A DNA stretch of 64,000 nucleotides. Origin: a virus. The notes below the pieces were generated by a model, which worked only from the letters and a program-made list of their open reading frames with translations, searched no databases and was not told where the DNA came from. Location: the IMG/VR virus record IMGVR_UViG_3300028844_004984; one strand, given 5' to 3'. Below are positions 1 to 64,000 of the stretch, piece by piece (position 1 is the stretch's first letter; the number at the start of each line of letters is the position of its first letter). The translations under genes were made by a program, and so were the position numbers.

Positions 1-2
1 GA

Positions 3-485
3 ATCGCACTACATAAGAATCCATACAGATATGGTTCTACTAAATTCTTTGAGTACTACAACGATTTGAGAGCACTAAAGCTAGAGACTGTATCCAAAGA
101 TTTAGATATGTTTCTAAGTTCTGATATAGGTACGGTTGGGGTTTACGAAGGTAATGATGTACTTTTAGATTTCCCAATGTTAGTAGAAGCCGAATATCAA
201 GGTAAAAAAGTTGAACTTAACAAACCAAAGAGAGGTGGCTCCAAAAAGTTTCAGGTTTATGTAAAAGACCCTAAAACAGGAAATATCAGAAAAGTAGCAT
301 TTGGGGCAGATAGTGGTGGTGGTAAATTAGCAGTTAAGTTAAAAGACCCTAAAGCAAAAGCCGCATTCAAATCAAGACATAATTGTGAACAAACAAAGGA
401 TAAAACAACTGCCTCATACTGGAGTTGTAGATTACCTCGTTACGCAAAATCATTAGGTTTAAGTGGTGGTGGGCAGTGGTGGTAA
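3..485 (+). CDS. Conserved phage hypothetical protein, 5'-truncated by the window edge (C-terminus resembles DUF6321)
   Basis: Frame is open from position 3. C-terminal motifs KKFQVYVKDP..VAFG..AFKSRHNC..ASYWSC. Confidence 0.6.
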   Translation: MALHKNPYRYGSTKFFEYYNDLRALKLETVSKDLDMFLSSDIGTVGVYEGNDVLLDFPMLVEAEYQGKKVELNKPKRGGSKKFQVYVKDPKTGNIRKVAFGADSGGGKLAVKLKDPKAKAAFKSRHNCEQTKDKTTASYWSCRLPRYAKSLGLSGGGQWW

Positions 486-750
486 TCCATATAACGAAGT
501 AAGTAAAGGTAATAATACTTACATCAGAGAGTTCTCAGTAGATACCGATTCATCAGAGTTGGTTTGGCACAGAGATAAAGAAGATAGAGAGGTTACAATC
601 CTAGGAGGTAGGGGTTGGAAGTTTCAATATGATGATGAACTTCCGTTTGAGCTAAAAGAGGGTGATACGATTCGTATTAACAAATTAGAGTATCACAGAA
701 TCATTAAAGGTGATACAAATCTCAAAATACGTTTATTGAAAATATTTTAA
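463..750 (+). CDS. Small cupin-fold protein (start uncertain)
   Basis: WHRD.EDR..GW.FQ..LKEGD.I.I...EYHR cupin-like pattern. Confidence 0.6.
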   Translation: MVVGSGGNPYNEVSKGNNTYIREFSVDTDSSELVWHRDKEDREVTILGGRGWKFQYDDELPFELKEGDTIRINKLEYHRIIKGDTNLKIRLLKIF

Positions 751-758
751 TATTTATA
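751..758 (+). promoter_or_regulatory. Putative late promoter TATTTATA
   Basis: Recurrent intergenic octamer upstream of structural genes. Confidence 0.6.
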
Positions 759-800
759 TACGACCGTTGGTCAAAAATAGTTTAATTAAAAAGGTATATT

Positions 801-1133
801 ATGAATACATTGTTGGTAATTTTAGCATTAGTTGCTGTAGCTGCGGGTACATACGCAGTATTGTTGTACACAGGTAAAATCAAAGATGAAGATGGAGATT
901 TTATTCCTGATGTAGTGGAAGATAAAGTGGAAGATATCAAAGAAGATATTACTGAAGTAAAGACTGAGGTTAAGAGACGTGCTAAGAGAGTAAAAGAAGA
1001 AATTAAAGACGTAAAAGCCGCTGGTAAGAATCTTGTTAAGCAATCTAAAGATGTTGTAGAAGCTGCAAAAGGTGGAAACCGTAAAGGTAGACGGCCGTCA
1101 AACAGAAGAAAAAAACCAGCTGCTAAGAAATAA
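801..1133 (+). CDS. Membrane-anchored hypothetical protein (possible lysis accessory)
   Basis: N-terminal hydrophobic helix, charged coiled region, basic tail. Confidence 0.55.
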   Translation: MNTLLVILALVAVAAGTYAVLLYTGKIKDEDGDFIPDVVEDKVEDIKEDITEVKTEVKRRAKRVKEEIKDVKAAGKNLVKQSKDVVEAAKGGNRKGRRPSNRRKKPAAKK

Positions 1134-1141
1134 ATTAGTGG

Positions 1142-1726
1142 ATGAAATCATATTTCGGAGATATACGAAATCTAATAATATTTGGTTTAATAGTAGTAAT
1201 TCTATTGTTGAGGCAATGTTCTGGTGATGTAACTCCAACTGAACCTGTAACCATTACCAAAACAGAAGTTAGGTATGATACGATTACAAATGAAGTTACG
1301 AAATATGTACCAAAAATAGTTACGAAGATAGAAACACAGATAGATACTCTGTTGGTATCGCAAGAGATTGATACATTATCCATATTAGAAGATTACTTCG
1401 CAACATATATCTACGAAGATTTTCAGAATTTGGATTCACTCAATCTAACCATAACTGATACGATATCACAAAACAAAATCTTATCAAGAAAAATTGTATA
1501 TGATTTAATCTATCCTACCGTAACTGTTACTGAAACCAGATACATAAACCAAAGAGAGTTTTATGCTGGGTTTGGGTTAAGTGGTAGAACTGACCAATTC
1601 AACTATGCTGGTGGTCAGCTACTATACAGAACGAAAAACAAACAGGCGTTTGGGTTGGGTGTGGGTTTAAATCAAAATTTTGAGCCAGTTATTTCAACCC
1701 AATTCCTTTGGAAATTGGGAAAGTAA
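1142..1726 (+). CDS. Envelope protein, possible spanin-like lysis protein
   Basis: N-terminal TM segment followed by Cys (LLLRQC); C-terminal amphipathic beta-strands. Confidence 0.45.
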   Translation: MKSYFGDIRNLIIFGLIVVILLLRQCSGDVTPTEPVTITKTEVRYDTITNEVTKYVPKIVTKIETQIDTLLVSQEIDTLSILEDYFATYIYEDFQNLDSLNLTITDTISQNKILSRKIVYDLIYPTVTVTETRYINQREFYAGFGLSGRTDQFNYAGGQLLYRTKNKQAFGLGVGLNQNFEPVISTQFLWKLGK

Positions 1727-3297
1727 TGGCCAAAACAATAAAAGAACTTATTAGGGAAGAGTACGTTAAATGTGCTAAAAACCCAGTTTACTTCTTTAAG
1801 AAGTATTGTTACATTCAACACCCAAAAAGAGGTAAGATTCTTTTTGATTTGTACCCCTTCCAAGAAGATGTTATGGGTGAGTTAGATGAACATCGTTACA
1901 ATGTGATTCTTAAATCACGCCAGCTAGGTATCTCAACATTATCCGCAGGTTATTCTTTATGGATGATGTTATTTCACGAAGATAAAAACATATTGGTAAT
2001 TGCAACCAAACAAGAGGTAGCTAAAAATTTGGTTACCAAAGTAAGATATATGCATGAGAACCTACCCAGCTGGCTTAAAGGTGATACTGTAGAAGATAAT
2101 AAACTATCTTTAAGATTAGGTAATGGTTCAACAATTAAAGCAACATCAGCAAGTGGTGATGCTGGTCGTTCTGAAGCATTATCAATGTTGATTATAGATG
2201 AGGGCGCATTTATCAAAGGTATTGATGAGATATGGGCATCGGCTCAATCTACATTATCAACGGGTGGTAAGGCAATCGTATTATCAACCCCAAATGGCGT
2301 TGGTAACTTCTTCCATAAAACTTGGTTAAAGGGTGAAGAGGGTGATGGTTGGAATCCAATCAAATTACATTGGACTGTACATCCTGAAAGAAATGATAAG
2401 TGGAGAGCAGAACAAACTCAACTATTGGGTGAGAAGATGGCAGCACAAGAGTGTGATTGTGATTTTATCTCATCTGGTTACACAGTTGTAGATGGCCAAC
2501 TATTAAAGTGGTTTGAAGAAACGCATGTGCAAGAACCTGTAGAGCAAAGAGGTTTCGATGGTAACTATTGGATGTGGCAACAACCCAATTATTCGAGAGA
2601 TTATATTGTGGTGGCTGACGTTGCGAGAGGTGATGGAGCTGACTACTCAGCATTTCACGTTATAGATGTGGAAGCTGTAGAGCAAGTTGCTGAGTACAGA
2701 GGTAAGATTGAAACCAAACACTATGGTAATATGTTGGTTAACGTTGCAACTGAGTGGAATGATGCACTTCTTGTGATTGAGAACGCAAACATTGGTTGGG
2801 CTGTAATTCAAGAAGCAATTGATAGAAACTATACAAATCTATATTACTCATATAAGGAGTTTGGATATGTTGATGAAGATATCCACCTACAGAAAGCATA
2901 TGATTTGAAAGATAAAGCACAAATGGTTCCTGGTTTTTCTATGACGAGTAGGACTCGACCACTTGTTATATCCAAATTAGATACCTATATGAGAGAGCGA
3001 GTTCCAATCGTTCGTTCTAAAAGATTGATTGATGAGTTGTTCACATTTATTTGGAATGGTAGTAGAGCGGAAGCACAATCAGGTTACAATGATGATTTGG
3101 TAATGTCCTTCTGTACCGCACTATGGGTTAGAGATACTGCGTTGAAGTTACGACAGCAGGGAATTGAACTAAACCGAAAAGCTCTATCAATGACCAGAAA
3201 GAATTCAGGTGTATTCAAAACAAACCCACAAGCGGCAAAAAGTAGCTGGCAAATGAGAACTGGTAGGGGTGATGAAGATATAAGTTGGTTACTTTGA
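1726..3297 (+). CDS. terL: Terminase large subunit (T4 gp17-like)
   Basis: LYPFQ motif, Walker A KSRQLGIST, Walker B LIIDE, STPNG, nuclease ADVARG and NDDLVM. ATG overlaps the upstream TAA. Confidence 0.96.
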   Translation: MAKTIKELIREEYVKCAKNPVYFFKKYCYIQHPKRGKILFDLYPFQEDVMGELDEHRYNVILKSRQLGISTLSAGYSLWMMLFHEDKNILVIATKQEVAKNLVTKVRYMHENLPSWLKGDTVEDNKLSLRLGNGSTIKATSASGDAGRSEALSMLIIDEGAFIKGIDEIWASAQSTLSTGGKAIVLSTPNGVGNFFHKTWLKGEEGDGWNPIKLHWTVHPERNDKWRAEQTQLLGEKMAAQECDCDFISSGYTVVDGQLLKWFEETHVQEPVEQRGFDGNYWMWQQPNYSRDYIVVADVARGDGADYSAFHVIDVEAVEQVAEYRGKIETKHYGNMLVNVATEWNDALLVIENANIGWAVIQEAIDRNYTNLYYSYKEFGYVDEDIHLQKAYDLKDKAQMVPGFSMTSRTRPLVISKLDTYMRERVPIVRSKRLIDELFTFIWNGSRAEAQSGYNDDLVMSFCTALWVRDTALKLRQQGIELNRKALSMTRKNSGVFKTNPQAAKSSWQMRTGRGDEDISWLL

Positions 3298-3331
3298 TTT
3301 GGATATTAAAAATAATTTTCGTATATTTATA
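3298..3331 (+). promoter_or_regulatory. Overlapping Bacteroidota-type promoter (TTTG-N20-TATATTTA) and late TATTTATA motif upstream of portal
   Basis: TTTG at 3298, TATATTTA at 3322, TATTTATA at 3324-3331. Confidence 0.55.
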
Positions 3332-3361
3332 GATTGTAATGGTATATAAAAGAATAAGATT

Positions 3362-5239
3362 ATGGCAGATACTACATTATTTGGTAGATTAAGGCGGTTG
3401 TTCTCAACTCAAGTCGTTGTACGTCGGGTTGGTAAAAACAAATTAAAAGTGGTTGATTCATCTCGACTGCAAGGTGATGGTAACCGCAGAGGTTCTGCGT
3501 ACTACGATAGGTATGGTAGATTGCATGGTTCTAACTCAAGAAAGAATTGGCAAACATACAATGAAAGATTCAACTACCATTCAAACAAACTTGAGTTGTA
3601 CACCGATTATGAGGCGATGGATAAGGATTCAATCATCTCATCAATCTTAGATATCTACTCAGATGAGTGCACACTAAAGAACGATATGGGTGATGTGATT
3701 CGAATCAACTCATCAGATGAGAAACTAAAGAAAACACTACACAACCTATTCTATGATGTATTGAATATTGAGTTCAATCTTTGGTCTTGGGTTAGAGGTA
3801 TGAACAAATATGGTGATTACTATTTGTATTTGGATATCGATGATGATTTGGGTATCGTAAACGTACAGCCATTATCAGCATATGAGACTAGAAGAGAAGA
3901 AGGATATGATTTAGATAATCCCTATTCAGTAAGATTTGAGGTTGAAGAACAAAACACAAATGCAATCTCACAAAGAAACAATACTAAGTTTTTAGAATCA
4001 TTTCAAGTAGCTCACTTTAGATTACTTACAGATACAAACTTCTTACCATATGGACGTTCGCTGTTAGAAGGTGCAAGAAAGACTTGGAAGCAATTAACTC
4101 TTATGGAAGATGCTATGATGATTCATAGAATTATGAGAGCACCTGAAAAGAGGATTTTTAAAATTGATATTGGTAACATCCCACCGGGTGAGGTTGACCA
4201 GTATATGCAAAACATTATCTCTCAAATGAAGAAAACTCCATATTTGGATGAATCGACTGGAGACTACAATTTAAAATTCAACCTTCAAAATATGTTGGAA
4301 GATTATTATCTGCCAGTTCGTGGTGGACAAAGTGGTACTGAGATTGATTCTTTAAGTGGTATGGAATTTACTGGTATTGATGATATCGAATACTTAAAAA
4401 ATCGTATGATGGCAGCACTCAAAGTTCCAAAAGCATTTATTGGATATGAAGAGGGTGTTGAAGGTAAAGCAACATTAGCACAAGAGGATATTAGATTCGC
4501 ACGTTCAGTTGAGAGAATCCAAAAGATTGTTCTTTCCGAACTAACAAAGATAGCAATTGTACACTTATATACACAAGGTTATACGGATGAGGAGTTGGTA
4601 AACTTTGAGTTAGAACTTACAAATCCATCCATCATCTATGAACAAGAGAAAGCAAATTTATGGTCTGAAAAAGTAAATCTCGTTAGAGATATGAAAGACC
4701 TAAAAATGGTATCACAGGAGTGGATGTACAAAAACATATTTAATATGAGTGAAGATGAGTGGACCAAAGAGCAGTACAATGTTATTAGTGATTTGAAATT
4801 AGGATTCAGACACGAACAAATAGAAAACGAAGGAAACGACCCGGTTAAGACTGGAGAATCGTTTGGTACACCACATGATTTAGCAGCAATGAGCCAACAG
4901 AGTAGTGATGATAGTGCAGGTGGAGATAATCCATTTGGTGAAAATAAAGGTGGAGCACCCAAAGGTGGTTTTGATGGAGCTGGTAGACCTAAAGAGGGTG
5001 GTAACTACGGAACAGATGATAATCCATTTGGTAGAGACCCGCTGGGTAACAAATCAATTTCGGCAAAAGCAGAAAAGTATAATTCATCATCTGTAATCAA
5101 TAAAGAGAACACAGATGCTATGCTTTCACAGATGAAACGAAATGTTAAGACCAAAAAAATTATAATGGAATCCCTATCTGATGATAGCTCTGAAGAGACG
5201 GTATCTCTATTAGATGAAAAAAACATATTGGATTCTTAA
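3362..5239 (+). CDS. Portal protein (T4 gp20-like)
   Basis: LMEDAMMIHRIMRAPEKRIFKIDIGN, MLEDYYLPVRGG..GTEID.L.G, ALKVPK. Confidence 0.95.
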   Translation: MADTTLFGRLRRLFSTQVVVRRVGKNKLKVVDSSRLQGDGNRRGSAYYDRYGRLHGSNSRKNWQTYNERFNYHSNKLELYTDYEAMDKDSIISSILDIYSDECTLKNDMGDVIRINSSDEKLKKTLHNLFYDVLNIEFNLWSWVRGMNKYGDYYLYLDIDDDLGIVNVQPLSAYETRREEGYDLDNPYSVRFEVEEQNTNAISQRNNTKFLESFQVAHFRLLTDTNFLPYGRSLLEGARKTWKQLTLMEDAMMIHRIMRAPEKRIFKIDIGNIPPGEVDQYMQNIISQMKKTPYLDESTGDYNLKFNLQNMLEDYYLPVRGGQSGTEIDSLSGMEFTGIDDIEYLKNRMMAALKVPKAFIGYEEGVEGKATLAQEDIRFARSVERIQKIVLSELTKIAIVHLYTQGYTDEELVNFELELTNPSIIYEQEKANLWSEKVNLVRDMKDLKMVSQEWMYKNIFNMSEDEWTKEQYNVISDLKLGFRHEQIENEGNDPVKTGESFGTPHDLAAMSQQSSDDSAGGDNPFGENKGGAPKGGFDGAGRPKEGGNYGTDDNPFGRDPLGNKSISAKAEKYNSSSVINKENTDAMLSQMKRNVKTKKIIMESLSDDSSEETVSLLDEKNILDS

Positions 5240-5247
5240 AAATTCAA

Positions 5248-5255
5248 TATTTATA
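5248..5255 (+). promoter_or_regulatory. Putative late promoter TATTTATA
   Basis: Exact octamer in intergenic gap. Confidence 0.6.
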
Positions 5256-5297
5256 ATAAATATATAGTTGATTTCGTGAAAAACGATGAGGAACACA

Positions 5298-6146
5298 ATG
5301 AGAAAACTAAAACATAGTAAGTATAAGAATACGGGAATATTGTTTGAGTTATTGGTACGTCAAATCGCTACCGATACGTTAAACAATCGTGATTCAAAAG
5401 CTACTTACATAATAAAGGAGTTTTTTGGTAAAAAAGCTGAGCTCGCTAAGGAGTTAAAATTGTATAAGCTTTTTACAGAAGAAAATTTTAGTTCAGAGTA
5501 TAAAGCATCCGAATTTGTAAACATTGTGTTGGAGGAGAGACGGAAGTTAAATGATTCTGTTTTAAACAGACAGAAGTACAACCTCATCAAAGCAATTAAG
5601 AAAACATTTGTGTTAGAAGATTTTTTCAACTATAGAGTATCTAATTACAAAGAAAACGCATCTGTATATAAGTTGTTCGAACACAACAAATCAGATAACC
5701 CAAAAGAATATGTTGAGTGTAAATCTACACTATTAGAGCACTTGACTGGGAAGCAATCACAATCAGATAATGTGGTTACTACAATCAATGAAGATTATTC
5801 AAAGCAGCCAAAAGAAGTTAGATTATTGGCTTGGAAGATGTTAGTTGAAAACTTCAACGATAAATACACACACCTTACGGATAAGCAACGTGATATACTT
5901 AGAGAGTACATCAACTCAGTCGATAATTCAGAAAAACTAAAAAAGTTCGTTGTTAGAGAATGTAACTCTCTGAAGAAATCTATAAACGAAATCAATGTTT
6001 CGGATAAGGTTACTCAGATAAAAGTAAACGAAGTTGTAAAGTTGATTTCTAAATTGAAGAATTCAAAAGTTATTACAGAATCTCAGATTCTATCGTTATT
6101 GAGATACTATGAGTTAAGTGATGAACTAAAAAGGGTTTTCAAATGA
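5298..6146 (+). CDS. Head-module hypothetical protein (start 5286 or 5298)
   Basis: Long ORF between portal and protease; N-terminus KHSKYKNTGILFELL. Confidence 0.6.
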   Translation: MRKLKHSKYKNTGILFELLVRQIATDTLNNRDSKATYIIKEFFGKKAELAKELKLYKLFTEENFSSEYKASEFVNIVLEERRKLNDSVLNRQKYNLIKAIKKTFVLEDFFNYRVSNYKENASVYKLFEHNKSDNPKEYVECKSTLLEHLTGKQSQSDNVVTTINEDYSKQPKEVRLLAWKMLVENFNDKYTHLTDKQRDILREYINSVDNSEKLKKFVVRECNSLKKSINEINVSDKVTQIKVNEVVKLISKLKNSKVITESQILSLLRYYELSDELKRVFK

Positions 6147-6631
6147 AAAGCTTGCTAAGAGAGATTGAAGATAAGTTTGAAGAAATCGATGAGGCCAATG
6201 TAACTGGTAACTTAGATGGCGGTGAAGGTCCTATAAAAACCCCACATGCATTTGCTAAAAGTGATGATGAGGATGATTTAGATACAGACCATATTGAAGT
6301 ATTGGGATATAAGAAATCTAAGGAGAGTAAAATGAATACTAAAAAGTTAGAATCATTGGAACGAAAGTTAGAAGATAAAATCAATGAGATTTCATATAAG
6401 GAGTTTAAGAAAGATGATTCAAGAAAGAACCATCAGAAGATTAACGATTCAATCAAAGAAATCAACAGTATGTTGTTTAAGTTGGAAAGAATTGTTAATC
6501 AAAATGCAAAACTGAAAACTGAGGCAGAAGTACACAGTGGTCAGTATTGGAAATCTACACAGAAAAGATTTGGAAAAATATCCGAAAGAATGTTAACTGT
6601 TGCTCGTAAGTTAAAAGAGTTGAGTGCATGA
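6143..6631 (+). CDS. Hypothetical head-associated protein
   Basis: ATGA overlap with the upstream gene; several I/L-x-E sites. Confidence 0.6.
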   Translation: MKSLLREIEDKFEEIDEANVTGNLDGGEGPIKTPHAFAKSDDEDDLDTDHIEVLGYKKSKESKMNTKKLESLERKLEDKINEISYKEFKKDDSRKNHQKINDSIKEINSMLFKLERIVNQNAKLKTEAEVHSGQYWKSTQKRFGKISERMLTVARKLKELSA

Positions 6632-6762
6632 GTTCTAAAAAGAAAATACTAAAAGAAGAACTCACAAATAAAGATTTGGAGAACATTCGTCTACTTATAA
6701 GATATGAGGTAGCACAAGTCATGTTTGACCTGTACAAAAAACGTAAAACTTGGGGAGCGTAA
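6628..6762 (+). CDS. Small hypothetical protein (44 aa), not in ORF track
   Basis: MSSKKKILKEELTNKDLENIRLLIRYEVAQVMFDLYKKRKTWGA; overlaps both neighbours (ATGA, TAATG). Confidence 0.65.
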   Translation: MSSKKKILKEELTNKDLENIRLLIRYEVAQVMFDLYKKRKTWGA

Positions 6763-7376
6763 TGGGTAAATTACTGATAGATACAATTCCATTTAAAATG
6801 AGTAAATCTCAAATCAACGAATCCATTAAAGAAAACAATGGTAGGTTGATTGTTGAGGGTGTACTACAACGCTCCGAAGCAGAAAATCAAAATGGCAGAA
6901 TCTATCCAACTGAAATTCTCAAAAGAGAAGTTAAGAAATATATGGGTAGAGAAGTTAAGGAGAGTAGAGCATATGGTGAACTCGACCATCCGGAATCTTC
7001 AGTTGTTGAGTTAAAGAATACATCACACATTGTTAGAGATGTTTGGTGGGATGGTAACGATGTAATGGGTAAAGTTGAAATCTTAAAAACACCAGCAGGT
7101 AACATCCTAAAAGAATTGTTGGAAGCTGGGTGTACTGTTGGTATCTCATCAAGAGGTATGGGTTCAGTTAAGGAATCTAACAATGGTGCTACTGTAACTG
7201 TAGAAGATGATTTTGATTTGATTTGTTGGGATTTTGTATCAAACCCATCAACACATGGTGCATTTATGAAACCAGTAAACGAGTCGGTGGGTTCTAAACC
7301 ACAACCATCGTATAAGAAAATAAATACATTAGTGAGAAATATCATCTGCGAAATCGATGGTGTTTGTTCAATATAA
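6762..7376 (+). CDS. Prohead core protease (T4 gp21-like)
   Basis: NQNGRIYP, GELDHP (His), GISSRGMGS (Ser), DFVSNPSTHGA. Confidence 0.95.
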   Translation: MGKLLIDTIPFKMSKSQINESIKENNGRLIVEGVLQRSEAENQNGRIYPTEILKREVKKYMGREVKESRAYGELDHPESSVVELKNTSHIVRDVWWDGNDVMGKVEILKTPAGNILKELLEAGCTVGISSRGMGSVKESNNGATVTVEDDFDLICWDFVSNPSTHGAFMKPVNESVGSKPQPSYKKINTLVRNIICEIDGVCSI

Positions 7377-7386
7377 GAGGAATATT

Positions 7387-9177
7387 ATGAAGTTAACTAA
7401 CCTATTAAATCTAAATGAAGCCAAATACGATATTGGTATGGCTCGTAAGGGTAATGGTATAACAGTATACAACCGAGCTGAAGAAGAGAGTGGTGATTAC
7501 AAAAATGTAGCACATATTGATTCTAAAGGTAAGGTAAAGTATTACGATAAAAAAGTACCATCTAACATTAAGAAACAAATCGAAGCTGAGGCTAAGAAGA
7601 TGGTGGAAATAACAAAAGAGGGAACTATGAAACTAAAAGATATATTAAAAGAATCATTTGAAAGTGGTAAAGTTTATTCAAACCCATTTCACACCCCATT
7701 CGTTAAAGAAAACGATGAAGAGAGAAGAGAAGAATCATCAGAGATGACTAACGAGCAAAAGATGGCATTTTTAGAAGCAGTTAAGGCATACAAATCATTT
7801 GGCGAAACTGTATATAGAAATGAAGGATTGGCTGAAGTTTATGAATCAATCAGAAACGTAGTAGAATCCGCTGGAAAAAATATGGTTAAAGAAACCGAAG
7901 GTTCTTTTGATGGTATTACAGTTGGTAGACACGTAAAGAGAATGAATGAATCATTTAAAATCTTTGAGAAAACTTTAAGAGAAGTTGGAACATTACAACA
8001 AAGATTAGAATCAACTTATGATGAGATTGGTGAAGTATTAGGAAAGTATTACGAAATCAGTGAAGTAGAAGAAAACGATATTGAAGAAGGTAATGAGTTT
8101 GGGGCTGCTAGAGCTAAAGCAATCGCAGCGGGTGATAGCGAATTCGAAGTAGATGGTAAGAAATATCCTGTAAAGGACGTTGATAAAGATGATAAAGAGA
8201 ACGCTAAAAAGTTCGCTAACGAATCTAAATCAATGAAACTTACTTCTATGTTAAAAGAAGGATTTGGTATTGGTGATTTACCATCATCTAAACTACCTAA
8301 GATGAAAATGAGTTTTGCAGAACTTATGAGCGAAGCTAAAAACGACGGTAACTTAGATACTATCGCTGATTATGTAAAACAAGTCTTAGATAGCGGTAAA
8401 TCATTTATGGATATCGGTAAAAAACTTAAAGGTGCATATAAGTATGATTTTAGTACCGGCATGATGCCGATGTATGTTATTCCAGTATCTGGAAATAAAA
8501 TTGTTATAATTAACAAAAAATACGTTGAAAAAGGACAAGCGGATAGAATCGTTGGTGATATTGCAATCGGCCTGATGGAAAATATCAAAAACGGATTAAC
8601 AACCGAAGGTAAAGATGATTTCAACGCAAGCTATTCTGGTGTGAACATCAACCTAAAGAAAGGTTATAAGAAACACAACGAAGATGATTTGATGAAACTA
8701 TATTCTGCACTCGGAAAGGCAATAAATCGTGTGAAGGGTGTGAAATCAGTTGAGGTTGTATTTGAAGGTGTAGTGAACGAAAGTAAGTACACTGTAATCA
8801 ACCCATCAAATGGTAACCCAATGGGTTTCGGCTCAAAAGCTCAAGCAGTTGCGATGGCTAAAAAGAAGGGTGGTAGTAAGAAGGGATTCTATGTAGTTCC
8901 ACAGAAGAACGCTTTGAAAGCCAGAAGAGCAATGGAAAAGCATCAGTTCAAAATGACATCTAAGTTAAAGGGTATTCTTGATAATTTGTACTACGAAAGT
9001 ACAATCGAACAACTTGTTGGTGAAGGAGCATCTACCGAAGAGAAGCGAATCGTTATGTTGGCAGTTAGAAAAATCGCTAAATACAGAAACGTTGATATCG
9101 AAACCGCAGCACTTGATGTGATGAGAGCAGCAAATGAGTTGGAAAGAGATATCAAAAAAGGTAAGGTAAAGAAATAA
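7387..9177 (+). CDS. Modular hypothetical protein, probable internal head polyprotein
   Basis: SD GAGG before ATG 7387; repeated MKL..(L/I)L.E segments and many x-x-E-(A/S/G) sites. Confidence 0.55.
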   Translation: MKLTNLLNLNEAKYDIGMARKGNGITVYNRAEEESGDYKNVAHIDSKGKVKYYDKKVPSNIKKQIEAEAKKMVEITKEGTMKLKDILKESFESGKVYSNPFHTPFVKENDEERREESSEMTNEQKMAFLEAVKAYKSFGETVYRNEGLAEVYESIRNVVESAGKNMVKETEGSFDGITVGRHVKRMNESFKIFEKTLREVGTLQQRLESTYDEIGEVLGKYYEISEVEENDIEEGNEFGAARAKAIAAGDSEFEVDGKKYPVKDVDKDDKENAKKFANESKSMKLTSMLKEGFGIGDLPSSKLPKMKMSFAELMSEAKNDGNLDTIADYVKQVLDSGKSFMDIGKKLKGAYKYDFSTGMMPMYVIPVSGNKIVIINKKYVEKGQADRIVGDIAIGLMENIKNGLTTEGKDDFNASYSGVNINLKKGYKKHNEDDLMKLYSALGKAINRVKGVKSVEVVFEGVVNESKYTVINPSNGNPMGFGSKAQAVAMAKKKGGSKKGFYVVPQKNALKARRAMEKHQFKMTSKLKGILDNLYYESTIEQLVGEGASTEEKRIVMLAVRKIAKYRNVDIETAALDVMRAANELERDIKKGKVKK

Positions 9178-9332
9178 TGGATAAGATTGAATTACTTCAG
9201 GAATTATCTGTTGAATTATCTCAAATGGTAAAGAAGCACATCAAACACATTAAGCAGTTAGATGGTAAGACCCAACGGCAATTAGGAAAGTTGATTGGTG
9301 ATTTCAAAGATGGTCTAGATGATATGAGCTAA
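9177..9332 (+). CDS. Small hypothetical protein (51 aa), not in ORF track
   Basis: TAATG coupling; MDKIELLQELSVELSQMVKKH... Confidence 0.6.
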   Translation: MDKIELLQELSVELSQMVKKHIKHIKQLDGKTQRQLGKLIGDFKDGLDDMS

Positions 9333-9358
9333 ACTTAACTTTATAAAAAATATTCAGA

Positions 9359-9366
9359 TATTTATA
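9359..9366 (+). promoter_or_regulatory. Putative late promoter TATTTATA upstream of bS21
   Basis: Exact octamer. Confidence 0.55.
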
Positions 9367-9400
9367 TACACCTATCGGTATTCGGTAGGTGTATTTTTTT
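9366..9400 (+). terminator. Intrinsic terminator-like hairpin
   Basis: ATACACCTATCG-GTATT-CGGTAGGTGTAT followed by a T-run. Confidence 0.65.
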
Positions 9401-9412
9401 AACATAGAATAT

Positions 9413-9664
9413 ATGCAGAATAACAAACCTTACAAAAAAGCAAAACGTGAAGATATGGATATTCCGGGTTGTGCTACAGGAGTTAGAGTAATTAATGGTA
9501 ACATTGAGTTGGCATTAAAAGTGTGGAAGCGTAAACTCAAAGATAGTAATAAGCTTGAAGAGTTGAAAGACCGTAAAGAATATACCAAACCAACTACTAA
9601 GCGTAGAAAGCAAAAGAAAGATGCCATCAGAGCAGAATGGCGTAGAAGAAACTACGAAATTTAA
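9413..9664 (+). CDS. rpsU: Phage-encoded 30S ribosomal protein bS21
   Basis: V.V.NGNIELALKVWKRK...LEELKDRKEYTKPTTKRR matches the bS21 signature. Confidence 0.88.
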   Translation: MQNNKPYKKAKREDMDIPGCATGVRVINGNIELALKVWKRKLKDSNKLEELKDRKEYTKPTTKRRKQKKDAIRAEWRRRNYEI

Positions 9665-9818
9665 TTGGTAAACACTTTTTTAGTGTTTTCAATTTTATTA
9701 CACTATTTATTGTAGATTATAATATCACCTCTAAATAGGTGGTTAAAATATTAGTATATAATATTCTATTAAGATTCTCAATAATCTTATTTCCAAAACA
9801 AATTTTAGGAGAACAATT

Positions 9819-10826
9819 ATGGCAAGAAGAAAAGACTTGTTATCTGAAGCTATCGCTGATGCAAAGGCCGTTAAAGAAACTGCTCTAGCAAATGCTAAGT
9901 TAGCTCTAGAAGAAGCGTTCACTCCAAAACTACAATCAATGATTTCTGCAAAGTTAGCTGAAGAAGCTGATGAAGAAGAAATAGACGAAGATTTGGATTC
10001 ATCTGATTTAGGTACTGGCGATAACGCTGAACCTGCTGATGATGCATCTGATTCCTCTGATATCGAAAACGAAGAAGAATTGACTGAAGAAGAGGACATG
10101 GACGAAGAAGAGGAAGAAGTATCTGAAGAAGAAAACACAGATGAAACCTACGGTGAAGGTGAAGAAGTGGATGAAGATGAAGATATGCATTCTGAAGAAG
10201 AAATGGGTGATGACATGGAAGATGATGATGAAGATGATTTAGATTTAGAATCTGTAATCGCTGAGTTAGAAGCTGAAATGGATGAAGAAGAAGCCCCAGC
10301 TGATGAAAACTATCACGAAGAAGAGGACATGGACGAGGAAGAGGACATGGACGAAGAAGAAGAAATCGATTTGGATGAAGTAATCAAAACTTTGAAAGAA
10401 ATGGAAGAGGGTGATTACAACGAAGAAGAGATGGATGAAGAAGAAGAGGTGGATGAAGAAGAAGATTTAGCAGGTGAATTAGAAGAAGCTTACAGCACAA
10501 TCGCATCATTGAAGGATACTATCAATGAAGTAAACTTGTTGAACGCTAAACTACTTTACACTAACAAATTATTCAGAACATTTGACTTGAACGAAAACCA
10601 AAAGGTAAAAGTTCTTGAAAACTTCGATAGAACATCTTCTGTAAGAGAAGTGAAGTTAGTTTTCTCAACTTTAGCTGAAAATTTAAATGTAGCTAAAAAG
10701 AAAAGAAGTGTTGTAAAAGAAGGATATGCTTCTAAAGCAACAAAGAGTTCAGCACCAAAGAAAGAAATTATTTCTGAAGGTAACGAGCTATCTGCTAGAT
10801 GGAAAAAGTTAGCAGGACTAAAATAA
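9819..10826 (+). CDS. Prohead core scaffolding protein (T4 gp22-like)
   Basis: Highly acidic; EAIADAKAVKETALANAK..LEEAF; immediately upstream of the capsid gene; SD AGGAG. Confidence 0.85.
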   Translation: MARRKDLLSEAIADAKAVKETALANAKLALEEAFTPKLQSMISAKLAEEADEEEIDEDLDSSDLGTGDNAEPADDASDSSDIENEEELTEEEDMDEEEEEVSEEENTDETYGEGEEVDEDEDMHSEEEMGDDMEDDDEDDLDLESVIAELEAEMDEEEAPADENYHEEEDMDEEEDMDEEEEIDLDEVIKTLKEMEEGDYNEEEMDEEEEVDEEEDLAGELEEAYSTIASLKDTINEVNLLNAKLLYTNKLFRTFDLNENQKVKVLENFDRTSSVREVKLVFSTLAENLNVAKKKRSVVKEGYASKATKSSAPKKEIISEGNELSARWKKLAGLK

Positions 10827-10851
10827 TAAATAAGATTCAAAGGAGAATAAA

Positions 10852-12489
10852 ATGAATTTATCAAACATCCTAAATGAAGGAACATCTCATCAGAAGAGAC
10901 TGTCTGAGGCAACTCGTGTACTCGCTTCAAAATGGGAAAAAACTGGTCTTCTTGAGGGTATTGCAAATGACGTTGAAAAAGCTGGCGTTGCAACTCTATT
11001 GGAAAACCAAGCTAAACAACTTGTAAAAGAGGCATCTTCTACAGGTACTTCAGCAAACTCAGAAGAGTGGGCTGGTGTTGCGTTACCATTGGTACGCAGA
11101 ATTTTTTCTGAAATTGTAGCTAAAGATTTCGTATCGGTTCAACCAATGAACCTACCATCGGGTCTTGTGTTCTACTTAGATTTCAAATATGGTACAGGTC
11201 AACCTGGTTTCGCTACCGGTAGCGGTAAAGATTCACAAGCTGATTCTGTATTCGGTGTTACTGAAACTACTGATGACCCATCAGGTGGTTTGTATGGAGC
11301 TGGTCGCTTTGGTTACACTATTAACGATAGTGTATCTGTTGCACAAACATTGGGTACTGCAGGCTCTAACAAATTCGTAACAGGTTCTGTTGCAGCTGTT
11401 GATTACAACTATGATACTAACTTCTCATCATCTTACGCACTTCAGATTGCTAGTGGTGAAGTATTTACTGCCGCTGTACCTACTGCATCTATCGCTGGAT
11501 TCGATGATAAAGGCATCAGAGCATTCAGAGTATCATCAGCTCAAGTAACTGACCAATTCCCACAATTCACTAAGTTGAGTGGTGGTGATGTTGAGTTTGT
11601 ATTGAGAGGTACATTAGATGCTACAGATGACTTGAGAGTAAAGTATCACAAACAACCAACTGATGTATCAAGAGGTGATTTCGAAGCTAGTGGTAACCAG
11701 TTAACTGGTAATCCAGAAGCAGCTCTTGATATTCCAGAATTGAACGTAGAGATGAAGTCCCTACCAATTGTTGCTAAGACACGTAAGTTGAAAGCACAAT
11801 GGACTCCAGAATTCGCTCAAGACTTGAACGCATATCACTCAATTGATGCTGAAGCTGAATTGACTTCAATGCTTTCTGAGTACATCTCACAAGAAATCGA
11901 TTTCGAAATTTTGGATATGTTGATTCAGGACGCTAAAACAGAAGGTTTCTGGTCAGCTCAAATCGGTAGAGAGTGGAATGGTAATAACTTCGGTAATTAC
12001 AATTCAACCCAATCTGCAGCTGCAGCATTTACTCAGCAAGCATGGTATCAGACACTTGGTACTGTAATTGCAGGTGTATCTAACAAAATTCACCAAAAAA
12101 CATTGCGTGGTGGTGCTAACTTCTTAGTAGTATCTCCTGATGTTGCCACTATCATCGAATCTATCCCAGGATACGCTTCGACTGCAGATAATGGTGATGC
12201 TCAATTCGCATTTGGTGTAACTAAAGTTGGTTCATTGAACAGCAGATTCCAAGTTTATAAGAATCCTTATATGAAAGAGAACGTAATCTTGATGGGTTAC
12301 AGAGGAACACAATTCCTTGAAACTGGTGCTGTATACGCTCCATATATCCCATTGATTATGACTCCGCTTGTATACGACCCTAAAAACTTCACTCCAAGAA
12401 AAGGTGTAATGACTCGTTACGCTAAGAAAATGTTGAGAGGTGAGTTCTACGGTAAGGTATATGTGGATGGCTTACACTTAATTCAGTAA
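10852..12489 (+). CDS. Major capsid protein (T4 gp23-like)
   Basis: VQPMNLPSGLVFYL, AKTRKLKAQWTPEFAQDLNAYH.IDAEAEL, YAPYIPL, MTRYA. Confidence 0.97.
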   Translation: MNLSNILNEGTSHQKRLSEATRVLASKWEKTGLLEGIANDVEKAGVATLLENQAKQLVKEASSTGTSANSEEWAGVALPLVRRIFSEIVAKDFVSVQPMNLPSGLVFYLDFKYGTGQPGFATGSGKDSQADSVFGVTETTDDPSGGLYGAGRFGYTINDSVSVAQTLGTAGSNKFVTGSVAAVDYNYDTNFSSSYALQIASGEVFTAAVPTASIAGFDDKGIRAFRVSSAQVTDQFPQFTKLSGGDVEFVLRGTLDATDDLRVKYHKQPTDVSRGDFEASGNQLTGNPEAALDIPELNVEMKSLPIVAKTRKLKAQWTPEFAQDLNAYHSIDAEAELTSMLSEYISQEIDFEILDMLIQDAKTEGFWSAQIGREWNGNNFGNYNSTQSAAAAFTQQAWYQTLGTVIAGVSNKIHQKTLRGGANFLVVSPDVATIIESIPGYASTADNGDAQFAFGVTKVGSLNSRFQVYKNPYMKENVILMGYRGTQFLETGAVYAPYIPLIMTPLVYDPKNFTPRKGVMTRYAKKMLRGEFYGKVYVDGLHLIQ

Positions 12490-12511
12490 TCATAACTGAA
12501 TTACAATAATT

Positions 12512-12537
12512 AAGGGGAGCTTCGGCTCCCCTTTTTT
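12512..12537 (+). terminator. Intrinsic terminator
   Basis: GGGGAGC-TTCG-GCTCCCC followed by TTTTTT. Confidence 0.9.
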
Positions 12538-12549
12538 ATGTCCATATGA

Positions 12550-12557
12550 TATTTATA
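12550..12557 (+). promoter_or_regulatory. Putative late promoter TATTTATA
   Basis: Exact octamer just after the terminator. Confidence 0.6.
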
Positions 12558-12589
12558 GTAAATGGTTACTTAATTTCTAAAAGGATAGT

Positions 12590-13249
12590 ATGGCAGACAA
12601 TATAAATAAAACTCCGCCGAAAGGGAACATTAGATTCTCAATCTCTTTATCAGAGGAACAAAAACAAGCAAAAGCACAAATTCTGACTCATCCCTTTAAT
12701 TTTGTTATAGGTAAGGCTGGTAGTGGTAAAACTCTATTGGCATGTCAAATTGGACTGGATATGTTTTTCAAACGACAGGTAAATAAAATCGTTATAACAC
12801 GACCAACTGTATCAAATGAAGATAATGGGTTTTTACCCGGCTCATTAGAAGAAAAAATGGAACCTTGGTTAGTGCCAATTAAATCTAATATGAGAAAGGT
12901 TTACAACAAACCTGCTATATTAGATAAAATGATTAGTGATGAAAAAATAGAATTGGTATCATTATCTCATTTTAGAGGAAGAACTTTTGAAAACTCAGTA
13001 TGTATAGTTGACGAGTTTCAAAACTTAACAAAGCAACAATTACTTATGGTGTTGGGTAGAGTGGGTAAAGGTTCTACTATGATTCTTTGTGGAGACAAGC
13101 AGCAAGTCGACTTAAAGTTTAACAATGATTCGGCAGTACATGAAGTTCCAAAACTAAAAGGTTCAAACTGGGTGTATGATGTAGTACTGCAAGATAATCA
13201 CAGACATGAATCATTAGATGAAATTTTAAAGTTACTTACTGATTATTGA
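12590..13249 (+). CDS. phoH: PhoH-family ATPase
   Basis: GKAGSGKT, ITRP, GFLPGSLEEKMEPW, FRGRTF, VDEFQN, GDKQQVD. Confidence 0.92.
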   Translation: MADNINKTPPKGNIRFSISLSEEQKQAKAQILTHPFNFVIGKAGSGKTLLACQIGLDMFFKRQVNKIVITRPTVSNEDNGFLPGSLEEKMEPWLVPIKSNMRKVYNKPAILDKMISDEKIELVSLSHFRGRTFENSVCIVDEFQNLTKQQLLMVLGRVGKGSTMILCGDKQQVDLKFNNDSAVHEVPKLKGSNWVYDVVLQDNHRHESLDEILKLLTDY

Positions 13250-13293
13250 TATTTGATATATTTATTAGTAGTACTAATTAATTAAGGAAACGT

Positions 13294-14238
13294 GTGGTAG
13301 ACTATTCAGGTTCTTTTAGCGGTTCATTTACTGGTTCAATACTTTCCACAAATGGCGTAATCTCATCATCAGCACAGGTGATTGGGAGTTTGCCAATGGG
13401 TGTAATATCGGGCTCATCACAAATAAGTGGTGATGATTTGACTATTGATTATTATAACCTAACAAATCTACCACTTACAATCACACCATTCCAAGCAAAT
13501 TCTATATTAGCCAATAACGCACTACGTGATAATTTCACAAGTAATGTTAAGGTTAGATTAAATGCTGAAGATGTACTTAGTGGTTCGTTAAAAGGGCAGT
13601 TGCCAGTTGGTACAATATCATCATCTTTACAATTAATTGGTGAATTTGATGATAGATACGGAAACGAACTAAACGATGGGTTGGTTAGTGGTTCGGCTCA
13701 AATTACCTTATTAGATACCGATAGAACTGGATTCGATACGGGTGATGTGCCTGAGGGTAGTAATCTGTACCACACAAATCAAAGAGTAAAATCTCTATTA
13801 GATACTGAAGGTGTAGTATCATCATCAGCACAGATAACCGCTCTTGGATTTAGTACAACCGATAATGATTCTCAAACCTTAACAATTGCAGGACAAACAT
13901 TATCAATTTCAAATGGTAATAGTATTATACTACCAGATGGTGGCGGCAGTGGTGGTGGTTCATCAATATGGAATACTGGTTCTCAAGACCCAAATTCATA
14001 TACTCATTTGATGACATCAAACAATCTACAAGTAACTGGTAGTTTTGATATAAAAGGAGCACTTACTGTAAATGGTAAGGCGGTGTTCATTCAGAGCCAA
14101 TCATCAGATGCTGGGATGGCCCTAGAGGTTAAAGGTAGGATGCGTGTTTTAGAAGAGCAAATAGGTAACTATATTGCATCAGCCTCAATACAAATAGGAA
14201 ATTCACAAGATTCTATAGATTGTGGTGGATTTTTCTAA
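13294..14238 (+). CDS. Ser/Gly-rich virion (fibre) protein
   Basis: Repeated (V/I)S(G/S)SAQ units; C-terminal IDCGGFF. Confidence 0.65.
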   Translation: MVDYSGSFSGSFTGSILSTNGVISSSAQVIGSLPMGVISGSSQISGDDLTIDYYNLTNLPLTITPFQANSILANNALRDNFTSNVKVRLNAEDVLSGSLKGQLPVGTISSSLQLIGEFDDRYGNELNDGLVSGSAQITLLDTDRTGFDTGDVPEGSNLYHTNQRVKSLLDTEGVVSSSAQITALGFSTTDNDSQTLTIAGQTLSISNGNSIILPDGGGSGGGSSIWNTGSQDPNSYTHLMTSNNLQVTGSFDIKGALTVNGKAVFIQSQSSDAGMALEVKGRMRVLEEQIGNYIASASIQIGNSQDSIDCGGFF

Positions 14239-14300
14239 AAAAAAATGATATTTATGATAAATACTACAGTAAACTGTAGATGATATAATGGGATAAAAAT

Positions 14301-16856
14301 ATGGCTCAAACAATAAAACATAGAAGAGGTTCGGTATCATCCGTAAGGAATATTACCTCATTTGGTGAAGCGGAACTTGTAATAGGTAGTGGTTCGGTTG
14401 ATGGTAAGGTAGATGGACCGATAGTATATATCGGTAAGCCGGGTGGAACAAGTGCGGCAAATGATTACGCACCCATATCAAAGATATACACAGGCGCTGG
14501 GATACCATCTATGACTCCTGGAAATTTTGGTTCTACAATGGATGGGTTACCATACTATGATTCTACTAATAAAAAGCTGTACATCTTAGGTTCACACGCA
14601 GATGGTGAATCGGGACATACCGAAATCATAATCACAACATCATCACTACAGAACTTTGATAATCATGTATCCGCATCTGCAGCAGCTGCTGGATTTGGAG
14701 CGGGTGGTTCTGATGGTATCTTTGTTTTAGAATCAGGAGCGATATATCGTTCATCGGATAAGGATTTGCAAATCACAGGTTCTAATTCCGACCAATACGC
14801 ATTAAAGGTATCTCAATCAATTCAAGCACATAATATAAATGCTGGTGTACCAACATCAAATGACTGGCAAAATAACTTAGATGGTTCGTACTTTAACAAT
14901 TTCACAAAAGATACAGATGTATCTGAAATACTAAGATTCATCGCTGGACTGCTATCATCATCAGCAGCGGATGCATCTCCAAACTCAAGAACATATTCGA
15001 CTATAGTTGAAAGTTTTTCAAGCACATCAGGAACAGGAACAATTTCAGGTAGAGTTTCACAAAATCACGATATCGATGATATTACATATTTGGTTGACCA
15101 AGGATTCGCATCAGTTGGTGGTACTCTTTTTCCTGGCAAAACAGTTAGAACAAATACTGGATATTCGGTTTCGTATAGGTCTAATTCAGGTGGTACATCA
15201 GATGTACAATCATCGGCCGATTCTCAATTATTTGGATTGGGCAAATTAACAAGTGGTGGTCCTACTGAATTTAGGGTTAGTGGTTCTCATATTTGGGAAT
15301 TTGATAACAATAATTCAGGAACTTTAACGGAAACATCTTCTTCTGCGGTGATTTTATCCAATTCTTCATTTGGAACTTCAAATGGACTAACTTTAGGTAA
15401 AATTAACACTGTGAATCCAACTGTAATTCCAGCAGCATATCAAGATGGTAAATTCTCGGGTGTATTTTCTCAAAATCTAATTGATTGGACTTCAGAAAGT
15501 TTAACATCTGTATCATCATCTGGTACATATACGATAACAACAACAATTGGTATAGAAACTGGCTCTCAATCTACATATGTAACAGCACCTGCTGTAAGTG
15601 AAGAAATATTTTGGGCACCAATTTCAACCATAAATACAAATATTGGTACAACTACACCAACCGATAGTAATACAGCAACTACCGCACTTACGTTAACATC
15701 AAGTTCTCTATCCGGAGCACCATATGTTACAGGTGGTACATATCGATTGATATCATCTGCTAGTGGATTATTCAATCCGATGTATGTTGCATCTACTACC
15801 GCAGCAAGAGTTGTTATATCTTCACCCACACCATCAAATGTGAGTGTAGCTAAAACAAGTGGTACTGATACTTTAAGTACAAATGGTGGTACTATACAAA
15901 CATCGAATGCAGTATTTTCTGAAACTGGAAACACTGTAAGAGCAACAAGCACAGTACCACATAAAACCGATAGATTTCATACCAACGCTACATACACACT
16001 TAGTGGAACGGGTACAACCTTCAGCGAGAATGGATTTGCAGATACAGACTTTACATTATCGGTTCGTGGTACAAACAGAAATAGTTCAGAAACAAATATG
16101 GGAACTGAAACCGTAGAAATCCACTCAGCGGGTGCATTCAACCAACCAGCAGCAAGTGGTTCAATGGGATATTTCGGTGGTGGAACTGCTAGTACAGCAA
16201 CAGTGGAACGATTTTCTAATGAAACATACAGAAGGCAGATAGGTACTTCAACAGGATTGACTACTGCTTGGGATTCTGAAGATAGAATAACATTAGGAGA
16301 TGGTGGTGATTTGCAAGTTAAGCCAGGATTTTTGGTAAATGCAGAATCTACCACAAATGGTACTGGGTATTGGTATCCTACATCTGGTTACAACGCAGCA
16401 CATTATAAGTGGTATCTGAGAGAAGTTGATACATCGGCAAGTAATAACAAAGGTAGCTTGATATTAAACTTTAATCCGGACTCATCATCTAATTTCGCAG
16501 CGTTTGATAGTACAACGACTGGTAAGATTGCCATAGGGGTAATCTTCGAAGCACAGCTACCATCAAATAGTGGTGATAGTAGAACAATAATATTTGATGC
16601 TGTTAAGGGTAATGGTACATATGGTGGTGGTGAAGATAATATCTCATCATCAAATCAAAAAAATCCATTTAGTGATAATGTAGATTTGCAAGCAGACTTC
16701 TCATCACTCACAGACTCATCAGGTACACTAACACTTGGCTTGAACAACTCAGTAAACCAAACTATTAATGGAACTTATGGTAAGGTTTGGGTTTTAATTA
16801 GATATACTGGTTCACCATCTGACACACTAACTCAATTAACAGTGACAACATCGTAA
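14301..16856 (+). CDS. Large Ser/Thr-rich virion protein
   Basis: N-terminal IKHRRGS..GEAELV fibre-type module; beta-rich composition. Confidence 0.65.
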   Translation: MAQTIKHRRGSVSSVRNITSFGEAELVIGSGSVDGKVDGPIVYIGKPGGTSAANDYAPISKIYTGAGIPSMTPGNFGSTMDGLPYYDSTNKKLYILGSHADGESGHTEIIITTSSLQNFDNHVSASAAAAGFGAGGSDGIFVLESGAIYRSSDKDLQITGSNSDQYALKVSQSIQAHNINAGVPTSNDWQNNLDGSYFNNFTKDTDVSEILRFIAGLLSSSAADASPNSRTYSTIVESFSSTSGTGTISGRVSQNHDIDDITYLVDQGFASVGGTLFPGKTVRTNTGYSVSYRSNSGGTSDVQSSADSQLFGLGKLTSGGPTEFRVSGSHIWEFDNNNSGTLTETSSSAVILSNSSFGTSNGLTLGKINTVNPTVIPAAYQDGKFSGVFSQNLIDWTSESLTSVSSSGTYTITTTIGIETGSQSTYVTAPAVSEEIFWAPISTINTNIGTTTPTDSNTATTALTLTSSSLSGAPYVTGGTYRLISSASGLFNPMYVASTTAARVVISSPTPSNVSVAKTSGTDTLSTNGGTIQTSNAVFSETGNTVRATSTVPHKTDRFHTNATYTLSGTGTTFSENGFADTDFTLSVRGTNRNSSETNMGTETVEIHSAGAFNQPAASGSMGYFGGGTASTATVERFSNETYRRQIGTSTGLTTAWDSEDRITLGDGGDLQVKPGFLVNAESTTNGTGYWYPTSGYNAAHYKWYLREVDTSASNNKGSLILNFNPDSSSNFAAFDSTTTGKIAIGVIFEAQLPSNSGDSRTIIFDAVKGNGTYGGGEDNISSSNQKNPFSDNVDLQADFSSLTDSSGTLTLGLNNSVNQTINGTYGKVWVLIRYTGSPSDTLTQLTVTTS

Positions 16857-16871
16857 TAAAGAGGGATAAAA

Positions 16872-18071
16872 ATGGCATATGATACAAATAATAGGTCGGA
16901 ACGTTTACTACAAGGTAGACGTTTTACCACAGATAATCTAACTCTAAGTCAGGAAGCATTTACGGATGTTTTCGACTTGGGAGCGGGTGAGATATTTACG
17001 GATGATGGTTTAATCCCAACTGGAAGTTCTCAATTGGCCTATAGTGGTTCATCGCAAGATGGCGAAATCATATCGGGTAGTATTGTAAATCCATCAATCA
17101 GTTCAGATGTTTCTGTATTGAAGTTCCATCACAGGCACAAATTAAAACAAGCGGCTGATGGACAACGTGAAGTATACTACTTTACAACATCAGAACCCGC
17201 ATCTGTGAGTGAAACTGTAACATCAGACCAGTTGATTGAGACCGACCAGCAGACAAATTTTGTATCACCAAAATACATTATAGCAGCACACTCAACGAGA
17301 AATGCTGAGGCGCTGAGTCCTGGTTACAAAGCAGTTGTATACAAAAGTACTGCAACAGATGGGGATAGTGTTTCCGAATCTGCAATAACAGATGATAAAT
17401 ATGTATTCGATTATAAGACTGGTGTGTTGACATGGGTGGGTAGTAATCAGCCAGCTTCAAATCAATTTGTATATATGACCGTTTATCAGTACGTTGGTAG
17501 AACCCTCCGTTCTCAGATTGATGATGGTTCAATTGGTGGGGGTGGTGCATCATCGTTTACCGAATTAACAAATGTGCCTGATGGATTGGTATCGGGTTCG
17601 GCACAAACTATAGCAAATCTACCTGATGGAACTGTATCTGGTTCAGTTCAGATTGAGATAAATTCCACTACTGGGACATTAACAACTCTTGGTACGGTAA
17701 CTTCGGGTGATGTAACAAATATACTACCATCGGGTGTAGTATCCGGCTCAATACAAGTATCATATACAGGATTATCAAACGTACCAGCTGATATAATAAG
17801 CGGTTCAGAACAAATAGCATCAAACTTACCAGATGGTGTGGTTAGTGGTTCAGCACAAACCATAGCTAACTTAGTTGGACAAGATGTTATAGTAAGAAAC
17901 CTAACGGCAGAAAACTATGTTGTAAGTTCATCAGTAACACATATGACTACATCATTTAGTAGTGGTTCGACTATATTTGGAGATGATATTGCAGATACAC
18001 ATCAAATGACAGGTTCTTTGTTTGTATCGGGAAGTATTTCGTTTAGTGAAATTGATGGTGGAAACTTCTAA
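16872..18071 (+). CDS. Virion (fibre) protein
   Basis: LP.G.VSGS.Q repeats, SGSTIFGDD..DTH..TGS, C-terminal IDGGNF. Confidence 0.65.
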   Translation: MAYDTNNRSERLLQGRRFTTDNLTLSQEAFTDVFDLGAGEIFTDDGLIPTGSSQLAYSGSSQDGEIISGSIVNPSISSDVSVLKFHHRHKLKQAADGQREVYYFTTSEPASVSETVTSDQLIETDQQTNFVSPKYIIAAHSTRNAEALSPGYKAVVYKSTATDGDSVSESAITDDKYVFDYKTGVLTWVGSNQPASNQFVYMTVYQYVGRTLRSQIDDGSIGGGGASSFTELTNVPDGLVSGSAQTIANLPDGTVSGSVQIEINSTTGTLTTLGTVTSGDVTNILPSGVVSGSIQVSYTGLSNVPADIISGSEQIASNLPDGVVSGSAQTIANLVGQDVIVRNLTAENYVVSSSVTHMTTSFSSGSTIFGDDIADTHQMTGSLFVSGSISFSEIDGGNF

Positions 18072-18089
18072 CGGTATCGGATTTCATAA

Positions 18090-18488
18090 ATGGCTTCACA
18101 GAATACTATTAAGTTAAAACGCAGTTCAACGCAATCCAATGTACCATCTTTAGGTGATTTAACATTGGGCGAATTGGCTGTCAATACATTTGATGGTAAG
18201 TTATTTATAAAAAAAGATGATGGTTCAGAGGCAATAGAAACAATTGTAACTACACATGCACAGATTACTGGTTCAATAGAACTAACATCTGCAGTTACAT
18301 CATCATTTCAATTAATACATAGTACAGATGGCTCATCATTAGATATGTTAACAATTCGTGTTGGTGATGAGGATAGAGTAACTGTAAACTCAGATGGTAC
18401 ATTTATAATAAAGGAAGTAGATTCATTACCAACTGGAGAAACTGGCGGACTTGCAGTTAGTGGAAGTAACTTTTTTATATACTTATAA
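18090..18488 (+). CDS. Fibre connector protein
   Basis: IKLKRSS...P...L.LGELAVNTFDGKLFIK, a typical fibre N-terminal module. Confidence 0.65.
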   Translation: MASQNTIKLKRSSTQSNVPSLGDLTLGELAVNTFDGKLFIKKDDGSEAIETIVTTHAQITGSIELTSAVTSSFQLIHSTDGSSLDMLTIRVGDEDRVTVNSDGTFIIKEVDSLPTGETGGLAVSGSNFFIYL

Positions 18489-18508
18489 TCGTAAACAAAA
18501 TTTTTTAA

Positions 18509-18516
18509 TATTTATA
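18509..18516 (+). promoter_or_regulatory. Putative late promoter TATTTATA
   Basis: Exact octamer. Confidence 0.6.
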
Positions 18517-18567
18517 TGCAACAACATAATGTTCATATAGTAAAAAACCAAAAAAGAGGAAAATAAA

Positions 18568-19887
18568 ATGGCAGAATGGAAAAAAGTAATTGTCTCGGGT
18601 TCAACAGCGGACTTAGCGGCAATTAATGTAGATGGAACGGTAACCGCTAACGCATTTAGTGGTGATGGTTCAGCCCTTACGGGCGTAGCTGCAGGAAGTA
18701 TCGATATCGATGGATTCACTGCAGGAACAGCACTGGTACAAGGAGACCTCTTCTTATATTCAGATGGTGGTACTGAAAAGAAAATTACATTTAGCAATGT
18801 AGAAGATGCAGTATTTGGTAACGTAAGTGGTGATGTAACAGTCGCTGCAGGTGGTGCTGCAACAATTGGAGCTGATAAAGTAGTAACTGCTAAGATTTTA
18901 GATGCTAACGTAACAACTGCTAAAATTGCAGATGATGCAGTTACCAATGCTAAAATCGGTTCAGGTGCTGTTGATACAACAGAACTTGCGGCTGATGCAG
19001 TTACCGCTGCTAAATTAGCAGATGATGCAGTTGTAACGGCTAACATTGTTGATGGTAACGTAACGACTGCTAAGATTGGAGCTGGTCAAGTTACAACTGC
19101 TAAGATTACAGACTTGAACGTAACAACTGGAAAAATTGCAGCTAGTGCAGTAACTACAGCTAAGATTGCAGATGACAACGTAACTACAGCTAAGATTGCA
19201 GAAGATGCAGTAACAACAACAGAACTTGCAGGTGATGCAGTTACAGGCAACGAAATCGCTGATGATTCGATTGATTCAGAACACTATGTCGATGGTTCTA
19301 TCGATACAGCCCACATTGCAAACCTACAGGTAACAACTGGAAAACTTGCAGCTGACGCAGTAACATCCGCTAAGATTGCAGATAATGCTGTAGATAGCGA
19401 GCACATTGCAGAAAACGCAATAGGAACATCAGAACTTGCGGCAACCATATCTGGCGCCCATACATTCCAAGCCTTGACTACAATAGGTGATTTGACTGTT
19501 GGTCAAGACCTTACTGTATCTGGTGATTTAACTGTAAGTGGTAATACTACTACATTGAACACTACAAACTTAGCAGTAGATGACCAATTGATTCTATTGA
19601 ATTCAGGTTCTACATCAGGTGATTCAGGTATCGTATTTGGTGGTTCGCTTGGAACAGCTAACTCTGGTATGGCACTTATCTTAGATGATTCAGATGATAG
19701 ACTTGTATTCCAAGCTACGGCTTTGGATCCAGATTCAACTGGAACACCATTTGTACCATCTGCAACAAACCACTACTCAATCGTAGGTTCATTTGAAGGT
19801 AGTGAAGCAGACGCTGCAACTGCAAAAGCAAACAAAGTTGGTAATATCAGAGTTGACTCTTCTGCTGATATCTTCATCTACGTTTAA
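18568..19887 (+). CDS. Fibre shaft protein with 10-aa repeats
   Basis: About 19 copies of a DxAVTTAKIA-type repeat; N-terminus WKKVIVSGS. Confidence 0.75.
   Translation: MAEWKKVIVSGSTADLAAINVDGTVTANAFSGDGSALTGVAAGSIDIDGFTAGTALVQGDLFLYSDGGTEKKITFSNVEDAVFGNVSGDVTVAAGGAATIGADKVVTAKILDANVTTAKIADDAVTNAKIGSGAVDTTELAADAVTAAKLADDAVVTANIVDGNVTTAKIGAGQVTTAKITDLNVTTGKIAASAVTTAKIADDNVTTAKIAEDAVTTTELAGDAVTGNEIADDSIDSEHYVDGSIDTAHIANLQVTTGKLAADAVTSAKIADNAVDSEHIAENAIGTSELAATISGAHTFQALTTIGDLTVGQDLTVSGDLTVSGNTTTLNTTNLAVDDQLILLNSGSTSGDSGIVFGGSLGTANSGMALILDDSDDRLVFQATALDPDSTGTPFVPSATNHYSIVGSFEGSEADAATAKANKVGNIRVDSSADIFIYV
18871..19440 (+). repeat. Coding tandem repeat, 30 bp/10 aa unit, about 19 copies
   Basis: VTTAKIADDA-like periodicity counted in the translation. 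Confidence 0.85.
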
Positions 19888-19912
19888 TCTAACCCAAAAT
19901 AAGTTATAAAAT

Positions 19913-20089
19913 ATGGGACTTACAGATTTAAGACGTAAAGATACATCTGAAAAAAAAGTTGAGCACGAGTTTACAAACGAGGAGTTAGATTTCCTCTTAC
20001 AACTAATAGCCAACTCAACGTTTGAAGGACGAGATGTTCAACTGGTGTATCAGGTCGCTCTGAAGATACAGAATAAAATAAAAGGTTAA
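19913..20089 (+). CDS. Small hypothetical protein (58 aa), possible fibre assembly chaperone
   Basis: MGLTDLRRK...FTNEELDFLLQLIANSTFEGRDVQLVYQVALKIQ. Confidence 0.6.
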   Translation: MGLTDLRRKDTSEKKVEHEFTNEELDFLLQLIANSTFEGRDVQLVYQVALKIQNKIKG

Positions 20090-20092
20090 CAG

Positions 20093-20121
20093 AAACCCCC
20101 ACAGAAATGTGGGGGTTTTTT
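20093..20121 (+). terminator. Intrinsic terminator
   Basis: AAACCCCCACA-GAAA-TGTGGGGGTTT followed by a T-run. Confidence 0.88.
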
Positions 20122-20159
20122 CATTTAATATATTTACTCACATACTTATTGTTAGAAGC

Positions 20160-20211
20160 TTTTGTATTGGCCCGAAAGGGAAGTGGGCTTATAGTAACCA
20201 ACCATATAAAA
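20160..20211 (+). ncRNA. Candidate structured cis-regulatory RNA in the 5' leader of a fibre gene
   Basis: Closing stem TTTTGTA(T)TGG/CCATATAAAA, hairpin CCC-GAAA-GGG, and TGG-GCT-tat-AGT-AA-CCA. GC-rich island in an AT-rich spacer. Confidence 0.45.
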
Positions 20212-20224
20212 CGGAATAAAGGAT

Positions 20225-22678
20225 ATGCCAAATTGGAAAAAAGTCGTTACATCTGGTAGCGACACAGCGTTAAACTCCCTATCGATGTCGGGAGATATCA
20301 TACCAGACCAGGACAATGTACATACACTTGGTACTGCTGATAATAGATTTAAATTGAATGGTGGGCTGCCAGTAAACGTAAGTGGCACAGGTACTGCTAA
20401 TAAACTCACCAGATTTCAGGGTTCAAATACTGTAGAAGATTCAAAGATAACTTCGACTGATACACAAACTACCATAGACCATGATAGCGACGGTAATATT
20501 ATATTTACTGTACAGGGTTCTAATGGTTCCTTAATGAACATAAGTGATGTAGATAATGGTGGCGCTGGGGTGTTATTCTCAGTTAATGATAATGCGGGGA
20601 TACCAATGTTTGAGGTATCATCAAGTGGTACATTGGTTGCTCAGAATCTATCATCGAGTAACGAATCGTTTATACTAACATACAATTCAGCTTCCGGCCG
20701 TATCCATTTTGCATCAAGCTCCACAGTAGGTGGTGGTGATGATTTAGGTAACCATACAGCCACTACTACCCTAAATATGAGTACTAACAACATAAGTAAT
20801 GTAACCTCTATTGATGGTACTTTTTCGCAAGACCTCACCATCAACGTAGGTGGTTCGGATGATTTGTTTGTATCTGCGAACAACATAAACTTGAATGATG
20901 AGGTAATATTAACCAATAATGGTGATGTGAATGCAAGTGGTGTTGTATCAGCGAGTACTGCAGTGAGTTCAAGTGATATATATACAACCAATCTACGCTC
21001 GATAGGGTCGCAGGATACTACAAGAATGAACCTAGGTGCTGGTCAGATACTTTTTTATGCTGGTGGGGGGGCCTCATCGTTCCAACATATGTCTATGAAT
21101 CTTGCACAGGGTACTATATTGAATGATGATGGTAACGCTAACTTTGATTTCAGAGTAGAAGGTGATACCGATACACATTTAATTTTCGCAGATGCAGGTG
21201 AAAATAGAGTTGGTATAGGTACTGATAGCCCAGCTTATTTATTTGATGTAGATGGAGCACTCCGTGCGACTGGAATGTATGTAGATACATCGATATTCCA
21301 TACTGATGATACTGACACCAAAATTACATTTGGTAATGACCAAATGTTCATGTACGTTGGTAATAAATCAACAATAGCATCAACTCCATCGATAGTAACT
21401 ATAAATGGTGAAGGAAACAATATGGATTTCCGAGTCGAAGGTGAAAATGACGGAGATTTGATTTATACGGATGCAGCTAACGACCGAGTTGGTATAAGTA
21501 CTAGCACCCCATCAACTCTCTTTGATGTGGCAGGCGAATCTTCTCTTAGTAGTATTTTATTGGGTTCTACAATGAGACATGAAGGTGACCTCGATACCAG
21601 AATTGCATTCACTACTAATCAAATAGTTCTAACAACCGACGCGGCCGCTGATACATCTGTCACCATCAGTAATCTGAGCGTAACGATAAATGATGATGGG
21701 GCTGATAAAGATTTCATTGTTAATGGTAATGAAGCCGATTTAATTGTAGCAAGTGGTTCTCAGAATAGAGTTTACATAAAAGGCAGAAACGAACTATTAG
21801 ATAAAACACTAAACATACAAGGTGAAGTAACAGCATCAGATGTTTACATAGATGATTGGGGTTCGGTATCATCATCGTTAGCAAATGCAGGAGGTACACT
21901 ACCCGATACTGGTCCTGGAGCTGGAACGTATGGTTCAACTTCCAATAGTACTAAAATCGACCAAATCACATTAGATGCGAAAGGAAGAGTAACCGCTGTA
22001 ACTACGGGAACTACTGGCGATGGTGATATCACAGGTGTAACTGCTGGAACTGGACTAACTGGTGGCGGTACATCAGGCACTGTAACTTTAAATTTAGATA
22101 ACCCTATATCAAAAGTAGGTATTCAGGTCGGTTCTGGAACTTCAGCAGCACCATCTATATCATTTTTTGATGGAACAGATTATGGGTGGTATCAAACTTC
22201 GCTTAGCAAAGTAAGTGTAGCGACCATAACCTTTGCCTTCAATGGTAATAACCAGATGATACACGATGAAGATGGTATTCAAATCACATCTGATTATGCA
22301 CTTGGGGTTGGTGTAGCACCATCAACAACTAATGGTAGAATTGATGCATCTAATGATATCGTAGCATTCTCATCTTCAGATATAAGATGGAAAGAAAATA
22401 TCAAACCAATTGAAAACGCATTGAATAAAGTATCTCAAATCGGGGGATATGAATTTGATTGGAAAGAGTTACCCGATGATAAAAAAGAAACTCAGCATGG
22501 AAATGTTGGACATGATGTTGGGGTAATAGCACAAGAGATTGAAAAAGTACTGCCAGAGGTTGTAACCACTCGTGATAATGGATTTATGGCTGTACAATAT
22601 GAAAAGATAGTTCCGTTATTGATAGAATCAATCAAAGAATTGAAAGCAGAAGTTGAAGAACTAAAACGGAGATTATAA
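20225..22678 (+). CDS. Tail fibre/receptor-binding protein with C-terminal peptidase S74 intramolecular chaperone
   Basis: DFRVEG..RVGI repeats; SSDIRWKENI...GVIAQEIEKVLPEVV...YEKIVPLLIESIKEL. Confidence 0.85.
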   Translation: MPNWKKVVTSGSDTALNSLSMSGDIIPDQDNVHTLGTADNRFKLNGGLPVNVSGTGTANKLTRFQGSNTVEDSKITSTDTQTTIDHDSDGNIIFTVQGSNGSLMNISDVDNGGAGVLFSVNDNAGIPMFEVSSSGTLVAQNLSSSNESFILTYNSASGRIHFASSSTVGGGDDLGNHTATTTLNMSTNNISNVTSIDGTFSQDLTINVGGSDDLFVSANNINLNDEVILTNNGDVNASGVVSASTAVSSSDIYTTNLRSIGSQDTTRMNLGAGQILFYAGGGASSFQHMSMNLAQGTILNDDGNANFDFRVEGDTDTHLIFADAGENRVGIGTDSPAYLFDVDGALRATGMYVDTSIFHTDDTDTKITFGNDQMFMYVGNKSTIASTPSIVTINGEGNNMDFRVEGENDGDLIYTDAANDRVGISTSTPSTLFDVAGESSLSSILLGSTMRHEGDLDTRIAFTTNQIVLTTDAAADTSVTISNLSVTINDDGADKDFIVNGNEADLIVASGSQNRVYIKGRNELLDKTLNIQGEVTASDVYIDDWGSVSSSLANAGGTLPDTGPGAGTYGSTSNSTKIDQITLDAKGRVTAVTTGTTGDGDITGVTAGTGLTGGGTSGTVTLNLDNPISKVGIQVGSGTSAAPSISFFDGTDYGWYQTSLSKVSVATITFAFNGNNQMIHDEDGIQITSDYALGVGVAPSTTNGRIDASNDIVAFSSSDIRWKENIKPIENALNKVSQIGGYEFDWKELPDDKKETQHGNVGHDVGVIAQEIEKVLPEVVTTRDNGFMAVQYEKIVPLLIESIKELKAEVEELKRRL

Positions 22679-23343
22679 TGGCGGTTGGTACAACAAACAT
22701 AGGATTAGCAAGTACACTTAGAACCGAAATGGGCCTAACCACGGGTATAGAAACATCGCTACAAAGTATAAGTAAGGGTACTTATGCAACAATAAACACA
22801 AACTCAGCAAACAGACCTGATAGTTCCGCACCATTCGCAATGAGTGAGTTCCAAAGCTACGACCATACTACTGGTGGTACAACAAAGTTCAATATAAATC
22901 ACACCAAATACTCAACCGGGGCACAAGCGTGCGCAGTTCCCGCTAATCTTACAGAATTTGGCGACCACGATGGTACTGGTGCATATCCGGTAGCAGGTGA
23001 TACAATCAGCATCAACGGTGCTGGGATTGGTACTGGTACTTGGAGATATCCAAGTGGATACCTTGTAACATCAAACTCAGTTGTTTCAGTAACAGGAGTT
23101 TGTGGTGGTCGTTCCGAACGCAGATACAAGCAAAATATCAAACAAATTGGCACATCTCCAATGGGAATTCCTATCTATGAATTTGAGTACAAAAACAAAT
23201 TACATGGTTCTGGTAAATATGTAGGAGCTATGGTTGATGATTTGATGAGAATTGGGTTTGAAAGTGCGTTGTACACCCTAAATAACGAAATTTGGGTAGA
23301 TTACGATAAAATTGATGTACCATTCGAAAAAATATACAAATAA
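22678..23343 (+). CDS. Small fibre-tip protein with C-terminal S74-like chaperone domain
   Basis: PFAMSEFQSYDH; SERRYKQNIKQIG..GIPIYEFEY...VDYDKIDV. Confidence 0.65.
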   Translation: MAVGTTNIGLASTLRTEMGLTTGIETSLQSISKGTYATINTNSANRPDSSAPFAMSEFQSYDHTTGGTTKFNINHTKYSTGAQACAVPANLTEFGDHDGTGAYPVAGDTISINGAGIGTGTWRYPSGYLVTSNSVVSVTGVCGGRSERRYKQNIKQIGTSPMGIPIYEFEYKNKLHGSGKYVGAMVDDLMRIGFESALYTLNNEIWVDYDKIDVPFEKIYK

Positions 23344-23981
23344 TGAATCTCCCCAAAAGTAGATTAGAGGCATACCTACAAAACAATGTTGAATATACAG
23401 ATACCTCAATGATATCAGATATTGCGGGTGTTTGTTGTCCCGTTATGGATGTTGAAGAAGATGGCATAATGAAAGAAACTGCCAGAATGTTATGTTCAAA
23501 TGGTGGTTCTGTTCTAAATGTTGGATTTGGTATGGGTATCATAGATAGTTACATAAAAAGCCACAACCCATCTGAGCATATTATGATAGAAGCACACCCA
23601 ATGGTCGTAGAACATGCCAATTCTTTGGGATTTGAACCAATATTGGGAAAGTGGGAAGATGTTATTCCAAAATTTATTGAAGAGGGTAAGAAGTTTGATA
23701 GTATATACTTTGATACATTCACATTTGATTACCACACCGACCCACAATGGGGACCATTTACAAAATTAGTACCTCAGTTACTGAATAAGAGTGGTATTTA
23801 TTCGTTCTTCAATGATATCGCATCGAAGGTTGAAAAAGTAGAAGAAATTATAGAACCTTGGGGGTGGGAACGTAATGTAAAATACGTTTCTTACATAGAA
23901 AGAGAACAACCAGCGGATAGTGAAGTAATAATCCCAGTCGATCGTGGTGATTATGAGTTAGTGTGGTATGTGAGTAACTGA
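23343..23981 (+). CDS. Class I SAM methyltransferase, RMT2/guanidinoacetate N-methyltransferase-like
   Basis: VLNVGFGMGIID, HIMIEAHP, GKWEDV, FDSIYFDTF, GIYSFFN. Confidence 0.8.
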   Translation: MNLPKSRLEAYLQNNVEYTDTSMISDIAGVCCPVMDVEEDGIMKETARMLCSNGGSVLNVGFGMGIIDSYIKSHNPSEHIMIEAHPMVVEHANSLGFEPILGKWEDVIPKFIEEGKKFDSIYFDTFTFDYHTDPQWGPFTKLVPQLLNKSGIYSFFNDIASKVEKVEEIIEPWGWERNVKYVSYIEREQPADSEVIIPVDRGDYELVWYVSN

Positions 23982-23997
23982 TTCTTAGTTATCTCCA

Positions 23998-24005
23998 TAT
24001 TTATA
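23998..24005 (+). promoter_or_regulatory. Putative late promoter TATTTATA
   Basis: Exact octamer. Confidence 0.6.
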
Positions 24006-24025
24006 TAAAAGATTAAGGAGATTTT

Positions 24026-25189
24026 ATGGCAGTAAATATTCCGATATGGCCAGGTTCATCATCGTTTTCGGAGGGTAGTACTCCATTTGGACACTACGAT
24101 ACTGATAATGAGTTCACATCATCAGCAGATAAGACTGCCGGTTGGTGCGCCAAACGTTTGGGGTATCCTATAGTTGATATTGAACTACAAGATATCAATT
24201 TTTATGCCTGTTTCGAAGAAGCGGTTACCGAATACTCATCTCAAGTCAATCAATTTAACATTAGAGAGAATCTACTTAATATTCGTGGTAACTCCACTGG
24301 TTCAAATCTGAGCCAGACTGAGTTGAACGCAAATTTAGGTGGAATTGTATCTCTCGCAAAAGATTATGGTACTGAAGCGGGTAGTGGTGGTAGAGTAACA
24401 TACTACACTGGTTCGTTTGTAATGAAATCAGGACAACAGGTCTATGATTTGACAGATACGGATTCGGTATCATTTGAAAGTGGTACGCCTGGAGTTGATA
24501 CCATAGAGATTAAGAAAGTACTACACACAGCTCCACCTGCGATGGTTAGATATTTTGACCCATTTGTAGGAACTGGATTGGGTTCGCAGCAAATGATGGA
24601 TACTTTTGGTTGGGGTAACTACTCACCGGGTGTATCGTTTATGATGCAACCACTTTACGATGATTTGTTAAGATTGCAGGCGATTGAGTTCAACGATTTA
24701 GTTCGTAAATCTCAATATGGGTTTGATTTAAAGAATGATAAGATACGAATCTTCCCAATTCCACAATATGGTGATAGGGGTACAAAAGTTCATTTCCACT
24801 ACATATTAGACTCGGAGCGTAGAGACCCAGTAGTTTCGAGGTCTGTTGTATCTGATTACTCAAATGCGAAGTATGATAGAATGGAGTACAAACACATTAA
24901 TCATGTTGGTAAACGGTGGGTTGAGAAGTACACATTGGCACTTGCCAAAGAAATGTTGGGTGCGGTTAGAGCTAAATTTAGTTCAGTTCCAATCCCAAAT
25001 TCGGAAATAACATTAGATGGGGCAGATTTAAGAAGTGAAGCGGCATCGGAAAAAGAAATCTTAATTTCAGAATTGAGAGAAAACTTAGAAGCTACTTCTA
25101 GAAAAGCATTGTTACAAGCACAGCAAGAAGAATCAGAAGCGATGGAGCAGACTCTTAACAGAGTCCCTCGTGCAATATATATAGGATAA
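24026..25189 (+). CDS. Neck protein (T4 gp13-like)
   Basis: RLGYPIVDIEL, WVEKYTLALAKEMLG..R.KF, TLDG..L..EA..EKE.L. Confidence 0.8.
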   Translation: MAVNIPIWPGSSSFSEGSTPFGHYDTDNEFTSSADKTAGWCAKRLGYPIVDIELQDINFYACFEEAVTEYSSQVNQFNIRENLLNIRGNSTGSNLSQTELNANLGGIVSLAKDYGTEAGSGGRVTYYTGSFVMKSGQQVYDLTDTDSVSFESGTPGVDTIEIKKVLHTAPPAMVRYFDPFVGTGLGSQQMMDTFGWGNYSPGVSFMMQPLYDDLLRLQAIEFNDLVRKSQYGFDLKNDKIRIFPIPQYGDRGTKVHFHYILDSERRDPVVSRSVVSDYSNAKYDRMEYKHINHVGKRWVEKYTLALAKEMLGAVRAKFSSVPIPNSEITLDGADLRSEAASEKEILISELRENLEATSRKALLQAQQEESEAMEQTLNRVPRAIYIG

Positions 25190-25192
25190 GCT

Positions 25193-25720
25193 ATGGCACT
25201 ATTTGGTGGACAACGAGATGCGGCATTCTTCAGTAAAGTAAATAAAGAGTTAATTAATGATATAATCGACACTGAAATTTACTACTATAAGATTATATTG
25301 CAAGATTCTAAGAGAAATATCTATGGTGAGGGTAAGGATAAGGTATACTACAATCCACTTAAAATTCCAACTTTGGTAGATAGAACTAATGCAGAGCAGA
25401 TTTTTGATGAATTTGGTTCATCGTACACAAGAAACGTTAACTTTTACTTTTTGAGAGATACATTGGTTGAAAAAAACATATTTCCTGAGGTTGGTGATGT
25501 CATTGAGTGGAATGATGAGCAACATATCGTTGATGTAACATTTACAAATCAGTTCTTCGCCGGTAAGAATCCTGAAACTTGGGATGGTGGAAACACACAA
25601 GGATACAACGTATCGGTAGTTTGTGAAACTCATGTCGCAAAACGTACTCAGTTGAAGTTAAGAGATGATTTTAGAGTTGGTAACAACAATAGTAACAACG
25701 ATTTACCAGTAGGAATCTAA
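25193..25720 (+). CDS. Neck/head completion protein (T4 gp14-like)
   Basis: Position after gp13; IYGE and PEVGDVI motifs. Confidence 0.65.
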   Translation: MALFGGQRDAAFFSKVNKELINDIIDTEIYYYKIILQDSKRNIYGEGKDKVYYNPLKIPTLVDRTNAEQIFDEFGSSYTRNVNFYFLRDTLVEKNIFPEVGDVIEWNDEQHIVDVTFTNQFFAGKNPETWDGGNTQGYNVSVVCETHVAKRTQLKLRDDFRVGNNNSNNDLPVGI

Positions 25721-25721
25721 G

Positions 25722-26525
25722 ATGGCACAGCGATATAGACAAAATAGAGATGAAAAAATTGATTTGAAGAGAACTCAGAGTTCATTTTCGGATGACCCTA
25801 AGTTGAACAAAGCAAGGCAAGTATCTCGTCGTAACGATGATGTTAAGAATGTATCGATTGGTATCTATGATATTGATTTGGCATTCAAAGATTTCTTAGA
25901 AAAGGATGTAAAACCAACGATTGAAGAAAGTGGTAAGTTTATACCAGTTCCAGTTGTATATGCATCGCCTGAAAATTGGGCATCTGCTCAAAAGGATGGA
26001 TTTATGAGAGATGCTAATGGTAAAGTACAAACACCATTAATTTCATTTAAGAGAAATTCGTTGGATGTGAACACAGAATACTCAAAACTAAAGGTACTTA
26101 CCGATAGTGATACCTCACAAACGTTTGTTAGGAAGTATACACACGAAAATCGGTATGATGCGTTCTCACAACTTATAGGTCAGAAGCCGGTTGATGAAAA
26201 ATACATTGTAGATAGACCAGATTATGTAAATATCCAATATGATGTGATAGTGTGGTGTGATTTTATGGAAGATTTAAACAAATTGGTAGAACAAATCATA
26301 TATTTTCAAGGTGGGGCATTTGGGGATAGATATAAGTTTCAAATCAAAGGAGAATCTTACTCATTTGAAACTACAAATGGTGTAGGTGAGGAACGATTAG
26401 TCAGAAGTAACGTAACATTGACTACAAAAGCGTACATTGTGCCAGAAAACAGAGGAAATGTAATAAATACTCAAAAAGCATTTGGTACATCCAAGATTGT
26501 TTGGAATTTAAAGTCCAATATTTAA
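25722..26525 (+). CDS. Tail terminator/sheath stabiliser (T4 gp15-like)
   Basis: VPVVYASPE.W, PLISFKR, PDYVNIQY; synteny. Confidence 0.65.
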   Translation: MAQRYRQNRDEKIDLKRTQSSFSDDPKLNKARQVSRRNDDVKNVSIGIYDIDLAFKDFLEKDVKPTIEESGKFIPVPVVYASPENWASAQKDGFMRDANGKVQTPLISFKRNSLDVNTEYSKLKVLTDSDTSQTFVRKYTHENRYDAFSQLIGQKPVDEKYIVDRPDYVNIQYDVIVWCDFMEDLNKLVEQIIYFQGGAFGDRYKFQIKGESYSFETTNGVGEERLVRSNVTLTTKAYIVPENRGNVINTQKAFGTSKIVWNLKSNI

Positions 26526-26545
26526 TCTTTGATAAAAAAATATCA

Positions 26546-26553
26546 TATTTATA
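26546..26553 (+). promoter_or_regulatory. Putative late promoter TATTTATA
   Basis: Exact octamer. Confidence 0.6.
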
Positions 26554-26583
26554 TACTGGAACAATTAAATAATTTAAAAAGTT

Positions 26584-26883
26584 ATGGCAGACGTTAAAAA
26601 TGTAAACGAAACAGAAGTAATCAGTATCGAATCAAAAGATATTGATAGAATTAAAAAATTCAGAACAGAATATACTGATATTGTAAGCCGGTTGGGTGAG
26701 GTAGAAGCTGAAATGTTAAATGCTGAAATGGTTTTAGAAAACATTAAAGCAATAAAAAACAATTTATCGGATTCTTTCAGAACGCTAAGGTTAGATGAAA
26801 AAAATCTAACAGAGGATTTTCAGAAAAAATATGGTAATGGGGAATTTAACATAGAAGATGGTACTTTCATTCCTACCAAATAA
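26584..26883 (+). CDS. Coiled-coil hypothetical protein
   Basis: Heptad pattern; C-terminal KYGNGEFNIEDGTF. Confidence 0.6.
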   Translation: MADVKNVNETEVISIESKDIDRIKKFRTEYTDIVSRLGEVEAEMLNAEMVLENIKAIKNNLSDSFRTLRLDEKNLTEDFQKKYGNGEFNIEDGTFIPTK

Positions 26884-26909
26884 ATATAATCGTTTTGAGT
26901 TTTTTGATG

Positions 26910-26917
26910 TATTTATA
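26910..26917 (+). promoter_or_regulatory. Putative late promoter TATTTATA
   Basis: Exact octamer upstream of the sheath gene. Confidence 0.6.
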
Positions 26918-26956
26918 GATATACTAAAAACTAAAAGAAATCAATAGGAGAATCAA

Positions 26957-29317
26957 ATGGCAGAAAGAATAGTAAGTCCTGGCGTATTTACGAGAGAAAA
27001 GGACTTGTCATTTCTACCTCAAGGGATTGGTGAGATTGGCGCAGCGTTAATCGGTTCAACAGTTAAGGGACCGGCGTTTGTACCAACACAAGTAGAATCT
27101 TTTCAAGAGTTTCAACAAGTATTCGGTGGATTGACAGAAGATTCATATCTACCATATACCGCACAAGCTTATTTGGAAGATGCAGGAACTGCAACAATCG
27201 TTAGGGTATTAGGGCAAGATGGATACACTCTTGAAAATCCAGTGGCATTAACAGTATCATCATCGCATGGTAGTAAAGTAGTAGCAGTACTACATCCAAC
27301 AAATCAAATCACATCCGATACAGATGTGTTTGATGAAACTTTAATAGTAGACCACTTAGGGTCATCTGATGTAAGTGCATCACTATTTACACTAACATTA
27401 TCAGGTTCTGAAGCAGCTGATACTGATTTTTCAGCATCTTTGAATCCAACAAATGATAACTACTTCACTAAGCTATTTGGATTCGGACCAAGAGGTGGTG
27501 AAGAGGCATACGTTTACTCAAACTTCAAAACATTCCAATCAGCATCATTTGCAACTGGTGAAATTCCTGTAGTAACATTGGATGTTGCTAAAGATATTGA
27601 TTACACAAAAGCATATTCTGAGGCAAATACACCTTGGATTACATCACAAAAAGTTGGTGGAAACACAACAAACTTAATTAAGTTCCATACGCTATCACAT
27701 GGTACTGCAACTAACTATGAATTCAAAATTGGTATTCAGGATATTAAAGCAGCAGGTACTGTTGCGGGTTCTGAGTATGGTTCATTCTCAGTAGTTGTGA
27801 GAAGAGTAGACCAGGATAAAATAAATGGAACTCCATTTGTTGGGGTTGTTGATTCTGATATCAGACCTAACTTGATTGAAACATTCCAAAATGTAAATTT
27901 GGATCCTGATTCACCAAACTACATTGCTAGAGTAATTGGAGATAAGTACATCACTGTTGATGCTAATGGTAAATTATCAACCAATGGTGACTATCCAAAC
28001 AATTCAGCAAATGTTAGAGTTGAGGTTTCATCAGTTGTTGCTAACAAAGGTATTGACCAATCATTAGTTCCATTTGGATTTGCTAAATTACAGAACCCAT
28101 TCGGAACTGCATTTGCACTGCCAAACCCAACATATGTTGTATCACAATCAATCAATGAATCTTACAACGATAAGGCGTTTTTAGGTTATAATTTTGATTT
28201 CGCAACAACAGATAACTTAAATTTCTTATTACCAACACCAGATTCCGCAACTGCGACTGTAGGTGATGCATTCTACTTAGGAGATTGTCATGATAACACA
28301 GCAAACGCAGCCGTAGCATTGACTGGTACATTAAGTTCTAAAAAGTTCTTAGTACCCTTCCAAGGTGGTTTTGATGGATTTAAACCATCTAGAACTGTAT
28401 CGTTGGGTAACGATATTTTAGCAGGAAATTCACAAGGATATGATTTATCATCCAATACAGCGACTGGTACTGTAGCATACAGAAAAGCAATAAATGCTGT
28501 ATCTAATCCTGATGAATTTGATATTAATATGCTAGTTATTCCAGGCGCTATCCACAGATTACACTCTTCAGTAACAACATTTGCTAAAGATATGTGTGAG
28601 GATAGACAAGATACATTCTTCGTAATGGATTCAGCAGCGTATGGGGATAGTATTTCAACTACTACTAACACTGTTCAATCATTTGATTCGAACTATGTAG
28701 CTACATACTACCCTTGGGTTAAAATATTGAACACAGATAAGAATAAGCCGGTATGGGTTCCACCATCTGTAGTACTTCCGGGTGTTATAGCATTTAATGA
28801 CCAGGTTGCCGCTGAATGGTTTGCACCTGCTGGATTAAACAGAGGTGGGTTAACTTCAGTAATTGAAGCTAAAACCCGTTTGACTAGAACTGAAAGAGAT
28901 GATTTGTATGAGGGTAGAGTTAATCCAATCGCAACGTTCCCTGGTCAAGGTGTAACGGTATTTGGACAAAAAACACTACAGGCAAAACCATCGGCATTGG
29001 ATAGAATCAATGTAAGAAGATTGATGATTGCAGTGAAGAAGTTCATCGCATCTTCAACTCGTTACTTGGTGTTCGAAAACAATACAGCAGCTACGAGAAA
29101 TAGATTCTTATCAATCGTTAATCCTTACTTAGAATCAATCCAACAAAGGCAAGGTTTGTACGCATTCCGTGTGGTGATGGATGAGACTAACAATACACCG
29201 GATGTGATTGATAGAAACATTATGGTTGGTGAGATTTTCCTACAACCAGCGAAGACTGCAGAATTTATAGTTCTTGACTTTAATGTATTACCAACTGGGG
29301 CAGCGTTTCCAGAGTAA
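26957..29317 (+). CDS. Contractile tail sheath protein (T4 gp18-like)
   Basis: SPGVFTREKD, WFAPAGLNRG, FGQKTLQ..SALDRINVRRL, FENN, PAKTAEFI. Confidence 0.96.
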   Translation: MAERIVSPGVFTREKDLSFLPQGIGEIGAALIGSTVKGPAFVPTQVESFQEFQQVFGGLTEDSYLPYTAQAYLEDAGTATIVRVLGQDGYTLENPVALTVSSSHGSKVVAVLHPTNQITSDTDVFDETLIVDHLGSSDVSASLFTLTLSGSEAADTDFSASLNPTNDNYFTKLFGFGPRGGEEAYVYSNFKTFQSASFATGEIPVVTLDVAKDIDYTKAYSEANTPWITSQKVGGNTTNLIKFHTLSHGTATNYEFKIGIQDIKAAGTVAGSEYGSFSVVVRRVDQDKINGTPFVGVVDSDIRPNLIETFQNVNLDPDSPNYIARVIGDKYITVDANGKLSTNGDYPNNSANVRVEVSSVVANKGIDQSLVPFGFAKLQNPFGTAFALPNPTYVVSQSINESYNDKAFLGYNFDFATTDNLNFLLPTPDSATATVGDAFYLGDCHDNTANAAVALTGTLSSKKFLVPFQGGFDGFKPSRTVSLGNDILAGNSQGYDLSSNTATGTVAYRKAINAVSNPDEFDINMLVIPGAIHRLHSSVTTFAKDMCEDRQDTFFVMDSAAYGDSISTTTNTVQSFDSNYVATYYPWVKILNTDKNKPVWVPPSVVLPGVIAFNDQVAAEWFAPAGLNRGGLTSVIEAKTRLTRTERDDLYEGRVNPIATFPGQGVTVFGQKTLQAKPSALDRINVRRLMIAVKKFIASSTRYLVFENNTAATRNRFLSIVNPYLESIQQRQGLYAFRVVMDETNNTPDVIDRNIMVGEIFLQPAKTAEFIVLDFNVLPTGAAFPE

Positions 29318-29330
29318 TACGATGAGATAA

Positions 29331-29372
29331 TTTAGTTCCTCCGTTTTTTTCGGGGGAACTAAATACTTTTTT
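29331..29372 (+). terminator. Terminator-like hairpin
   Basis: TTTAGTTCCTCCG/CGGGGGAACTAAA stem with a downstream T-run. Confidence 0.7.
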
Positions 29373-29383
29373 GGAAAGAACTA

Positions 29384-29391
29384 TATTTATA
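29384..29391 (+). promoter_or_regulatory. Putative late promoter TATTTATA
   Basis: Exact octamer upstream of the tube gene. Confidence 0.6.
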
Positions 29392-29419
29392 ATAAAGAAA
29401 AAATAACGGAGTAGTATAA

Positions 29420-29908
29420 ATGGCACAATTATTAGACCCAACTGAAGTAATGTTCACATCATTCGAACCGAAGATGTCGAACCGCTTTATTATGTATGTA
29501 GAAGGAATTCCGGCATATTTAATTAAAGCAGCCAACAGACCTGAGATAACCAATGGTAAAGTTACCGTTGACCATATCAATGTAAGACGATATGTAAAAG
29601 GAAGAAGTGAGTGGAGTGATTTGAGTATTTCATTATACGACCCAGTAGTTCCATCAGCAGCGCAAGCAGCAATGGAGTGGGTAAGACTACACCACGAATC
29701 GGTAACTGGTCGTGATGGATACTCTGATTTCTACAAAAAAGATATCACATTCAATAGTTTGGGTCCTGTTGGTGATAAAGTAGAAGAGTGGACACTTAAA
29801 GGAGCTTACATTCAGACAGCAAAATTCTCAGATATGGATTACACTGGTGAAGATTTAGCAACCGTAGATTTAACACTTACATACGATTACGCAATACTAC
29901 AATACTAA
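29420..29908 (+). CDS. Tail tube protein (T4 gp19-like)
   Basis: Follows the sheath; NRF, W..LSISLYD, YKKDI, EEWTLKGA, LTYD. Confidence 0.9.
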   Translation: MAQLLDPTEVMFTSFEPKMSNRFIMYVEGIPAYLIKAANRPEITNGKVTVDHINVRRYVKGRSEWSDLSISLYDPVVPSAAQAAMEWVRLHHESVTGRDGYSDFYKKDITFNSLGPVGDKVEEWTLKGAYIQTAKFSDMDYTGEDLATVDLTLTYDYAILQY

Positions 29909-29940
29909 TTCGGATTGTAATAAATACAAATTGGTAATTG

Positions 29941-29970
29941 AAAGTCCTCAGCATTTTGTTGGGGATTTTT
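29941..29970 (+). terminator. Intrinsic terminator
   Basis: GTCCTCAGCA-TTT-TGTTGGGGAT followed by TTTT. Confidence 0.75.
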
Positions 29971-29992
29971 CATTTATAAAGTAATAGTTACA

Positions 29993-30000
29993 TATTTATA
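29993..30000 (+). promoter_or_regulatory. Putative late promoter TATTTATA
   Basis: Exact octamer. Confidence 0.6.
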
Positions 30001-30041
30001 TATGGTTAACAAATATAGTTTTAAAACAAAAGAGTAATGTT

Positions 30042-30929
30042 ATGAGCGAAGAAAAGCAATTACAAGATGAGTACACCGCACCAGCATCCAATAAGGATAT
30101 GGTGGAGATGGCTAAACAACAATACGAGCAACAGAAGGTAGTTGATTACAAATTTCCTACCGAAATAGTAGAGTTACCATCCAAAGGATTAATTTATCCA
30201 AAAGAAAGTCCGCTATCATCGGGCAAAGTGGAAATGAAATATATGACCGCAAAAGAAGAGGATATTCTAACAACACAATCATATATCAAAGATGGTTCAG
30301 TTTTAGACCGGCTATTCCAATCTCTTATTATTTCAAATGGTGAGGGTGTTCCAGTTAAATACGTTGATATTACAATGGGTGATAAAAACGCAGTAATGAT
30401 TGCGGCTAGAATTTTAGGTTATGGAAAGGATTACGAAGTTGAGATTGATGACCCAACCTCACCTGGTGATAAGCAAAAAGATGTTATTGATTTAACTCAA
30501 TTTGAAGCAGTTGAGTATGATGGTTCTAATCAAACAAAGTTACATAGTAACGAATTTGAGTTTGAATTACCACAATCTAAAAGAAAAGTAACATTTCAGG
30601 CATTAACAGAAAGTAAAGAACGTAAAATTAAGCATCAATTGGAAGATTCTAAAAAAGCGGCAAGACGTATGAAGGATACTACCGATAGACAACTTACAAC
30701 GAGATTAAAGAATACAATTACATCAATCGATGGTGAAACTGACCAGAAGATGATAAACGAATTTGTGGATAACGAACTATTTGCGGTGGATTCAAGAGCC
30801 CTCAGAGCGCATATAAACACAGTTGTTCCAGATATTGACTTAACATATGAATTTGTATCTGAGGAAACTGGGGAAAGGAGAGAAATGCTACTGCCGATGG
30901 ATTTAGGGTTTTTTTGGCCTCAATCCTAA
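30042..30929 (+). CDS. Baseplate hub assembly/tail chaperone (T4 gp26-like)
   Basis: VELPSKG..Y, MTAKEEDIL, AARILGYG, ends GFFWP. Confidence 0.75.
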   Translation: MSEEKQLQDEYTAPASNKDMVEMAKQQYEQQKVVDYKFPTEIVELPSKGLIYPKESPLSSGKVEMKYMTAKEEDILTTQSYIKDGSVLDRLFQSLIISNGEGVPVKYVDITMGDKNAVMIAARILGYGKDYEVEIDDPTSPGDKQKDVIDLTQFEAVEYDGSNQTKLHSNEFEFELPQSKRKVTFQALTESKERKIKHQLEDSKKAARRMKDTTDRQLTTRLKNTITSIDGETDQKMINEFVDNELFAVDSRALRAHINTVVPDIDLTYEFVSEETGERREMLLPMDLGFFWPQS

Positions 30930-31122
30930 TTATAGAAAGCAGTTACATTCTCACATCTTTGATTTAATCTATCATGGAAATGGTGGATTTACTTGGAATG
31001 ATGTTTACAATATGCCTGTTTGGGCTAGAACATTTTACATCAGTAAAATTGTAGAGTTCAAAGAAGCTGAAAAGAAGGCATATGATAAGGAAATGAAAAA
31101 AGCAAAAGGTAAACGAAGATAA
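30907..31122 (+). CDS. T4 gp51-like baseplate hub assembly domain without a start codon; probably reached by frameshift from the upstream gene
   Basis: Frame opens after TAG at 30904: GFFGLNPNYRKQLHSHIFDLIYHGNGGFTWNDVYNMPVWARTFYISKI...; first ATG is at 31012. Confidence 0.65.
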   Translation, partial: GFFGLNPNYRKQLHSHIFDLIYHGNGGFTWNDVYNMPVWARTFYISKIVEFKEAEKKAYDKEMKKAKGKRR

Positions 31123-31156
31123 TAGAGATACCCAACAATTTTGTTGGGTATTTCTA
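31123..31156 (+). terminator. Long hairpin, terminator-like
   Basis: TAGAGATACCCAACAA/TTGTTGGGTATTTCTA. Confidence 0.7.
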
Positions 31157-31164
31157 TATTTATA
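31157..31164 (+). promoter_or_regulatory. Putative late promoter TATTTATA
   Basis: Exact octamer. Confidence 0.6.
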
Positions 31165-31191
31165 CTATATACAACCAATGGAGTACCCAAT

Positions 31192-31422
31192 ATGGCGACA
31201 ATAAAAGAATCACAATTAAGGAAGATATTCAAAGAGTATGGAATATCCGATGGTGTGTTTGATATCTTTAACAAAAAAAGAAAGAAGTTAAAGAAGCAAC
31301 TGAAACAAACCAGAGATGATATAGAAGATACTATACAATCTGCACCAAAAGACCAACAAGCGAAACTAAAAGATTTGGCAAATGCGTTTGATAAAGCGTA
31401 TGATGCTGGTGTATTCAAATAA
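31192..31422 (+). CDS. Small hypothetical protein
   Basis: SD GGAG before ATG; MATIKESQLRKIFKEY... Confidence 0.6.
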   Translation: MATIKESQLRKIFKEYGISDGVFDIFNKKRKKLKKQLKQTRDDIEDTIQSAPKDQQAKLKDLANAFDKAYDAGVFK

Positions 31423-31432
31423 GACTCAATAA

Positions 31433-34099
31433 ATGGCGGATGATAAGAATAAAAGTTTAAAAGAGAGAAAAGCTCTTCTACAAGCTGAGTATGATTTCAC
31501 TCAGAAACTTATCGCTGCCGCTAACACTACAAGAGCACTATCTAATAAAGCTAATGAAAGTAAGACTGAGTTACTGACTCAACTTGCACAAGAGCAAGAT
31601 TTAAAAACTAAAATATCTAATATAGATGATGCAATTGAGACTATGCTCAAAGAGCAGGTTGAGAGAGGTGATGAGGTCAACCAACACTACATCAGCCAGT
31701 TAGAATCAATGAAAAAGATTTTACAAGATAAAGATAAAGAAAAAGAAATAGAAGAACAGCTGAATGGATTTCGTCAGGACGCAAACGATAATCTATACAC
31801 CAGTTTGGGTACGATGGGTGATATGCTTAAAGCAGGTACAGCTCTTGGTGCTGCTATGGCATTGTTTAAAGGATTAACCGAACAAGTCGGAGCGGCATTT
31901 CAAAATACAATCGGATTCGCATCAGAGTTAAACCAAACGTTGGGTTTGAATGGCGCGGAGGCGATGAGAATGGGATTCGAAAACTTATCACCATCGATTA
32001 TTTTCTCCAGGTTTAGTGTAGAGGAGTTGAATGCCGCAACTAAGAGTTTCGCAGAAACTATGGGTACAACTGCTGGGTTAACGAACAACATTCGTAACTC
32101 AATGGCAGAGATGACCAAATTTGGTGTTGGTGGGGATGATGCAGCTAAGTTAGCACAATCATTTGATAGCGCTACTGGTGATTCTAAACAACTAACCACC
32201 GAAATCAAAAATATGGCTAAAGATGCCGGTGTATTAGCGAGTACCACATTCAAAGATTTAGCATCTCAGCAGAGGTTGATAGTGGGTATGACTGAAAAGG
32301 AAATAAAATTACTTGCTAAGAAAACAATCGAAATAAATAAGCAAGGATTGGCACTTGGTGATATGAAAGATATCTCTGATAGTATGATGGATATCGAAAG
32401 TTCTATGAAAGCTCAATCAAAGGCCAGAGTGATGTTGCAGGGTAAACTTACTCAGGAGCAAATAAATGGTATGACCGCTATGAATGCGGCAGCTCTTGAG
32501 TTCCAAAGAACTGGCGATGAAAGCGCACTTTTAGATTCATTGAAGCAAACTAATATGACCGCTGAGCAATTTAAGGAATTGGGTCCGAGAGGACAAGAAG
32601 TATACGCTACATCCATTGGTATGAGTGCGGATAAGTTAGCAGAGATGATTCAAAAGCAAGAACAAGCTCAGAAGATTGAAGAATCGGGTGTGTTCGGTAA
32701 AGCAGCAGCTGGTGCATTGGAGATGTGGGAAAGAATACCTGGTGGTTTGAAAGAAGCAACTACTGGTTTGATTGCATATATTGCACAAATGGCTATTCTA
32801 AATACTATGCAAGGTAGGGGTACTGGTTTGGGTAACCTAAATCCATTTAAGAAAAAAGGTGGAGGTGGTGGTGTACCAGGAATGGATGCTACTCAAGATG
32901 CTGGTGGACAAGCAGGACAAGCAGCACAAGGTAGTGGAGGTGGATTAAAATCACTTGCAGAAGGTTTAAGAGAAATGGGTGATGGTAAAGTATTCGCAGG
33001 TATTGGTGCAGTTGCATTAGCAGGACCTGCGTTCATATTAGCACTCCCATCAATTCCATTCTTATTATTTATGGGTAAGGTTAAACTAAAAGCATTAGAA
33101 GAAAACTTTAGTGGATTGGGTAAAGGTTTAGCTGAAATGCCACAGGGAGCACTGGGTGCGTTAACAATGATGTTAGTTGGACCTGCACTCGCGATGGGAA
33201 CGTTAGCCATCCCATTCCTATTGTTCATGTCCATACCGGGTATCGGACCACTAATGCAGGCGAACTTTACCGCATTAGCAGCGGGACTGGCAGCATTTGG
33301 TAATCCGGGTACGGCGGTGTTCGTATTGATTGGTATTGGTTTGATGGCAGCATTGGGTGTAGCTATGATTCCATTCGCATTCTCACTATCTCTACTCACC
33401 CCATTATTAGAAGCATTTGGTAATGTTGTGGTAGGTGTGATGGGAGCGATACCACCAATCATTCAGGCGATAGCAGATGGGTTCGTAACGATGTTCGGGG
33501 CAATAACACCAGAAACTGTGCTTGGATTGATGATGTTGGGACCAGCACTAACATTAGCATCATTTGGTATGATAGCATTTTCAACAGCACTATTGGCTGG
33601 TGGTATAATGTCATTCTTTGGTGGTGGTTTGGTAGATGATATTGTGAGATTGGGTACTGTTGGGCCTGGTGTTAAAGCAGCAGGAGATGGATTGGCATCG
33701 GTAGCTGAAAACATAGGAGTAATTACAAGCTCTATGAGTGGGTTGGGTGATTTGGTAACACCACTCTACGCACTATCTGGTGGATTATACTCAATAAGTG
33801 GTGGGTTGATAGCAATCGCTGGTGCGGGGTTATTGGCATTACCAACATTCGCAGCACTGCAAGGATTGGCAGCTATAGCTCCTGTACTAACTGGACTGGG
33901 TGAGTTCTTTGGTATGGGTGGTGATTCTGCTGAAGTAGAGAGTAGTGATAGTTCAGATAAAGAGTTGTTAGAAGAGATAAAAGGGTTGCGTAGCGATATT
34001 AAAGCACAGCCGATTGTACTCAACATTGATGGTAAGGCAGTTCAAAAAATTACAAGAGTACAAAGTAGACAGGGTGTATCAACAAGAGGATTTAGCTAA
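31433..34099 (+). CDS. Tail tape measure protein
   Basis: Long helical Ala/Gly/Met-rich ORF with a hydrophobic C-terminal half; ends IVLNIDGKAV; follows tube and chaperone genes. Confidence 0.85.
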   Translation: MADDKNKSLKERKALLQAEYDFTQKLIAAANTTRALSNKANESKTELLTQLAQEQDLKTKISNIDDAIETMLKEQVERGDEVNQHYISQLESMKKILQDKDKEKEIEEQLNGFRQDANDNLYTSLGTMGDMLKAGTALGAAMALFKGLTEQVGAAFQNTIGFASELNQTLGLNGAEAMRMGFENLSPSIIFSRFSVEELNAATKSFAETMGTTAGLTNNIRNSMAEMTKFGVGGDDAAKLAQSFDSATGDSKQLTTEIKNMAKDAGVLASTTFKDLASQQRLIVGMTEKEIKLLAKKTIEINKQGLALGDMKDISDSMMDIESSMKAQSKARVMLQGKLTQEQINGMTAMNAAALEFQRTGDESALLDSLKQTNMTAEQFKELGPRGQEVYATSIGMSADKLAEMIQKQEQAQKIEESGVFGKAAAGALEMWERIPGGLKEATTGLIAYIAQMAILNTMQGRGTGLGNLNPFKKKGGGGGVPGMDATQDAGGQAGQAAQGSGGGLKSLAEGLREMGDGKVFAGIGAVALAGPAFILALPSIPFLLFMGKVKLKALEENFSGLGKGLAEMPQGALGALTMMLVGPALAMGTLAIPFLLFMSIPGIGPLMQANFTALAAGLAAFGNPGTAVFVLIGIGLMAALGVAMIPFAFSLSLLTPLLEAFGNVVVGVMGAIPPIIQAIADGFVTMFGAITPETVLGLMMLGPALTLASFGMIAFSTALLAGGIMSFFGGGLVDDIVRLGTVGPGVKAAGDGLASVAENIGVITSSMSGLGDLVTPLYALSGGLYSISGGLIAIAGAGLLALPTFAALQGLAAIAPVLTGLGEFFGMGGDSAEVESSDSSDKELLEEIKGLRSDIKAQPIVLNIDGKAVQKITRVQSRQGVSTRGFS

Positions 34100-37000
34100 T
34101 GGCACTAAAAGATATGAAATCGGATTTATCCAAGTTTAGAATGCCAAAGAAAGAACCTTTGGAATCTAAGAAGAGAGAGGATATAAAATCAAAGCAGAAT
34201 CAAACACCATTGAGTTCATTGGTAGATTCAGCGCCAAAAATCCCACGTTCTCAAACAACAACAAATAAAGAGGGTGTAAACCCAAACAAAATTCAGCAGG
34301 GTGATAAGTTCAAAGGTGAAACATCAGCAACACCCATAGATAACTCAGAGAAGTTCAAAGGTGAAACTACACCCACTCGAATGAGTTTAGAACAAAGATA
34401 TTTAGGTCAGACTACACCAGAGAAGATGGATAATTCACCAAACTACTTAGGTGAAACAAATCCACAGCAGATGGATAACTCAGAAAAGTTTTTAGGGGAA
34501 ACTACACCAAATAAGTTGGATAGTTCCGAAAGATTCTTAGGCGAAACCAACCCCACTCCAATGGATAACTCAGAGGGGTTCTTAGGAGAAACTACCCCTA
34601 AGCCAATGAGTTTGGAAGAAAGATATTTGGGTGAAACAACACCAAACCCTTCTAACTTAGAATCAAAATTCTTAGGAGAGACTACACCAAACCCATCTGA
34701 TTTGGAATCAAAATTTTTAGGTGAAACAGACCAATCAAAGTTTGATAACTCATCTAACTACTTAGGTGAAACGGACCAATCAAAGTTTGATAACTCATCT
34801 AACTACTTAGGTGAAACAACACCAACTGAGATGAACAATGAATCTCAGTATTTGGGCGAGACAACCCCAAACTCAGCAGTACCTATATCTCAGTATTTGG
34901 GTGAGACAACACCAACACCATCTGATTTACAATCTAGATTCTTAGGTGAAACAACACCTACCACTATGAATCTTTCACCTAACTTTTTGGGTGAAACAAC
35001 ACCATCCCCATTTAAGGTTCGTTCGAACAAAGATGAGCAGGCAACTGAACCTAAGTTTGTAAACTTTATTGTGGATTCTGATGGTAAAGGATTCTCACCA
35101 TATCAGAAACCAATGAACAACTCAACGTTTATTGGTGTAGACCCATCACAAACACAATTTGATGGAATCACACCACTAACGGGTCAGTTCACTCTGAAGA
35201 AGTATGGAGTAACGCTACAAAGTGATAATGGTATCAAAGATAACTACTCAGATAAGGTACTAAAAAGTACATACAATAAGTTTAGCTTAAAGGAGGATTC
35301 TTATAACTCATCTATCTTTAAGCAACCATTTATCCTAAGTGGTATACAAAGGAAGAAGGGAGAACCACAGACACTTGGGATTGGTTCGTTCTCATTCATC
35401 AGAGGTGGTGCTGTTACATCAACCGCTAGAGCGGCAATTGATTTAGTTAGGATTGGAAAGTTCCTATTGACACCACGTGGTGTAACTTGGGGATTGAAAC
35501 AGGCCGCATTACAAGCTACAAACCCAAATGTTGAAGGTGCTAGTTTAACTAAGATTTGGACACCTGCTGGTTTACTATCAGCAGTTGGGGGAAACCACTT
35601 AGGATTACACCCACGTAGACATGGTAATTCACTAACACCACTTCCAGAGGCAGTTGGGCCTGAAAAGTATGAATCAATACTAAAAACAAAAGGATTAACT
35701 CAAATTGGTGATTTGGCATTGGGTGCTCCTGTAACTGGAAACCGACTGATTCAACTGTATAATGAATCATTTGTGATTGCTGGAACTACCAACTCATCAA
35801 ATAGCTTTATTGGAGCACCATTTGTTACTTTGGGTGGACCTGGTGGTATAAATTCAGTATATGGTATTATTCCTGGTGGGAAGTTTGCAAAACGTGGTGA
35901 TAACACTCGGAGCAAACCATTCACTGGGTATACTGCACAAACGCAATACAATCCAATAGATAACGACCCATCGACCGCGCCAACAGCAGGTCCGCTGGCA
36001 TCGTTACCATTTGATAGAGATAATAGTTCAATTGGTAAACTTATAAAAGAACCAAAAGAATTCAAACCACTCAGAGCACCAGCTTCAGACCCAAATGATG
36101 AGGGTAACTCAAAAGTAGGTGAGGTACATAATGAAGATAATACTTATGATAACGCTGTTAACGAAGGTTCAACAAAAGGTAACAGCTTAGAGAGTATATA
36201 CAATGATTATGTAGAAAAAGAAGGTAAACAACCACTTAACTCAGAAGAAACTCACACTGGTAATGATTCACCATTCAATAAAAAAATAGTAACTGAAGGT
36301 GAGTTGCACGGGAATGAAAGTTTCAATAAATCTGAGTTGATTAAAAGCTATGAGACTGTACCATATGGTAAGCTTCCAAAAAGAATTGCAGGTGATACTG
36401 AAATAAACGATTTTAGAAATCTACTCAATGATGGTACTAATAAAAAAATAGCTGAGTTGGATGATTACAAAGATTACAATCAGGACAAAAGAGTTAATTT
36501 TTCTAGTCCAGGTAAGATAGGCCCTAATGAAGATAGAGCAACTTGGTACAACACAAACAAAGCATTTGGTGGAAATACTGATAGATGGGATAAAATACAA
36601 GCATCTGAAATAGGTTCTGATGAAATAAATGATTTGGTACATTTGTGGTTTACTGAAGCTGATGGTGGAAGTAGAATACAATTCAGAGGTGCTGTTAGTG
36701 GTATTACAGAAACATTCTCACCATCTTGGGATTCTTTTAAATATAATGGTAGAGCAGACCAAGCATATAAGTACAGCACATTTGAACGTAGTTTATCATT
36801 TAATCTTCAGGTATACGCTACATCTAGAGTTGAGATGAAGCCAATATGGCAAAAGTTAGAAAGATTATCTACAATGACTATGCCTCAATATGGAACAAAC
36901 GGATATCAAGGTACATTAGTTAGATTCAGATTGGGTAATTTATATGGTACAAAGGCATCAGGAAAGTTGGCATTCATTGAATCTCTATCGTACACAATCT

Positions 37001-37149
37001 CTGATGAAACACCTTGGGAAATCTCAATGTTAGGTTCAAACGAGTACATTGGTGAATTACCTATGGGTATTGATGTTGCGATTGGGTTGAAGATATTGGG
37101 TGATAACTTACCTGAGTATGCTAGTAAGGTGTACGATACTAATTTTTAA
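34099..37149 (+). CDS. Baseplate/tube-initiator protein with N-terminal 15-aa repeat array
   Basis: C-terminal FRG..SGITETFSPSW..KYNGRAD...FERSLSF..P tube-initiator-like domain. Confidence 0.65.
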   Translation: MALKDMKSDLSKFRMPKKEPLESKKREDIKSKQNQTPLSSLVDSAPKIPRSQTTTNKEGVNPNKIQQGDKFKGETSATPIDNSEKFKGETTPTRMSLEQRYLGQTTPEKMDNSPNYLGETNPQQMDNSEKFLGETTPNKLDSSERFLGETNPTPMDNSEGFLGETTPKPMSLEERYLGETTPNPSNLESKFLGETTPNPSDLESKFLGETDQSKFDNSSNYLGETDQSKFDNSSNYLGETTPTEMNNESQYLGETTPNSAVPISQYLGETTPTPSDLQSRFLGETTPTTMNLSPNFLGETTPSPFKVRSNKDEQATEPKFVNFIVDSDGKGFSPYQKPMNNSTFIGVDPSQTQFDGITPLTGQFTLKKYGVTLQSDNGIKDNYSDKVLKSTYNKFSLKEDSYNSSIFKQPFILSGIQRKKGEPQTLGIGSFSFIRGGAVTSTARAAIDLVRIGKFLLTPRGVTWGLKQAALQATNPNVEGASLTKIWTPAGLLSAVGGNHLGLHPRRHGNSLTPLPEAVGPEKYESILKTKGLTQIGDLALGAPVTGNRLIQLYNESFVIAGTTNSSNSFIGAPFVTLGGPGGINSVYGIIPGGKFAKRGDNTRSKPFTGYTAQTQYNPIDNDPSTAPTAGPLASLPFDRDNSSIGKLIKEPKEFKPLRAPASDPNDEGNSKVGEVHNEDNTYDNAVNEGSTKGNSLESIYNDYVEKEGKQPLNSEETHTGNDSPFNKKIVTEGELHGNESFNKSELIKSYETVPYGKLPKRIAGDTEINDFRNLLNDGTNKKIAELDDYKDYNQDKRVNFSSPGKIGPNEDRATWYNTNKAFGGNTDRWDKIQASEIGSDEINDLVHLWFTEADGGSRIQFRGAVSGITETFSPSWDSFKYNGRADQAYKYSTFERSLSFNLQVYATSRVEMKPIWQKLERLSTMTMPQYGTNGYQGTLVRFRLGNLYGTKASGKLAFIESLSYTISDETPWEISMLGSNEYIGELPMGIDVAIGLKILGDNLPEYASKVYDTNF
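34306..35013 (+). repeat. Coding tandem repeat, 45 bp/15 aa unit, 16 copies ((F/Y)LGETTP core)
   Basis: Counted in the translation; two near-identical 45-bp units at 34717-34806. Confidence 0.9.
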
Positions 37150-37160
37150 ATCATTAAATT

Positions 37161-37460
37161 ATGCCGAATAGATACGATAAAATAGAAATCCTAAAGACCG
37201 ATAACGGGAAACGATACAGAAAAACTGTAAAATATCCAGAGATGTTACGCACTTCTAGAGATACTTACATCATATCAAGACAGGGTGATAGGTTAGATAA
37301 TCTTGCCTACAAATACTACAATGATTCTAGATTGTGGTGGATATTAGCGAGAGCTAACAACTTGGGTAAGGGTGATTTGGAAGTTCCTATTGGGATTCAA
37401 CTTAGGATTCCAGCGGAATACATAAAGATATATGATGAATACATAGAGTTGAACAAATAA
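37161..37460 (+). CDS. LysM-like baseplate wedge protein (gp53/tail X-like)
   Basis: GDRLDNLAYKYYNDSRLWWILARAN....G.QLRIP. Confidence 0.8.
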   Translation: MPNRYDKIEILKTDNGKRYRKTVKYPEMLRTSRDTYIISRQGDRLDNLAYKYYNDSRLWWILARANNLGKGDLEVPIGIQLRIPAEYIKIYDEYIELNK

Positions 37461-37473
37461 GGTTAAATAAGTT

Positions 37474-39423
37474 ATGTCAGATTTCGATAAGGATTTTCCA
37501 GGAGAAGTATCAGCAGAGTTGGATAGAAGAGCAACTTTTGTTGAAACTAAATCTATAGAATGGAATTACGATAAATATTGTTGGGTAAATATGAAAGCCA
37601 CTGGTAATAGTACCACTGTATTTTGTTCAACCGAAGGTAACCAAGTTGGGGATCCTGGTATTAGAAGTGGACACTTAGACCTATATGATAGCGAAGGTGG
37701 TGTTAGAAAATTTAAACCCCAATTAAAATCGGTAAAAATTACCAATCAAGGTGCACAAGATTACGCAGATTCCTTTATATATGAAGTGGAGGCATCGTTC
37801 ACACTATATACATTAGCTCAGCTAGAGGAGTTTGATGCTAGTTACTTTAGAGTTGGGGCAGAAGTTGAATTTAATTTTGGATGGGAAGGTTACACCGATA
37901 CCACTAATAGAGGAACCGTTACAGCGAACGTATATAATTTTGGATTTACTCTGGCGGATGATGGTTCATTTGATTGTAATATAAAATGTATGTCTGCTGC
38001 TGGATTATGGTCATCCGATGATATGGGTGGTATAACCAAAGATAAGGAGGGTGATGAAGATTCTGAGGAGGACCCGTACGCAGATTTCATAAAAGAACTC
38101 CAAAAGGGATTTAGAAGAGCGTTCGGTTTGGAGGATGATGAAGGACCAGATTCAATAGATGATTTAGGTAATAACAAATTACGGTATGCCTTTAAGACTG
38201 GATTAGATTATGGTACGGGTGTATTTTTTGCAGGAGAAATTGTAACAGCTCCAGGATGGATTAATGATGATGAAACGTATGTGGGTTACACAAACATAGA
38301 TACTCTCATAAGGTATTTAAACTATAAAGCTAAGGGTACTGATAGTATTTACACCTATGAAGTGGGTACGGGTGATATTGGCACATTCCCAAAAATAAGT
38401 GCAATTGGGTGTGCAGACCCAAGAAAATTTATAATACCTGGCGCACAGGGTTCCTATGGGGATACCAATGATGATAGCTTTGGTGATGGTGATTATGCAC
38501 TTAATTTTTCTAAATGGGGTAACCAACTTGAAGCAGCTTCTAATGCGGGAGTAGCAACATCAGATATCGGTAAAATCGCCGTATCAATACAGTATCTAAA
38601 TTCAGTATATAAGGATTTATCAAGTAAGGCAGGATTTAAAAATGGTGTAAAACTAAACCCTAAAGTTACGGAGTTTGTAAAAGCTGTGTTTGGTGAATTA
38701 GAATCATTAACAGGTGGGTTAATCTCACTAAACCTCATACCATTAGATTCTTCAGGCGAAGTACTAACACCAAATCAAACAATCTCAACAGGAGACCCTA
38801 TAAAGTTGGTTTTGGGAAATAAGAAAATGATTAGCAATGCCACTAAGGCAAAAGTACCAACACCATATGAGTTTGATGTTTTGGGTAAACGTTCAATTAC
38901 TAGAGGTGTTTCGTTGGATAGTGATTTTGATACAGATTTGATGATTGCAGCTACACCACAGAATGTTAAAAAGGGTACATCCAACATGGGCCCGCTTGCT
39001 AGTGGAGACGGGCCATACAAAATATGTAACCCAGTACCTAAAGATGAGCAGGGTGTTGATGAAGGAAGTAAACCACCAACTCTAAAAGAAATTGAAGATA
39101 CGAGATTACAATATGGTAATGGTGGTTTCGATGATGCAAAAGTACAATCATATGCGGAACTTTGTAGAAATTACATTCTGAGAGAATCTAGAACTGATAG
39201 TAAACTAAAGGCGGGTAGGTATGGTGAAATTCAGTTTGTGCTAAATCTAAGTGTAACTATCGATGGTGTTTGGGGAATCCCATATTTAGCACCAATTATA
39301 ATTGATAGACTGCCATCAAACTACAAACAAAATTGTATATTTAGTATCATCGGTGTAGAACATACATTTGATGGGCAGGGAGATTGGGAGACCAATATTA
39401 ACACTGTAATGAGGATGGTGTAA
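37474..39423 (+). CDS. Putative baseplate hub protein
   Basis: EFNFGW, NFGFTL.DGSFDC, LSVTIDGVWGI, FSIIGVEHT..WET; synteny. Confidence 0.6.
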   Translation: MSDFDKDFPGEVSAELDRRATFVETKSIEWNYDKYCWVNMKATGNSTTVFCSTEGNQVGDPGIRSGHLDLYDSEGGVRKFKPQLKSVKITNQGAQDYADSFIYEVEASFTLYTLAQLEEFDASYFRVGAEVEFNFGWEGYTDTTNRGTVTANVYNFGFTLADDGSFDCNIKCMSAAGLWSSDDMGGITKDKEGDEDSEEDPYADFIKELQKGFRRAFGLEDDEGPDSIDDLGNNKLRYAFKTGLDYGTGVFFAGEIVTAPGWINDDETYVGYTNIDTLIRYLNYKAKGTDSIYTYEVGTGDIGTFPKISAIGCADPRKFIIPGAQGSYGDTNDDSFGDGDYALNFSKWGNQLEAASNAGVATSDIGKIAVSIQYLNSVYKDLSSKAGFKNGVKLNPKVTEFVKAVFGELESLTGGLISLNLIPLDSSGEVLTPNQTISTGDPIKLVLGNKKMISNATKAKVPTPYEFDVLGKRSITRGVSLDSDFDTDLMIAATPQNVKKGTSNMGPLASGDGPYKICNPVPKDEQGVDEGSKPPTLKEIEDTRLQYGNGGFDDAKVQSYAELCRNYILRESRTDSKLKAGRYGEIQFVLNLSVTIDGVWGIPYLAPIIIDRLPSNYKQNCIFSIIGVEHTFDGQGDWETNINTVMRMV

Positions 39424-40067
39424 TGAATGAGTATCGTAGAAGTAGAGTTTACTATACAAAAGCACAAATAACTACAGGTCTTATTACAAACGGCCTCGAG
39501 TGGATGTTTTTGGATACGACTGAATATACTGGTCAGTATCACAAATACAGTAGTGGTGAGGTATTTTCGGAATCAACTTTTATTGATGGTAAGTCCAGAA
39601 AGCTGATACCTTATGTGGATGTGAAAAAGTTGGGTAGTATGGATTCGTTGGGATTGGATATTTCTAAAAACTATGAATACAATCTGATAAAAAATGTGGA
39701 TATTAAAAAAACATTTGTACCAAATGCTGGTCAGGTAGAAATCACAGAAAAGGATTTGAAACGATTGTACTTCGAACGATACTTTGCGTATAAGAGAAAT
39801 GATGGTAGAGTCTTAGAACTCACAAAAGAAGATTATGGTAAGGTGGGTAGTAAAGATGGATTAAGTGATATTCTATGGGAGCCATTTAAACTGAGATGGA
39901 AGATTAGAGGACCGATTAGCGATGTGTTGGATGGTATGGGTAATATAGCAGAATCTGGTGTATTTGATACTAACAAACGAACGGTAGAACTATACTGTGA
40001 AAATTACCCAACACTAAAAGAGTATCTAATGGATTTCACAGAGTACTATACACCTCCACAAATTTAA
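39423..40067 (+). CDS. Hypothetical (baseplate-associated) protein
   Basis: TAATG coupling to the hub gene; YFERYFAYKRN, LRWKIRG. Confidence 0.55.
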   Translation: MNEYRRSRVYYTKAQITTGLITNGLEWMFLDTTEYTGQYHKYSSGEVFSESTFIDGKSRKLIPYVDVKKLGSMDSLGLDISKNYEYNLIKNVDIKKTFVPNAGQVEITEKDLKRLYFERYFAYKRNDGRVLELTKEDYGKVGSKDGLSDILWEPFKLRWKIRGPISDVLDGMGNIAESGVFDTNKRTVELYCENYPTLKEYLMDFTEYYTPPQI

Positions 40068-40086
40068 GAATTTTTAACATTATAAA

Positions 40087-40118
40087 TTTGGATAATTCAG
40101 ATACTATTCGTATATTGT
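40087..40118 (+). promoter_or_regulatory. Bacteroidota sigma70-type promoter
   Basis: TTTG-N20-TATATTGT. Confidence 0.7.
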
Positions 40119-40136
40119 ACTTGTAACGATTGAGAA

Positions 40137-40403
40137 ATGAATAAAGTAAAAGAATTTGAAAAAGCTATTGAGGGTGTTAAGTTCACTCCAGCTCAAAAAA
40201 AGATTGTTGATTTAATCCTTAAAGGATATGAAATCGAAGTTGTTAACAAACACCATATGAATGGTGGTGAAATGATGTGGAAATCCCCACATTCAGATTA
40301 TTTAGAGCATGCTGGTAAAGTTTACAAAGCATTCTACAATGTATTCTACCAAATCAAAAAACAAAAAGGAATTGATATTCCTACCAATCGATTTGTAAGT
40401 TAA
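40137..40403 (+). CDS. Small hypothetical early protein
   Basis: ORF behind a host-type promoter. Confidence 0.6.
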   Translation: MNKVKEFEKAIEGVKFTPAQKKIVDLILKGYEIEVVNKHHMNGGEMMWKSPHSDYLEHAGKVYKAFYNVFYQIKKQKGIDIPTNRFVS

Positions 40404-40423
40404 CAAATAATTTTGTATATTTG
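40392..40423 (+). promoter_or_regulatory. Bacteroidota sigma70-type promoter (perfect consensus); likely leaderless transcript
   Basis: TTTG-N20-TATATTTG; ATG 4 nt downstream. Confidence 0.75.
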
Positions 40424-40427
40424 ATGT

Positions 40428-41690
40428 ATGGTTGAATTTCTTAGTGAAGGAAGTATATCTATAAACAAAGTATATATTCATCCCGTTTGGGAGAGTATAT
40501 CGGTACACCCACATAATGATGGGTTATCGTTGTTGTATATATATGATATAGAATCCGATAGGGAAATTGTAATCAACCTAAAAAACATCGATATACATAT
40601 AACCTCTTTGGAGAAGTTTAAGTTTCTATTTAAAGAGGCTTATGTGTACGATAACAAATCGTTGATGAATCACATTCAGATTCCAAATTCATATGATGCA
40701 AGTTTGGTTAAGTACTTACAATCGAACCACCCATTGGAATCGAAACTAACTCCAACACATACATTCTATCAACGTAGGTTCAGTAACCTAAAGGGAGTAA
40801 ACAATCTTATTCCAATCTCTAAACATATAGAATCCATCAGAGATACAAAAGATGAATTCATAGAGTATTACGATTTGGGCGGGGGAGAGTTCGATTGTGT
40901 GAAGAAATTTGAAAATTTCTATATCAAGCCACTTCACAAAGTAGAAAAGAATGGAATCAAAACCGAAGGGGGTATGGAGTGGACTCAGTATCACCCATTC
41001 ACTATCACATCACGACCTTCAAACAATTATGGTGGGGTAAATTATGCGGCATTGAATAAAGATGATGGGAGTAGGGATAGATTCGTAAGTAGGTTCAAAG
41101 GGGGGAAGTTGATTCAATTTGATTATGATGCATATCACCCTCGTATCATTGGTAAAATGGTAGATGAACCTATTCCAATAGATATAAGCGGTCACCAAGC
41201 ACTTGCCGATATGTATGGTGTATCCTATGGTGAATCAAAGGGAATTACGTTCCGACAACTATATGGTGGGGTACAATCGGAATATCTACATATTCCGTTG
41301 TTTTCCAAAGTTTCACACAAAATTGATTTGATGTGGATGGAATTCAATCGTAGGGGATATATTAAAACGCCATTGGGTAGGAGATTATCAAAGAGTAGTT
41401 TGAAAGATATGAATGCCAACAAACTATTCAACTATTTACTCCAAGCAACAGAAACGGAGTTGAATATGAGAATACTAACTAAGGTGGTAGACTTTTTAAA
41501 AGATAAGAAGTCCAAAATGGTTTTATACACTTATGATTCATATTTATTGGATATACATCCCGATGAAGTTAGTATTTTACAGAATTTAAAGATACTTATA
41601 GAAGGGAATGGATTCCCTGCAAAAATGGAAATTGGAGATAGATATTCTGAAATGAAATCTACAGATATTGAAACACTGGATATAGTATGA
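40428..41690 (+). CDS. Compact, divergent family A DNA polymerase-like protein
   Basis: TSRPSN, motif A FDYDAYHPR, motif B SKGITFRQLYG, NYLLQATE, motif C YTYDS. Confidence 0.8.
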   Translation: MVEFLSEGSISINKVYIHPVWESISVHPHNDGLSLLYIYDIESDREIVINLKNIDIHITSLEKFKFLFKEAYVYDNKSLMNHIQIPNSYDASLVKYLQSNHPLESKLTPTHTFYQRRFSNLKGVNNLIPISKHIESIRDTKDEFIEYYDLGGGEFDCVKKFENFYIKPLHKVEKNGIKTEGGMEWTQYHPFTITSRPSNNYGGVNYAALNKDDGSRDRFVSRFKGGKLIQFDYDAYHPRIIGKMVDEPIPIDISGHQALADMYGVSYGESKGITFRQLYGGVQSEYLHIPLFSKVSHKIDLMWMEFNRRGYIKTPLGRRLSKSSLKDMNANKLFNYLLQATETELNMRILTKVVDFLKDKKSKMVLYTYDSYLLDIHPDEVSILQNLKILIEGNGFPAKMEIGDRYSEMKSTDIETLDIV

Positions 41691-43900
41691 ATGAATTTCT
41701 TAACGAATTAATCACCATATGGTGGAATGAGGTACGTGGTGAGTTAACAGACCCACTATCTGAAAGTTCCATTAATGGGTTGAGAAAAGTATTGGAAGAA
41801 GAATACGATTTTGATTCTGATGTAATTGAGTACATTATAGAATCAACTGTAAAAACACCTACAAACTTTCACTTAGGTGGTGATAGAACATCGGGTATGG
41901 TTGTCGGTAAAAATGATACTGCGGTATCGGCACATTTACATGATGATGGCGATGATGATGATGAACCATCATATGTATGGGAAGAGGGTGATGAAGAGGA
42001 CGAGAAACGTGCGGAGACTGGTGAAGATAAAGATGATGCAGAAGATGATATTAAACAACATGCATTAACAAAATACGAAAAAGAAAAGATGATGCGTGAG
42101 GTTGTAGAGGGTTTAGGAATCCTTTTATCTGAGGCATCGATTTTTGATTCAAAGTATATGGTTGGTGATAAATTCCTTGCACTAACAAACACATCAGATT
42201 TGTTTACACAAGGATTACCACCCGGCGAAAGCGTACCAAAAGGCCCGTTTACGAAAGCAGCGCCAGTTGATGATGCAATTGAAGTGAATTTGGGTAGCGG
42301 CAAGGTTGTATATGTAACAGATGATGCTGGTGGTAAAACATATGTGATTAAGAGTAGTGCTGCTAAACTCAAATCGATGTTCGGTAAGATGCGTAAGGGT
42401 AAGAAACCAACCGATGTGAATTGGAACACAGATACGTTGGAAACGGCAGCTGCGATGGGATTGTATGTAAATGGTATTGGTGTACTCAAAGAGTTGAATT
42501 CCGCTAAAACCTCTGAAGATTTACCAAAGGTAATTGATTCGGTAAGGGATAGGTTTGAAAAAGCACTATCTATGAGTGGTGAGTATGCAGCACCTAGCAA
42601 TATTTTAAATAAGTTGAGTACAATGCCACTGGGTGATTTCTTTTTGACTGCTCAATTAATGGCGGGTATGACGAAGTTTACACAGGGTGTGATTCCATTC
42701 AAAAAACCATACCTAATCCACAAAAGCATCAGAAATTACTATTCTGCGACAGAACGTTCGGAGTTAGTAGATGGTGTAAAGGATAATACAGCGGATGTAG
42801 TTGTATCAAGTGTGCCTGGCTTAGAGTTGATAGCTGCATTGAACGCTGGTAAAGCTGTGGAGTTTGATTCTAAAGGTGTGTGTTCAGTAAAAGGAACAAA
42901 AATCAAATTCCTACAGGTTTCCCTAAAGAAAGCTAAGGATGAAGCTCAGCTTGGTAAGATATATGGTTTTTTAAAGGATAAATACGGATTACTATCTAAT
43001 GATGATGTAAAATCATTGGCATTAGAGGGTGTACATCTAAATGAGGGGTTATCTGACTTCTTTTCTAGAGGTATGAGCTTTATAAAGGGTATTGGTACTA
43101 AATTAATTGAAAAAATAGGTAAAATCGGTAAGTTACTTAGTGGTTTGTTCAAAAAAATTGAAAAAGGATTTCAAAAATCACCAAAATCAGAAGTTAAGAA
43201 GCTAGAGAAAGAACTAATCAGAGCAGGATTGCACGAAGGTGTACTGAACGAAGCTAAAAAACCATCAATATATGATTCATTCGATGATATCGCCAAAAAT
43301 CAGATATTATTGGATAAGTTGTTAAACAACACCAACTCAAAGCTTACAGAGTTGAACAAAGCAGCTATGAAAAATCCAGCATTTCATTATGATGGGTTCT
43401 CTAAGATTAGTGTAAAAGCACCTACATCAAAAGATAAGGTAGCTAAACTACTTACCAACTTCCAATCTGCCATTGTTATCAAAAATATGTTGGGTGATTT
43501 ATCTGGTGATGCAAAAACCCTATATACTCAGATGGTTGAGCTGGAAAAAGAAATGATATATGGTAAAACCAAACTACCAATCTACAAAGTTTATGGTTTG
43601 AGTAAAGATGGTGGTGGTACTGCATACGAACAATATCCTGGCTCTGAAGAGTTCGTTCAAGAAAAGATTGCTGGTGATTTAAGTGATACTGTGGTATTCT
43701 ACTTAAACACAACAAAGCAAGATGGGTACTTTACTATGAGTGGGTATGGTTTGAATGGCATATCATCAACTACTGGTGAATTAAAGTACTCTAAATTTAG
43801 AATGGGAACAAACGATAGTGGTAGATACAGCTATACATTCGAAGGTACTAAGCAAGTTCCTCTTGGTAAGGTATTAAATGCTTTAAGAAGTAAAGGTTAA
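41687..43900 (+). CDS. Large hypothetical protein, possible PD-(D/E)xK-like domain
   Basis: TADVV...LQVSLKK; multiple L-x-E-(A/G/S) sites. Confidence 0.5.
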   Translation: MNEFLNELITIWWNEVRGELTDPLSESSINGLRKVLEEEYDFDSDVIEYIIESTVKTPTNFHLGGDRTSGMVVGKNDTAVSAHLHDDGDDDDEPSYVWEEGDEEDEKRAETGEDKDDAEDDIKQHALTKYEKEKMMREVVEGLGILLSEASIFDSKYMVGDKFLALTNTSDLFTQGLPPGESVPKGPFTKAAPVDDAIEVNLGSGKVVYVTDDAGGKTYVIKSSAAKLKSMFGKMRKGKKPTDVNWNTDTLETAAAMGLYVNGIGVLKELNSAKTSEDLPKVIDSVRDRFEKALSMSGEYAAPSNILNKLSTMPLGDFFLTAQLMAGMTKFTQGVIPFKKPYLIHKSIRNYYSATERSELVDGVKDNTADVVVSSVPGLELIAALNAGKAVEFDSKGVCSVKGTKIKFLQVSLKKAKDEAQLGKIYGFLKDKYGLLSNDDVKSLALEGVHLNEGLSDFFSRGMSFIKGIGTKLIEKIGKIGKLLSGLFKKIEKGFQKSPKSEVKKLEKELIRAGLHEGVLNEAKKPSIYDSFDDIAKNQILLDKLLNNTNSKLTELNKAAMKNPAFHYDGFSKISVKAPTSKDKVAKLLTNFQSAIVIKNMLGDLSGDAKTLYTQMVELEKEMIYGKTKLPIYKVYGLSKDGGGTAYEQYPGSEEFVQEKIAGDLSDTVVFYLNTTKQDGYFTMSGYGLNGISSTTGELKYSKFRMGTNDSGRYSYTFEGTKQVPLGKVLNALRSKG

Positions 43901-43912
43901 TGGGGAGAATGA

Positions 43913-44302
43913 GTGAGAACGCAATTATTATGTACGTTTACTACAGAGACTGATTTCGAAGAACTTTTAAATCAAATTTTCGATACGTGTGAGTTGTTTA
44001 GTAGAAAAATATTTATTTTAAAGTTAGAACCATCCAAAGAATTGGTGGTTAGTTACAATATAGTACCAAACAGAGATAACAGATTTTTACCAAATAGCAT
44101 TATGGTACACCGAAAAAAAGAATCAAATACAATGTATACGATTAACTCGCTAAATAGGTTAATCAAAGAGTTAAATAGTGGTGTGATTGATAAATCATAT
44201 CAAGTAAATTGGCAAGATTACCGAAACTCTATGATTCTAACCGATGGTGATGGGTATAAGATTATGAAAACAAAGTTATTTAGAATAGTTGATGTAAAAT
44301 GA
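43913..44302 (+). CDS. Conserved hypothetical phage protein
   Basis: QLLCTFT, VHRKKESNTMYTINSLN; SD GGGGAG before GTG. Confidence 0.65.
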   Translation: MRTQLLCTFTTETDFEELLNQIFDTCELFSRKIFILKLEPSKELVVSYNIVPNRDNRFLPNSIMVHRKKESNTMYTINSLNRLIKELNSGVIDKSYQVNWQDYRNSMILTDGDGYKIMKTKLFRIVDVK

Positions 44303-45057
44303 GTACGACAATTGTAAACGCTACCACAGAAGGTGGTAGAACAGATGTAGGTGGTGGTCCTATTTGGATTGGGAATCTTTTATTTTATTTAGATGCTGGA
44401 AATCCCTTTGGTGGGCCTCAAGCTGGAGAAGGTAGTAGCGTCATTAACAACATTGCACCCAAAAGGAGTGCAAATAGATTCCGCCAAACATCAACACTCG
44501 ATAACAATGCACAGGTTTTGAATAATTACTTCAACTTTGATGGTGTAAATGATAGAATCGATATGGAAGCTGAATTCACTATGGATTCTGCGGGTGCTAC
44601 TTTGATGTGGTGGATGGCACCACATAGTGCAACTACAAACTATAATATCGTTGGAAATGGTGAAAATGGTGGAGTTCTTCAAAATATAGAGTTCAGACAA
44701 ACTTTCTTTTATGCTGAAACCAATAACAATTGTGGGTACTATCACTCACCATCTTTTGACCAATGGAATGATAATGAGTGGCATCACGTCGCTGTAACGT
44801 TTAATTCAAATCAAGAAGCAAATTGGTATATAGATGGGGCTGCCATTGGTGAAGCAACTACTTATGGTCAAGTGAACTGTACTGCTACAACATTATCAAA
44901 TTTAGGTGGTTATGATGCTACAATGAGATATTGGGGTTCAGGCGGGTATAGCTCAGATTATAAGGGAAATTTGAACCAAATGATGTTTTATGATACAGAA
45001 CTTACGCTTTTTCAAATAAGCACAAATTACCGAACTCAGAAGTATCGTTATTCTTAA
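44299..45057 (+). CDS. LamG/concanavalin A-like domain protein
   Basis: FYLDAGN, FNFDGVND, WHHVAVT, WYIDG, MFYDTELT. Confidence 0.8.
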   Translation: MSTTIVNATTEGGRTDVGGGPIWIGNLLFYLDAGNPFGGPQAGEGSSVINNIAPKRSANRFRQTSTLDNNAQVLNNYFNFDGVNDRIDMEAEFTMDSAGATLMWWMAPHSATTNYNIVGNGENGGVLQNIEFRQTFFYAETNNNCGYYHSPSFDQWNDNEWHHVAVTFNSNQEANWYIDGAAIGEATTYGQVNCTATTLSNLGGYDATMRYWGSGGYSSDYKGNLNQMMFYDTELTLFQISTNYRTQKYRYS

Positions 45058-45065
45058 CTTTTCTA

Positions 45066-45194
45066 TATTTATACTTGGAAATTAGAAATAATTTTCGTAT
45101 ATTGTAACCATATCAACACATGGGATTAAATAGTGGTGTTGAAAATAAAAAGTGAAATATAATTTGGAAGTTTGAAGAAACTTTCGTATATTTG
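45066..45194 (+). promoter_or_regulatory. Promoter cluster for SSB: late TATTTATA plus two host-type promoters
   Basis: TATTTATA at 45066; CTTG-N20-TATATTGT at 45074; TTTG-N20-TATATTTG at 45163. Confidence 0.7.
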
Positions 45195-45232
45195 TAAAAT
45201 AAATGTTTAACTAATTAAAAAATGGAGTAATT

Positions 45233-46015
45233 ATGGCAATTGATTTAAACGCTATCCGAAACCGTTTGGACAGTCTACAAACGAAAACTACAAAGACTGA
45301 TAATTTATGGAAGCCCAAACCAGGCAAGCAGCAGGTAAGAATCGTACCTTATGTACACAATCCATCAAATCCTTTTATTGAACTATTTTTCCACTACAAC
45401 TTTGGTGGTAAAAATATTCTATCACCACAAACACATGGTGAGGCAGACCCACTTATGGAGTTCGCTGACCAATTGAAATCAACTGGTGATAGAAACGATT
45501 GGAATCTTTCAAAACAACTTACTCCTAAAATGAGAACGTATGTTCCCGTTATTGTAAGAGGTGAAGAATCTGAAGGTGTTAAATTTTGGGGATTCGGTAA
45601 GACTGTGTATCAGGAGTTGCTGGCATTCTTTGCTGATCCTGACTATGGTGATTTGACCGACCCGACCAATGGTAGGGATGTAACTGTTGAGTTCAAAACC
45701 GCTAAAGAGTTAGGTAAGAACTATCCTGAAACTTACATCAGAGTTAAACCAAACCAAACAGCCATCACAGAAGATAAGAATGTTTTGGAATTGGTTAAAG
45801 ACCAGATTGAACTTCCAGGTATGTTTAAAAAATATTCCTACGATGAGATGAAAGGTTTGTTGGAGAAGTGGTTGGAAACTGGACAGGTAGCAGATTCTTC
45901 AGAAGAAGAAGAAACTCAACCAACGCAAACTACTCAAAGTGATGAACCAACTGCAGTATCAAATGCAACTACTGCTGATGTGAAAGACGCATTCGAAGAT
46001 TTATTTAATAGCTAA
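45233..46015 (+). CDS. Single-stranded DNA-binding protein (T4 gp32-like)
   Basis: LWKPKPG..VRIVP, GVKFWGFGKTVY, DLTDPTNGRD; acidic tail ending FEDLF. Confidence 0.85.
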   Translation: MAIDLNAIRNRLDSLQTKTTKTDNLWKPKPGKQQVRIVPYVHNPSNPFIELFFHYNFGGKNILSPQTHGEADPLMEFADQLKSTGDRNDWNLSKQLTPKMRTYVPVIVRGEESEGVKFWGFGKTVYQELLAFFADPDYGDLTDPTNGRDVTVEFKTAKELGKNYPETYIRVKPNQTAITEDKNVLELVKDQIELPGMFKKYSYDEMKGLLEKWLETGQVADSSEEEETQPTQTTQSDEPTAVSNATTADVKDAFEDLFNS

Positions 46016-46026
46016 TAAGTTAGGAT

Positions 46027-47151
46027 ATGTCCAAAACGAATCGTGATGAATTGTCCTCAATTCTCGCAGATAATCTTAACAAAAAGTTCAAAGGACAATC
46101 GAAAGTAGCTTACTTTCTTGATGGCTCCGAACAGACACCCACCGACCTTACTGAGTGGGTGTCTACCGGAGATGATATGCTAGATTTAGCAATATCAAAT
46201 CGACCAAATGGTGGATTTCCTGTAGGACGCATTGTTGAGGTAACTGGGCTTGAGGCAAGTGGTAAATCTCTACTATCAGCACATACATTGGCTAACACTC
46301 AAAAGAAGGGTGGTTTGGCGGTGTATATTGATACAGAGAACGCAATCAATCAAGAATTCTTAGAAGCATTGGGTGTTGATACTCAAAAGCTACTTTACGT
46401 TCCATTGGAAACTGTAGAGGATATCTTTGATGCAATGGATTCTATCATTGAATCTATTCGTAAATCAGATAAGAATAGGTTGGTAACAATCGTAGTTGAT
46501 TCAGTTGCAGCTGCAACTACAAAGGTGGAGCTATCAGCAGATTATGACCAGGCGGGTTACGCAACCCAAAAGGCAATCATTATCTCTAAAGCAATGAGAA
46601 AGATTACAAATCTTATTGGTAGAGAACGTATCTTAGTAGTATTCACCAATCAGTTACGTGTTAGAATGGGGGTATCGTTTGGTGACCCATATACAACATC
46701 GGGTGGTAAAGCATTGGGTTTCCACGCATCGTGTAGATTGAGAATGAAGCAGATGGGTAAACTTAATTCCAAAGTTGGTGGTGTGGACCAGACAGTTGGT
46801 ATCAAAACCAGAGTTCAGGTCATTAAGAACCGAATGGGACCGCCATTGAGAGCAGTTGATTTTGAAATCTACTTTGATAGGGGTATTGATAGATATGGTT
46901 CGTGGTTGAATACTATGAAAACATATAAGTTGGTACAGACTAGTGGAGCTTGGTATACTTGGGTTGATGAATCAACTGGAGAAGAGATTAAATTCCAAGC
47001 TAAGAATTTCACTAAACTCTTAGAAGATAGACCAGAGGTAAAGGAACAAATGTATAACCAAATCTGTGATGCATATATCTTAGGATACAAAGAAGCATCT
47101 GAAGCAGCAAATACAGATTCAACACAACTTGATGAAGGACACGAAATCTAA
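46027..47151 (+). CDS. recA: RecA/UvsX recombinase
   Basis: GLEASGKS, YIDTE, VVDSVAA, FTNQLR, TSGGKALGFHAS.R, KNR. Confidence 0.93.
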   Translation: MSKTNRDELSSILADNLNKKFKGQSKVAYFLDGSEQTPTDLTEWVSTGDDMLDLAISNRPNGGFPVGRIVEVTGLEASGKSLLSAHTLANTQKKGGLAVYIDTENAINQEFLEALGVDTQKLLYVPLETVEDIFDAMDSIIESIRKSDKNRLVTIVVDSVAAATTKVELSADYDQAGYATQKAIIISKAMRKITNLIGRERILVVFTNQLRVRMGVSFGDPYTTSGGKALGFHASCRLRMKQMGKLNSKVGGVDQTVGIKTRVQVIKNRMGPPLRAVDFEIYFDRGIDRYGSWLNTMKTYKLVQTSGAWYTWVDESTGEEIKFQAKNFTKLLEDRPEVKEQMYNQICDAYILGYKEASEAANTDSTQLDEGHEI

Positions 47152-48172
47152 CTACAGAGAAATGCTAAATAGCTTATCTAATACATCAAGTGGTGATGTT
47201 AACGATAAGGTTATGATTGTAGATGGATTGAATTTGTTCATCAGATGTTTTGGAGCAGTTCCAACTCTGAATGATGATGGAGAGCATGTCGGAGGGGTAA
47301 CAGGTTGTCTGTTATCCCTCGGCGCTCTTATTCGTAAAAACAAACCAACGAGAGTTTTGGTGGTGTTTGATGGTAAGGGTGGTTCGCATCGTAGAAAAAA
47401 GATGTATAAAGGATACAAAGAAGGTAGGACTGGATTAACAAAGGTAAATAGATTGGTTGGGTATGAAGATTTAGAAGACCAAGCAGAATCTATGAAAAAG
47501 AACTTTAATATGTTAATCAAATACTTAGAGTTCTTACCCGTTGATTTGTGTTACATTGATTACATCGAAGCAGATGATATTATGGCCTATGCCGCCAGAC
47601 ATATATTTAAAAAAGAAGTTATGATAATTTCCTCTGATAAAGATTTCTTACAATTGGTGGATGATAGAATATCAGTATATCTACCAACTAAAAAGAAACT
47701 TATGCACAAAGAGGATGTAAAAGAGTTATATGGAGTTCCATCAAAGAACTTAGTATATTATAGAATTTTTGATGGTGATAAATCCGATAATATTCCTGGC
47801 GTAAGGGGCATCGGACCAAAAACACTAATAAACAAATTAGATTTCCTTCAATCGGATGGATTAACATTAGATACCTTATTTGAAAGGGTATCTCAATTGG
47901 ATGATGAAAAACTGAAAAACAAAATATTGGAACATACCGATACTTTGAAATTAAATTACGATTTAATGCAGTTATCAGAACCAATAATGGGTTCAGCGAT
48001 TACATCAAATGTACGAAATATCATTGATACACCAATCAACGGGTTAAATTCTTTTGGATTCAAAAAAGAGTTTATGGTTGATAAACTTTACACTGCGTTT
48101 AAGAATGTAGAAACGTGGTTGGTAAATACTTGGGGTGATTTGGATAGGTATTCAAAACAAACCAAAAAATAA
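47132..48172 (+). CDS. 5'-3' exonuclease/flap endonuclease (T4 RNase H-like)
   Basis: IVDGLN, VFDG, YKEGR, EADD, SSDKDF.QL, GDKSDNIPGVRGIGPKT. Confidence 0.92.
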   Translation: MKDTKSNYREMLNSLSNTSSGDVNDKVMIVDGLNLFIRCFGAVPTLNDDGEHVGGVTGCLLSLGALIRKNKPTRVLVVFDGKGGSHRRKKMYKGYKEGRTGLTKVNRLVGYEDLEDQAESMKKNFNMLIKYLEFLPVDLCYIDYIEADDIMAYAARHIFKKEVMIISSDKDFLQLVDDRISVYLPTKKKLMHKEDVKELYGVPSKNLVYYRIFDGDKSDNIPGVRGIGPKTLINKLDFLQSDGLTLDTLFERVSQLDDEKLKNKILEHTDTLKLNYDLMQLSEPIMGSAITSNVRNIIDTPINGLNSFGFKKEFMVDKLYTAFKNVETWLVNTWGDLDRYSKQTKK

Positions 48173-48204
48173 TTTGGTAAATACAATAATAATTCGTATA
48201 TTTA
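48173..48204 (+). promoter_or_regulatory. Bacteroidota-type promoter; likely leaderless transcript
   Basis: TTTG-N20-TATATTTA; ATG 4 nt downstream. Confidence 0.7.
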
Positions 48205-48208
48205 ATCT

Positions 48209-49567
48209 ATGGATAAACTTGGAAATAAGTTTGGAACAAGCTTTCAGATAAAGATTATATCAGCACTATTATCCGATAGGATATTTTTACAAACGGTGTA
48301 CGATATACTCAAACCTGAGATGTTCGATTCTGAGGCAAATGAGTGGCTTGTAACCAAAACGTTATCACACTTTGATGTATACTCAACGTTACCAACATTA
48401 GATGTATTTAAAAACGAAGTAGATAGGGTTGAGAGGGATGTTCTTAAACAATCTATCGTAGATAACCTAAAGCAAGTTTGGAATCAATTAGAATCTGATG
48501 ATTTAAATTACGTTAAAGAGCAAACCTTAGAGTTCTGTAAGAATCAAACATTTAAGAGTGCTATCTTAGAATCGGTTGGACTGTTAGAAGAAGGGAAGTT
48601 TGATGTAATAAAATCTAAGATTGATTCCGCTATGAAAGCGGGGCAGGATACCGATATTGGACACGAATATAAGGAGAATATCATTGAAAGGTATGAATCT
48701 ACAGTTAGAGATGTAATCTCTTGTGGATGGGATGTGATTGATGAATTGGTAGATGGTGGGTTTGGTAAAGGTGAACTTATTATGTTCGCAGCACCACCGG
48801 GTATTGGTAAATCTTGGGCATTGGTAAATGTTGGAATGGCTGCTGCTAAAAAAGGTAAGACTGTAGTTCACTACACATTGGAGTTGAATGAGGGATACGT
48901 GGGTCAGAGATACGATGCAGTATTAACTGGAACTGCTGTACCTAACCTTAAATTTAATATCGATGATGTACGAACTCAAGTGGAAGGGCTGAGTGGTGAT
49001 ATCATTGTGAAACATTGGCCTACTAAATCTGCTGGATTGAATACTATGAGAGCATCATTAGATAAACTGAAGTTGCAAGGTAAGAATCCTGATGTGATTA
49101 TAGTAGATTACGCTGATTTGTTAAAGGGTAATAGTAGAAAAGAACGACACGAAGAGTTAGAAGAGATTGTAGAGGGATTGAGAGGCATCGCGGGTGAATA
49201 TGAAGTTCCATTATTTACAGCATCTCAAATCAATCGTAGTGGTGCTAATGATGATGTTATTACTGGTACTTCTATAGCTGGCTCATTCTCAAAATTGATG
49301 ACTGCAGATTTTGTAGTTTCATTGAGTAGAAAAATTGAGGATAAGTTAGCTGGAACAGGCAGATGGCACGTTATCAAAAACCGATTTGGACCAGATGGTA
49401 TGACTTTACCTTCAAAAGCTAATATGAGTAATGGTAGAATCAATATATATTCCGATGATTCCATTGATGGTAAACAAGCACAAAGTGATATGTCAAAGGG
49501 GGAGAGTTTGGTAAGAAAGAATTTGTTACAAAAATATAATGATATGAAGGGGGATATTGACTTCTAA
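48209..49567 (+). CDS. Replicative DnaB-like helicase (T4 gp41-like)
   Basis: APPGIGKS, YTLEL, IVDYADL, TASQINR, KNRFG. Confidence 0.93.
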   Translation: MDKLGNKFGTSFQIKIISALLSDRIFLQTVYDILKPEMFDSEANEWLVTKTLSHFDVYSTLPTLDVFKNEVDRVERDVLKQSIVDNLKQVWNQLESDDLNYVKEQTLEFCKNQTFKSAILESVGLLEEGKFDVIKSKIDSAMKAGQDTDIGHEYKENIIERYESTVRDVISCGWDVIDELVDGGFGKGELIMFAAPPGIGKSWALVNVGMAAAKKGKTVVHYTLELNEGYVGQRYDAVLTGTAVPNLKFNIDDVRTQVEGLSGDIIVKHWPTKSAGLNTMRASLDKLKLQGKNPDVIIVDYADLLKGNSRKERHEELEEIVEGLRGIAGEYEVPLFTASQINRSGANDDVITGTSIAGSFSKLMTADFVVSLSRKIEDKLAGTGRWHVIKNRFGPDGMTLPSKANMSNGRINIYSDDSIDGKQAQSDMSKGESLVRKNLLQKYNDMKGDIDF

Positions 49568-49623
49568 CCACTATATATTATCACCCAAATTAACAAAACA
49601 ACATCAGAATAGAAAGACGGAAT

Positions 49624-50619
49624 ATGGCACAATTATTTACAGAAAGAATCGCATTTAAACCATTTGAATACCCAACCTACTACACCGAAGGGTGGTTGAA
49701 ACAAGCACAAGCATTTTGGTTACATACAGAAATCCCAATGCAGGGTGATTTAAAAGATTGGAATGAAAATCTAAATGAATCAGAAAAGAACTTGGTTGGT
49801 AATATCCTATTGGGGTTTGCACAAACTGAATGTGCCGTATCTGATTATTGGACAACAATGGTGACCAAATGGTTTCCTAAGCATGAAATCAAACAAATGG
49901 CGATGATGTTTGGTTCACAAGAAACAATACACGCCACAGCTTACTCATATCTAAACGAATCATTGGGTTTAGAAGATTTTGAGGCTTTCCTACACGAACC
50001 TGCAATTGCAGAAAAATTTGAATTCCTAACCGCTACTTCGGCAGATTGGACTCACGAGGATTTACAGAAAAATCCTATTGCGAGAAAAGAAGTAGCCCGT
50101 TCATTAGCGATATTCTCAGCATTTGCAGAAGGTGTATCTCTATATAGTAGTTTTGCAGTCCTGTATTCCTTTCAGATGAGAAATCTTCTGAAAGGAATCG
50201 GGCAGCAAATGAAATGGAGTGTAAGAGATGAATCGTTACATTCCAAAATGGGGTGTGAATTATTCAGAGAAATGTGTAATGAATATCCTGAACTTCACAG
50301 TGAAGTTAAAGATGATGTTCATCAGGCAGCAACATATATGGTAGAAATGGAACATAAGTTCATTGATATGATATTTGAAATGGGTGATTTAGAGAATCTC
50401 AAATCTAAAGACCTAAAAAACTTTATCTCAAAGCGGGGAAATGAAAAGTTAAAAGAATTGGGATACGATACAACCTTTGAGTACAACAAAAAATCAGCAG
50501 AAGAGTTAGATTGGTTCTATCATCTTACTGGTGGTACTACACATACTGACTTCTTCGCAGTAAGACCTACTGATTACTCTAAGGCGAATGAAGGTGAAGA
50601 TTTTAATGATATTTGGTAA
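49624..50619 (+). CDS. nrdB: Ribonucleotide reductase class I beta subunit
   Basis: ETIHATAY (radical Tyr), EGVSLYSSF, RDESLH, DFFA. Confidence 0.95.
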   Translation: MAQLFTERIAFKPFEYPTYYTEGWLKQAQAFWLHTEIPMQGDLKDWNENLNESEKNLVGNILLGFAQTECAVSDYWTTMVTKWFPKHEIKQMAMMFGSQETIHATAYSYLNESLGLEDFEAFLHEPAIAEKFEFLTATSADWTHEDLQKNPIARKEVARSLAIFSAFAEGVSLYSSFAVLYSFQMRNLLKGIGQQMKWSVRDESLHSKMGCELFREMCNEYPELHSEVKDDVHQAATYMVEMEHKFIDMIFEMGDLENLKSKDLKNFISKRGNEKLKELGYDTTFEYNKKSAEELDWFYHLTGGTTHTDFFAVRPTDYSKANEGEDFNDIW

Positions 50620-50624
50620 AAGTT

Positions 50625-52397
50625 ATGAAGAATTATGGTGAAGAATTAGGTTGGGAAATCGGAGTAGATTTTCCCGATTGGGCGAATACGGAGATTTATG
50701 TTAAAACAATTTCAAAAGGATATCTTCTATCTGGCGAAACGCCTAAAGATGCTTATTGGAGGGTTTCAACAGCGGTCGCTAGAAGATTGGGTAGACCTCA
50801 GCTTGCTAGTAAGTTTTTTGATTATATTTGGCGTGGGTGGCTTAATTTGGCTACTCCTGTACTTTCTAATACGGGTACTGATAGGGGGTTGCCGATATCT
50901 TGCTTCGGAATTGATGTCGGTGATTCGATTCAAGAGATAGGTAGTAAGAATTTAGAAATGATGCTATTGGCTAAGCACGGCGGTGGTGTTGGTATTGGTA
51001 TCAACCAAATCAGACCGGCTGGTAGTAGAATCACTCAGAATGGTACATCCGATGGGGTTGTTCCATTCACTAAAATCTACGATTCAACAATCCTTGCTAC
51101 AAATCAAGGTTCAGTTCGTAGGGGGGCTGCATCGGTTAATCTAAACATTGAGCATGATGATTTTGATGAGTGGATTGAGATTCGTGAACCAAAGGGAGAT
51201 GTAAACCGACAGTGTTTGAACCTACATCAATGTGTGGTAGTGGGTGATAAGTTTATGAGAAGGCTCGAAGAGGGTGATGGAGAAGCAAGACGTAGATGGG
51301 GTAAGGTACTTCAGAAGAGAAAAGCAACTGGAGAACCATATGTTATGTACAAAGGTAATGTGAATAAACAAAATCCTGAAGCATACAAACAGAATGGGTT
51401 GAAGGTGTTTATGACTAATATTTGTTCAGAAATCACACTTCATACAGATGAATCACATTCGTTCGTATGTTGCCTATCATCGCTGAACCTATCAAAATAT
51501 GATGAGTGGAAGAATACCGACCTCATCTACACAGCAACTTGGTTTTTGGATGGTGTACTCGAAGAGTTCATTCAGAGAGCAAAGAATATGAGAGGATTTG
51601 AGAACTCAGTTCGTTCAGCAGAGAAAGGTAGAGCACTTGGATTGGGTACATTGGGATGGCACACATATCTACAAAAGAATGGTATCCCATTCGATTCTCT
51701 AACTGCTCAGTTTGAAACTCGTAAGATATTCTCACAAATGAAGATTGAATCTGAGAGAGCGAGTAGAGATTTGGCTGAAGAGTATGGTGAACCACTATGG
51801 TGTGTTGGAACTGGATTCAGAAACACTCACCTACGTGCCGTAGCACCAACTGTATCAAACTCTAAGTTAGCGGGTAATGTATCACCAGGCATTGAACCTT
51901 GGGCAGCAAACGTATTCACCGAACAGACAGCTAAAGGTACTTTCATCAGAAAGAACAAAGAGTTGGAGCGGGTTTTGAGAAAAGTAGGTATCAACAACAA
52001 AGAAACTTGGGATAAGATTCTATCCGATGGTGGTTCAATACAAGATATCGAAGCATTGGATGGTTGGGTATATTGTGATGGTAGAGTGATGAAAGAATCA
52101 GAATGTAGTACTGATAGGGATATTGATAAAGTAAAGAATGTTTTCAAAACGTTCAAAGAAATCAATCAGTTAGAGTTGGTAAGGCAAGCTGGAGTAAGAC
52201 AGCAATACATCGACCAATCAGTATCACTTAATCTAGCATTCCCATCTGAGGCAACACCTAAGTGGTTGAATCAGGTACATATGGAAGCATGGAAGCAGGG
52301 TGTTAAAACACTATACTACACCAGAACCGAATCGGTGTTGAGAGGGGATATCGCAGCACAGGCGATGGATCCTGACTGTTTGTCGTGTGATGGATAA
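50625..52397 (+). CDS. nrdA: Ribonucleotide reductase class I alpha subunit (no ATP cone)
   Basis: PISCF, GGGVG, RRGA, TNICSEI, VCCLSS, APTVS, IDQSVS, KTLYY, C-terminal CLSCDG. Confidence 0.95.
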   Translation: MKNYGEELGWEIGVDFPDWANTEIYVKTISKGYLLSGETPKDAYWRVSTAVARRLGRPQLASKFFDYIWRGWLNLATPVLSNTGTDRGLPISCFGIDVGDSIQEIGSKNLEMMLLAKHGGGVGIGINQIRPAGSRITQNGTSDGVVPFTKIYDSTILATNQGSVRRGAASVNLNIEHDDFDEWIEIREPKGDVNRQCLNLHQCVVVGDKFMRRLEEGDGEARRRWGKVLQKRKATGEPYVMYKGNVNKQNPEAYKQNGLKVFMTNICSEITLHTDESHSFVCCLSSLNLSKYDEWKNTDLIYTATWFLDGVLEEFIQRAKNMRGFENSVRSAEKGRALGLGTLGWHTYLQKNGIPFDSLTAQFETRKIFSQMKIESERASRDLAEEYGEPLWCVGTGFRNTHLRAVAPTVSNSKLAGNVSPGIEPWAANVFTEQTAKGTFIRKNKELERVLRKVGINNKETWDKILSDGGSIQDIEALDGWVYCDGRVMKESECSTDRDIDKVKNVFKTFKEINQLELVRQAGVRQQYIDQSVSLNLAFPSEATPKWLNQVHMEAWKQGVKTLYYTRTESVLRGDIAAQAMDPDCLSCDG

Positions 52398-52418
52398 TAA
52401 ATTAATCGGAGTAACAAA

Positions 52419-52658
52419 ATGAAGTATTTGTATTTTTCAGCACAATGGTGCGGCCCTTGTAAAAGCTTGGGGCCAATTATGAACGAAGTATCAACACATA
52501 TACCCGTTCAAAAAATAGATGTAGATAAAGACTACGAAATGGCACAAAAGTATGGTGTCAGAAATGTCCCAACGGTTGTGTTGGTCAATGGTGATTCAGA
52601 AATCACTCGTATTATAGGTTCACATTCAAAGCAAAGATATTTGGATGCTATCAAATAA
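52419..52658 (+). CDS. trxA: Thioredoxin
   Basis: WCGPC, VPT. Confidence 0.93.
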   Translation: MKYLYFSAQWCGPCKSLGPIMNEVSTHIPVQKIDVDKDYEMAQKYGVRNVPTVVLVNGDSEITRIIGSHSKQRYLDAIK

Positions 52659-52671
52659 TTTTGTATATTAG
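52640..52671 (+). promoter_or_regulatory. Bacteroidota-type promoter; likely leaderless transcript
   Basis: TTTG-N20-TATATTAG; ATG 5 nt downstream. Confidence 0.65.
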
Positions 52672-52676
52672 TAGTT

Positions 52677-53111
52677 ATGAAAGAAGTATTAAATAAACTA
52701 AAAGAGTTTCACTCAACGTATGGGCACCCAATCGAATTAGAGCCCACAGCTCAAACAGAAGAAATGGCTGAGTTGAGATACAAATTGGCAAAAGAAGAGT
52801 TAGATGAGTATTTGGAGGCAAATCAAAACGATGACCCTATTGAAATAGCAGATGCACTAGCTGACCAGTTGTATATTTTGTTGGGAACAATGTTGGTTCA
52901 CGGAATGCATGATGTTATCGAAGATGTGTTCAATGAAGTACATCGTTCCAATATGTCAAAGTTAGGTGAAGATGGTAACCCCATCTATCGTGATGACGGT
53001 AAGGTTATGAAAGGACCAAACTACACTAAACCAGAATTGGGTAGTATTATATCAAACGTTTGGAAAGAGAAACGAGCTCAGTTAAACATTCCGTTTAATG
53101 AGGAAGTTTAG
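52677..53111 (+). CDS. MazG-like (DR2231/PRA-PH type) dNTP pyrophosphohydrolase
   Basis: EELDEY, EIADALADQLY, EVHRSNMSK, DGKVMKG. Confidence 0.87.
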   Translation: MKEVLNKLKEFHSTYGHPIELEPTAQTEEMAELRYKLAKEELDEYLEANQNDDPIEIADALADQLYILLGTMLVHGMHDVIEDVFNEVHRSNMSKLGEDGNPIYRDDGKVMKGPNYTKPELGSIISNVWKEKRAQLNIPFNEEV

Positions 53112-53112
53112 G

Positions 53113-53316
53113 ATGGCCCTAAGAGGAGAATCCCACCCGGCACATAAACTTACTGAGGAGCAAGTAAACACTATCAGAAAACTATGGAAGATTGGGCATA
53201 GGAATGTTAGGGTTTTAGCAAGAAATCATAGCGTATCACCTGCGAATATTCGTAGAATTGTTAGGAATGAAACTTGGACACATTTGTTAGTGGGTGAGTT
53301 TGATAAATACCAATAA
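53113..53316 (+). CDS. Stand-alone HTH DNA-binding protein (HNH-endonuclease C-terminal type)
   Basis: GE.HPAHKLTEEQV..IR...LAR...VS...I..IV...TW. Confidence 0.65.
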   Translation: MALRGESHPAHKLTEEQVNTIRKLWKIGHRNVRVLARNHSVSPANIRRIVRNETWTHLLVGEFDKYQ

Positions 53317-54074
53317 TGAAGGAAGAGGGAAAGAACTATTGTGATGTATCAAAATTATCAATCCGACCGATTTCTAAATCGGTAGCAAAGGGTATCATTA
53401 TCAACAATCATTATAGTGGGTTGTGGACAAAGGTATCATACGCATTGGGTTTGTTCGTTGAGGATGGTTCACATCAGTTTTTTGATTCTACAGATAAGTT
53501 GATTGGGGTTGCGTGTTATGGCGACCCCATTGGTAGATTGACTGGGCAATCCATATCGGAAACGTTAGATAGGACTGAGGTTTTAGAATTAGTTCGATTG
53601 TTCGTTTTTGATGGGTATGGTTCAAATATCGAAAGTTGGTTCTTATCACAAACATTTGATTGGCTGAGAACAAACGTTTCAAAGATAAAAGCACTCATAT
53701 CCTACTCAGACCCAAAAGAAGGGCACGCTGGGACAATCTATCAAGCAACAAATTGGATTTATCAAGGTAACAAACTTAGATTCAATGATAGTTGGAGTTT
53801 TAAGTTTGAAGAAGATGGAAGATGGATACATGGTAAAACCATATTTCCACAATACAGAACAAACGACCCTAAGAAGATACAAGAGCAGGTAAATAAACCT
53901 TTTTGGATTCGAAAAGAACCAAGAAAACATAGATACGTTTACATATTAGCTAGGGGCGGTGAGCGTAGGAAACTACTGAAGAATTTGAAACACCCAACAT
54001 TTCCATATCCAAAGGGAAGTGAAGATGTTGAGATGGAAGTACATAAATTACAACCAATTGAAAGAAACGGATAA
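53316..54074 (+). CDS. Mom-like GNAT-fold DNA modification protein, paralog 1
   Basis: HYS, LIGVACYG, LELVRL, NIESWFL, ISYSD..GHAGTIYQATNWIYQG, KHRYV. Confidence 0.8.
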   Translation: MKEEGKNYCDVSKLSIRPISKSVAKGIIINNHYSGLWTKVSYALGLFVEDGSHQFFDSTDKLIGVACYGDPIGRLTGQSISETLDRTEVLELVRLFVFDGYGSNIESWFLSQTFDWLRTNVSKIKALISYSDPKEGHAGTIYQATNWIYQGNKLRFNDSWSFKFEEDGRWIHGKTIFPQYRTNDPKKIQEQVNKPFWIRKEPRKHRYVYILARGGERRKLLKNLKHPTFPYPKGSEDVEMEVHKLQPIERNG

Positions 54075-54858
54075 AATATATTGTGATGTATCCAAAGTGC
54101 ATATAGCACCAATCGCCAAATCGATTGCTAAGGATATCATCGTAAAGAAACACTACACTCACGCGTGGACTGCGTGTAGATATGCATTGGGCATCTACTA
54201 TAAAACTGATGGTGATTCATTTCAGTTTGGAGATGATAAACTCATTGGTTGCGCAATATATGGATTCCCAGTTGGAGCAAGAGCAGCAACCTCTGTATGT
54301 GAGGGATTAACTAAGGATAACGCATTGGAGTTGACCAGATTGTACATCGATGATGGGTATGGTTCGAATATCGAATCATATGCGATGGGACAAACATTCA
54401 AATGGTTGAAAGAAAACGATAAGAACATTAAGTTGTTGATATCGTATGCCGATGCGGGACAGGAACACTTAGGTAAGATTTATCAGGCAACTAATTGGAT
54501 TTATCAAGGGTTATCAACCGACATCGCACTAATGCCAAACTATGGTATCTCACTAACGAAAGACCCGTACAATTGGATTCATAGTAGAACGGTATATTCA
54601 CTTTGGGGTAGTTCAAATTTAGACCACCTTAAAAACGAAATTGGTAAAGAGGGGCATAGTGAATTTTGGAGGAGAATGGAGCCACCAAAACACAGATACA
54701 TCCAACTATTACCACAAAACAAAAAAGAGAAGAAAGATTTGATTAAACGGTTGAAGCATGAAATCAAACCATATCCAAAGAATACGGATGATTTTAATAC
54801 AGAGGTTGTGAATCATAAAACAACTTATGTAGCTGAGAGTACCGAAAGTTTTTGGTGA
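54058..54858 (+). CDS. Mom-like GNAT-fold DNA modification protein, paralog 2 (probable TTG start)
   Basis: N-terminus LKETDKIYCDVSK aligns with paralog 1 MKEEGKNYCDVSK; LELTRL, ISYADAGQEHLGKIYQATNWIYQG, KHRYI. Confidence 0.8.
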   Translation: MKETDKIYCDVSKVHIAPIAKSIAKDIIVKKHYTHAWTACRYALGIYYKTDGDSFQFGDDKLIGCAIYGFPVGARAATSVCEGLTKDNALELTRLYIDDGYGSNIESYAMGQTFKWLKENDKNIKLLISYADAGQEHLGKIYQATNWIYQGLSTDIALMPNYGISLTKDPYNWIHSRTVYSLWGSSNLDHLKNEIGKEGHSEFWRRMEPPKHRYIQLLPQNKKEKKDLIKRLKHEIKPYPKNTDDFNTEVVNHKTTYVAESTESFW

Positions 54859-55349
54859 TGAATAAAGTGTTAGTTCTAAATTCAGATTACACCCCATTGA
54901 ACGTAACAAATATGCGGCGTGGATTCATTCTTGTGATGAAAGGCAAGGCTGAAATTGTAAAAGAGGATGTGAACAAAATTGTAACTACGATTGGAGAGTT
55001 CGCTAAACCAATAATCATACGATTACTCAATTATATCGGATATCGGAATATGGGTATAAAGGTAAATCGTAAACGGATTATGAAGCGTGATGGTTTTGAG
55101 TGTGGATATTGTGGTTCGAAAAAGAATCTTACAATCGACCATATCATTCCTAAATCTCGTGGTGGTGGTAACACTTGGGATAATTTGGTGACTTGTTGTA
55201 GTAGATGTAACACAATCAAAGATGATAGGACTCCCAAAGAAGCAGATATGGTATTGAGAGTTAAACCACATCAACCATCTATATTTTCATCGGTAATTTC
55301 AGATGAAGTGGAAACTGAGTGGATTTTGTACAAAAAAAGTTTCCAATAA
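54858..55349 (+). CDS. HNH endonuclease (McrA/HNH_5-like)
   Basis: RD...CGYCG..LTIDHIIPKSRGG..W.NLVTCC..CN..K. Confidence 0.9.
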   Translation: MNKVLVLNSDYTPLNVTNMRRGFILVMKGKAEIVKEDVNKIVTTIGEFAKPIIIRLLNYIGYRNMGIKVNRKRIMKRDGFECGYCGSKKNLTIDHIIPKSRGGGNTWDNLVTCCSRCNTIKDDRTPKEADMVLRVKPHQPSIFSSVISDEVETEWILYKKSFQ

Positions 55350-55350
55350 A

Positions 55351-55382
55351 TTTGGTAGATTGAAAAACATTCCTTATATTAG
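55351..55382 (+). promoter_or_regulatory. Bacteroidota-type promoter
   Basis: TTTG-N20-TATATTAG. Confidence 0.65.
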
Positions 55383-55412
55383 TAGTATAAGAGATAAAAT
55401 GTATGTACCCGT

Positions 55413-56546
55413 ATGAACTTTTGGGATAGTGTAGATTATAACAATGCTAGAAAGGTGTTGGTGATACCTAATATCACTAACTCTTCTAATATTGAAAAAG
55501 ATTCGTTTATTGATGTGATACATAATCATATCAAAGGACTGGAGAAGTATGGTGAGTACTATTGGCATGTTTTAGTACCAACTGGAAATGTTACGAAGAA
55601 ACTAAACTTACCAAATGTGAAACAACATCAGATTGATATTCCAGGTGATATGATGAACCAACGTTCGTTCCCATCTGATAAGTTGATGAAACTTCTAAAG
55701 GATATCGATTATGATGTAATCTATTCACACCTGCCCGATTGGCCTCAAGTCGGTAGATACAAAAACGATATCAACACTAAAATAGTTGGGTATTGCCATT
55801 GGTGGGAAATGAAGTCCTGTAATGGTGTAGACCGTAGACCTGGTAAAGCAAAGTGGTTGTGGTTACCCATCGAACTATTAGGTATATCTCAGATGGAAAC
55901 CTGTTACTTAAATACACAAGACCAGAAGAATAGGGTGTTGGAAGAGGCGAGAGAAACATTCAATGAAGAGTTTGTTCAGAAGTTGGATGATATTCTCACT
56001 GTTTGGAACTTAGGATTGGAAGAATCCAAAATAGTATCCGAACCAAAATCAGAAAAGGAAAAGGTGATTGTATTCAACCACCGAGCAGCTGCATACAAGG
56101 GGTATCCTAAGTTTATGGAGTTGATGGAAGAATATCGTAAACAGCGACAGGATTTCAAAGTTTGGATTCCGCAATTAAATGGTAAACCACCATATGGGTG
56201 GGTAGATACTACCAAAGTACCAAAGCATGAGTACTATAAGAGATTGCAGGATTGTACCGTCGGTGTACAGATGAGGCAAACGAATTATGGTTGGAGCGTG
56301 AGTGGTACTGATTGTATGATGAATGGAACTCCAATGATTTGGCAGGAATCCGATTGTTATCACGAAATCGACCCGAATGGTATGTTCTTCAAATACAAAA
56401 AAGAATTCTTTGAGTATTTGGATAAGATGTTAGATGATGAACCATTCCGAAAAGAGCAAGAGTTAAAATCAGTAGAGAGGGCAAACGAGCTATCTAAGAA
56501 TGAGGGTAAAATGCTTGGAGAACTACACAAAAAGTTGTATATTTAA
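55413..56546 (+). CDS. GT-B glycosyltransferase, candidate DNA glycosyltransferase
   Basis: DYDVIYSH, VFNHR..YKGY, EYY..L, GWSVSGTDCMMNGTP; located next to PolB. Confidence 0.75.
   Translation: MNFWDSVDYNNARKVLVIPNITNSSNIEKDSFIDVIHNHIKGLEKYGEYYWHVLVPTGNVTKKLNLPNVKQHQIDIPGDMMNQRSFPSDKLMKLLKDIDYDVIYSHLPDWPQVGRYKNDINTKIVGYCHWWEMKSCNGVDRRPGKAKWLWLPIELLGISQMETCYLNTQDQKNRVLEEARETFNEEFVQKLDDILTVWNLGLEESKIVSEPKSEKEKVIVFNHRAAAYKGYPKFMELMEEYRKQRQDFKVWIPQLNGKPPYGWVDTTKVPKHEYYKRLQDCTVGVQMRQTNYGWSVSGTDCMMNGTPMIWQESDCYHEIDPNGMFFKYKKEFFEYLDKMLDDEPFRKEQELKSVERANELSKNEGKMLGELHKKLYI
56514..56545 (+). promoter_or_regulatory. Bacteroidota-type promoter; likely leaderless transcript
   Basis: CTTG-N20-TATATTTA; ATG 4 nt downstream. 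Confidence 0.65.
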
Positions 56547-56549
56547 GGT

Positions 56550-59066
56550 ATGTATCAAAACGCTTATTACGAAAAAGAGGGTGGTATCATCCATTGCTGG
56601 GATGATGAAAAAGGTTACTTTACCAAAAAGTATCGTAACTATGGTTATGTTAGAGATGGTAATGGTTCTTACGAATCAATCTATGGGGAACGGTTGAAGA
56701 AGATTAACTTTTGGAAAAACGAAGATAATCTAAAACTTTATGAATCGGATGTAAATGAAATGACCCGTTTCTTAATCGATGAATATGGTGATTCAGACGA
56801 GGTATCCACTGGTCATACTGTACTAACCTTTGATATTGAGGTAGAGATGAATAGTGGACTGCCCGATACAGATAAAGCAGAGAATACTATGACTTCTGTA
56901 GCATTCCACGATTCAGCAACAAACGATTATTATGCTTATGTACTAAGTGAGGGTGAAGAGATAAACAAAACTATCAAAGGGGCTAAAGTCCGTTCCTTTC
57001 GTAGTGAAGAAGATATGTTGATAGCATTTGTAAATGCTTGGGAAGAGATTTCACCGACTATCATTACGGGATGGAACATTGACTTCTTTGATGTTACATA
57101 TTTGTACAATCGATTAAAGCGGGTACTTGGGACATCAACAGCAAATAGGCTATCCCCAATCAGAAAAGTACATTGGAACAAATATCGTAAACGTTACATC
57201 ATCGCAGGTGTATCTGCATTGGATTACATCGCATTATTTAAGAACTTTACATATACGGAATATCCCAACTATCGCTTGGATACTATCGCTAAATTAGAAT
57301 TAGGTAGAGGGAAGATTGAGTACGAAGGAAACTTAGACCAATTATTCAGAGATGATATTGAGAAGTTTGTTGAATATAACTTAGTTGATGTTGAGTTGGT
57401 GGTAGATATGGATAAGAAACTACAATTCATCGATTTGGCTAGAGCAATATGCCATGCGGGTCATGTGTTCTATGAAGATTTCTTATTCTCATCGAAATGG
57501 TTAGAGGGAGCAATTCTCACATTCCTTAGACGGAGTGGTAGGGTAGCTCCGAACAAACCACAGCGGATGTTTAAAAATGCTGATGGTTCTGATGGGGAAG
57601 GTAAGTTTATAGGTGCATATGTAAAACAACCAAAGCCCGGCCTTTACAAATGGGTATACGATTTGGATTTAACATCACTATACCCATCAATCATTATGAG
57701 TATCAATATCTCACCTGAAACTAAGATTGGTAAGGTGAAGAACTACTCCGCTGAAGAATCTATGAAGGGAAATATTGAATCATATTCTATTATAGATAAT
57801 AATGGTAGTGAATCAAAGCCCGTATCAAAAGAACACTTTACCAACTTTATTGAACAACAAAAGCTATCAATAGCATCAAATGGTGTGTTGTATTCACAGA
57901 ATAGGGTTGGTATCATACCTGAGATTCTTAACGTGTGGTTTGATAAGAGAGTAGAGTACAAAGACCTGATGAAAAAATATGGTAAAGAGGGTAATGATGA
58001 ACTTTATAAGTTCTACTCTCAGCGCCAGTTGGTACAAAAAATTATGTTGAATTCCCTTTACGGAGTATTGGGATTACCATCATTCAGATTCTACGATGTT
58101 GATAACGCAGAAGCAGTAACACTTACAGGTCAGACTGTAATTAAAACAACTGAGATGATTGCCAATCAATACTATAGTAAGAACATTGGTGAAACAAAAG
58201 ATTACAACATCTATGTTGATACTGATTCTGTATTCTATGAAGCAGCACCATTGGTAAAGGCTAGGAATCCTAATATTGATGTAACATCTGATAAAGAAAT
58301 GATTCCAGCTATTCTATCAGTTGCTAAAGAGGTTGAGGACCATATCAATAAAGTATATGATTCAATGGCATTGAAAATGTTCAATATTAATTCACATAGA
58401 TTTGATATTAAGCAAGAAACTATCGCTAAGGGTGGGTTTTGGGTATCTAAGAAAAGATACGCTCAATGGATTATCAACGATAACACTGTAGATTGTGATA
58501 AGTTGGATGTGAAAGGATTGGATGTGAAACGTTCATCATTCCCAACTTACTTCAAAGAAGTGATGAGTACTGTGTTGATGGATATCCTAAAGGATGAGAA
58601 CAAAGATAAAATTGATGAGTATATTCTTAGGAAGAAAGATGAGATGAAAACTACCAACTTTATCGATATAGCAAAGAATTCAGCAGTTAAAGGTATGAGT
58701 AAGTATACATTTAAGAATCAAGCACTGGGTGAGTTTATGAAAGGAACACCAGCGCATGTTAAAGCAGCACTTACTTACAATCAACTATTGAAATATTATA
58801 ATGCAGCATTTAAATTTGAACCAATGAAAGATGGTGATAAGATTAAGTGGGTGTATTTGAAACCTAATCCATTAGGATTAGACTCCGTTGGGTTGACGGG
58901 ATATAACGACCCGAAAGAGATTTTGGATTTGGTAGAACAGCATATAGATTATGAGCTAATTTGGACAAAAGAATTAGAGAATAAGTTAGATGATTTCTAC
59001 AAAGCAATGGGGTGGGAAAAGCCAAATCCGAATCTAGCAAAAGCATCACAATTTTTTGGATTTTAA
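56550..59066 (+). CDS. Family B DNA polymerase (T4 gp43-like)
   Basis: FDIE, GWNIDFFD, YNLVDV, DLTSLYPS, KIMLNSLYG, YVDTDS, KKRYA. Confidence 0.97.
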   Translation: MYQNAYYEKEGGIIHCWDDEKGYFTKKYRNYGYVRDGNGSYESIYGERLKKINFWKNEDNLKLYESDVNEMTRFLIDEYGDSDEVSTGHTVLTFDIEVEMNSGLPDTDKAENTMTSVAFHDSATNDYYAYVLSEGEEINKTIKGAKVRSFRSEEDMLIAFVNAWEEISPTIITGWNIDFFDVTYLYNRLKRVLGTSTANRLSPIRKVHWNKYRKRYIIAGVSALDYIALFKNFTYTEYPNYRLDTIAKLELGRGKIEYEGNLDQLFRDDIEKFVEYNLVDVELVVDMDKKLQFIDLARAICHAGHVFYEDFLFSSKWLEGAILTFLRRSGRVAPNKPQRMFKNADGSDGEGKFIGAYVKQPKPGLYKWVYDLDLTSLYPSIIMSINISPETKIGKVKNYSAEESMKGNIESYSIIDNNGSESKPVSKEHFTNFIEQQKLSIASNGVLYSQNRVGIIPEILNVWFDKRVEYKDLMKKYGKEGNDELYKFYSQRQLVQKIMLNSLYGVLGLPSFRFYDVDNAEAVTLTGQTVIKTTEMIANQYYSKNIGETKDYNIYVDTDSVFYEAAPLVKARNPNIDVTSDKEMIPAILSVAKEVEDHINKVYDSMALKMFNINSHRFDIKQETIAKGGFWVSKKRYAQWIINDNTVDCDKLDVKGLDVKRSSFPTYFKEVMSTVLMDILKDENKDKIDEYILRKKDEMKTTNFIDIAKNSAVKGMSKYTFKNQALGEFMKGTPAHVKAALTYNQLLKYYNAAFKFEPMKDGDKIKWVYLKPNPLGLDSVGLTGYNDPKEILDLVEQHIDYELIWTKELENKLDDFYKAMGWEKPNPNLAKASQFFGF

Positions 59067-59098
59067 TTTGGATATTCCAAAATAAATTCGTATATTTA
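59067..59098 (+). promoter_or_regulatory. Bacteroidota-type promoter
   Basis: TTTG-N20-TATATTTA. Confidence 0.7.
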
Positions 59099-59129
59099 AG
59101 ACCAATAAACAATAAATAATTAATTTCAT

Positions 59130-59825
59130 ATGAAAAAAGCAAGTATTGAAAGTTTCATTAACCGATACAATCTCGGTGGTGAAGTAGAATCGGTAAAGAT
59201 TACATCTACTGATTCGGAGATGAAGGTAAGTTTTATCTCAGATGATAAAACTTTGTTAGGAGAGGTAACCTCTAAAGAGGGTGATTTTCCCAATGGTGAG
59301 TTTGGTGTTTACACAACTTCTCAGTTAAAAGCACTTTTGGGTGTATTAGAATCTAATGTGGAGGTTGACTCTACTGAATCTTACATCAAGTTTTCAGATA
59401 AGGGTACATCGGTTAATTATATGCTGGCAGACCTTTCTGTGATTCCAGTTGTTCCTGATTTGAAGCAAGTACCACCTTTCAACTCAGAAGTTACTTTGAA
59501 CGATGAGTTTACATCTAAGTTTATCAAATCAAAAGGAGCGCTGAGTGAATCAGATACATTTACATTTAGTTGTATTGGTGATAAGGGTGAGGTTGTTTTA
59601 GGATATTCCACAATTAACACTAACCGAATCTCAATCTCAGTAGAATGTAAGTGTGATGGGGATGTACAACCAATCTCATTTTCAGCTAAGTATCTGAAAG
59701 AAATCCTAAATGCTAACAGAGCCTCTAAATCTGCTACATTAAAAATTTCATCGCAGGGGCTTTCTTACATTGAATTTGAAACAGATACCATCACATCAAA
59801 ATACTATTTGGTAGAGATTAAATAA
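59130..59825 (+). CDS. Sliding clamp (T4 gp45-like)
   Basis: Size, FGVY...L..LL, FSAKYL, LKISSQG, YYLV; between PolB and clamp loader. Confidence 0.8.
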   Translation: MKKASIESFINRYNLGGEVESVKITSTDSEMKVSFISDDKTLLGEVTSKEGDFPNGEFGVYTTSQLKALLGVLESNVEVDSTESYIKFSDKGTSVNYMLADLSVIPVVPDLKQVPPFNSEVTLNDEFTSKFIKSKGALSESDTFTFSCIGDKGEVVLGYSTINTNRISISVECKCDGDVQPISFSAKYLKEILNANRASKSATLKISSQGLSYIEFETDTITSKYYLVEIK

Positions 59826-61039
59826 TGAGTATGAACTTTTGGGATACAGAACCAGCTAAACCAATCTTTGACTTTGAAACTCAAAAGAGGGAGTTAATCG
59901 AAAATATGGATTATCTATCTTCGATGACAGTTGAAGAACAAACACTTTACAAAAAGTGGGTTGAGTTACAAGAGCCCTCTATGATTAGGGATAAATCGCA
60001 CATTGCGGAACTATACCCAACACAGTGGGCTCCGGCTGATATTAACAATTTGGAACAAACCATTTCGGAGATTGAAGCGTTAGAACCTTATGTTGAGATT
60101 GTAGAAGATGCTAAGGATTCTACTAAATGGGCATATCTCAGAAGGATGATTCATACAATGGGGTTTACCGCCAATCCTGGTCGAAACGTTAAGATTAATG
60201 TTAAAGATAGGGTTACTGGAAAGCTTTTAGGGCAGATATCACTAGCATCTGATGTAACCTCTATGAAGGTTAGAGATGACTATATTGGGTGGAGTAAAGA
60301 TAATAAGTTCGTAGATAAAAAACTCAACCATACTACAATAGCATCTACAATTGTGTGTACTCAGCCACTTGGATTTAACTTCTTAGGTGGTAAGTTAGTT
60401 GCTATGATGACCACTGTGCCTGAAGTGAGGGAGTTTTGGAAAGATAAATATGGCCAGACCCTTATAGCAGTTGGGACTACATCTCTGTATGGAATTCACT
60501 CTCAGTACAATGGTATTCCTCACTTCAAAACATTAGGTGAATCGGCCGGAAAGATTTCAATAAAACCAGATGATAAGTACTACGAACCTTGGCATCAATG
60601 GATTAAAGAAAACAGAGCAGATTGGTACGAAACTGCAATTACGAATGAAAGAATCCGTAATGGTAAAAGTATGGGTGTAGCAAGTGGGCCTGTAAGTGGT
60701 ATCAAACAAAAGATTCTTGGGCAGATATTCAAAGAATGTGGTATCAAACAATCAGATTATCATCATGGGTTTAAAAGAGGTGTATATCTCGCTATGATGT
60801 ATGAGAATGGGCCGGAGTTCCTTAAAGGTGAAATTGGTGAAGATGAGCTAAAGATGAAGCAGAAGTTCGAAGAGGGTGTGGATTACATCAGTAGATGGTG
60901 GAAGAAAAAGGCAATAAAACGATACACCAAACTACACTCTGAAGGTAGATTGAAGCCAGAGCATTTGTTCTATATCGATGCGATTGGTATGAGTTGGGAA
61001 GATATGAAAAGTAAGTATTTGAAAGAAGTTGGTAGATAA
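59825..61039 (+). CDS. DUF4338/Druantia DruA-like protein
   Basis: NPGRN, LLGQISLASD..VRD.YIGW, QPLGFNFLGGKL, TTSLYG..SQY, LGESAG. Confidence 0.7.
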   Translation: MSMNFWDTEPAKPIFDFETQKRELIENMDYLSSMTVEEQTLYKKWVELQEPSMIRDKSHIAELYPTQWAPADINNLEQTISEIEALEPYVEIVEDAKDSTKWAYLRRMIHTMGFTANPGRNVKINVKDRVTGKLLGQISLASDVTSMKVRDDYIGWSKDNKFVDKKLNHTTIASTIVCTQPLGFNFLGGKLVAMMTTVPEVREFWKDKYGQTLIAVGTTSLYGIHSQYNGIPHFKTLGESAGKISIKPDDKYYEPWHQWIKENRADWYETAITNERIRNGKSMGVASGPVSGIKQKILGQIFKECGIKQSDYHHGFKRGVYLAMMYENGPEFLKGEIGEDELKMKQKFEEGVDYISRWWKKKAIKRYTKLHSEGRLKPEHLFYIDAIGMSWEDMKSKYLKEVGR

Positions 61040-61971
61040 TGAATAACACAGAAAACACACTTTGGGTTGAGAAGTACAGACCCGATACATTGGAAGGGTA
61101 TGTTGGAAACGAACATATCCTTGAGAAAGTAAAGATTTACATTGAGAATGAGGATGTACCTCACTTGCTACTCTATGGTGTGGCGGGTACTGGTAAGACT
61201 ACCCTCGCTAAAATCATTACCAATCAGATTGATTGTGATGTGATGTACATCAACGCTTCGGATGAAAACAACGTAGATACAGTTAGGGATAAGATTAGAG
61301 GATTCGCATCATCGATGGGATTCCGTAAGTGGAAAGTGATTATTTTGGATGAGAGCGATTACCTAACTCCGAACGCACAGGCGGCACTTCGTAATCTAAT
61401 GGAAACGTTCTCCAAAACAACACGATTCATTTTGACGTGTAACTATGTTGAAAAAATCATCGACCCAATTCAGAGTAGATGCCAAACGTTTGGTATTACA
61501 CCACCATCTAAGAAAGAGGTGGCGCTGCGTTTGAAAGAGATTTTGGATTCTGAGAATGTATCATATGAGATGCAGGATTTAGCTATTTTGGTAAATAGTG
61601 GATATCCTGATATTCGTAGAGTTCTGAACGCAGGACAACGGCAGGTTATAAAGGGTGAATTGAAGATTGATAAAACATCAACGATTCAAGCGAATTATAT
61701 GGATGAGGTATTGAATGTACTTAAATCTGATGGTAATGTAAAAGAGGTGTTCCTAAAGAGTAGGCAGATTATCGCAGATTCAAAAGTTAAGGACTTCACA
61801 CCATTCTACAGATTTTTGTACGATAATGTAGATGATTTCGCAGCTGGAAAAGTGGGTAACACAATAATCAAAATTGCAGATGCTCAATACAAAGATGCAT
61901 CAGTAGTGGATAAAGAAATCAACATCGTAGCGATGTTATTGGAAATTTTAATTGATATCAAAGGAAAATAA
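61039..61971 (+). CDS. Clamp loader AAA+ subunit (T4 gp44/RFC-like)
   Basis: LWVEKYRP, GVAGTGKTT, INASD, ILDESD, SRC. Confidence 0.95.
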   Translation: MNNTENTLWVEKYRPDTLEGYVGNEHILEKVKIYIENEDVPHLLLYGVAGTGKTTLAKIITNQIDCDVMYINASDENNVDTVRDKIRGFASSMGFRKWKVIILDESDYLTPNAQAALRNLMETFSKTTRFILTCNYVEKIIDPIQSRCQTFGITPPSKKEVALRLKEILDSENVSYEMQDLAILVNSGYPDIRRVLNAGQRQVIKGELKIDKTSTIQANYMDEVLNVLKSDGNVKEVFLKSRQIIADSKVKDFTPFYRFLYDNVDDFAAGKVGNTIIKIADAQYKDASVVDKEINIVAMLLEILIDIKGK

Positions 61972-61973
61972 TT

Positions 61974-62243
61974 ATGGCAAAAGGAAAGGGAAAATCAAAA
62001 ATAGTTGGAATGGGACAACCAACACAACAAGCACCACAAATGCAGTTAGACCCAACAAAGTTACCAACGGTACATTGTGAGAATTGTGATTCTATTTTTT
62101 GGGAAGAAGTGACAATGTTCAAAGAAGTTCCAGCGGTTCAATCACCGAATGGGCAGAAATCAATGTTACCAATTCCTGTAGTTAGATGTGCAGAGTGTGG
62201 GCATGTATCGGAAAAGTTTTTACCTAAAGAGTTATTACCTTAA
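61974..62243 (+). CDS. Small zinc-ribbon protein
   Basis: CENC...CAECGH. Confidence 0.7.
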   Translation: MAKGKGKSKIVGMGQPTQQAPQMQLDPTKLPTVHCENCDSIFWEEVTMFKEVPAVQSPNGQKSMLPIPVVRCAECGHVSEKFLPKELLP

Positions 62244-62698
62244 TGGCAAAAAAGAAAAGTGATAACACTGTAAAGGCTAAGAGTATCTTCCAACATCTTA
62301 GTGGTATAAAGGAGAAAAAAGATTCTTGGGAATCTCTATCTGAGATGGATAAGAAATCATTTACTCCATTTATCATAAATCGTTGGTTAAGTATGAACTT
62401 GGACTTACTACCTATCATAAATGTACTACAGAAGTACACAATCGGCTTGTTATCCGCCAGAGATGTATACAAAGTGTATTTGGATTTTCTACCAAAGCAA
62501 AAAACATTTGATAAGTACATCAAAGGTAAGAAAGATGGTAAGTACAACAAAGAGTTACTACAACACCTATCAACTTGGTATGGTGTATCACATAGAGAAG
62601 TAATTGATTATTTGGATATACTACCAAAGGATGAGGTGATTTCGATTCTAATGAAGTATGGTATGACCGATAAGGAAGCAAAAAAGTTATTGAAATGA
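62243..62698 (+). CDS. Clamp loader small subunit (T4 gp62-like)
   Basis: FTPFIINRWLSM, YIK, YGVS..E...YL; synteny. Confidence 0.7.
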   Translation: MAKKKSDNTVKAKSIFQHLSGIKEKKDSWESLSEMDKKSFTPFIINRWLSMNLDLLPIINVLQKYTIGLLSARDVYKVYLDFLPKQKTFDKYIKGKKDGKYNKELLQHLSTWYGVSHREVIDYLDILPKDEVISILMKYGMTDKEAKKLLK

Positions 62699-63105
62699 GC
62701 GAAGTATTAAGAGAATCAAAAACCAAAGTAGTTCACAGAGGTGAGCGAGTGGTTACAACGAATAAAGAAGAAACTGCAGTACAATACTGCGAACGAATGT
62801 ATCCTGATACCACAAATGAGTTCAAAGTTATTTTGGATGAGATGTATGATACATTCTGTAAGAAGCAACGTAACTATGGGCCAGGTAATATTTCGGTGGG
62901 AACTGATTTGAAAACCGATGATGATAAGAAGTTATCATTAACTGGGCTGTGGTTCAGAATCAACGATAAGGTTCAGCGATTGAAGCAATTGGTTGTATTA
63001 GGTCAACCAGATGAGGTTGGAGAATCAGTACAAGATACATATCAGGATTTGAGTGTATATGGTGTGATTGCTCAGATTGTTCAACGTGGAAAGTGGGCTA
63101 AATGA
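62695..63105 (+). CDS. Nucleotide modification-associated domain 1 (Nmad1/DUF1599-like) protein
   Basis: KKQRNYG, RINDKVQRL, ESVQDTYQDLSVYGVI. Confidence 0.75.
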   Translation: MSEVLRESKTKVVHRGERVVTTNKEETAVQYCERMYPDTTNEFKVILDEMYDTFCKKQRNYGPGNISVGTDLKTDDDKKLSLTGLWFRINDKVQRLKQLVVLGQPDEVGESVQDTYQDLSVYGVIAQIVQRGKWAK

Positions 63106-63539
63106 ACTGGAATGAATATTTCAGAGGTATAGCACACCAAGTAAAACTAAAATCAAAGGATGAACGTACTCAGATAGGTGCTGTTATCGTTGGAACTGAT
63201 AACGAAATCGTATCAACTGGGTACAATTCATTTCCCAGAGGTATTGTTGATTCTAAATCAGAAAGACAAGAAAGGCCTGAAAAATACTATTGGTTTGAGC
63301 ACGCAGAACGAAACGCAATCTACAACGCAGCTAGAATTGGAGTATCCACGAAAGGTTGTAGAATGTATCTAACTTGTGGTATTCCGTGTTCTGATTGTGC
63401 TAGGGGTATTATAAACGCAGGTATCATCGAAATCTATTGTGAGCGAGAGGGTGGTGCAACGGGCAGTAAGTGGGATGAATCAGCTATCCGTTCAATGAAG
63501 ATGTTCAATGAAACTGGAATAGAAATAAAATTCTATTAA
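63102..63539 (+). CDS. dCMP deaminase
   Basis: TGYN, HAERNAI, PCSDCAR.IINAGI. Confidence 0.92.
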   Translation: MNWNEYFRGIAHQVKLKSKDERTQIGAVIVGTDNEIVSTGYNSFPRGIVDSKSERQERPEKYYWFEHAERNAIYNAARIGVSTKGCRMYLTCGIPCSDCARGIINAGIIEIYCEREGGATGSKWDESAIRSMKMFNETGIEIKFY

Positions 63540-63561
63540 TTCAAAAAAATTAATCAAAATA

Positions 63562-63593
63562 GTTGGATATTCCAAATAATTTTCTTATATTAG
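63562..63593 (+). promoter_or_regulatory. Bacteroidota-type promoter; likely leaderless transcript
   Basis: GTTG-N20-TATATTAG; GTG 4 nt downstream. Confidence 0.6.
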
Positions 63594-63597
63594 TGTA

Positions 63598-64000
63598 GTG
63601 AAAGATAGTAAGATAAATAACGTATTTTCTCTTGGTATTAGAGAACCCAGTGATGGAGATGTTGGGGTATCATACTCCCAATACACAATGTATGCTAATT
63701 GCCCACATCAATGGAAGCTGAACTATATGGATGGTAACAGAACGTTTGACCCATCCATACATTTGGTGTTTGGTACAGCAATGCATGAAACACTACAAGA
63801 GTGGTTGGATATACTGTACAACAAATCACCCAAAGAAGCATCTGAGATAGATTTGGGTAAGATGTTGTATGAGTGTATGATTACCGAATATACAAAGATG
63901 CGTAAACAGACTGGTGTTGAATTTAGTTCACCATCTGAAATGGAGGAGTTCTTAGAAGATGGAATTGAGATTCTGAACTTTGTTACAAAGAATCGCTTGG
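63598..64000 (+). CDS. PD-(D/E)xK RecB/Cas4-like exonuclease, 3'-truncated by the window edge
   Basis: SYSQYTMYANCPHQWKLNY...FGTAMHETLQ; frame open to the end. Confidence 0.75.
   Translation, partial: MKDSKINNVFSLGIREPSDGDVGVSYSQYTMYANCPHQWKLNYMDGNRTFDPSIHLVFGTAMHETLQEWLDILYNKSPKEASEIDLGKMLYECMITEYTKMRKQTGVEFSSPSEMEEFLEDGIEILNFVTKNRL

What the first reader, a model, noticed from the sequence alone, without database searches (positions are those of the whole stretch)
53316..59845. Shared [NQS]F[FW] motif on PolB and four modification enzymes: possible clamp-binding peptide
Seen: PolB ends ASQFFGF. The glycosyltransferase begins MNFWD and the DruA-like protein begins MSMNFWD, an identical pentapeptide in unrelated folds. 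Mom paralog 2 ends ESFW, and Mom paralog 1 has an internal HQFFD. Known: T4 gp43 binds gp45 through a C-terminal aromatic peptide (SLDFLF), and T4 alpha-glucosyltransferase has been reported to interact with gp45. Inference: the modifiers ride the sliding clamp and modify nascent DNA during replication.
Basis: partly seen in the sequence, partly recalled or inferred. Interest (0 to 1): 0.8.

Follow-up and report, generated by a model that had tools for sequence, protein, structure and literature searches.

The report
Clamp-docking tags on phage DNA modifiers
In this uncultured T4-like phage, three unrelated DNA-modification-type enzymes carry the same tiny, floppy Phe-Trp tag at a chain end, resembling the DNA polymerase's clamp-binding tail; it most likely hooks them onto the phage's sliding clamp so that new DNA is modified as it is copied, though binding is still unproven.

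Summary
PolB ends QFFGF. The GT and the DruA-like protein both start MNFWD; DruA probably starts at its second ATG, 59831. Mom2 ends ESFW, and Mom1 has an internal HQFFD.

This is not chance: 0.04 window proteins are expected to have FW at positions 3-4, and 2 are seen (P about 8e-4).

- **Conservation:** in about 40-55 non-identical relatives (uncultured T4-like phages) the aromatic pair is near-invariant, next to a freely varying residue and variable linkers.
- **Exposure:** AF2 leaves both N-terminal tips disordered.
- **Other carriers in relatives:** the clamp-loader large subunit, N6/N4 methylases, a TAGT glycosyltransferase and further Mom and DruA paralogues.
- **Absence outside T4-like phages:** a homologous MTase-GT-Mom cassette in a 69% GC contig that shows no T4-type genes has no tags.
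- **Match to the polymerase:** in a distant relative the tags copy that phage's own PolB tail.
- **Complex prediction (clamp trimer + DruA 1-30):** weak support only (ipSAE 0.58, best control 0.03).

Best reading (about 0.62): a PIP-like clamp-docking tag that couples DNA modifiers to the replisome. Binding is unproven. Mom1's loop is the weakest part of the case.

The scan has already reported the same phenomenon in related phage genomes on other DNA.

The parts
53316..54074 (+). Mom paralogue 1 (252 aa). It has no terminal tag. The internal loop H-Q-F-F-D lies at nt 53472-53486.
   Evidence: Pfam Mom E 2.6e-43. H-x-F-F is invariant in 27/27 orthologues that have the loop, and it lies inside the Mom domain. 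The loop FF and the terminal tag are mutually exclusive among Mom subfamilies.
54058..54858 (+). Mom paralogue 2 (probable TTG start at 54058; the longest ORF starts at the GTG at 54019). A variable tail of about 25 aa ends in the tag E-S-F-W (nt 54844-54855).
   Evidence: Pfam Mom E 7.8e-45. All 40 distinct tails in relatives end [FY]-W after a highly variable linker.
55413..56546 (+). GT-B/GT4-fold glycosyltransferase (377 aa) with the N-terminal tag M-N-F-W-D (nt 55413-55427).
   Evidence: Foldseek: MshA 3c4q, E 7e-12. F3 and W4 are each kept in 53/54 unique homologues, and position 2 has entropy 2.3 bits. In the AF2 model residues 1-4 have pLDDT <50 and the first strand starts at residue 13.
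56550..59066 (+). Family B DNA polymerase (838 aa) with the C-terminal tail ending Q-F-F-G-F (nt 59049-59063).
   Evidence: Pfam and PHROG. Nearly all full-length relatives end x-F-F-x-F; one carries an extra terminal G. The thumb aligns with RB69 gp43 763-886, which leaves the last 19 aa at the position of the RB69 clamp-binding tail (PMC3012046).
59130..59825 (+). gp45-like sliding clamp (231 aa), the proposed docking partner.
   Evidence: PHROG 223, E 3.5e-12; weak PCNA_C hit. It lies between PolB and the clamp loader. The trimer has pLDDT about 90 in the complex runs. It has no sequence match in the PDB.
59831..61039 (+). DruA-domain protein (402 aa from the second ATG; the alternative ATG at 59825 overlaps the clamp stop). 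N-terminal tag M-N-F-W-D (nt 59831-59845).
   Evidence: Pfam DruA E 5e-22. F and W are 43/43 and D is 40/43 in unique homologues, and the residue before F has entropy 2.5 bits. In the AF2 model residues 1-7 have pLDDT <50 and the first helix starts at residue 15. The fold match to GNAT is weak.
61039..61971 (+). Clamp loader large subunit (gp44/RFC-like). It is untagged in this window but begins M-[SAG]-F-F in divergent relatives.
   Evidence: PHROG 168, E 1.9e-82. N-termini of relatives.
62243..62698 (+). Clamp loader small subunit (gp62-like).
   Evidence: PHROG 225, E 1.3e-17; Pfam Phage_clamp_A.

Best explanation
The terminal aromatic pair followed by a negative charge is a short linear docking motif of the PIP-like kind. 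It takes two forms: an N-terminal M-x-F-W-[DE] on the GT and the DruA-like protein, and a C-terminal x-[FY]-W-COOH on Mom2. It sits on a flexible tip or tail and inserts into the partner-binding pocket of the phage's own gp45-like trimeric clamp. This is the same site used by the PolB C-terminal tail (x-F-F-x-F-COOH).

The clamp, loaded at primer ends by the gp44/gp62-like loader, would then act as a tool-belt. It would bring the glycosyltransferase, the Mom-type acyl/aminoacyl-transferase-like enzyme and the DruA-like (GNAT-like) enzyme to freshly made duplex DNA, so that the genome is modified at or just behind the fork.

Shown: the motifs, their conservation, their predicted exposure, and their restriction to polymerase, clamp loader and modification enzymes.

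Inferred: the clamp as the partner, the shared pocket, and the timing of modification.
For: 1. Conservation typical of a linear motif.
- The FW pair is (near-)invariant in 54 GT and 43 DruA-like unique sequences.
- The adjacent residue takes at least 7 different amino acids, and the following residue is D or E.
- The Mom2 tail is unalignable apart from the terminal [FY]W.

2. Predicted exposure. AF2 pLDDT is <50 for GT residues 1-4 and DruA-like residues 1-7, before the first secondary-structure element.

3. Specificity.
- In an unbiased clustering of all ORFs in 80 related loci, only PolB, GT, DruA-like, Mom2, the clamp loader large subunit and one small unknown family have a conserved terminal aromatic pair. 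Clamp, RNR, thioredoxin and about 30 other families have none.
- In five related genomes the DNA pattern for M-x-F-W-[DE] hits 13 times against 1 for the control. Ten of the 13 are the GT and DruA starts.

4. Known clamp clients carry it.
- The PolB tail is positionally homologous to the RB69/T4 gp43 clamp tail.
- The clamp loader large subunit begins M-[SAG]-F-F in 12 divergent relatives.

5. More modifiers carry it in relatives:
- an N6/N4 MTase ending K-F-F-S-F, the same five residues that end the PolB tail in its closest relatives (this phage's own tail was not read)
- a second MTase ending Y-W
- a TAGT glycosyltransferase ending K-F-W
- Mom paralogues ending W-F-G or K-F-F
- short DruA proteins beginning M-S-F-F-D

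6. The tag is modular.
- A GT homologue next to a gp32 gene has no N-terminal tip and instead ends D-F-F.
- An MTase-GT-Mom-Mom-Mom cassette in a 69% GC contig showing no T4-type genes lacks every tip and tail.

7. In a distant T4-like phage (L130) PolB ends Q-F-F-E-I-I. Its DruA-like protein has S-Q-F-F-D near the N-terminus and its GT has D-F-F.

8. Complex prediction, clamp x3 plus DruA-like 1-30. The verdict was weak support.
- ipSAE 0.58 (runs 0.58, 0.58, 0.62); best of 3 controls 0.03.
- The runs agree in at least 88% of contacts, and the partner's pLDDT is at least 57.
- The mark was reached by 58 of 80 solved complexes and 2 of 110 mismatched pairs.
- At 0.60 or under, only 7 of those 80 solved complexes and both passing mismatches fall. 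Such a pass is more often wrong than right unless the guess was already likely.
- No interface was reported.

9. Precedents.
- T4 uses a C-terminal peptide on gp43 and an N-terminal peptide on RNase H to bind gp45 (PMC3012046).
- Basic residues of the RB69 pocket contact acidic groups of the peptide (same paper).
- T4 alpha-GT pulls down gp45 (PMC13216743).
Against: - No binding measurement exists. The only complex prediction is a weak pass, gives no interface, and tested one peptide only.
- The peptides do not fit the canonical PIP consensus Q-x-x-[ILM]-x-x-[FY]-[FY].
- The modifiers use F-W whereas this phage's PolB uses F-F-x-F, so identity of the binding site is assumed.
- The window's own clamp loader has no tag.
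- Mom1 has no terminal tag.
- A related phage (L134) has a divergent GT (34% identical) at the same position without any tip. Its DruA-like protein, PolB and clamp loader large subunit are tagged, and an ORF fragment holding the Mom2 C-terminal part ends in the tag. In L132 a DruA-like protein lacks the tip.
- About a third of all columns are invariant in the close homologue sets, so invariance alone is not exceptional.
- Terminal aromatic tails serve other partnerships too. The RNR small subunit in this window ends D-F-N-D-I-W, the R1-binding type of tail.
Confidence: 0.62

Rival explanations
1. The tag is a docking motif, but for another shared partner. Candidates are another replisome hub (helicase, gp32-type SSB, PolB itself) or the modifiers themselves. 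In the second case the tags would assemble a multi-enzyme modification complex rather than bind the clamp.
For: The conservation, exposure and modularity show a linear motif but do not name its partner. The modifiers use F-W whereas PolB uses F-F-x-F. The complex prediction is only a weak pass with no interface. The gp32-like SSB and other replisome genes lie in the same cluster.
Against: PolB and the clamp loader carry the same kind of tag, and the protein they are both known to bind in T4-type replisomes is the clamp (PMC3012046). The PolB tail is at the position of the RB69 clamp tail. In L130 the modifiers' tags copy the PolB tail. The control that replaced the clamp scored 0.03 against 0.58.
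Confidence: 0.17
2. The aromatic pairs have separate, enzyme-internal roles, such as capping the fold, substrate or base stacking, or stability. They would resemble each other only by convergence.
For: Mom1's H-x-F-F lies inside the folded Mom domain next to an invariant His. About a third of columns are invariant in these families anyway. GT D8 and Y9 just after the tag are also fairly conserved.
Against: The tips are predicted disordered and precede the first fold element. Homologues in a contig showing no T4-type genes, and some distant homologues, work without them. The tag switches from the N- to the C-terminus in a GT homologue. The same tag occurs on at least five unrelated folds and on no other family in the loci.
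Confidence: 0.1
3. The identical 16-nt starts of the GT and DruA genes (ATGAACTTTTGGGATA) are an RNA-level element, for example a translational operator of the RegA kind, rather than a peptide signal.
For: The two starts in the window are identical over 16 nt. TTTTGGGA is kept in most relatives.
Against: The codon before F varies freely, both synonymously and non-synonymously. TTC replaces TTT in 5 of 47 GT genes. GAA, GAT and GAC alternate. The upstream sequences share nothing. F-W-[DE] forces TT[TC]-TGG-GA[N], so the shared bases follow from the peptide. The tag also occurs at C-termini (Mom2, MTase, TAGT), where no initiation element can act.
Confidence: 0.04

Closest known systems
T4/RB69 gp45 clamp-interaction peptides (gp43 C-terminal tail, RNase H N-terminal peptide, gp55 and gp33 tails)
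   Same: Short hydrophobic/aromatic peptides at the extreme C- or N-terminus of clamp clients in a T4-type replisome, with acidic groups near the aromatic residues. The window's PolB tail (K-A-S-Q-F-F-G-F) resembles the T4 gp43 tail (K-A-S-L-D-F-L-F-G) and sits at the same position (PMC3012046).
   Different: The consensus here is an adjacent F-W or F-F pair, not L-D-F-L-[FY]. The clients are DNA-modification enzymes rather than replication or transcription factors. The clamp is too diverged to match T4/RB69 gp45 by sequence in the PDB. Binding is untested.
T4 alpha-glucosyltransferase binding to gp45 (Sommer et al. 2004; re-tested in PMC13216743)
   Same: A phage DNA glycosyltransferase that physically associates with the phage sliding clamp, proposed to couple DNA modification to replication.
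   Different: The window's GT has no Pfam match to the T4 alpha-GT family; only weak GT4-type matches appear. T4 alpha-GT has no terminal aromatic pair, and no binding peptide for it is given in the passages read here. In this phage the same tag is shared by several enzyme families.
Eukaryotic and archaeal PIP-box clients of PCNA, including DNMT1, DNA ligase I and UNG2 (from general knowledge; reviews PMC6881253 and PMC7225939 listed but not read)
   Same: A disordered short motif with two adjacent aromatic residues docks many different DNA enzymes on a trimeric clamp. It can lie at the N-terminus and recruits a DNA-modifying enzyme (a maintenance methylase) to the fork.
   Different: The canonical Q-x-x-h-x-x-a-a spacing is absent. 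The phage tags are only 4-5 residues long and lie at the very chain end.
Bacterial beta-clamp-binding motif (Q-L-[SD]-L-F and variants; N-terminal in Hda), from general knowledge
   Same: A five-residue hydrophobic peptide, at either terminus or internal, shared by many clamp clients.
   Different: It binds a different clamp (dimeric DnaN) and has a different consensus. No DNA-modification enzymes are established clients.

Membership tests
Clamp-interaction peptide (PIP-like / T4 gp45-binding motif) | Short peptide in a flexible terminal or loop region, outside the folded domain | tested here: met
   AF2 pLDDT <50 for GT residues 1-4 and DruA-like residues 1-7. Mom2's tag follows a variable tail of about 25 aa beyond the Pfam Mom domain. 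This is not met for Mom1, whose motif is inside the domain.
Clamp-interaction peptide (PIP-like / T4 gp45-binding motif) | Conserved pair of aromatic/hydrophobic residues, with variable flanks | tested here: met
   F-W in 53/54 GT and 43/43 DruA-like sequences; all Mom2 tails end [FY]-W; the adjacent position has entropy 2.3-2.5 bits.
Clamp-interaction peptide (PIP-like / T4 gp45-binding motif) | Canonical PIP consensus Q-x-x-[ILM]-x-x-[FY]-[FY] | tested here: not met
   The N-terminal tags have only one residue before the aromatic pair. The Mom2 tail has no conserved Q or aliphatic position. Only PolB has a Q directly before F-F.
Clamp-interaction peptide (PIP-like / T4 gp45-binding motif) | The same kind of peptide is present on proven classes of clamp client in the same phage lineage | tested here: met
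   PolB C-terminal tail at the RB69 tail position; clamp loader large subunit beginning M-x-F-F in relatives.
Clamp-interaction peptide (PIP-like / T4 gp45-binding motif) | Physical binding to the hydrophobic pocket of the clamp | tested here: inconclusive
   Prediction only, with a verdict of weak support. ipSAE was 0.58 against a best control of 0.03. Contact agreement was at least 88% and partner pLDDT at least 57. No interface was given. The mark was reached by 58/80 solved complexes and 2/110 mismatches. At 0.60 or under fall only 7 of the solved complexes and both passing mismatches. A binding experiment is needed.
Mom family (PF25680) | Full-length match to the Mom profile above the gathering score | tested here: met
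   Mom1 148.5 bits and Mom2 153.5 bits against a cut-off of 27.1.
DruA (PF14236) of Druantia type I | DruA domain match | tested here: met
   78.8 bits against a cut-off of 27, covering residues 74-335.
DruA (PF14236) of Druantia type I | Operon context with DruB-DruE (the defence system) | tested here: not met
   The gene sits between the phage clamp and clamp loader genes, and no DruE-like helicase is in the window region. It is a DruA-domain protein, not a Druantia system.
GT-B glycosyltransferase (GT4-like) | Two-Rossmann GT-B fold; sequence match to GT4 families | tested here: met
   The fold matches: MshA 3c4q at E 7e-12 with TM 0.69, and many GT4 enzymes. The Pfam GT4 matches are below the gathering score (21.7 against 28.5 bits).
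T4 alpha-glucosyltransferase family (PF11440) | Sequence membership | tested here: not met
   No PF11440 match in the Pfam scan of the GT. No tblastn match to any of 50,697 phage records.

The most novel reading that the evidence does not exclude
A minimal 'aromatic pair plus negative charge' chain-end tag is the general address label of the clamp tool-belt in a large, abundant clade of uncultured aquatic T4-like phages.

- The negative charge is a D/E side chain after an N-terminal F-W, or the terminal carboxylate after a C-terminal F-W.
- The tag has been grafted repeatedly onto at least five unrelated enzyme folds: Mom, GT-B, TAGT, N6/N4 methylase and DruA/GNAT-like.
- In Mom1 it is grafted as a loop insertion.
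- As a result a whole multi-step DNA hypermodification pathway would work co-replicatively on the three pockets of one clamp.

As a corollary, the DruA domain, so far of unknown function in Druantia defence, would be a DNA-directed modifying enzyme.
Probability: 0.35. Interest if true: 0.75.

Novelty: new variant of a known kind. Interest (0 to 1): 0.6.

Why it matters
Phage DNA hypermodification is a main counter-defence against restriction and CRISPR. How post-replicative modifiers keep pace with a fast replisome is largely unknown. The only precedent is the T4 alpha-GT/gp45 pull-down, and the passages read here map no binding peptide for it.

A defined, portable tag of 4-5 residues shared by several modifier families would:
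- make the replication-coupling hypothesis directly testable with peptides and point mutants
- give a sequence signature for finding clamp clients, and hence new DNA-modifying enzymes such as DruA-domain proteins, in uncultured phages
- suggest how three clamp pockets are shared between the polymerase and the modifiers

Tried and rejected
**Searches that found nothing**
- The GT has no tblastn match in 50,697 cultured-phage records, and the locus has no DNA match beyond PolB fragments. The nearest cultured PolB is Microcystis phage Mel-JY01 at 48%, whose replisome cluster has no annotated Mom, GT or DruA gene.
- No whole genome is held for the window, so a genome-wide census of tags in this phage itself was not possible.
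- The clamp profile found no relative among PDB sequences, so pocket residues could not be mapped by alignment.
- A profile comparison of DruA-like against Mom showed no relationship. The DruA-like fold search gave only weak GNAT matches (E 0.03).

**Scans that were too noisy or incomplete**
- A scan for F-W-stop in two related genomes was as frequent as its control. Of the 30 places fetched, only Mom2 and one unknown 149-aa protein end a long ORF that way.
- Three extra genome hits to the N-terminal DNA pattern were two non-ORFs and one small membrane-like protein.
- One contig look-up (P0124) was not run because the service was busy.
- The Druantia literature search gave nothing on the function of DruA.

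**Readings rejected**
- Chance.
- An RNA-level operator.

Full report
**What is there**

The window is part of an uncultured T4-like phage. All genes lie on the + strand and GC is about 36%.

From 45 kb onward it holds a replication block, in this order:
- gp32-like SSB, UvsX/RecA, RNase H/FEN, DnaB-like helicase, RNR, thioredoxin, a MazG-like protein
- Mom1 (53316-54074) and Mom2 (probable TTG start 54058, ending 54858)
- an HNH endonuclease (54852-55349)
- a GT-B glycosyltransferase (55413-56546)
- PolB (56550-59066)
- a gp45-like clamp (59130-59825)
- a DruA-domain protein (59825 or 59831, ending 61039)
- the gp44-like loader subunit (61039-61971), a zinc-ribbon protein, the gp62-like loader subunit (62243-62698)
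- an Nmad1-like protein and a dCMP deaminase

The nearest cultured PolB is Microcystis phage Mel-JY01 at 48%. Its cluster runs thioredoxin, two genes, PolB, clamp, loader, with no annotated Mom, GT or DruA gene. The modification genes therefore look like insertions into a conserved replisome cluster.

**The observation**

In most relatives the DruA-like ORF begins directly with M-x-F-W. The second ATG (59831) is therefore the likelier start, and both the GT and the DruA-like protein then begin MNFWD.

Within the window the pattern is not chance. F[FW] occurs at 0.0021 per position. That predicts 0.77 proteins with the pair within three residues of an end, and 6 are seen (P 1.5e-4). It predicts 0.04 proteins with FW at positions 3-4, and 2 are seen (P 8e-4).

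**Conservation**

A scan of IMG/VR with the GT gave 174 relatives. Eighty loci were kept, with 6-kb flanks that mostly include the whole Mom-to-clamp-loader block.

- **GT** (54 non-identical sequences, 68-96% identical): F3 and W4 are each kept in 53. Position 5 is D or E in 52. Position 2 takes N, S, T, Q, E, K or I (entropy 2.3 bits).
- **DruA-like** (43 non-identical sequences): F and W are invariant, D follows in 40, and the residue before F has entropy 2.5 bits.
- **Mom2:** all 40 distinct C-termini end [FY]-W, after about 25 residues that barely align.
- **PolB:** nearly all full-length sequences end x-F-F-x-F, down to 45% identity, while the preceding 12 residues differ between subclades. 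One ends with an extra G.

About a third of all columns are invariant in these close sets. The telling feature is the contrast with the neighbouring positions, not invariance as such.

The tag also persists in GT homologues at 56% and 42% identity (P0122, P0124).

**Peptide or RNA?**

Across relatives:
- the codon before F changes freely
- TTC replaces TTT in 5 of 47 GT genes
- GAA, GAT and GAC alternate
- the upstream sequences are unrelated

The shared bases are those forced by F-W-[DE]. C-terminal copies of the tag cannot be initiation signals. The signal is the peptide.

**Exposure**

AF2 models built on these alignments are confident overall (pLDDT 84 for both). Both leave the tips unplaced. 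GT residues 1-4 have pLDDT below 50 and the first strand starts at residue 13. DruA-like residues 1-7 are below 50 and the first helix starts at residue 15.

The GT is a GT-B/GT4 fold (MshA, E 7e-12). The DruA-like protein gives only weak GNAT matches and is unrelated to Mom at profile level. The identical tag therefore sits on different folds.

**Who else carries it**

All ORFs of the 80 loci were clustered without prior choice. Only PolB, GT, DruA-like, the Mom2 half of the Mom cluster, the clamp loader large subunit (38% of distinct N-termini) and one small lysine-rich family have a conserved terminal aromatic pair. The clamp, RNR, thioredoxin and about 30 other families have none.

The clamp loader finding matters because that protein must bind the clamp. 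In 12 divergent relatives it begins M-[SAG]-F-F followed by acidic residues.

Relatives also encode further tagged modifiers:
- an N6/N4 methylase ending K-F-F-S-F, the same five residues that end the PolB tail in its closest relatives (this phage's own tail was not read)
- a second methylase ending Y-W
- a TET-associated glycosyltransferase (PF20691) ending K-F-W
- Mom paralogues ending W-F-G or K-F-F
- short DruA proteins beginning M-S-F-F-D

In five related genomes (160-266 kb) the DNA pattern for M-x-F-W-[DE] occurs 13 times against once for the reversed control. Ten of the 13 are the GT and DruA starts.

**Modularity**

- Distant GT homologues often start directly at the first strand.
- One such homologue lies next to a gp32 gene and instead ends D-F-F.
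- One lies in a 69% GC phage contig, in a cassette MTase-GT-Mom-Mom-Mom, and there is no tip or tail on any of the five proteins. The Moms stop right after the P-Y-P that precedes the Mom2 tail.
- In a more distant T4-like phage with the same gene order (L130), PolB ends Q-F-F-E-I-I. The DruA-like protein has S-Q-F-F-D near its start, and the GT has D-F-F. There the modifiers copy that phage's own polymerase tail.

There are counter-examples.
- In L134 a divergent GT (34% identical) at the same position has no tip. Its DruA-like protein, PolB and clamp loader large subunit are tagged, and an ORF fragment holding the Mom2 C-terminal part ends in the tag.
- In L132 a DruA-like protein lacks the tip.

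**Mom1**

Mom1 has no terminal tag. Its H-x-F-F is invariant in 27 of 27 orthologues that have the loop, but it lies within the Mom domain.

Aligning all Mom-like proteins shows a complementary pattern:
- Subfamilies with the 12-residue loop insertion containing H-x-F-F (Mom1 and a third paralogue) have no terminal pair.
- Subfamilies with a terminal pair (Mom2 and two others) lack the loop FF.
- The three Moms of the 69% GC contig have neither.

This fits an internal version of the same tag, but it is the weakest part of the case. A catalytic or structural role for the His-containing loop is equally possible.

**Why the clamp**

- The last 19 residues of PolB lie beyond the region that aligns with RB69 gp43 763-886. 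That is where RB69 and T4 carry their clamp-binding tail (PMC3012046).
- T4 gp43 ends K-A-S-L-D-F-L-F-G, against K-A-S-Q-F-F-G-F here.
- T4 also uses an N-terminal peptide, on RNase H, to bind gp45.
- The RB69 pocket has two basic residues that contact acidic groups of the peptide. This would fit the D/E after the N-terminal F-W and the free carboxylate after the C-terminal F-W. That point is inference.
- T4 alpha-GT co-purifies with gp45 while beta-GT does not (PMC13216743).

The single complex job tested the clamp trimer with DruA-like residues 1-30, using my own alignments. The verdict was weak support.
- ipSAE was 0.58 (runs 0.58, 0.58, 0.62), and the best of three controls was 0.03.
- The runs agree in at least 88% of contacts, and the partner's pLDDT is at least 57.
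- The mark was reached by 58 of 80 solved complexes and 2 of 110 mismatched pairs.
- At 0.60 or under fall only 7 of those solved complexes and both passing mismatches.
- No interface was reported.

The clamp has no sequence relative in the PDB, so recall of a solved complex is less likely. This adds only modestly to the comparative evidence.

**Verdict**

A portable docking tag is well supported. The clamp as its receptor is likely (about 0.62) but unproven. Co-replicative modification is inference.
- The kind of mechanism is known (clamp tool-belt, PIP-like peptides, T4 alpha-GT/gp45, DNMT1/PCNA).
- What is new is the minimal F-W-acid chain-end form and its repeated grafting onto several DNA-modifier folds in a widespread uncultured phage clade.
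- Follow-ups of this scan have already described the same phenomenon in related phage genomes on other DNA. Those notes were not used as evidence.

Noticed in passing
61039-61971; relatives e.g. L073:7935-8912, L046:11804-12784, L134:14887-15834: The clamp loader large subunit has no tag in the window. In 12 divergent relatives it has an N-terminal extension beginning M-[SAG]-F-F followed by acidic residues. T4 gp62 begins M-S-L-F-K-D-D.
   Followed up: partly
L127:190-3983: A 69% GC phage-like contig carries a cassette of N6/N4 MTase, a GT homologue of the window's GT, and three Mom genes. The GT+Mom(+MTase) set is therefore a recurrent module outside T4-like phages, there without any terminal tags.
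   Followed up: partly
54852-55349: The HNH endonuclease between Mom2 and the GT is found only in the window and its two closest relatives (L001, L002). It is probably a mobile homing-endonuclease insertion, and it has no tag.
   Followed up: partly
L012, L039, L045, L047, L042, L035 (PolB region): PolB is split into two ORFs with an extra insert in several relatives, which looks intein-like. The C-terminal fragment keeps the x-F-F-x-F tail.
   Followed up: no
P0127-P0169: Most distant GT homologues (30-40% identical, about 450 aa) carry an extra C-terminal domain of about 80 aa with a conserved G-W-G...Y-R motif. This domain is absent from the window's GT.
   Followed up: no
L076:1399-1665, L068:260-511, L018:3176-3538, L048:3871-4164: A small lysine-rich protein family (82-121 aa, no Pfam or PHROG match) lies just upstream of Mom2 in some relatives. 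In several members it ends K-[KNG]-Y-W or F-W-A, making it a possible further tag carrier.
   Followed up: partly
L124:1504-1950 (- strand): A 149-aa basic protein of unknown family in a related 187-kb genome ends D-F-W. It has no Pfam or PHROG match.
   Followed up: partly
49624-50619 and 45233-46015: The RNR small subunit ends D-F-N-D-I-W, the type of tail that binds the large subunit. The gp32-like SSB ends E-D-L-F-N-S. Acidic-aromatic tails in this phage also serve other partnerships.
   Followed up: no
54019-54075 and 59823-59833: Start-codon notes. Mom2 most likely starts at the TTG at 54058, overlapping the end of Mom1 by 17 nt. The first ATG of the DruA-like ORF overlaps the clamp stop (TAATG), but relatives favour the second ATG.
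   Followed up: yes
L134:5629-6694: In relative L134 the Mom2 reading frame is interrupted. The C-terminal part, ending in the tag, is a separate ORF downstream of a 52-aa ORF, which suggests an insertion or assembly break.
   Followed up: no
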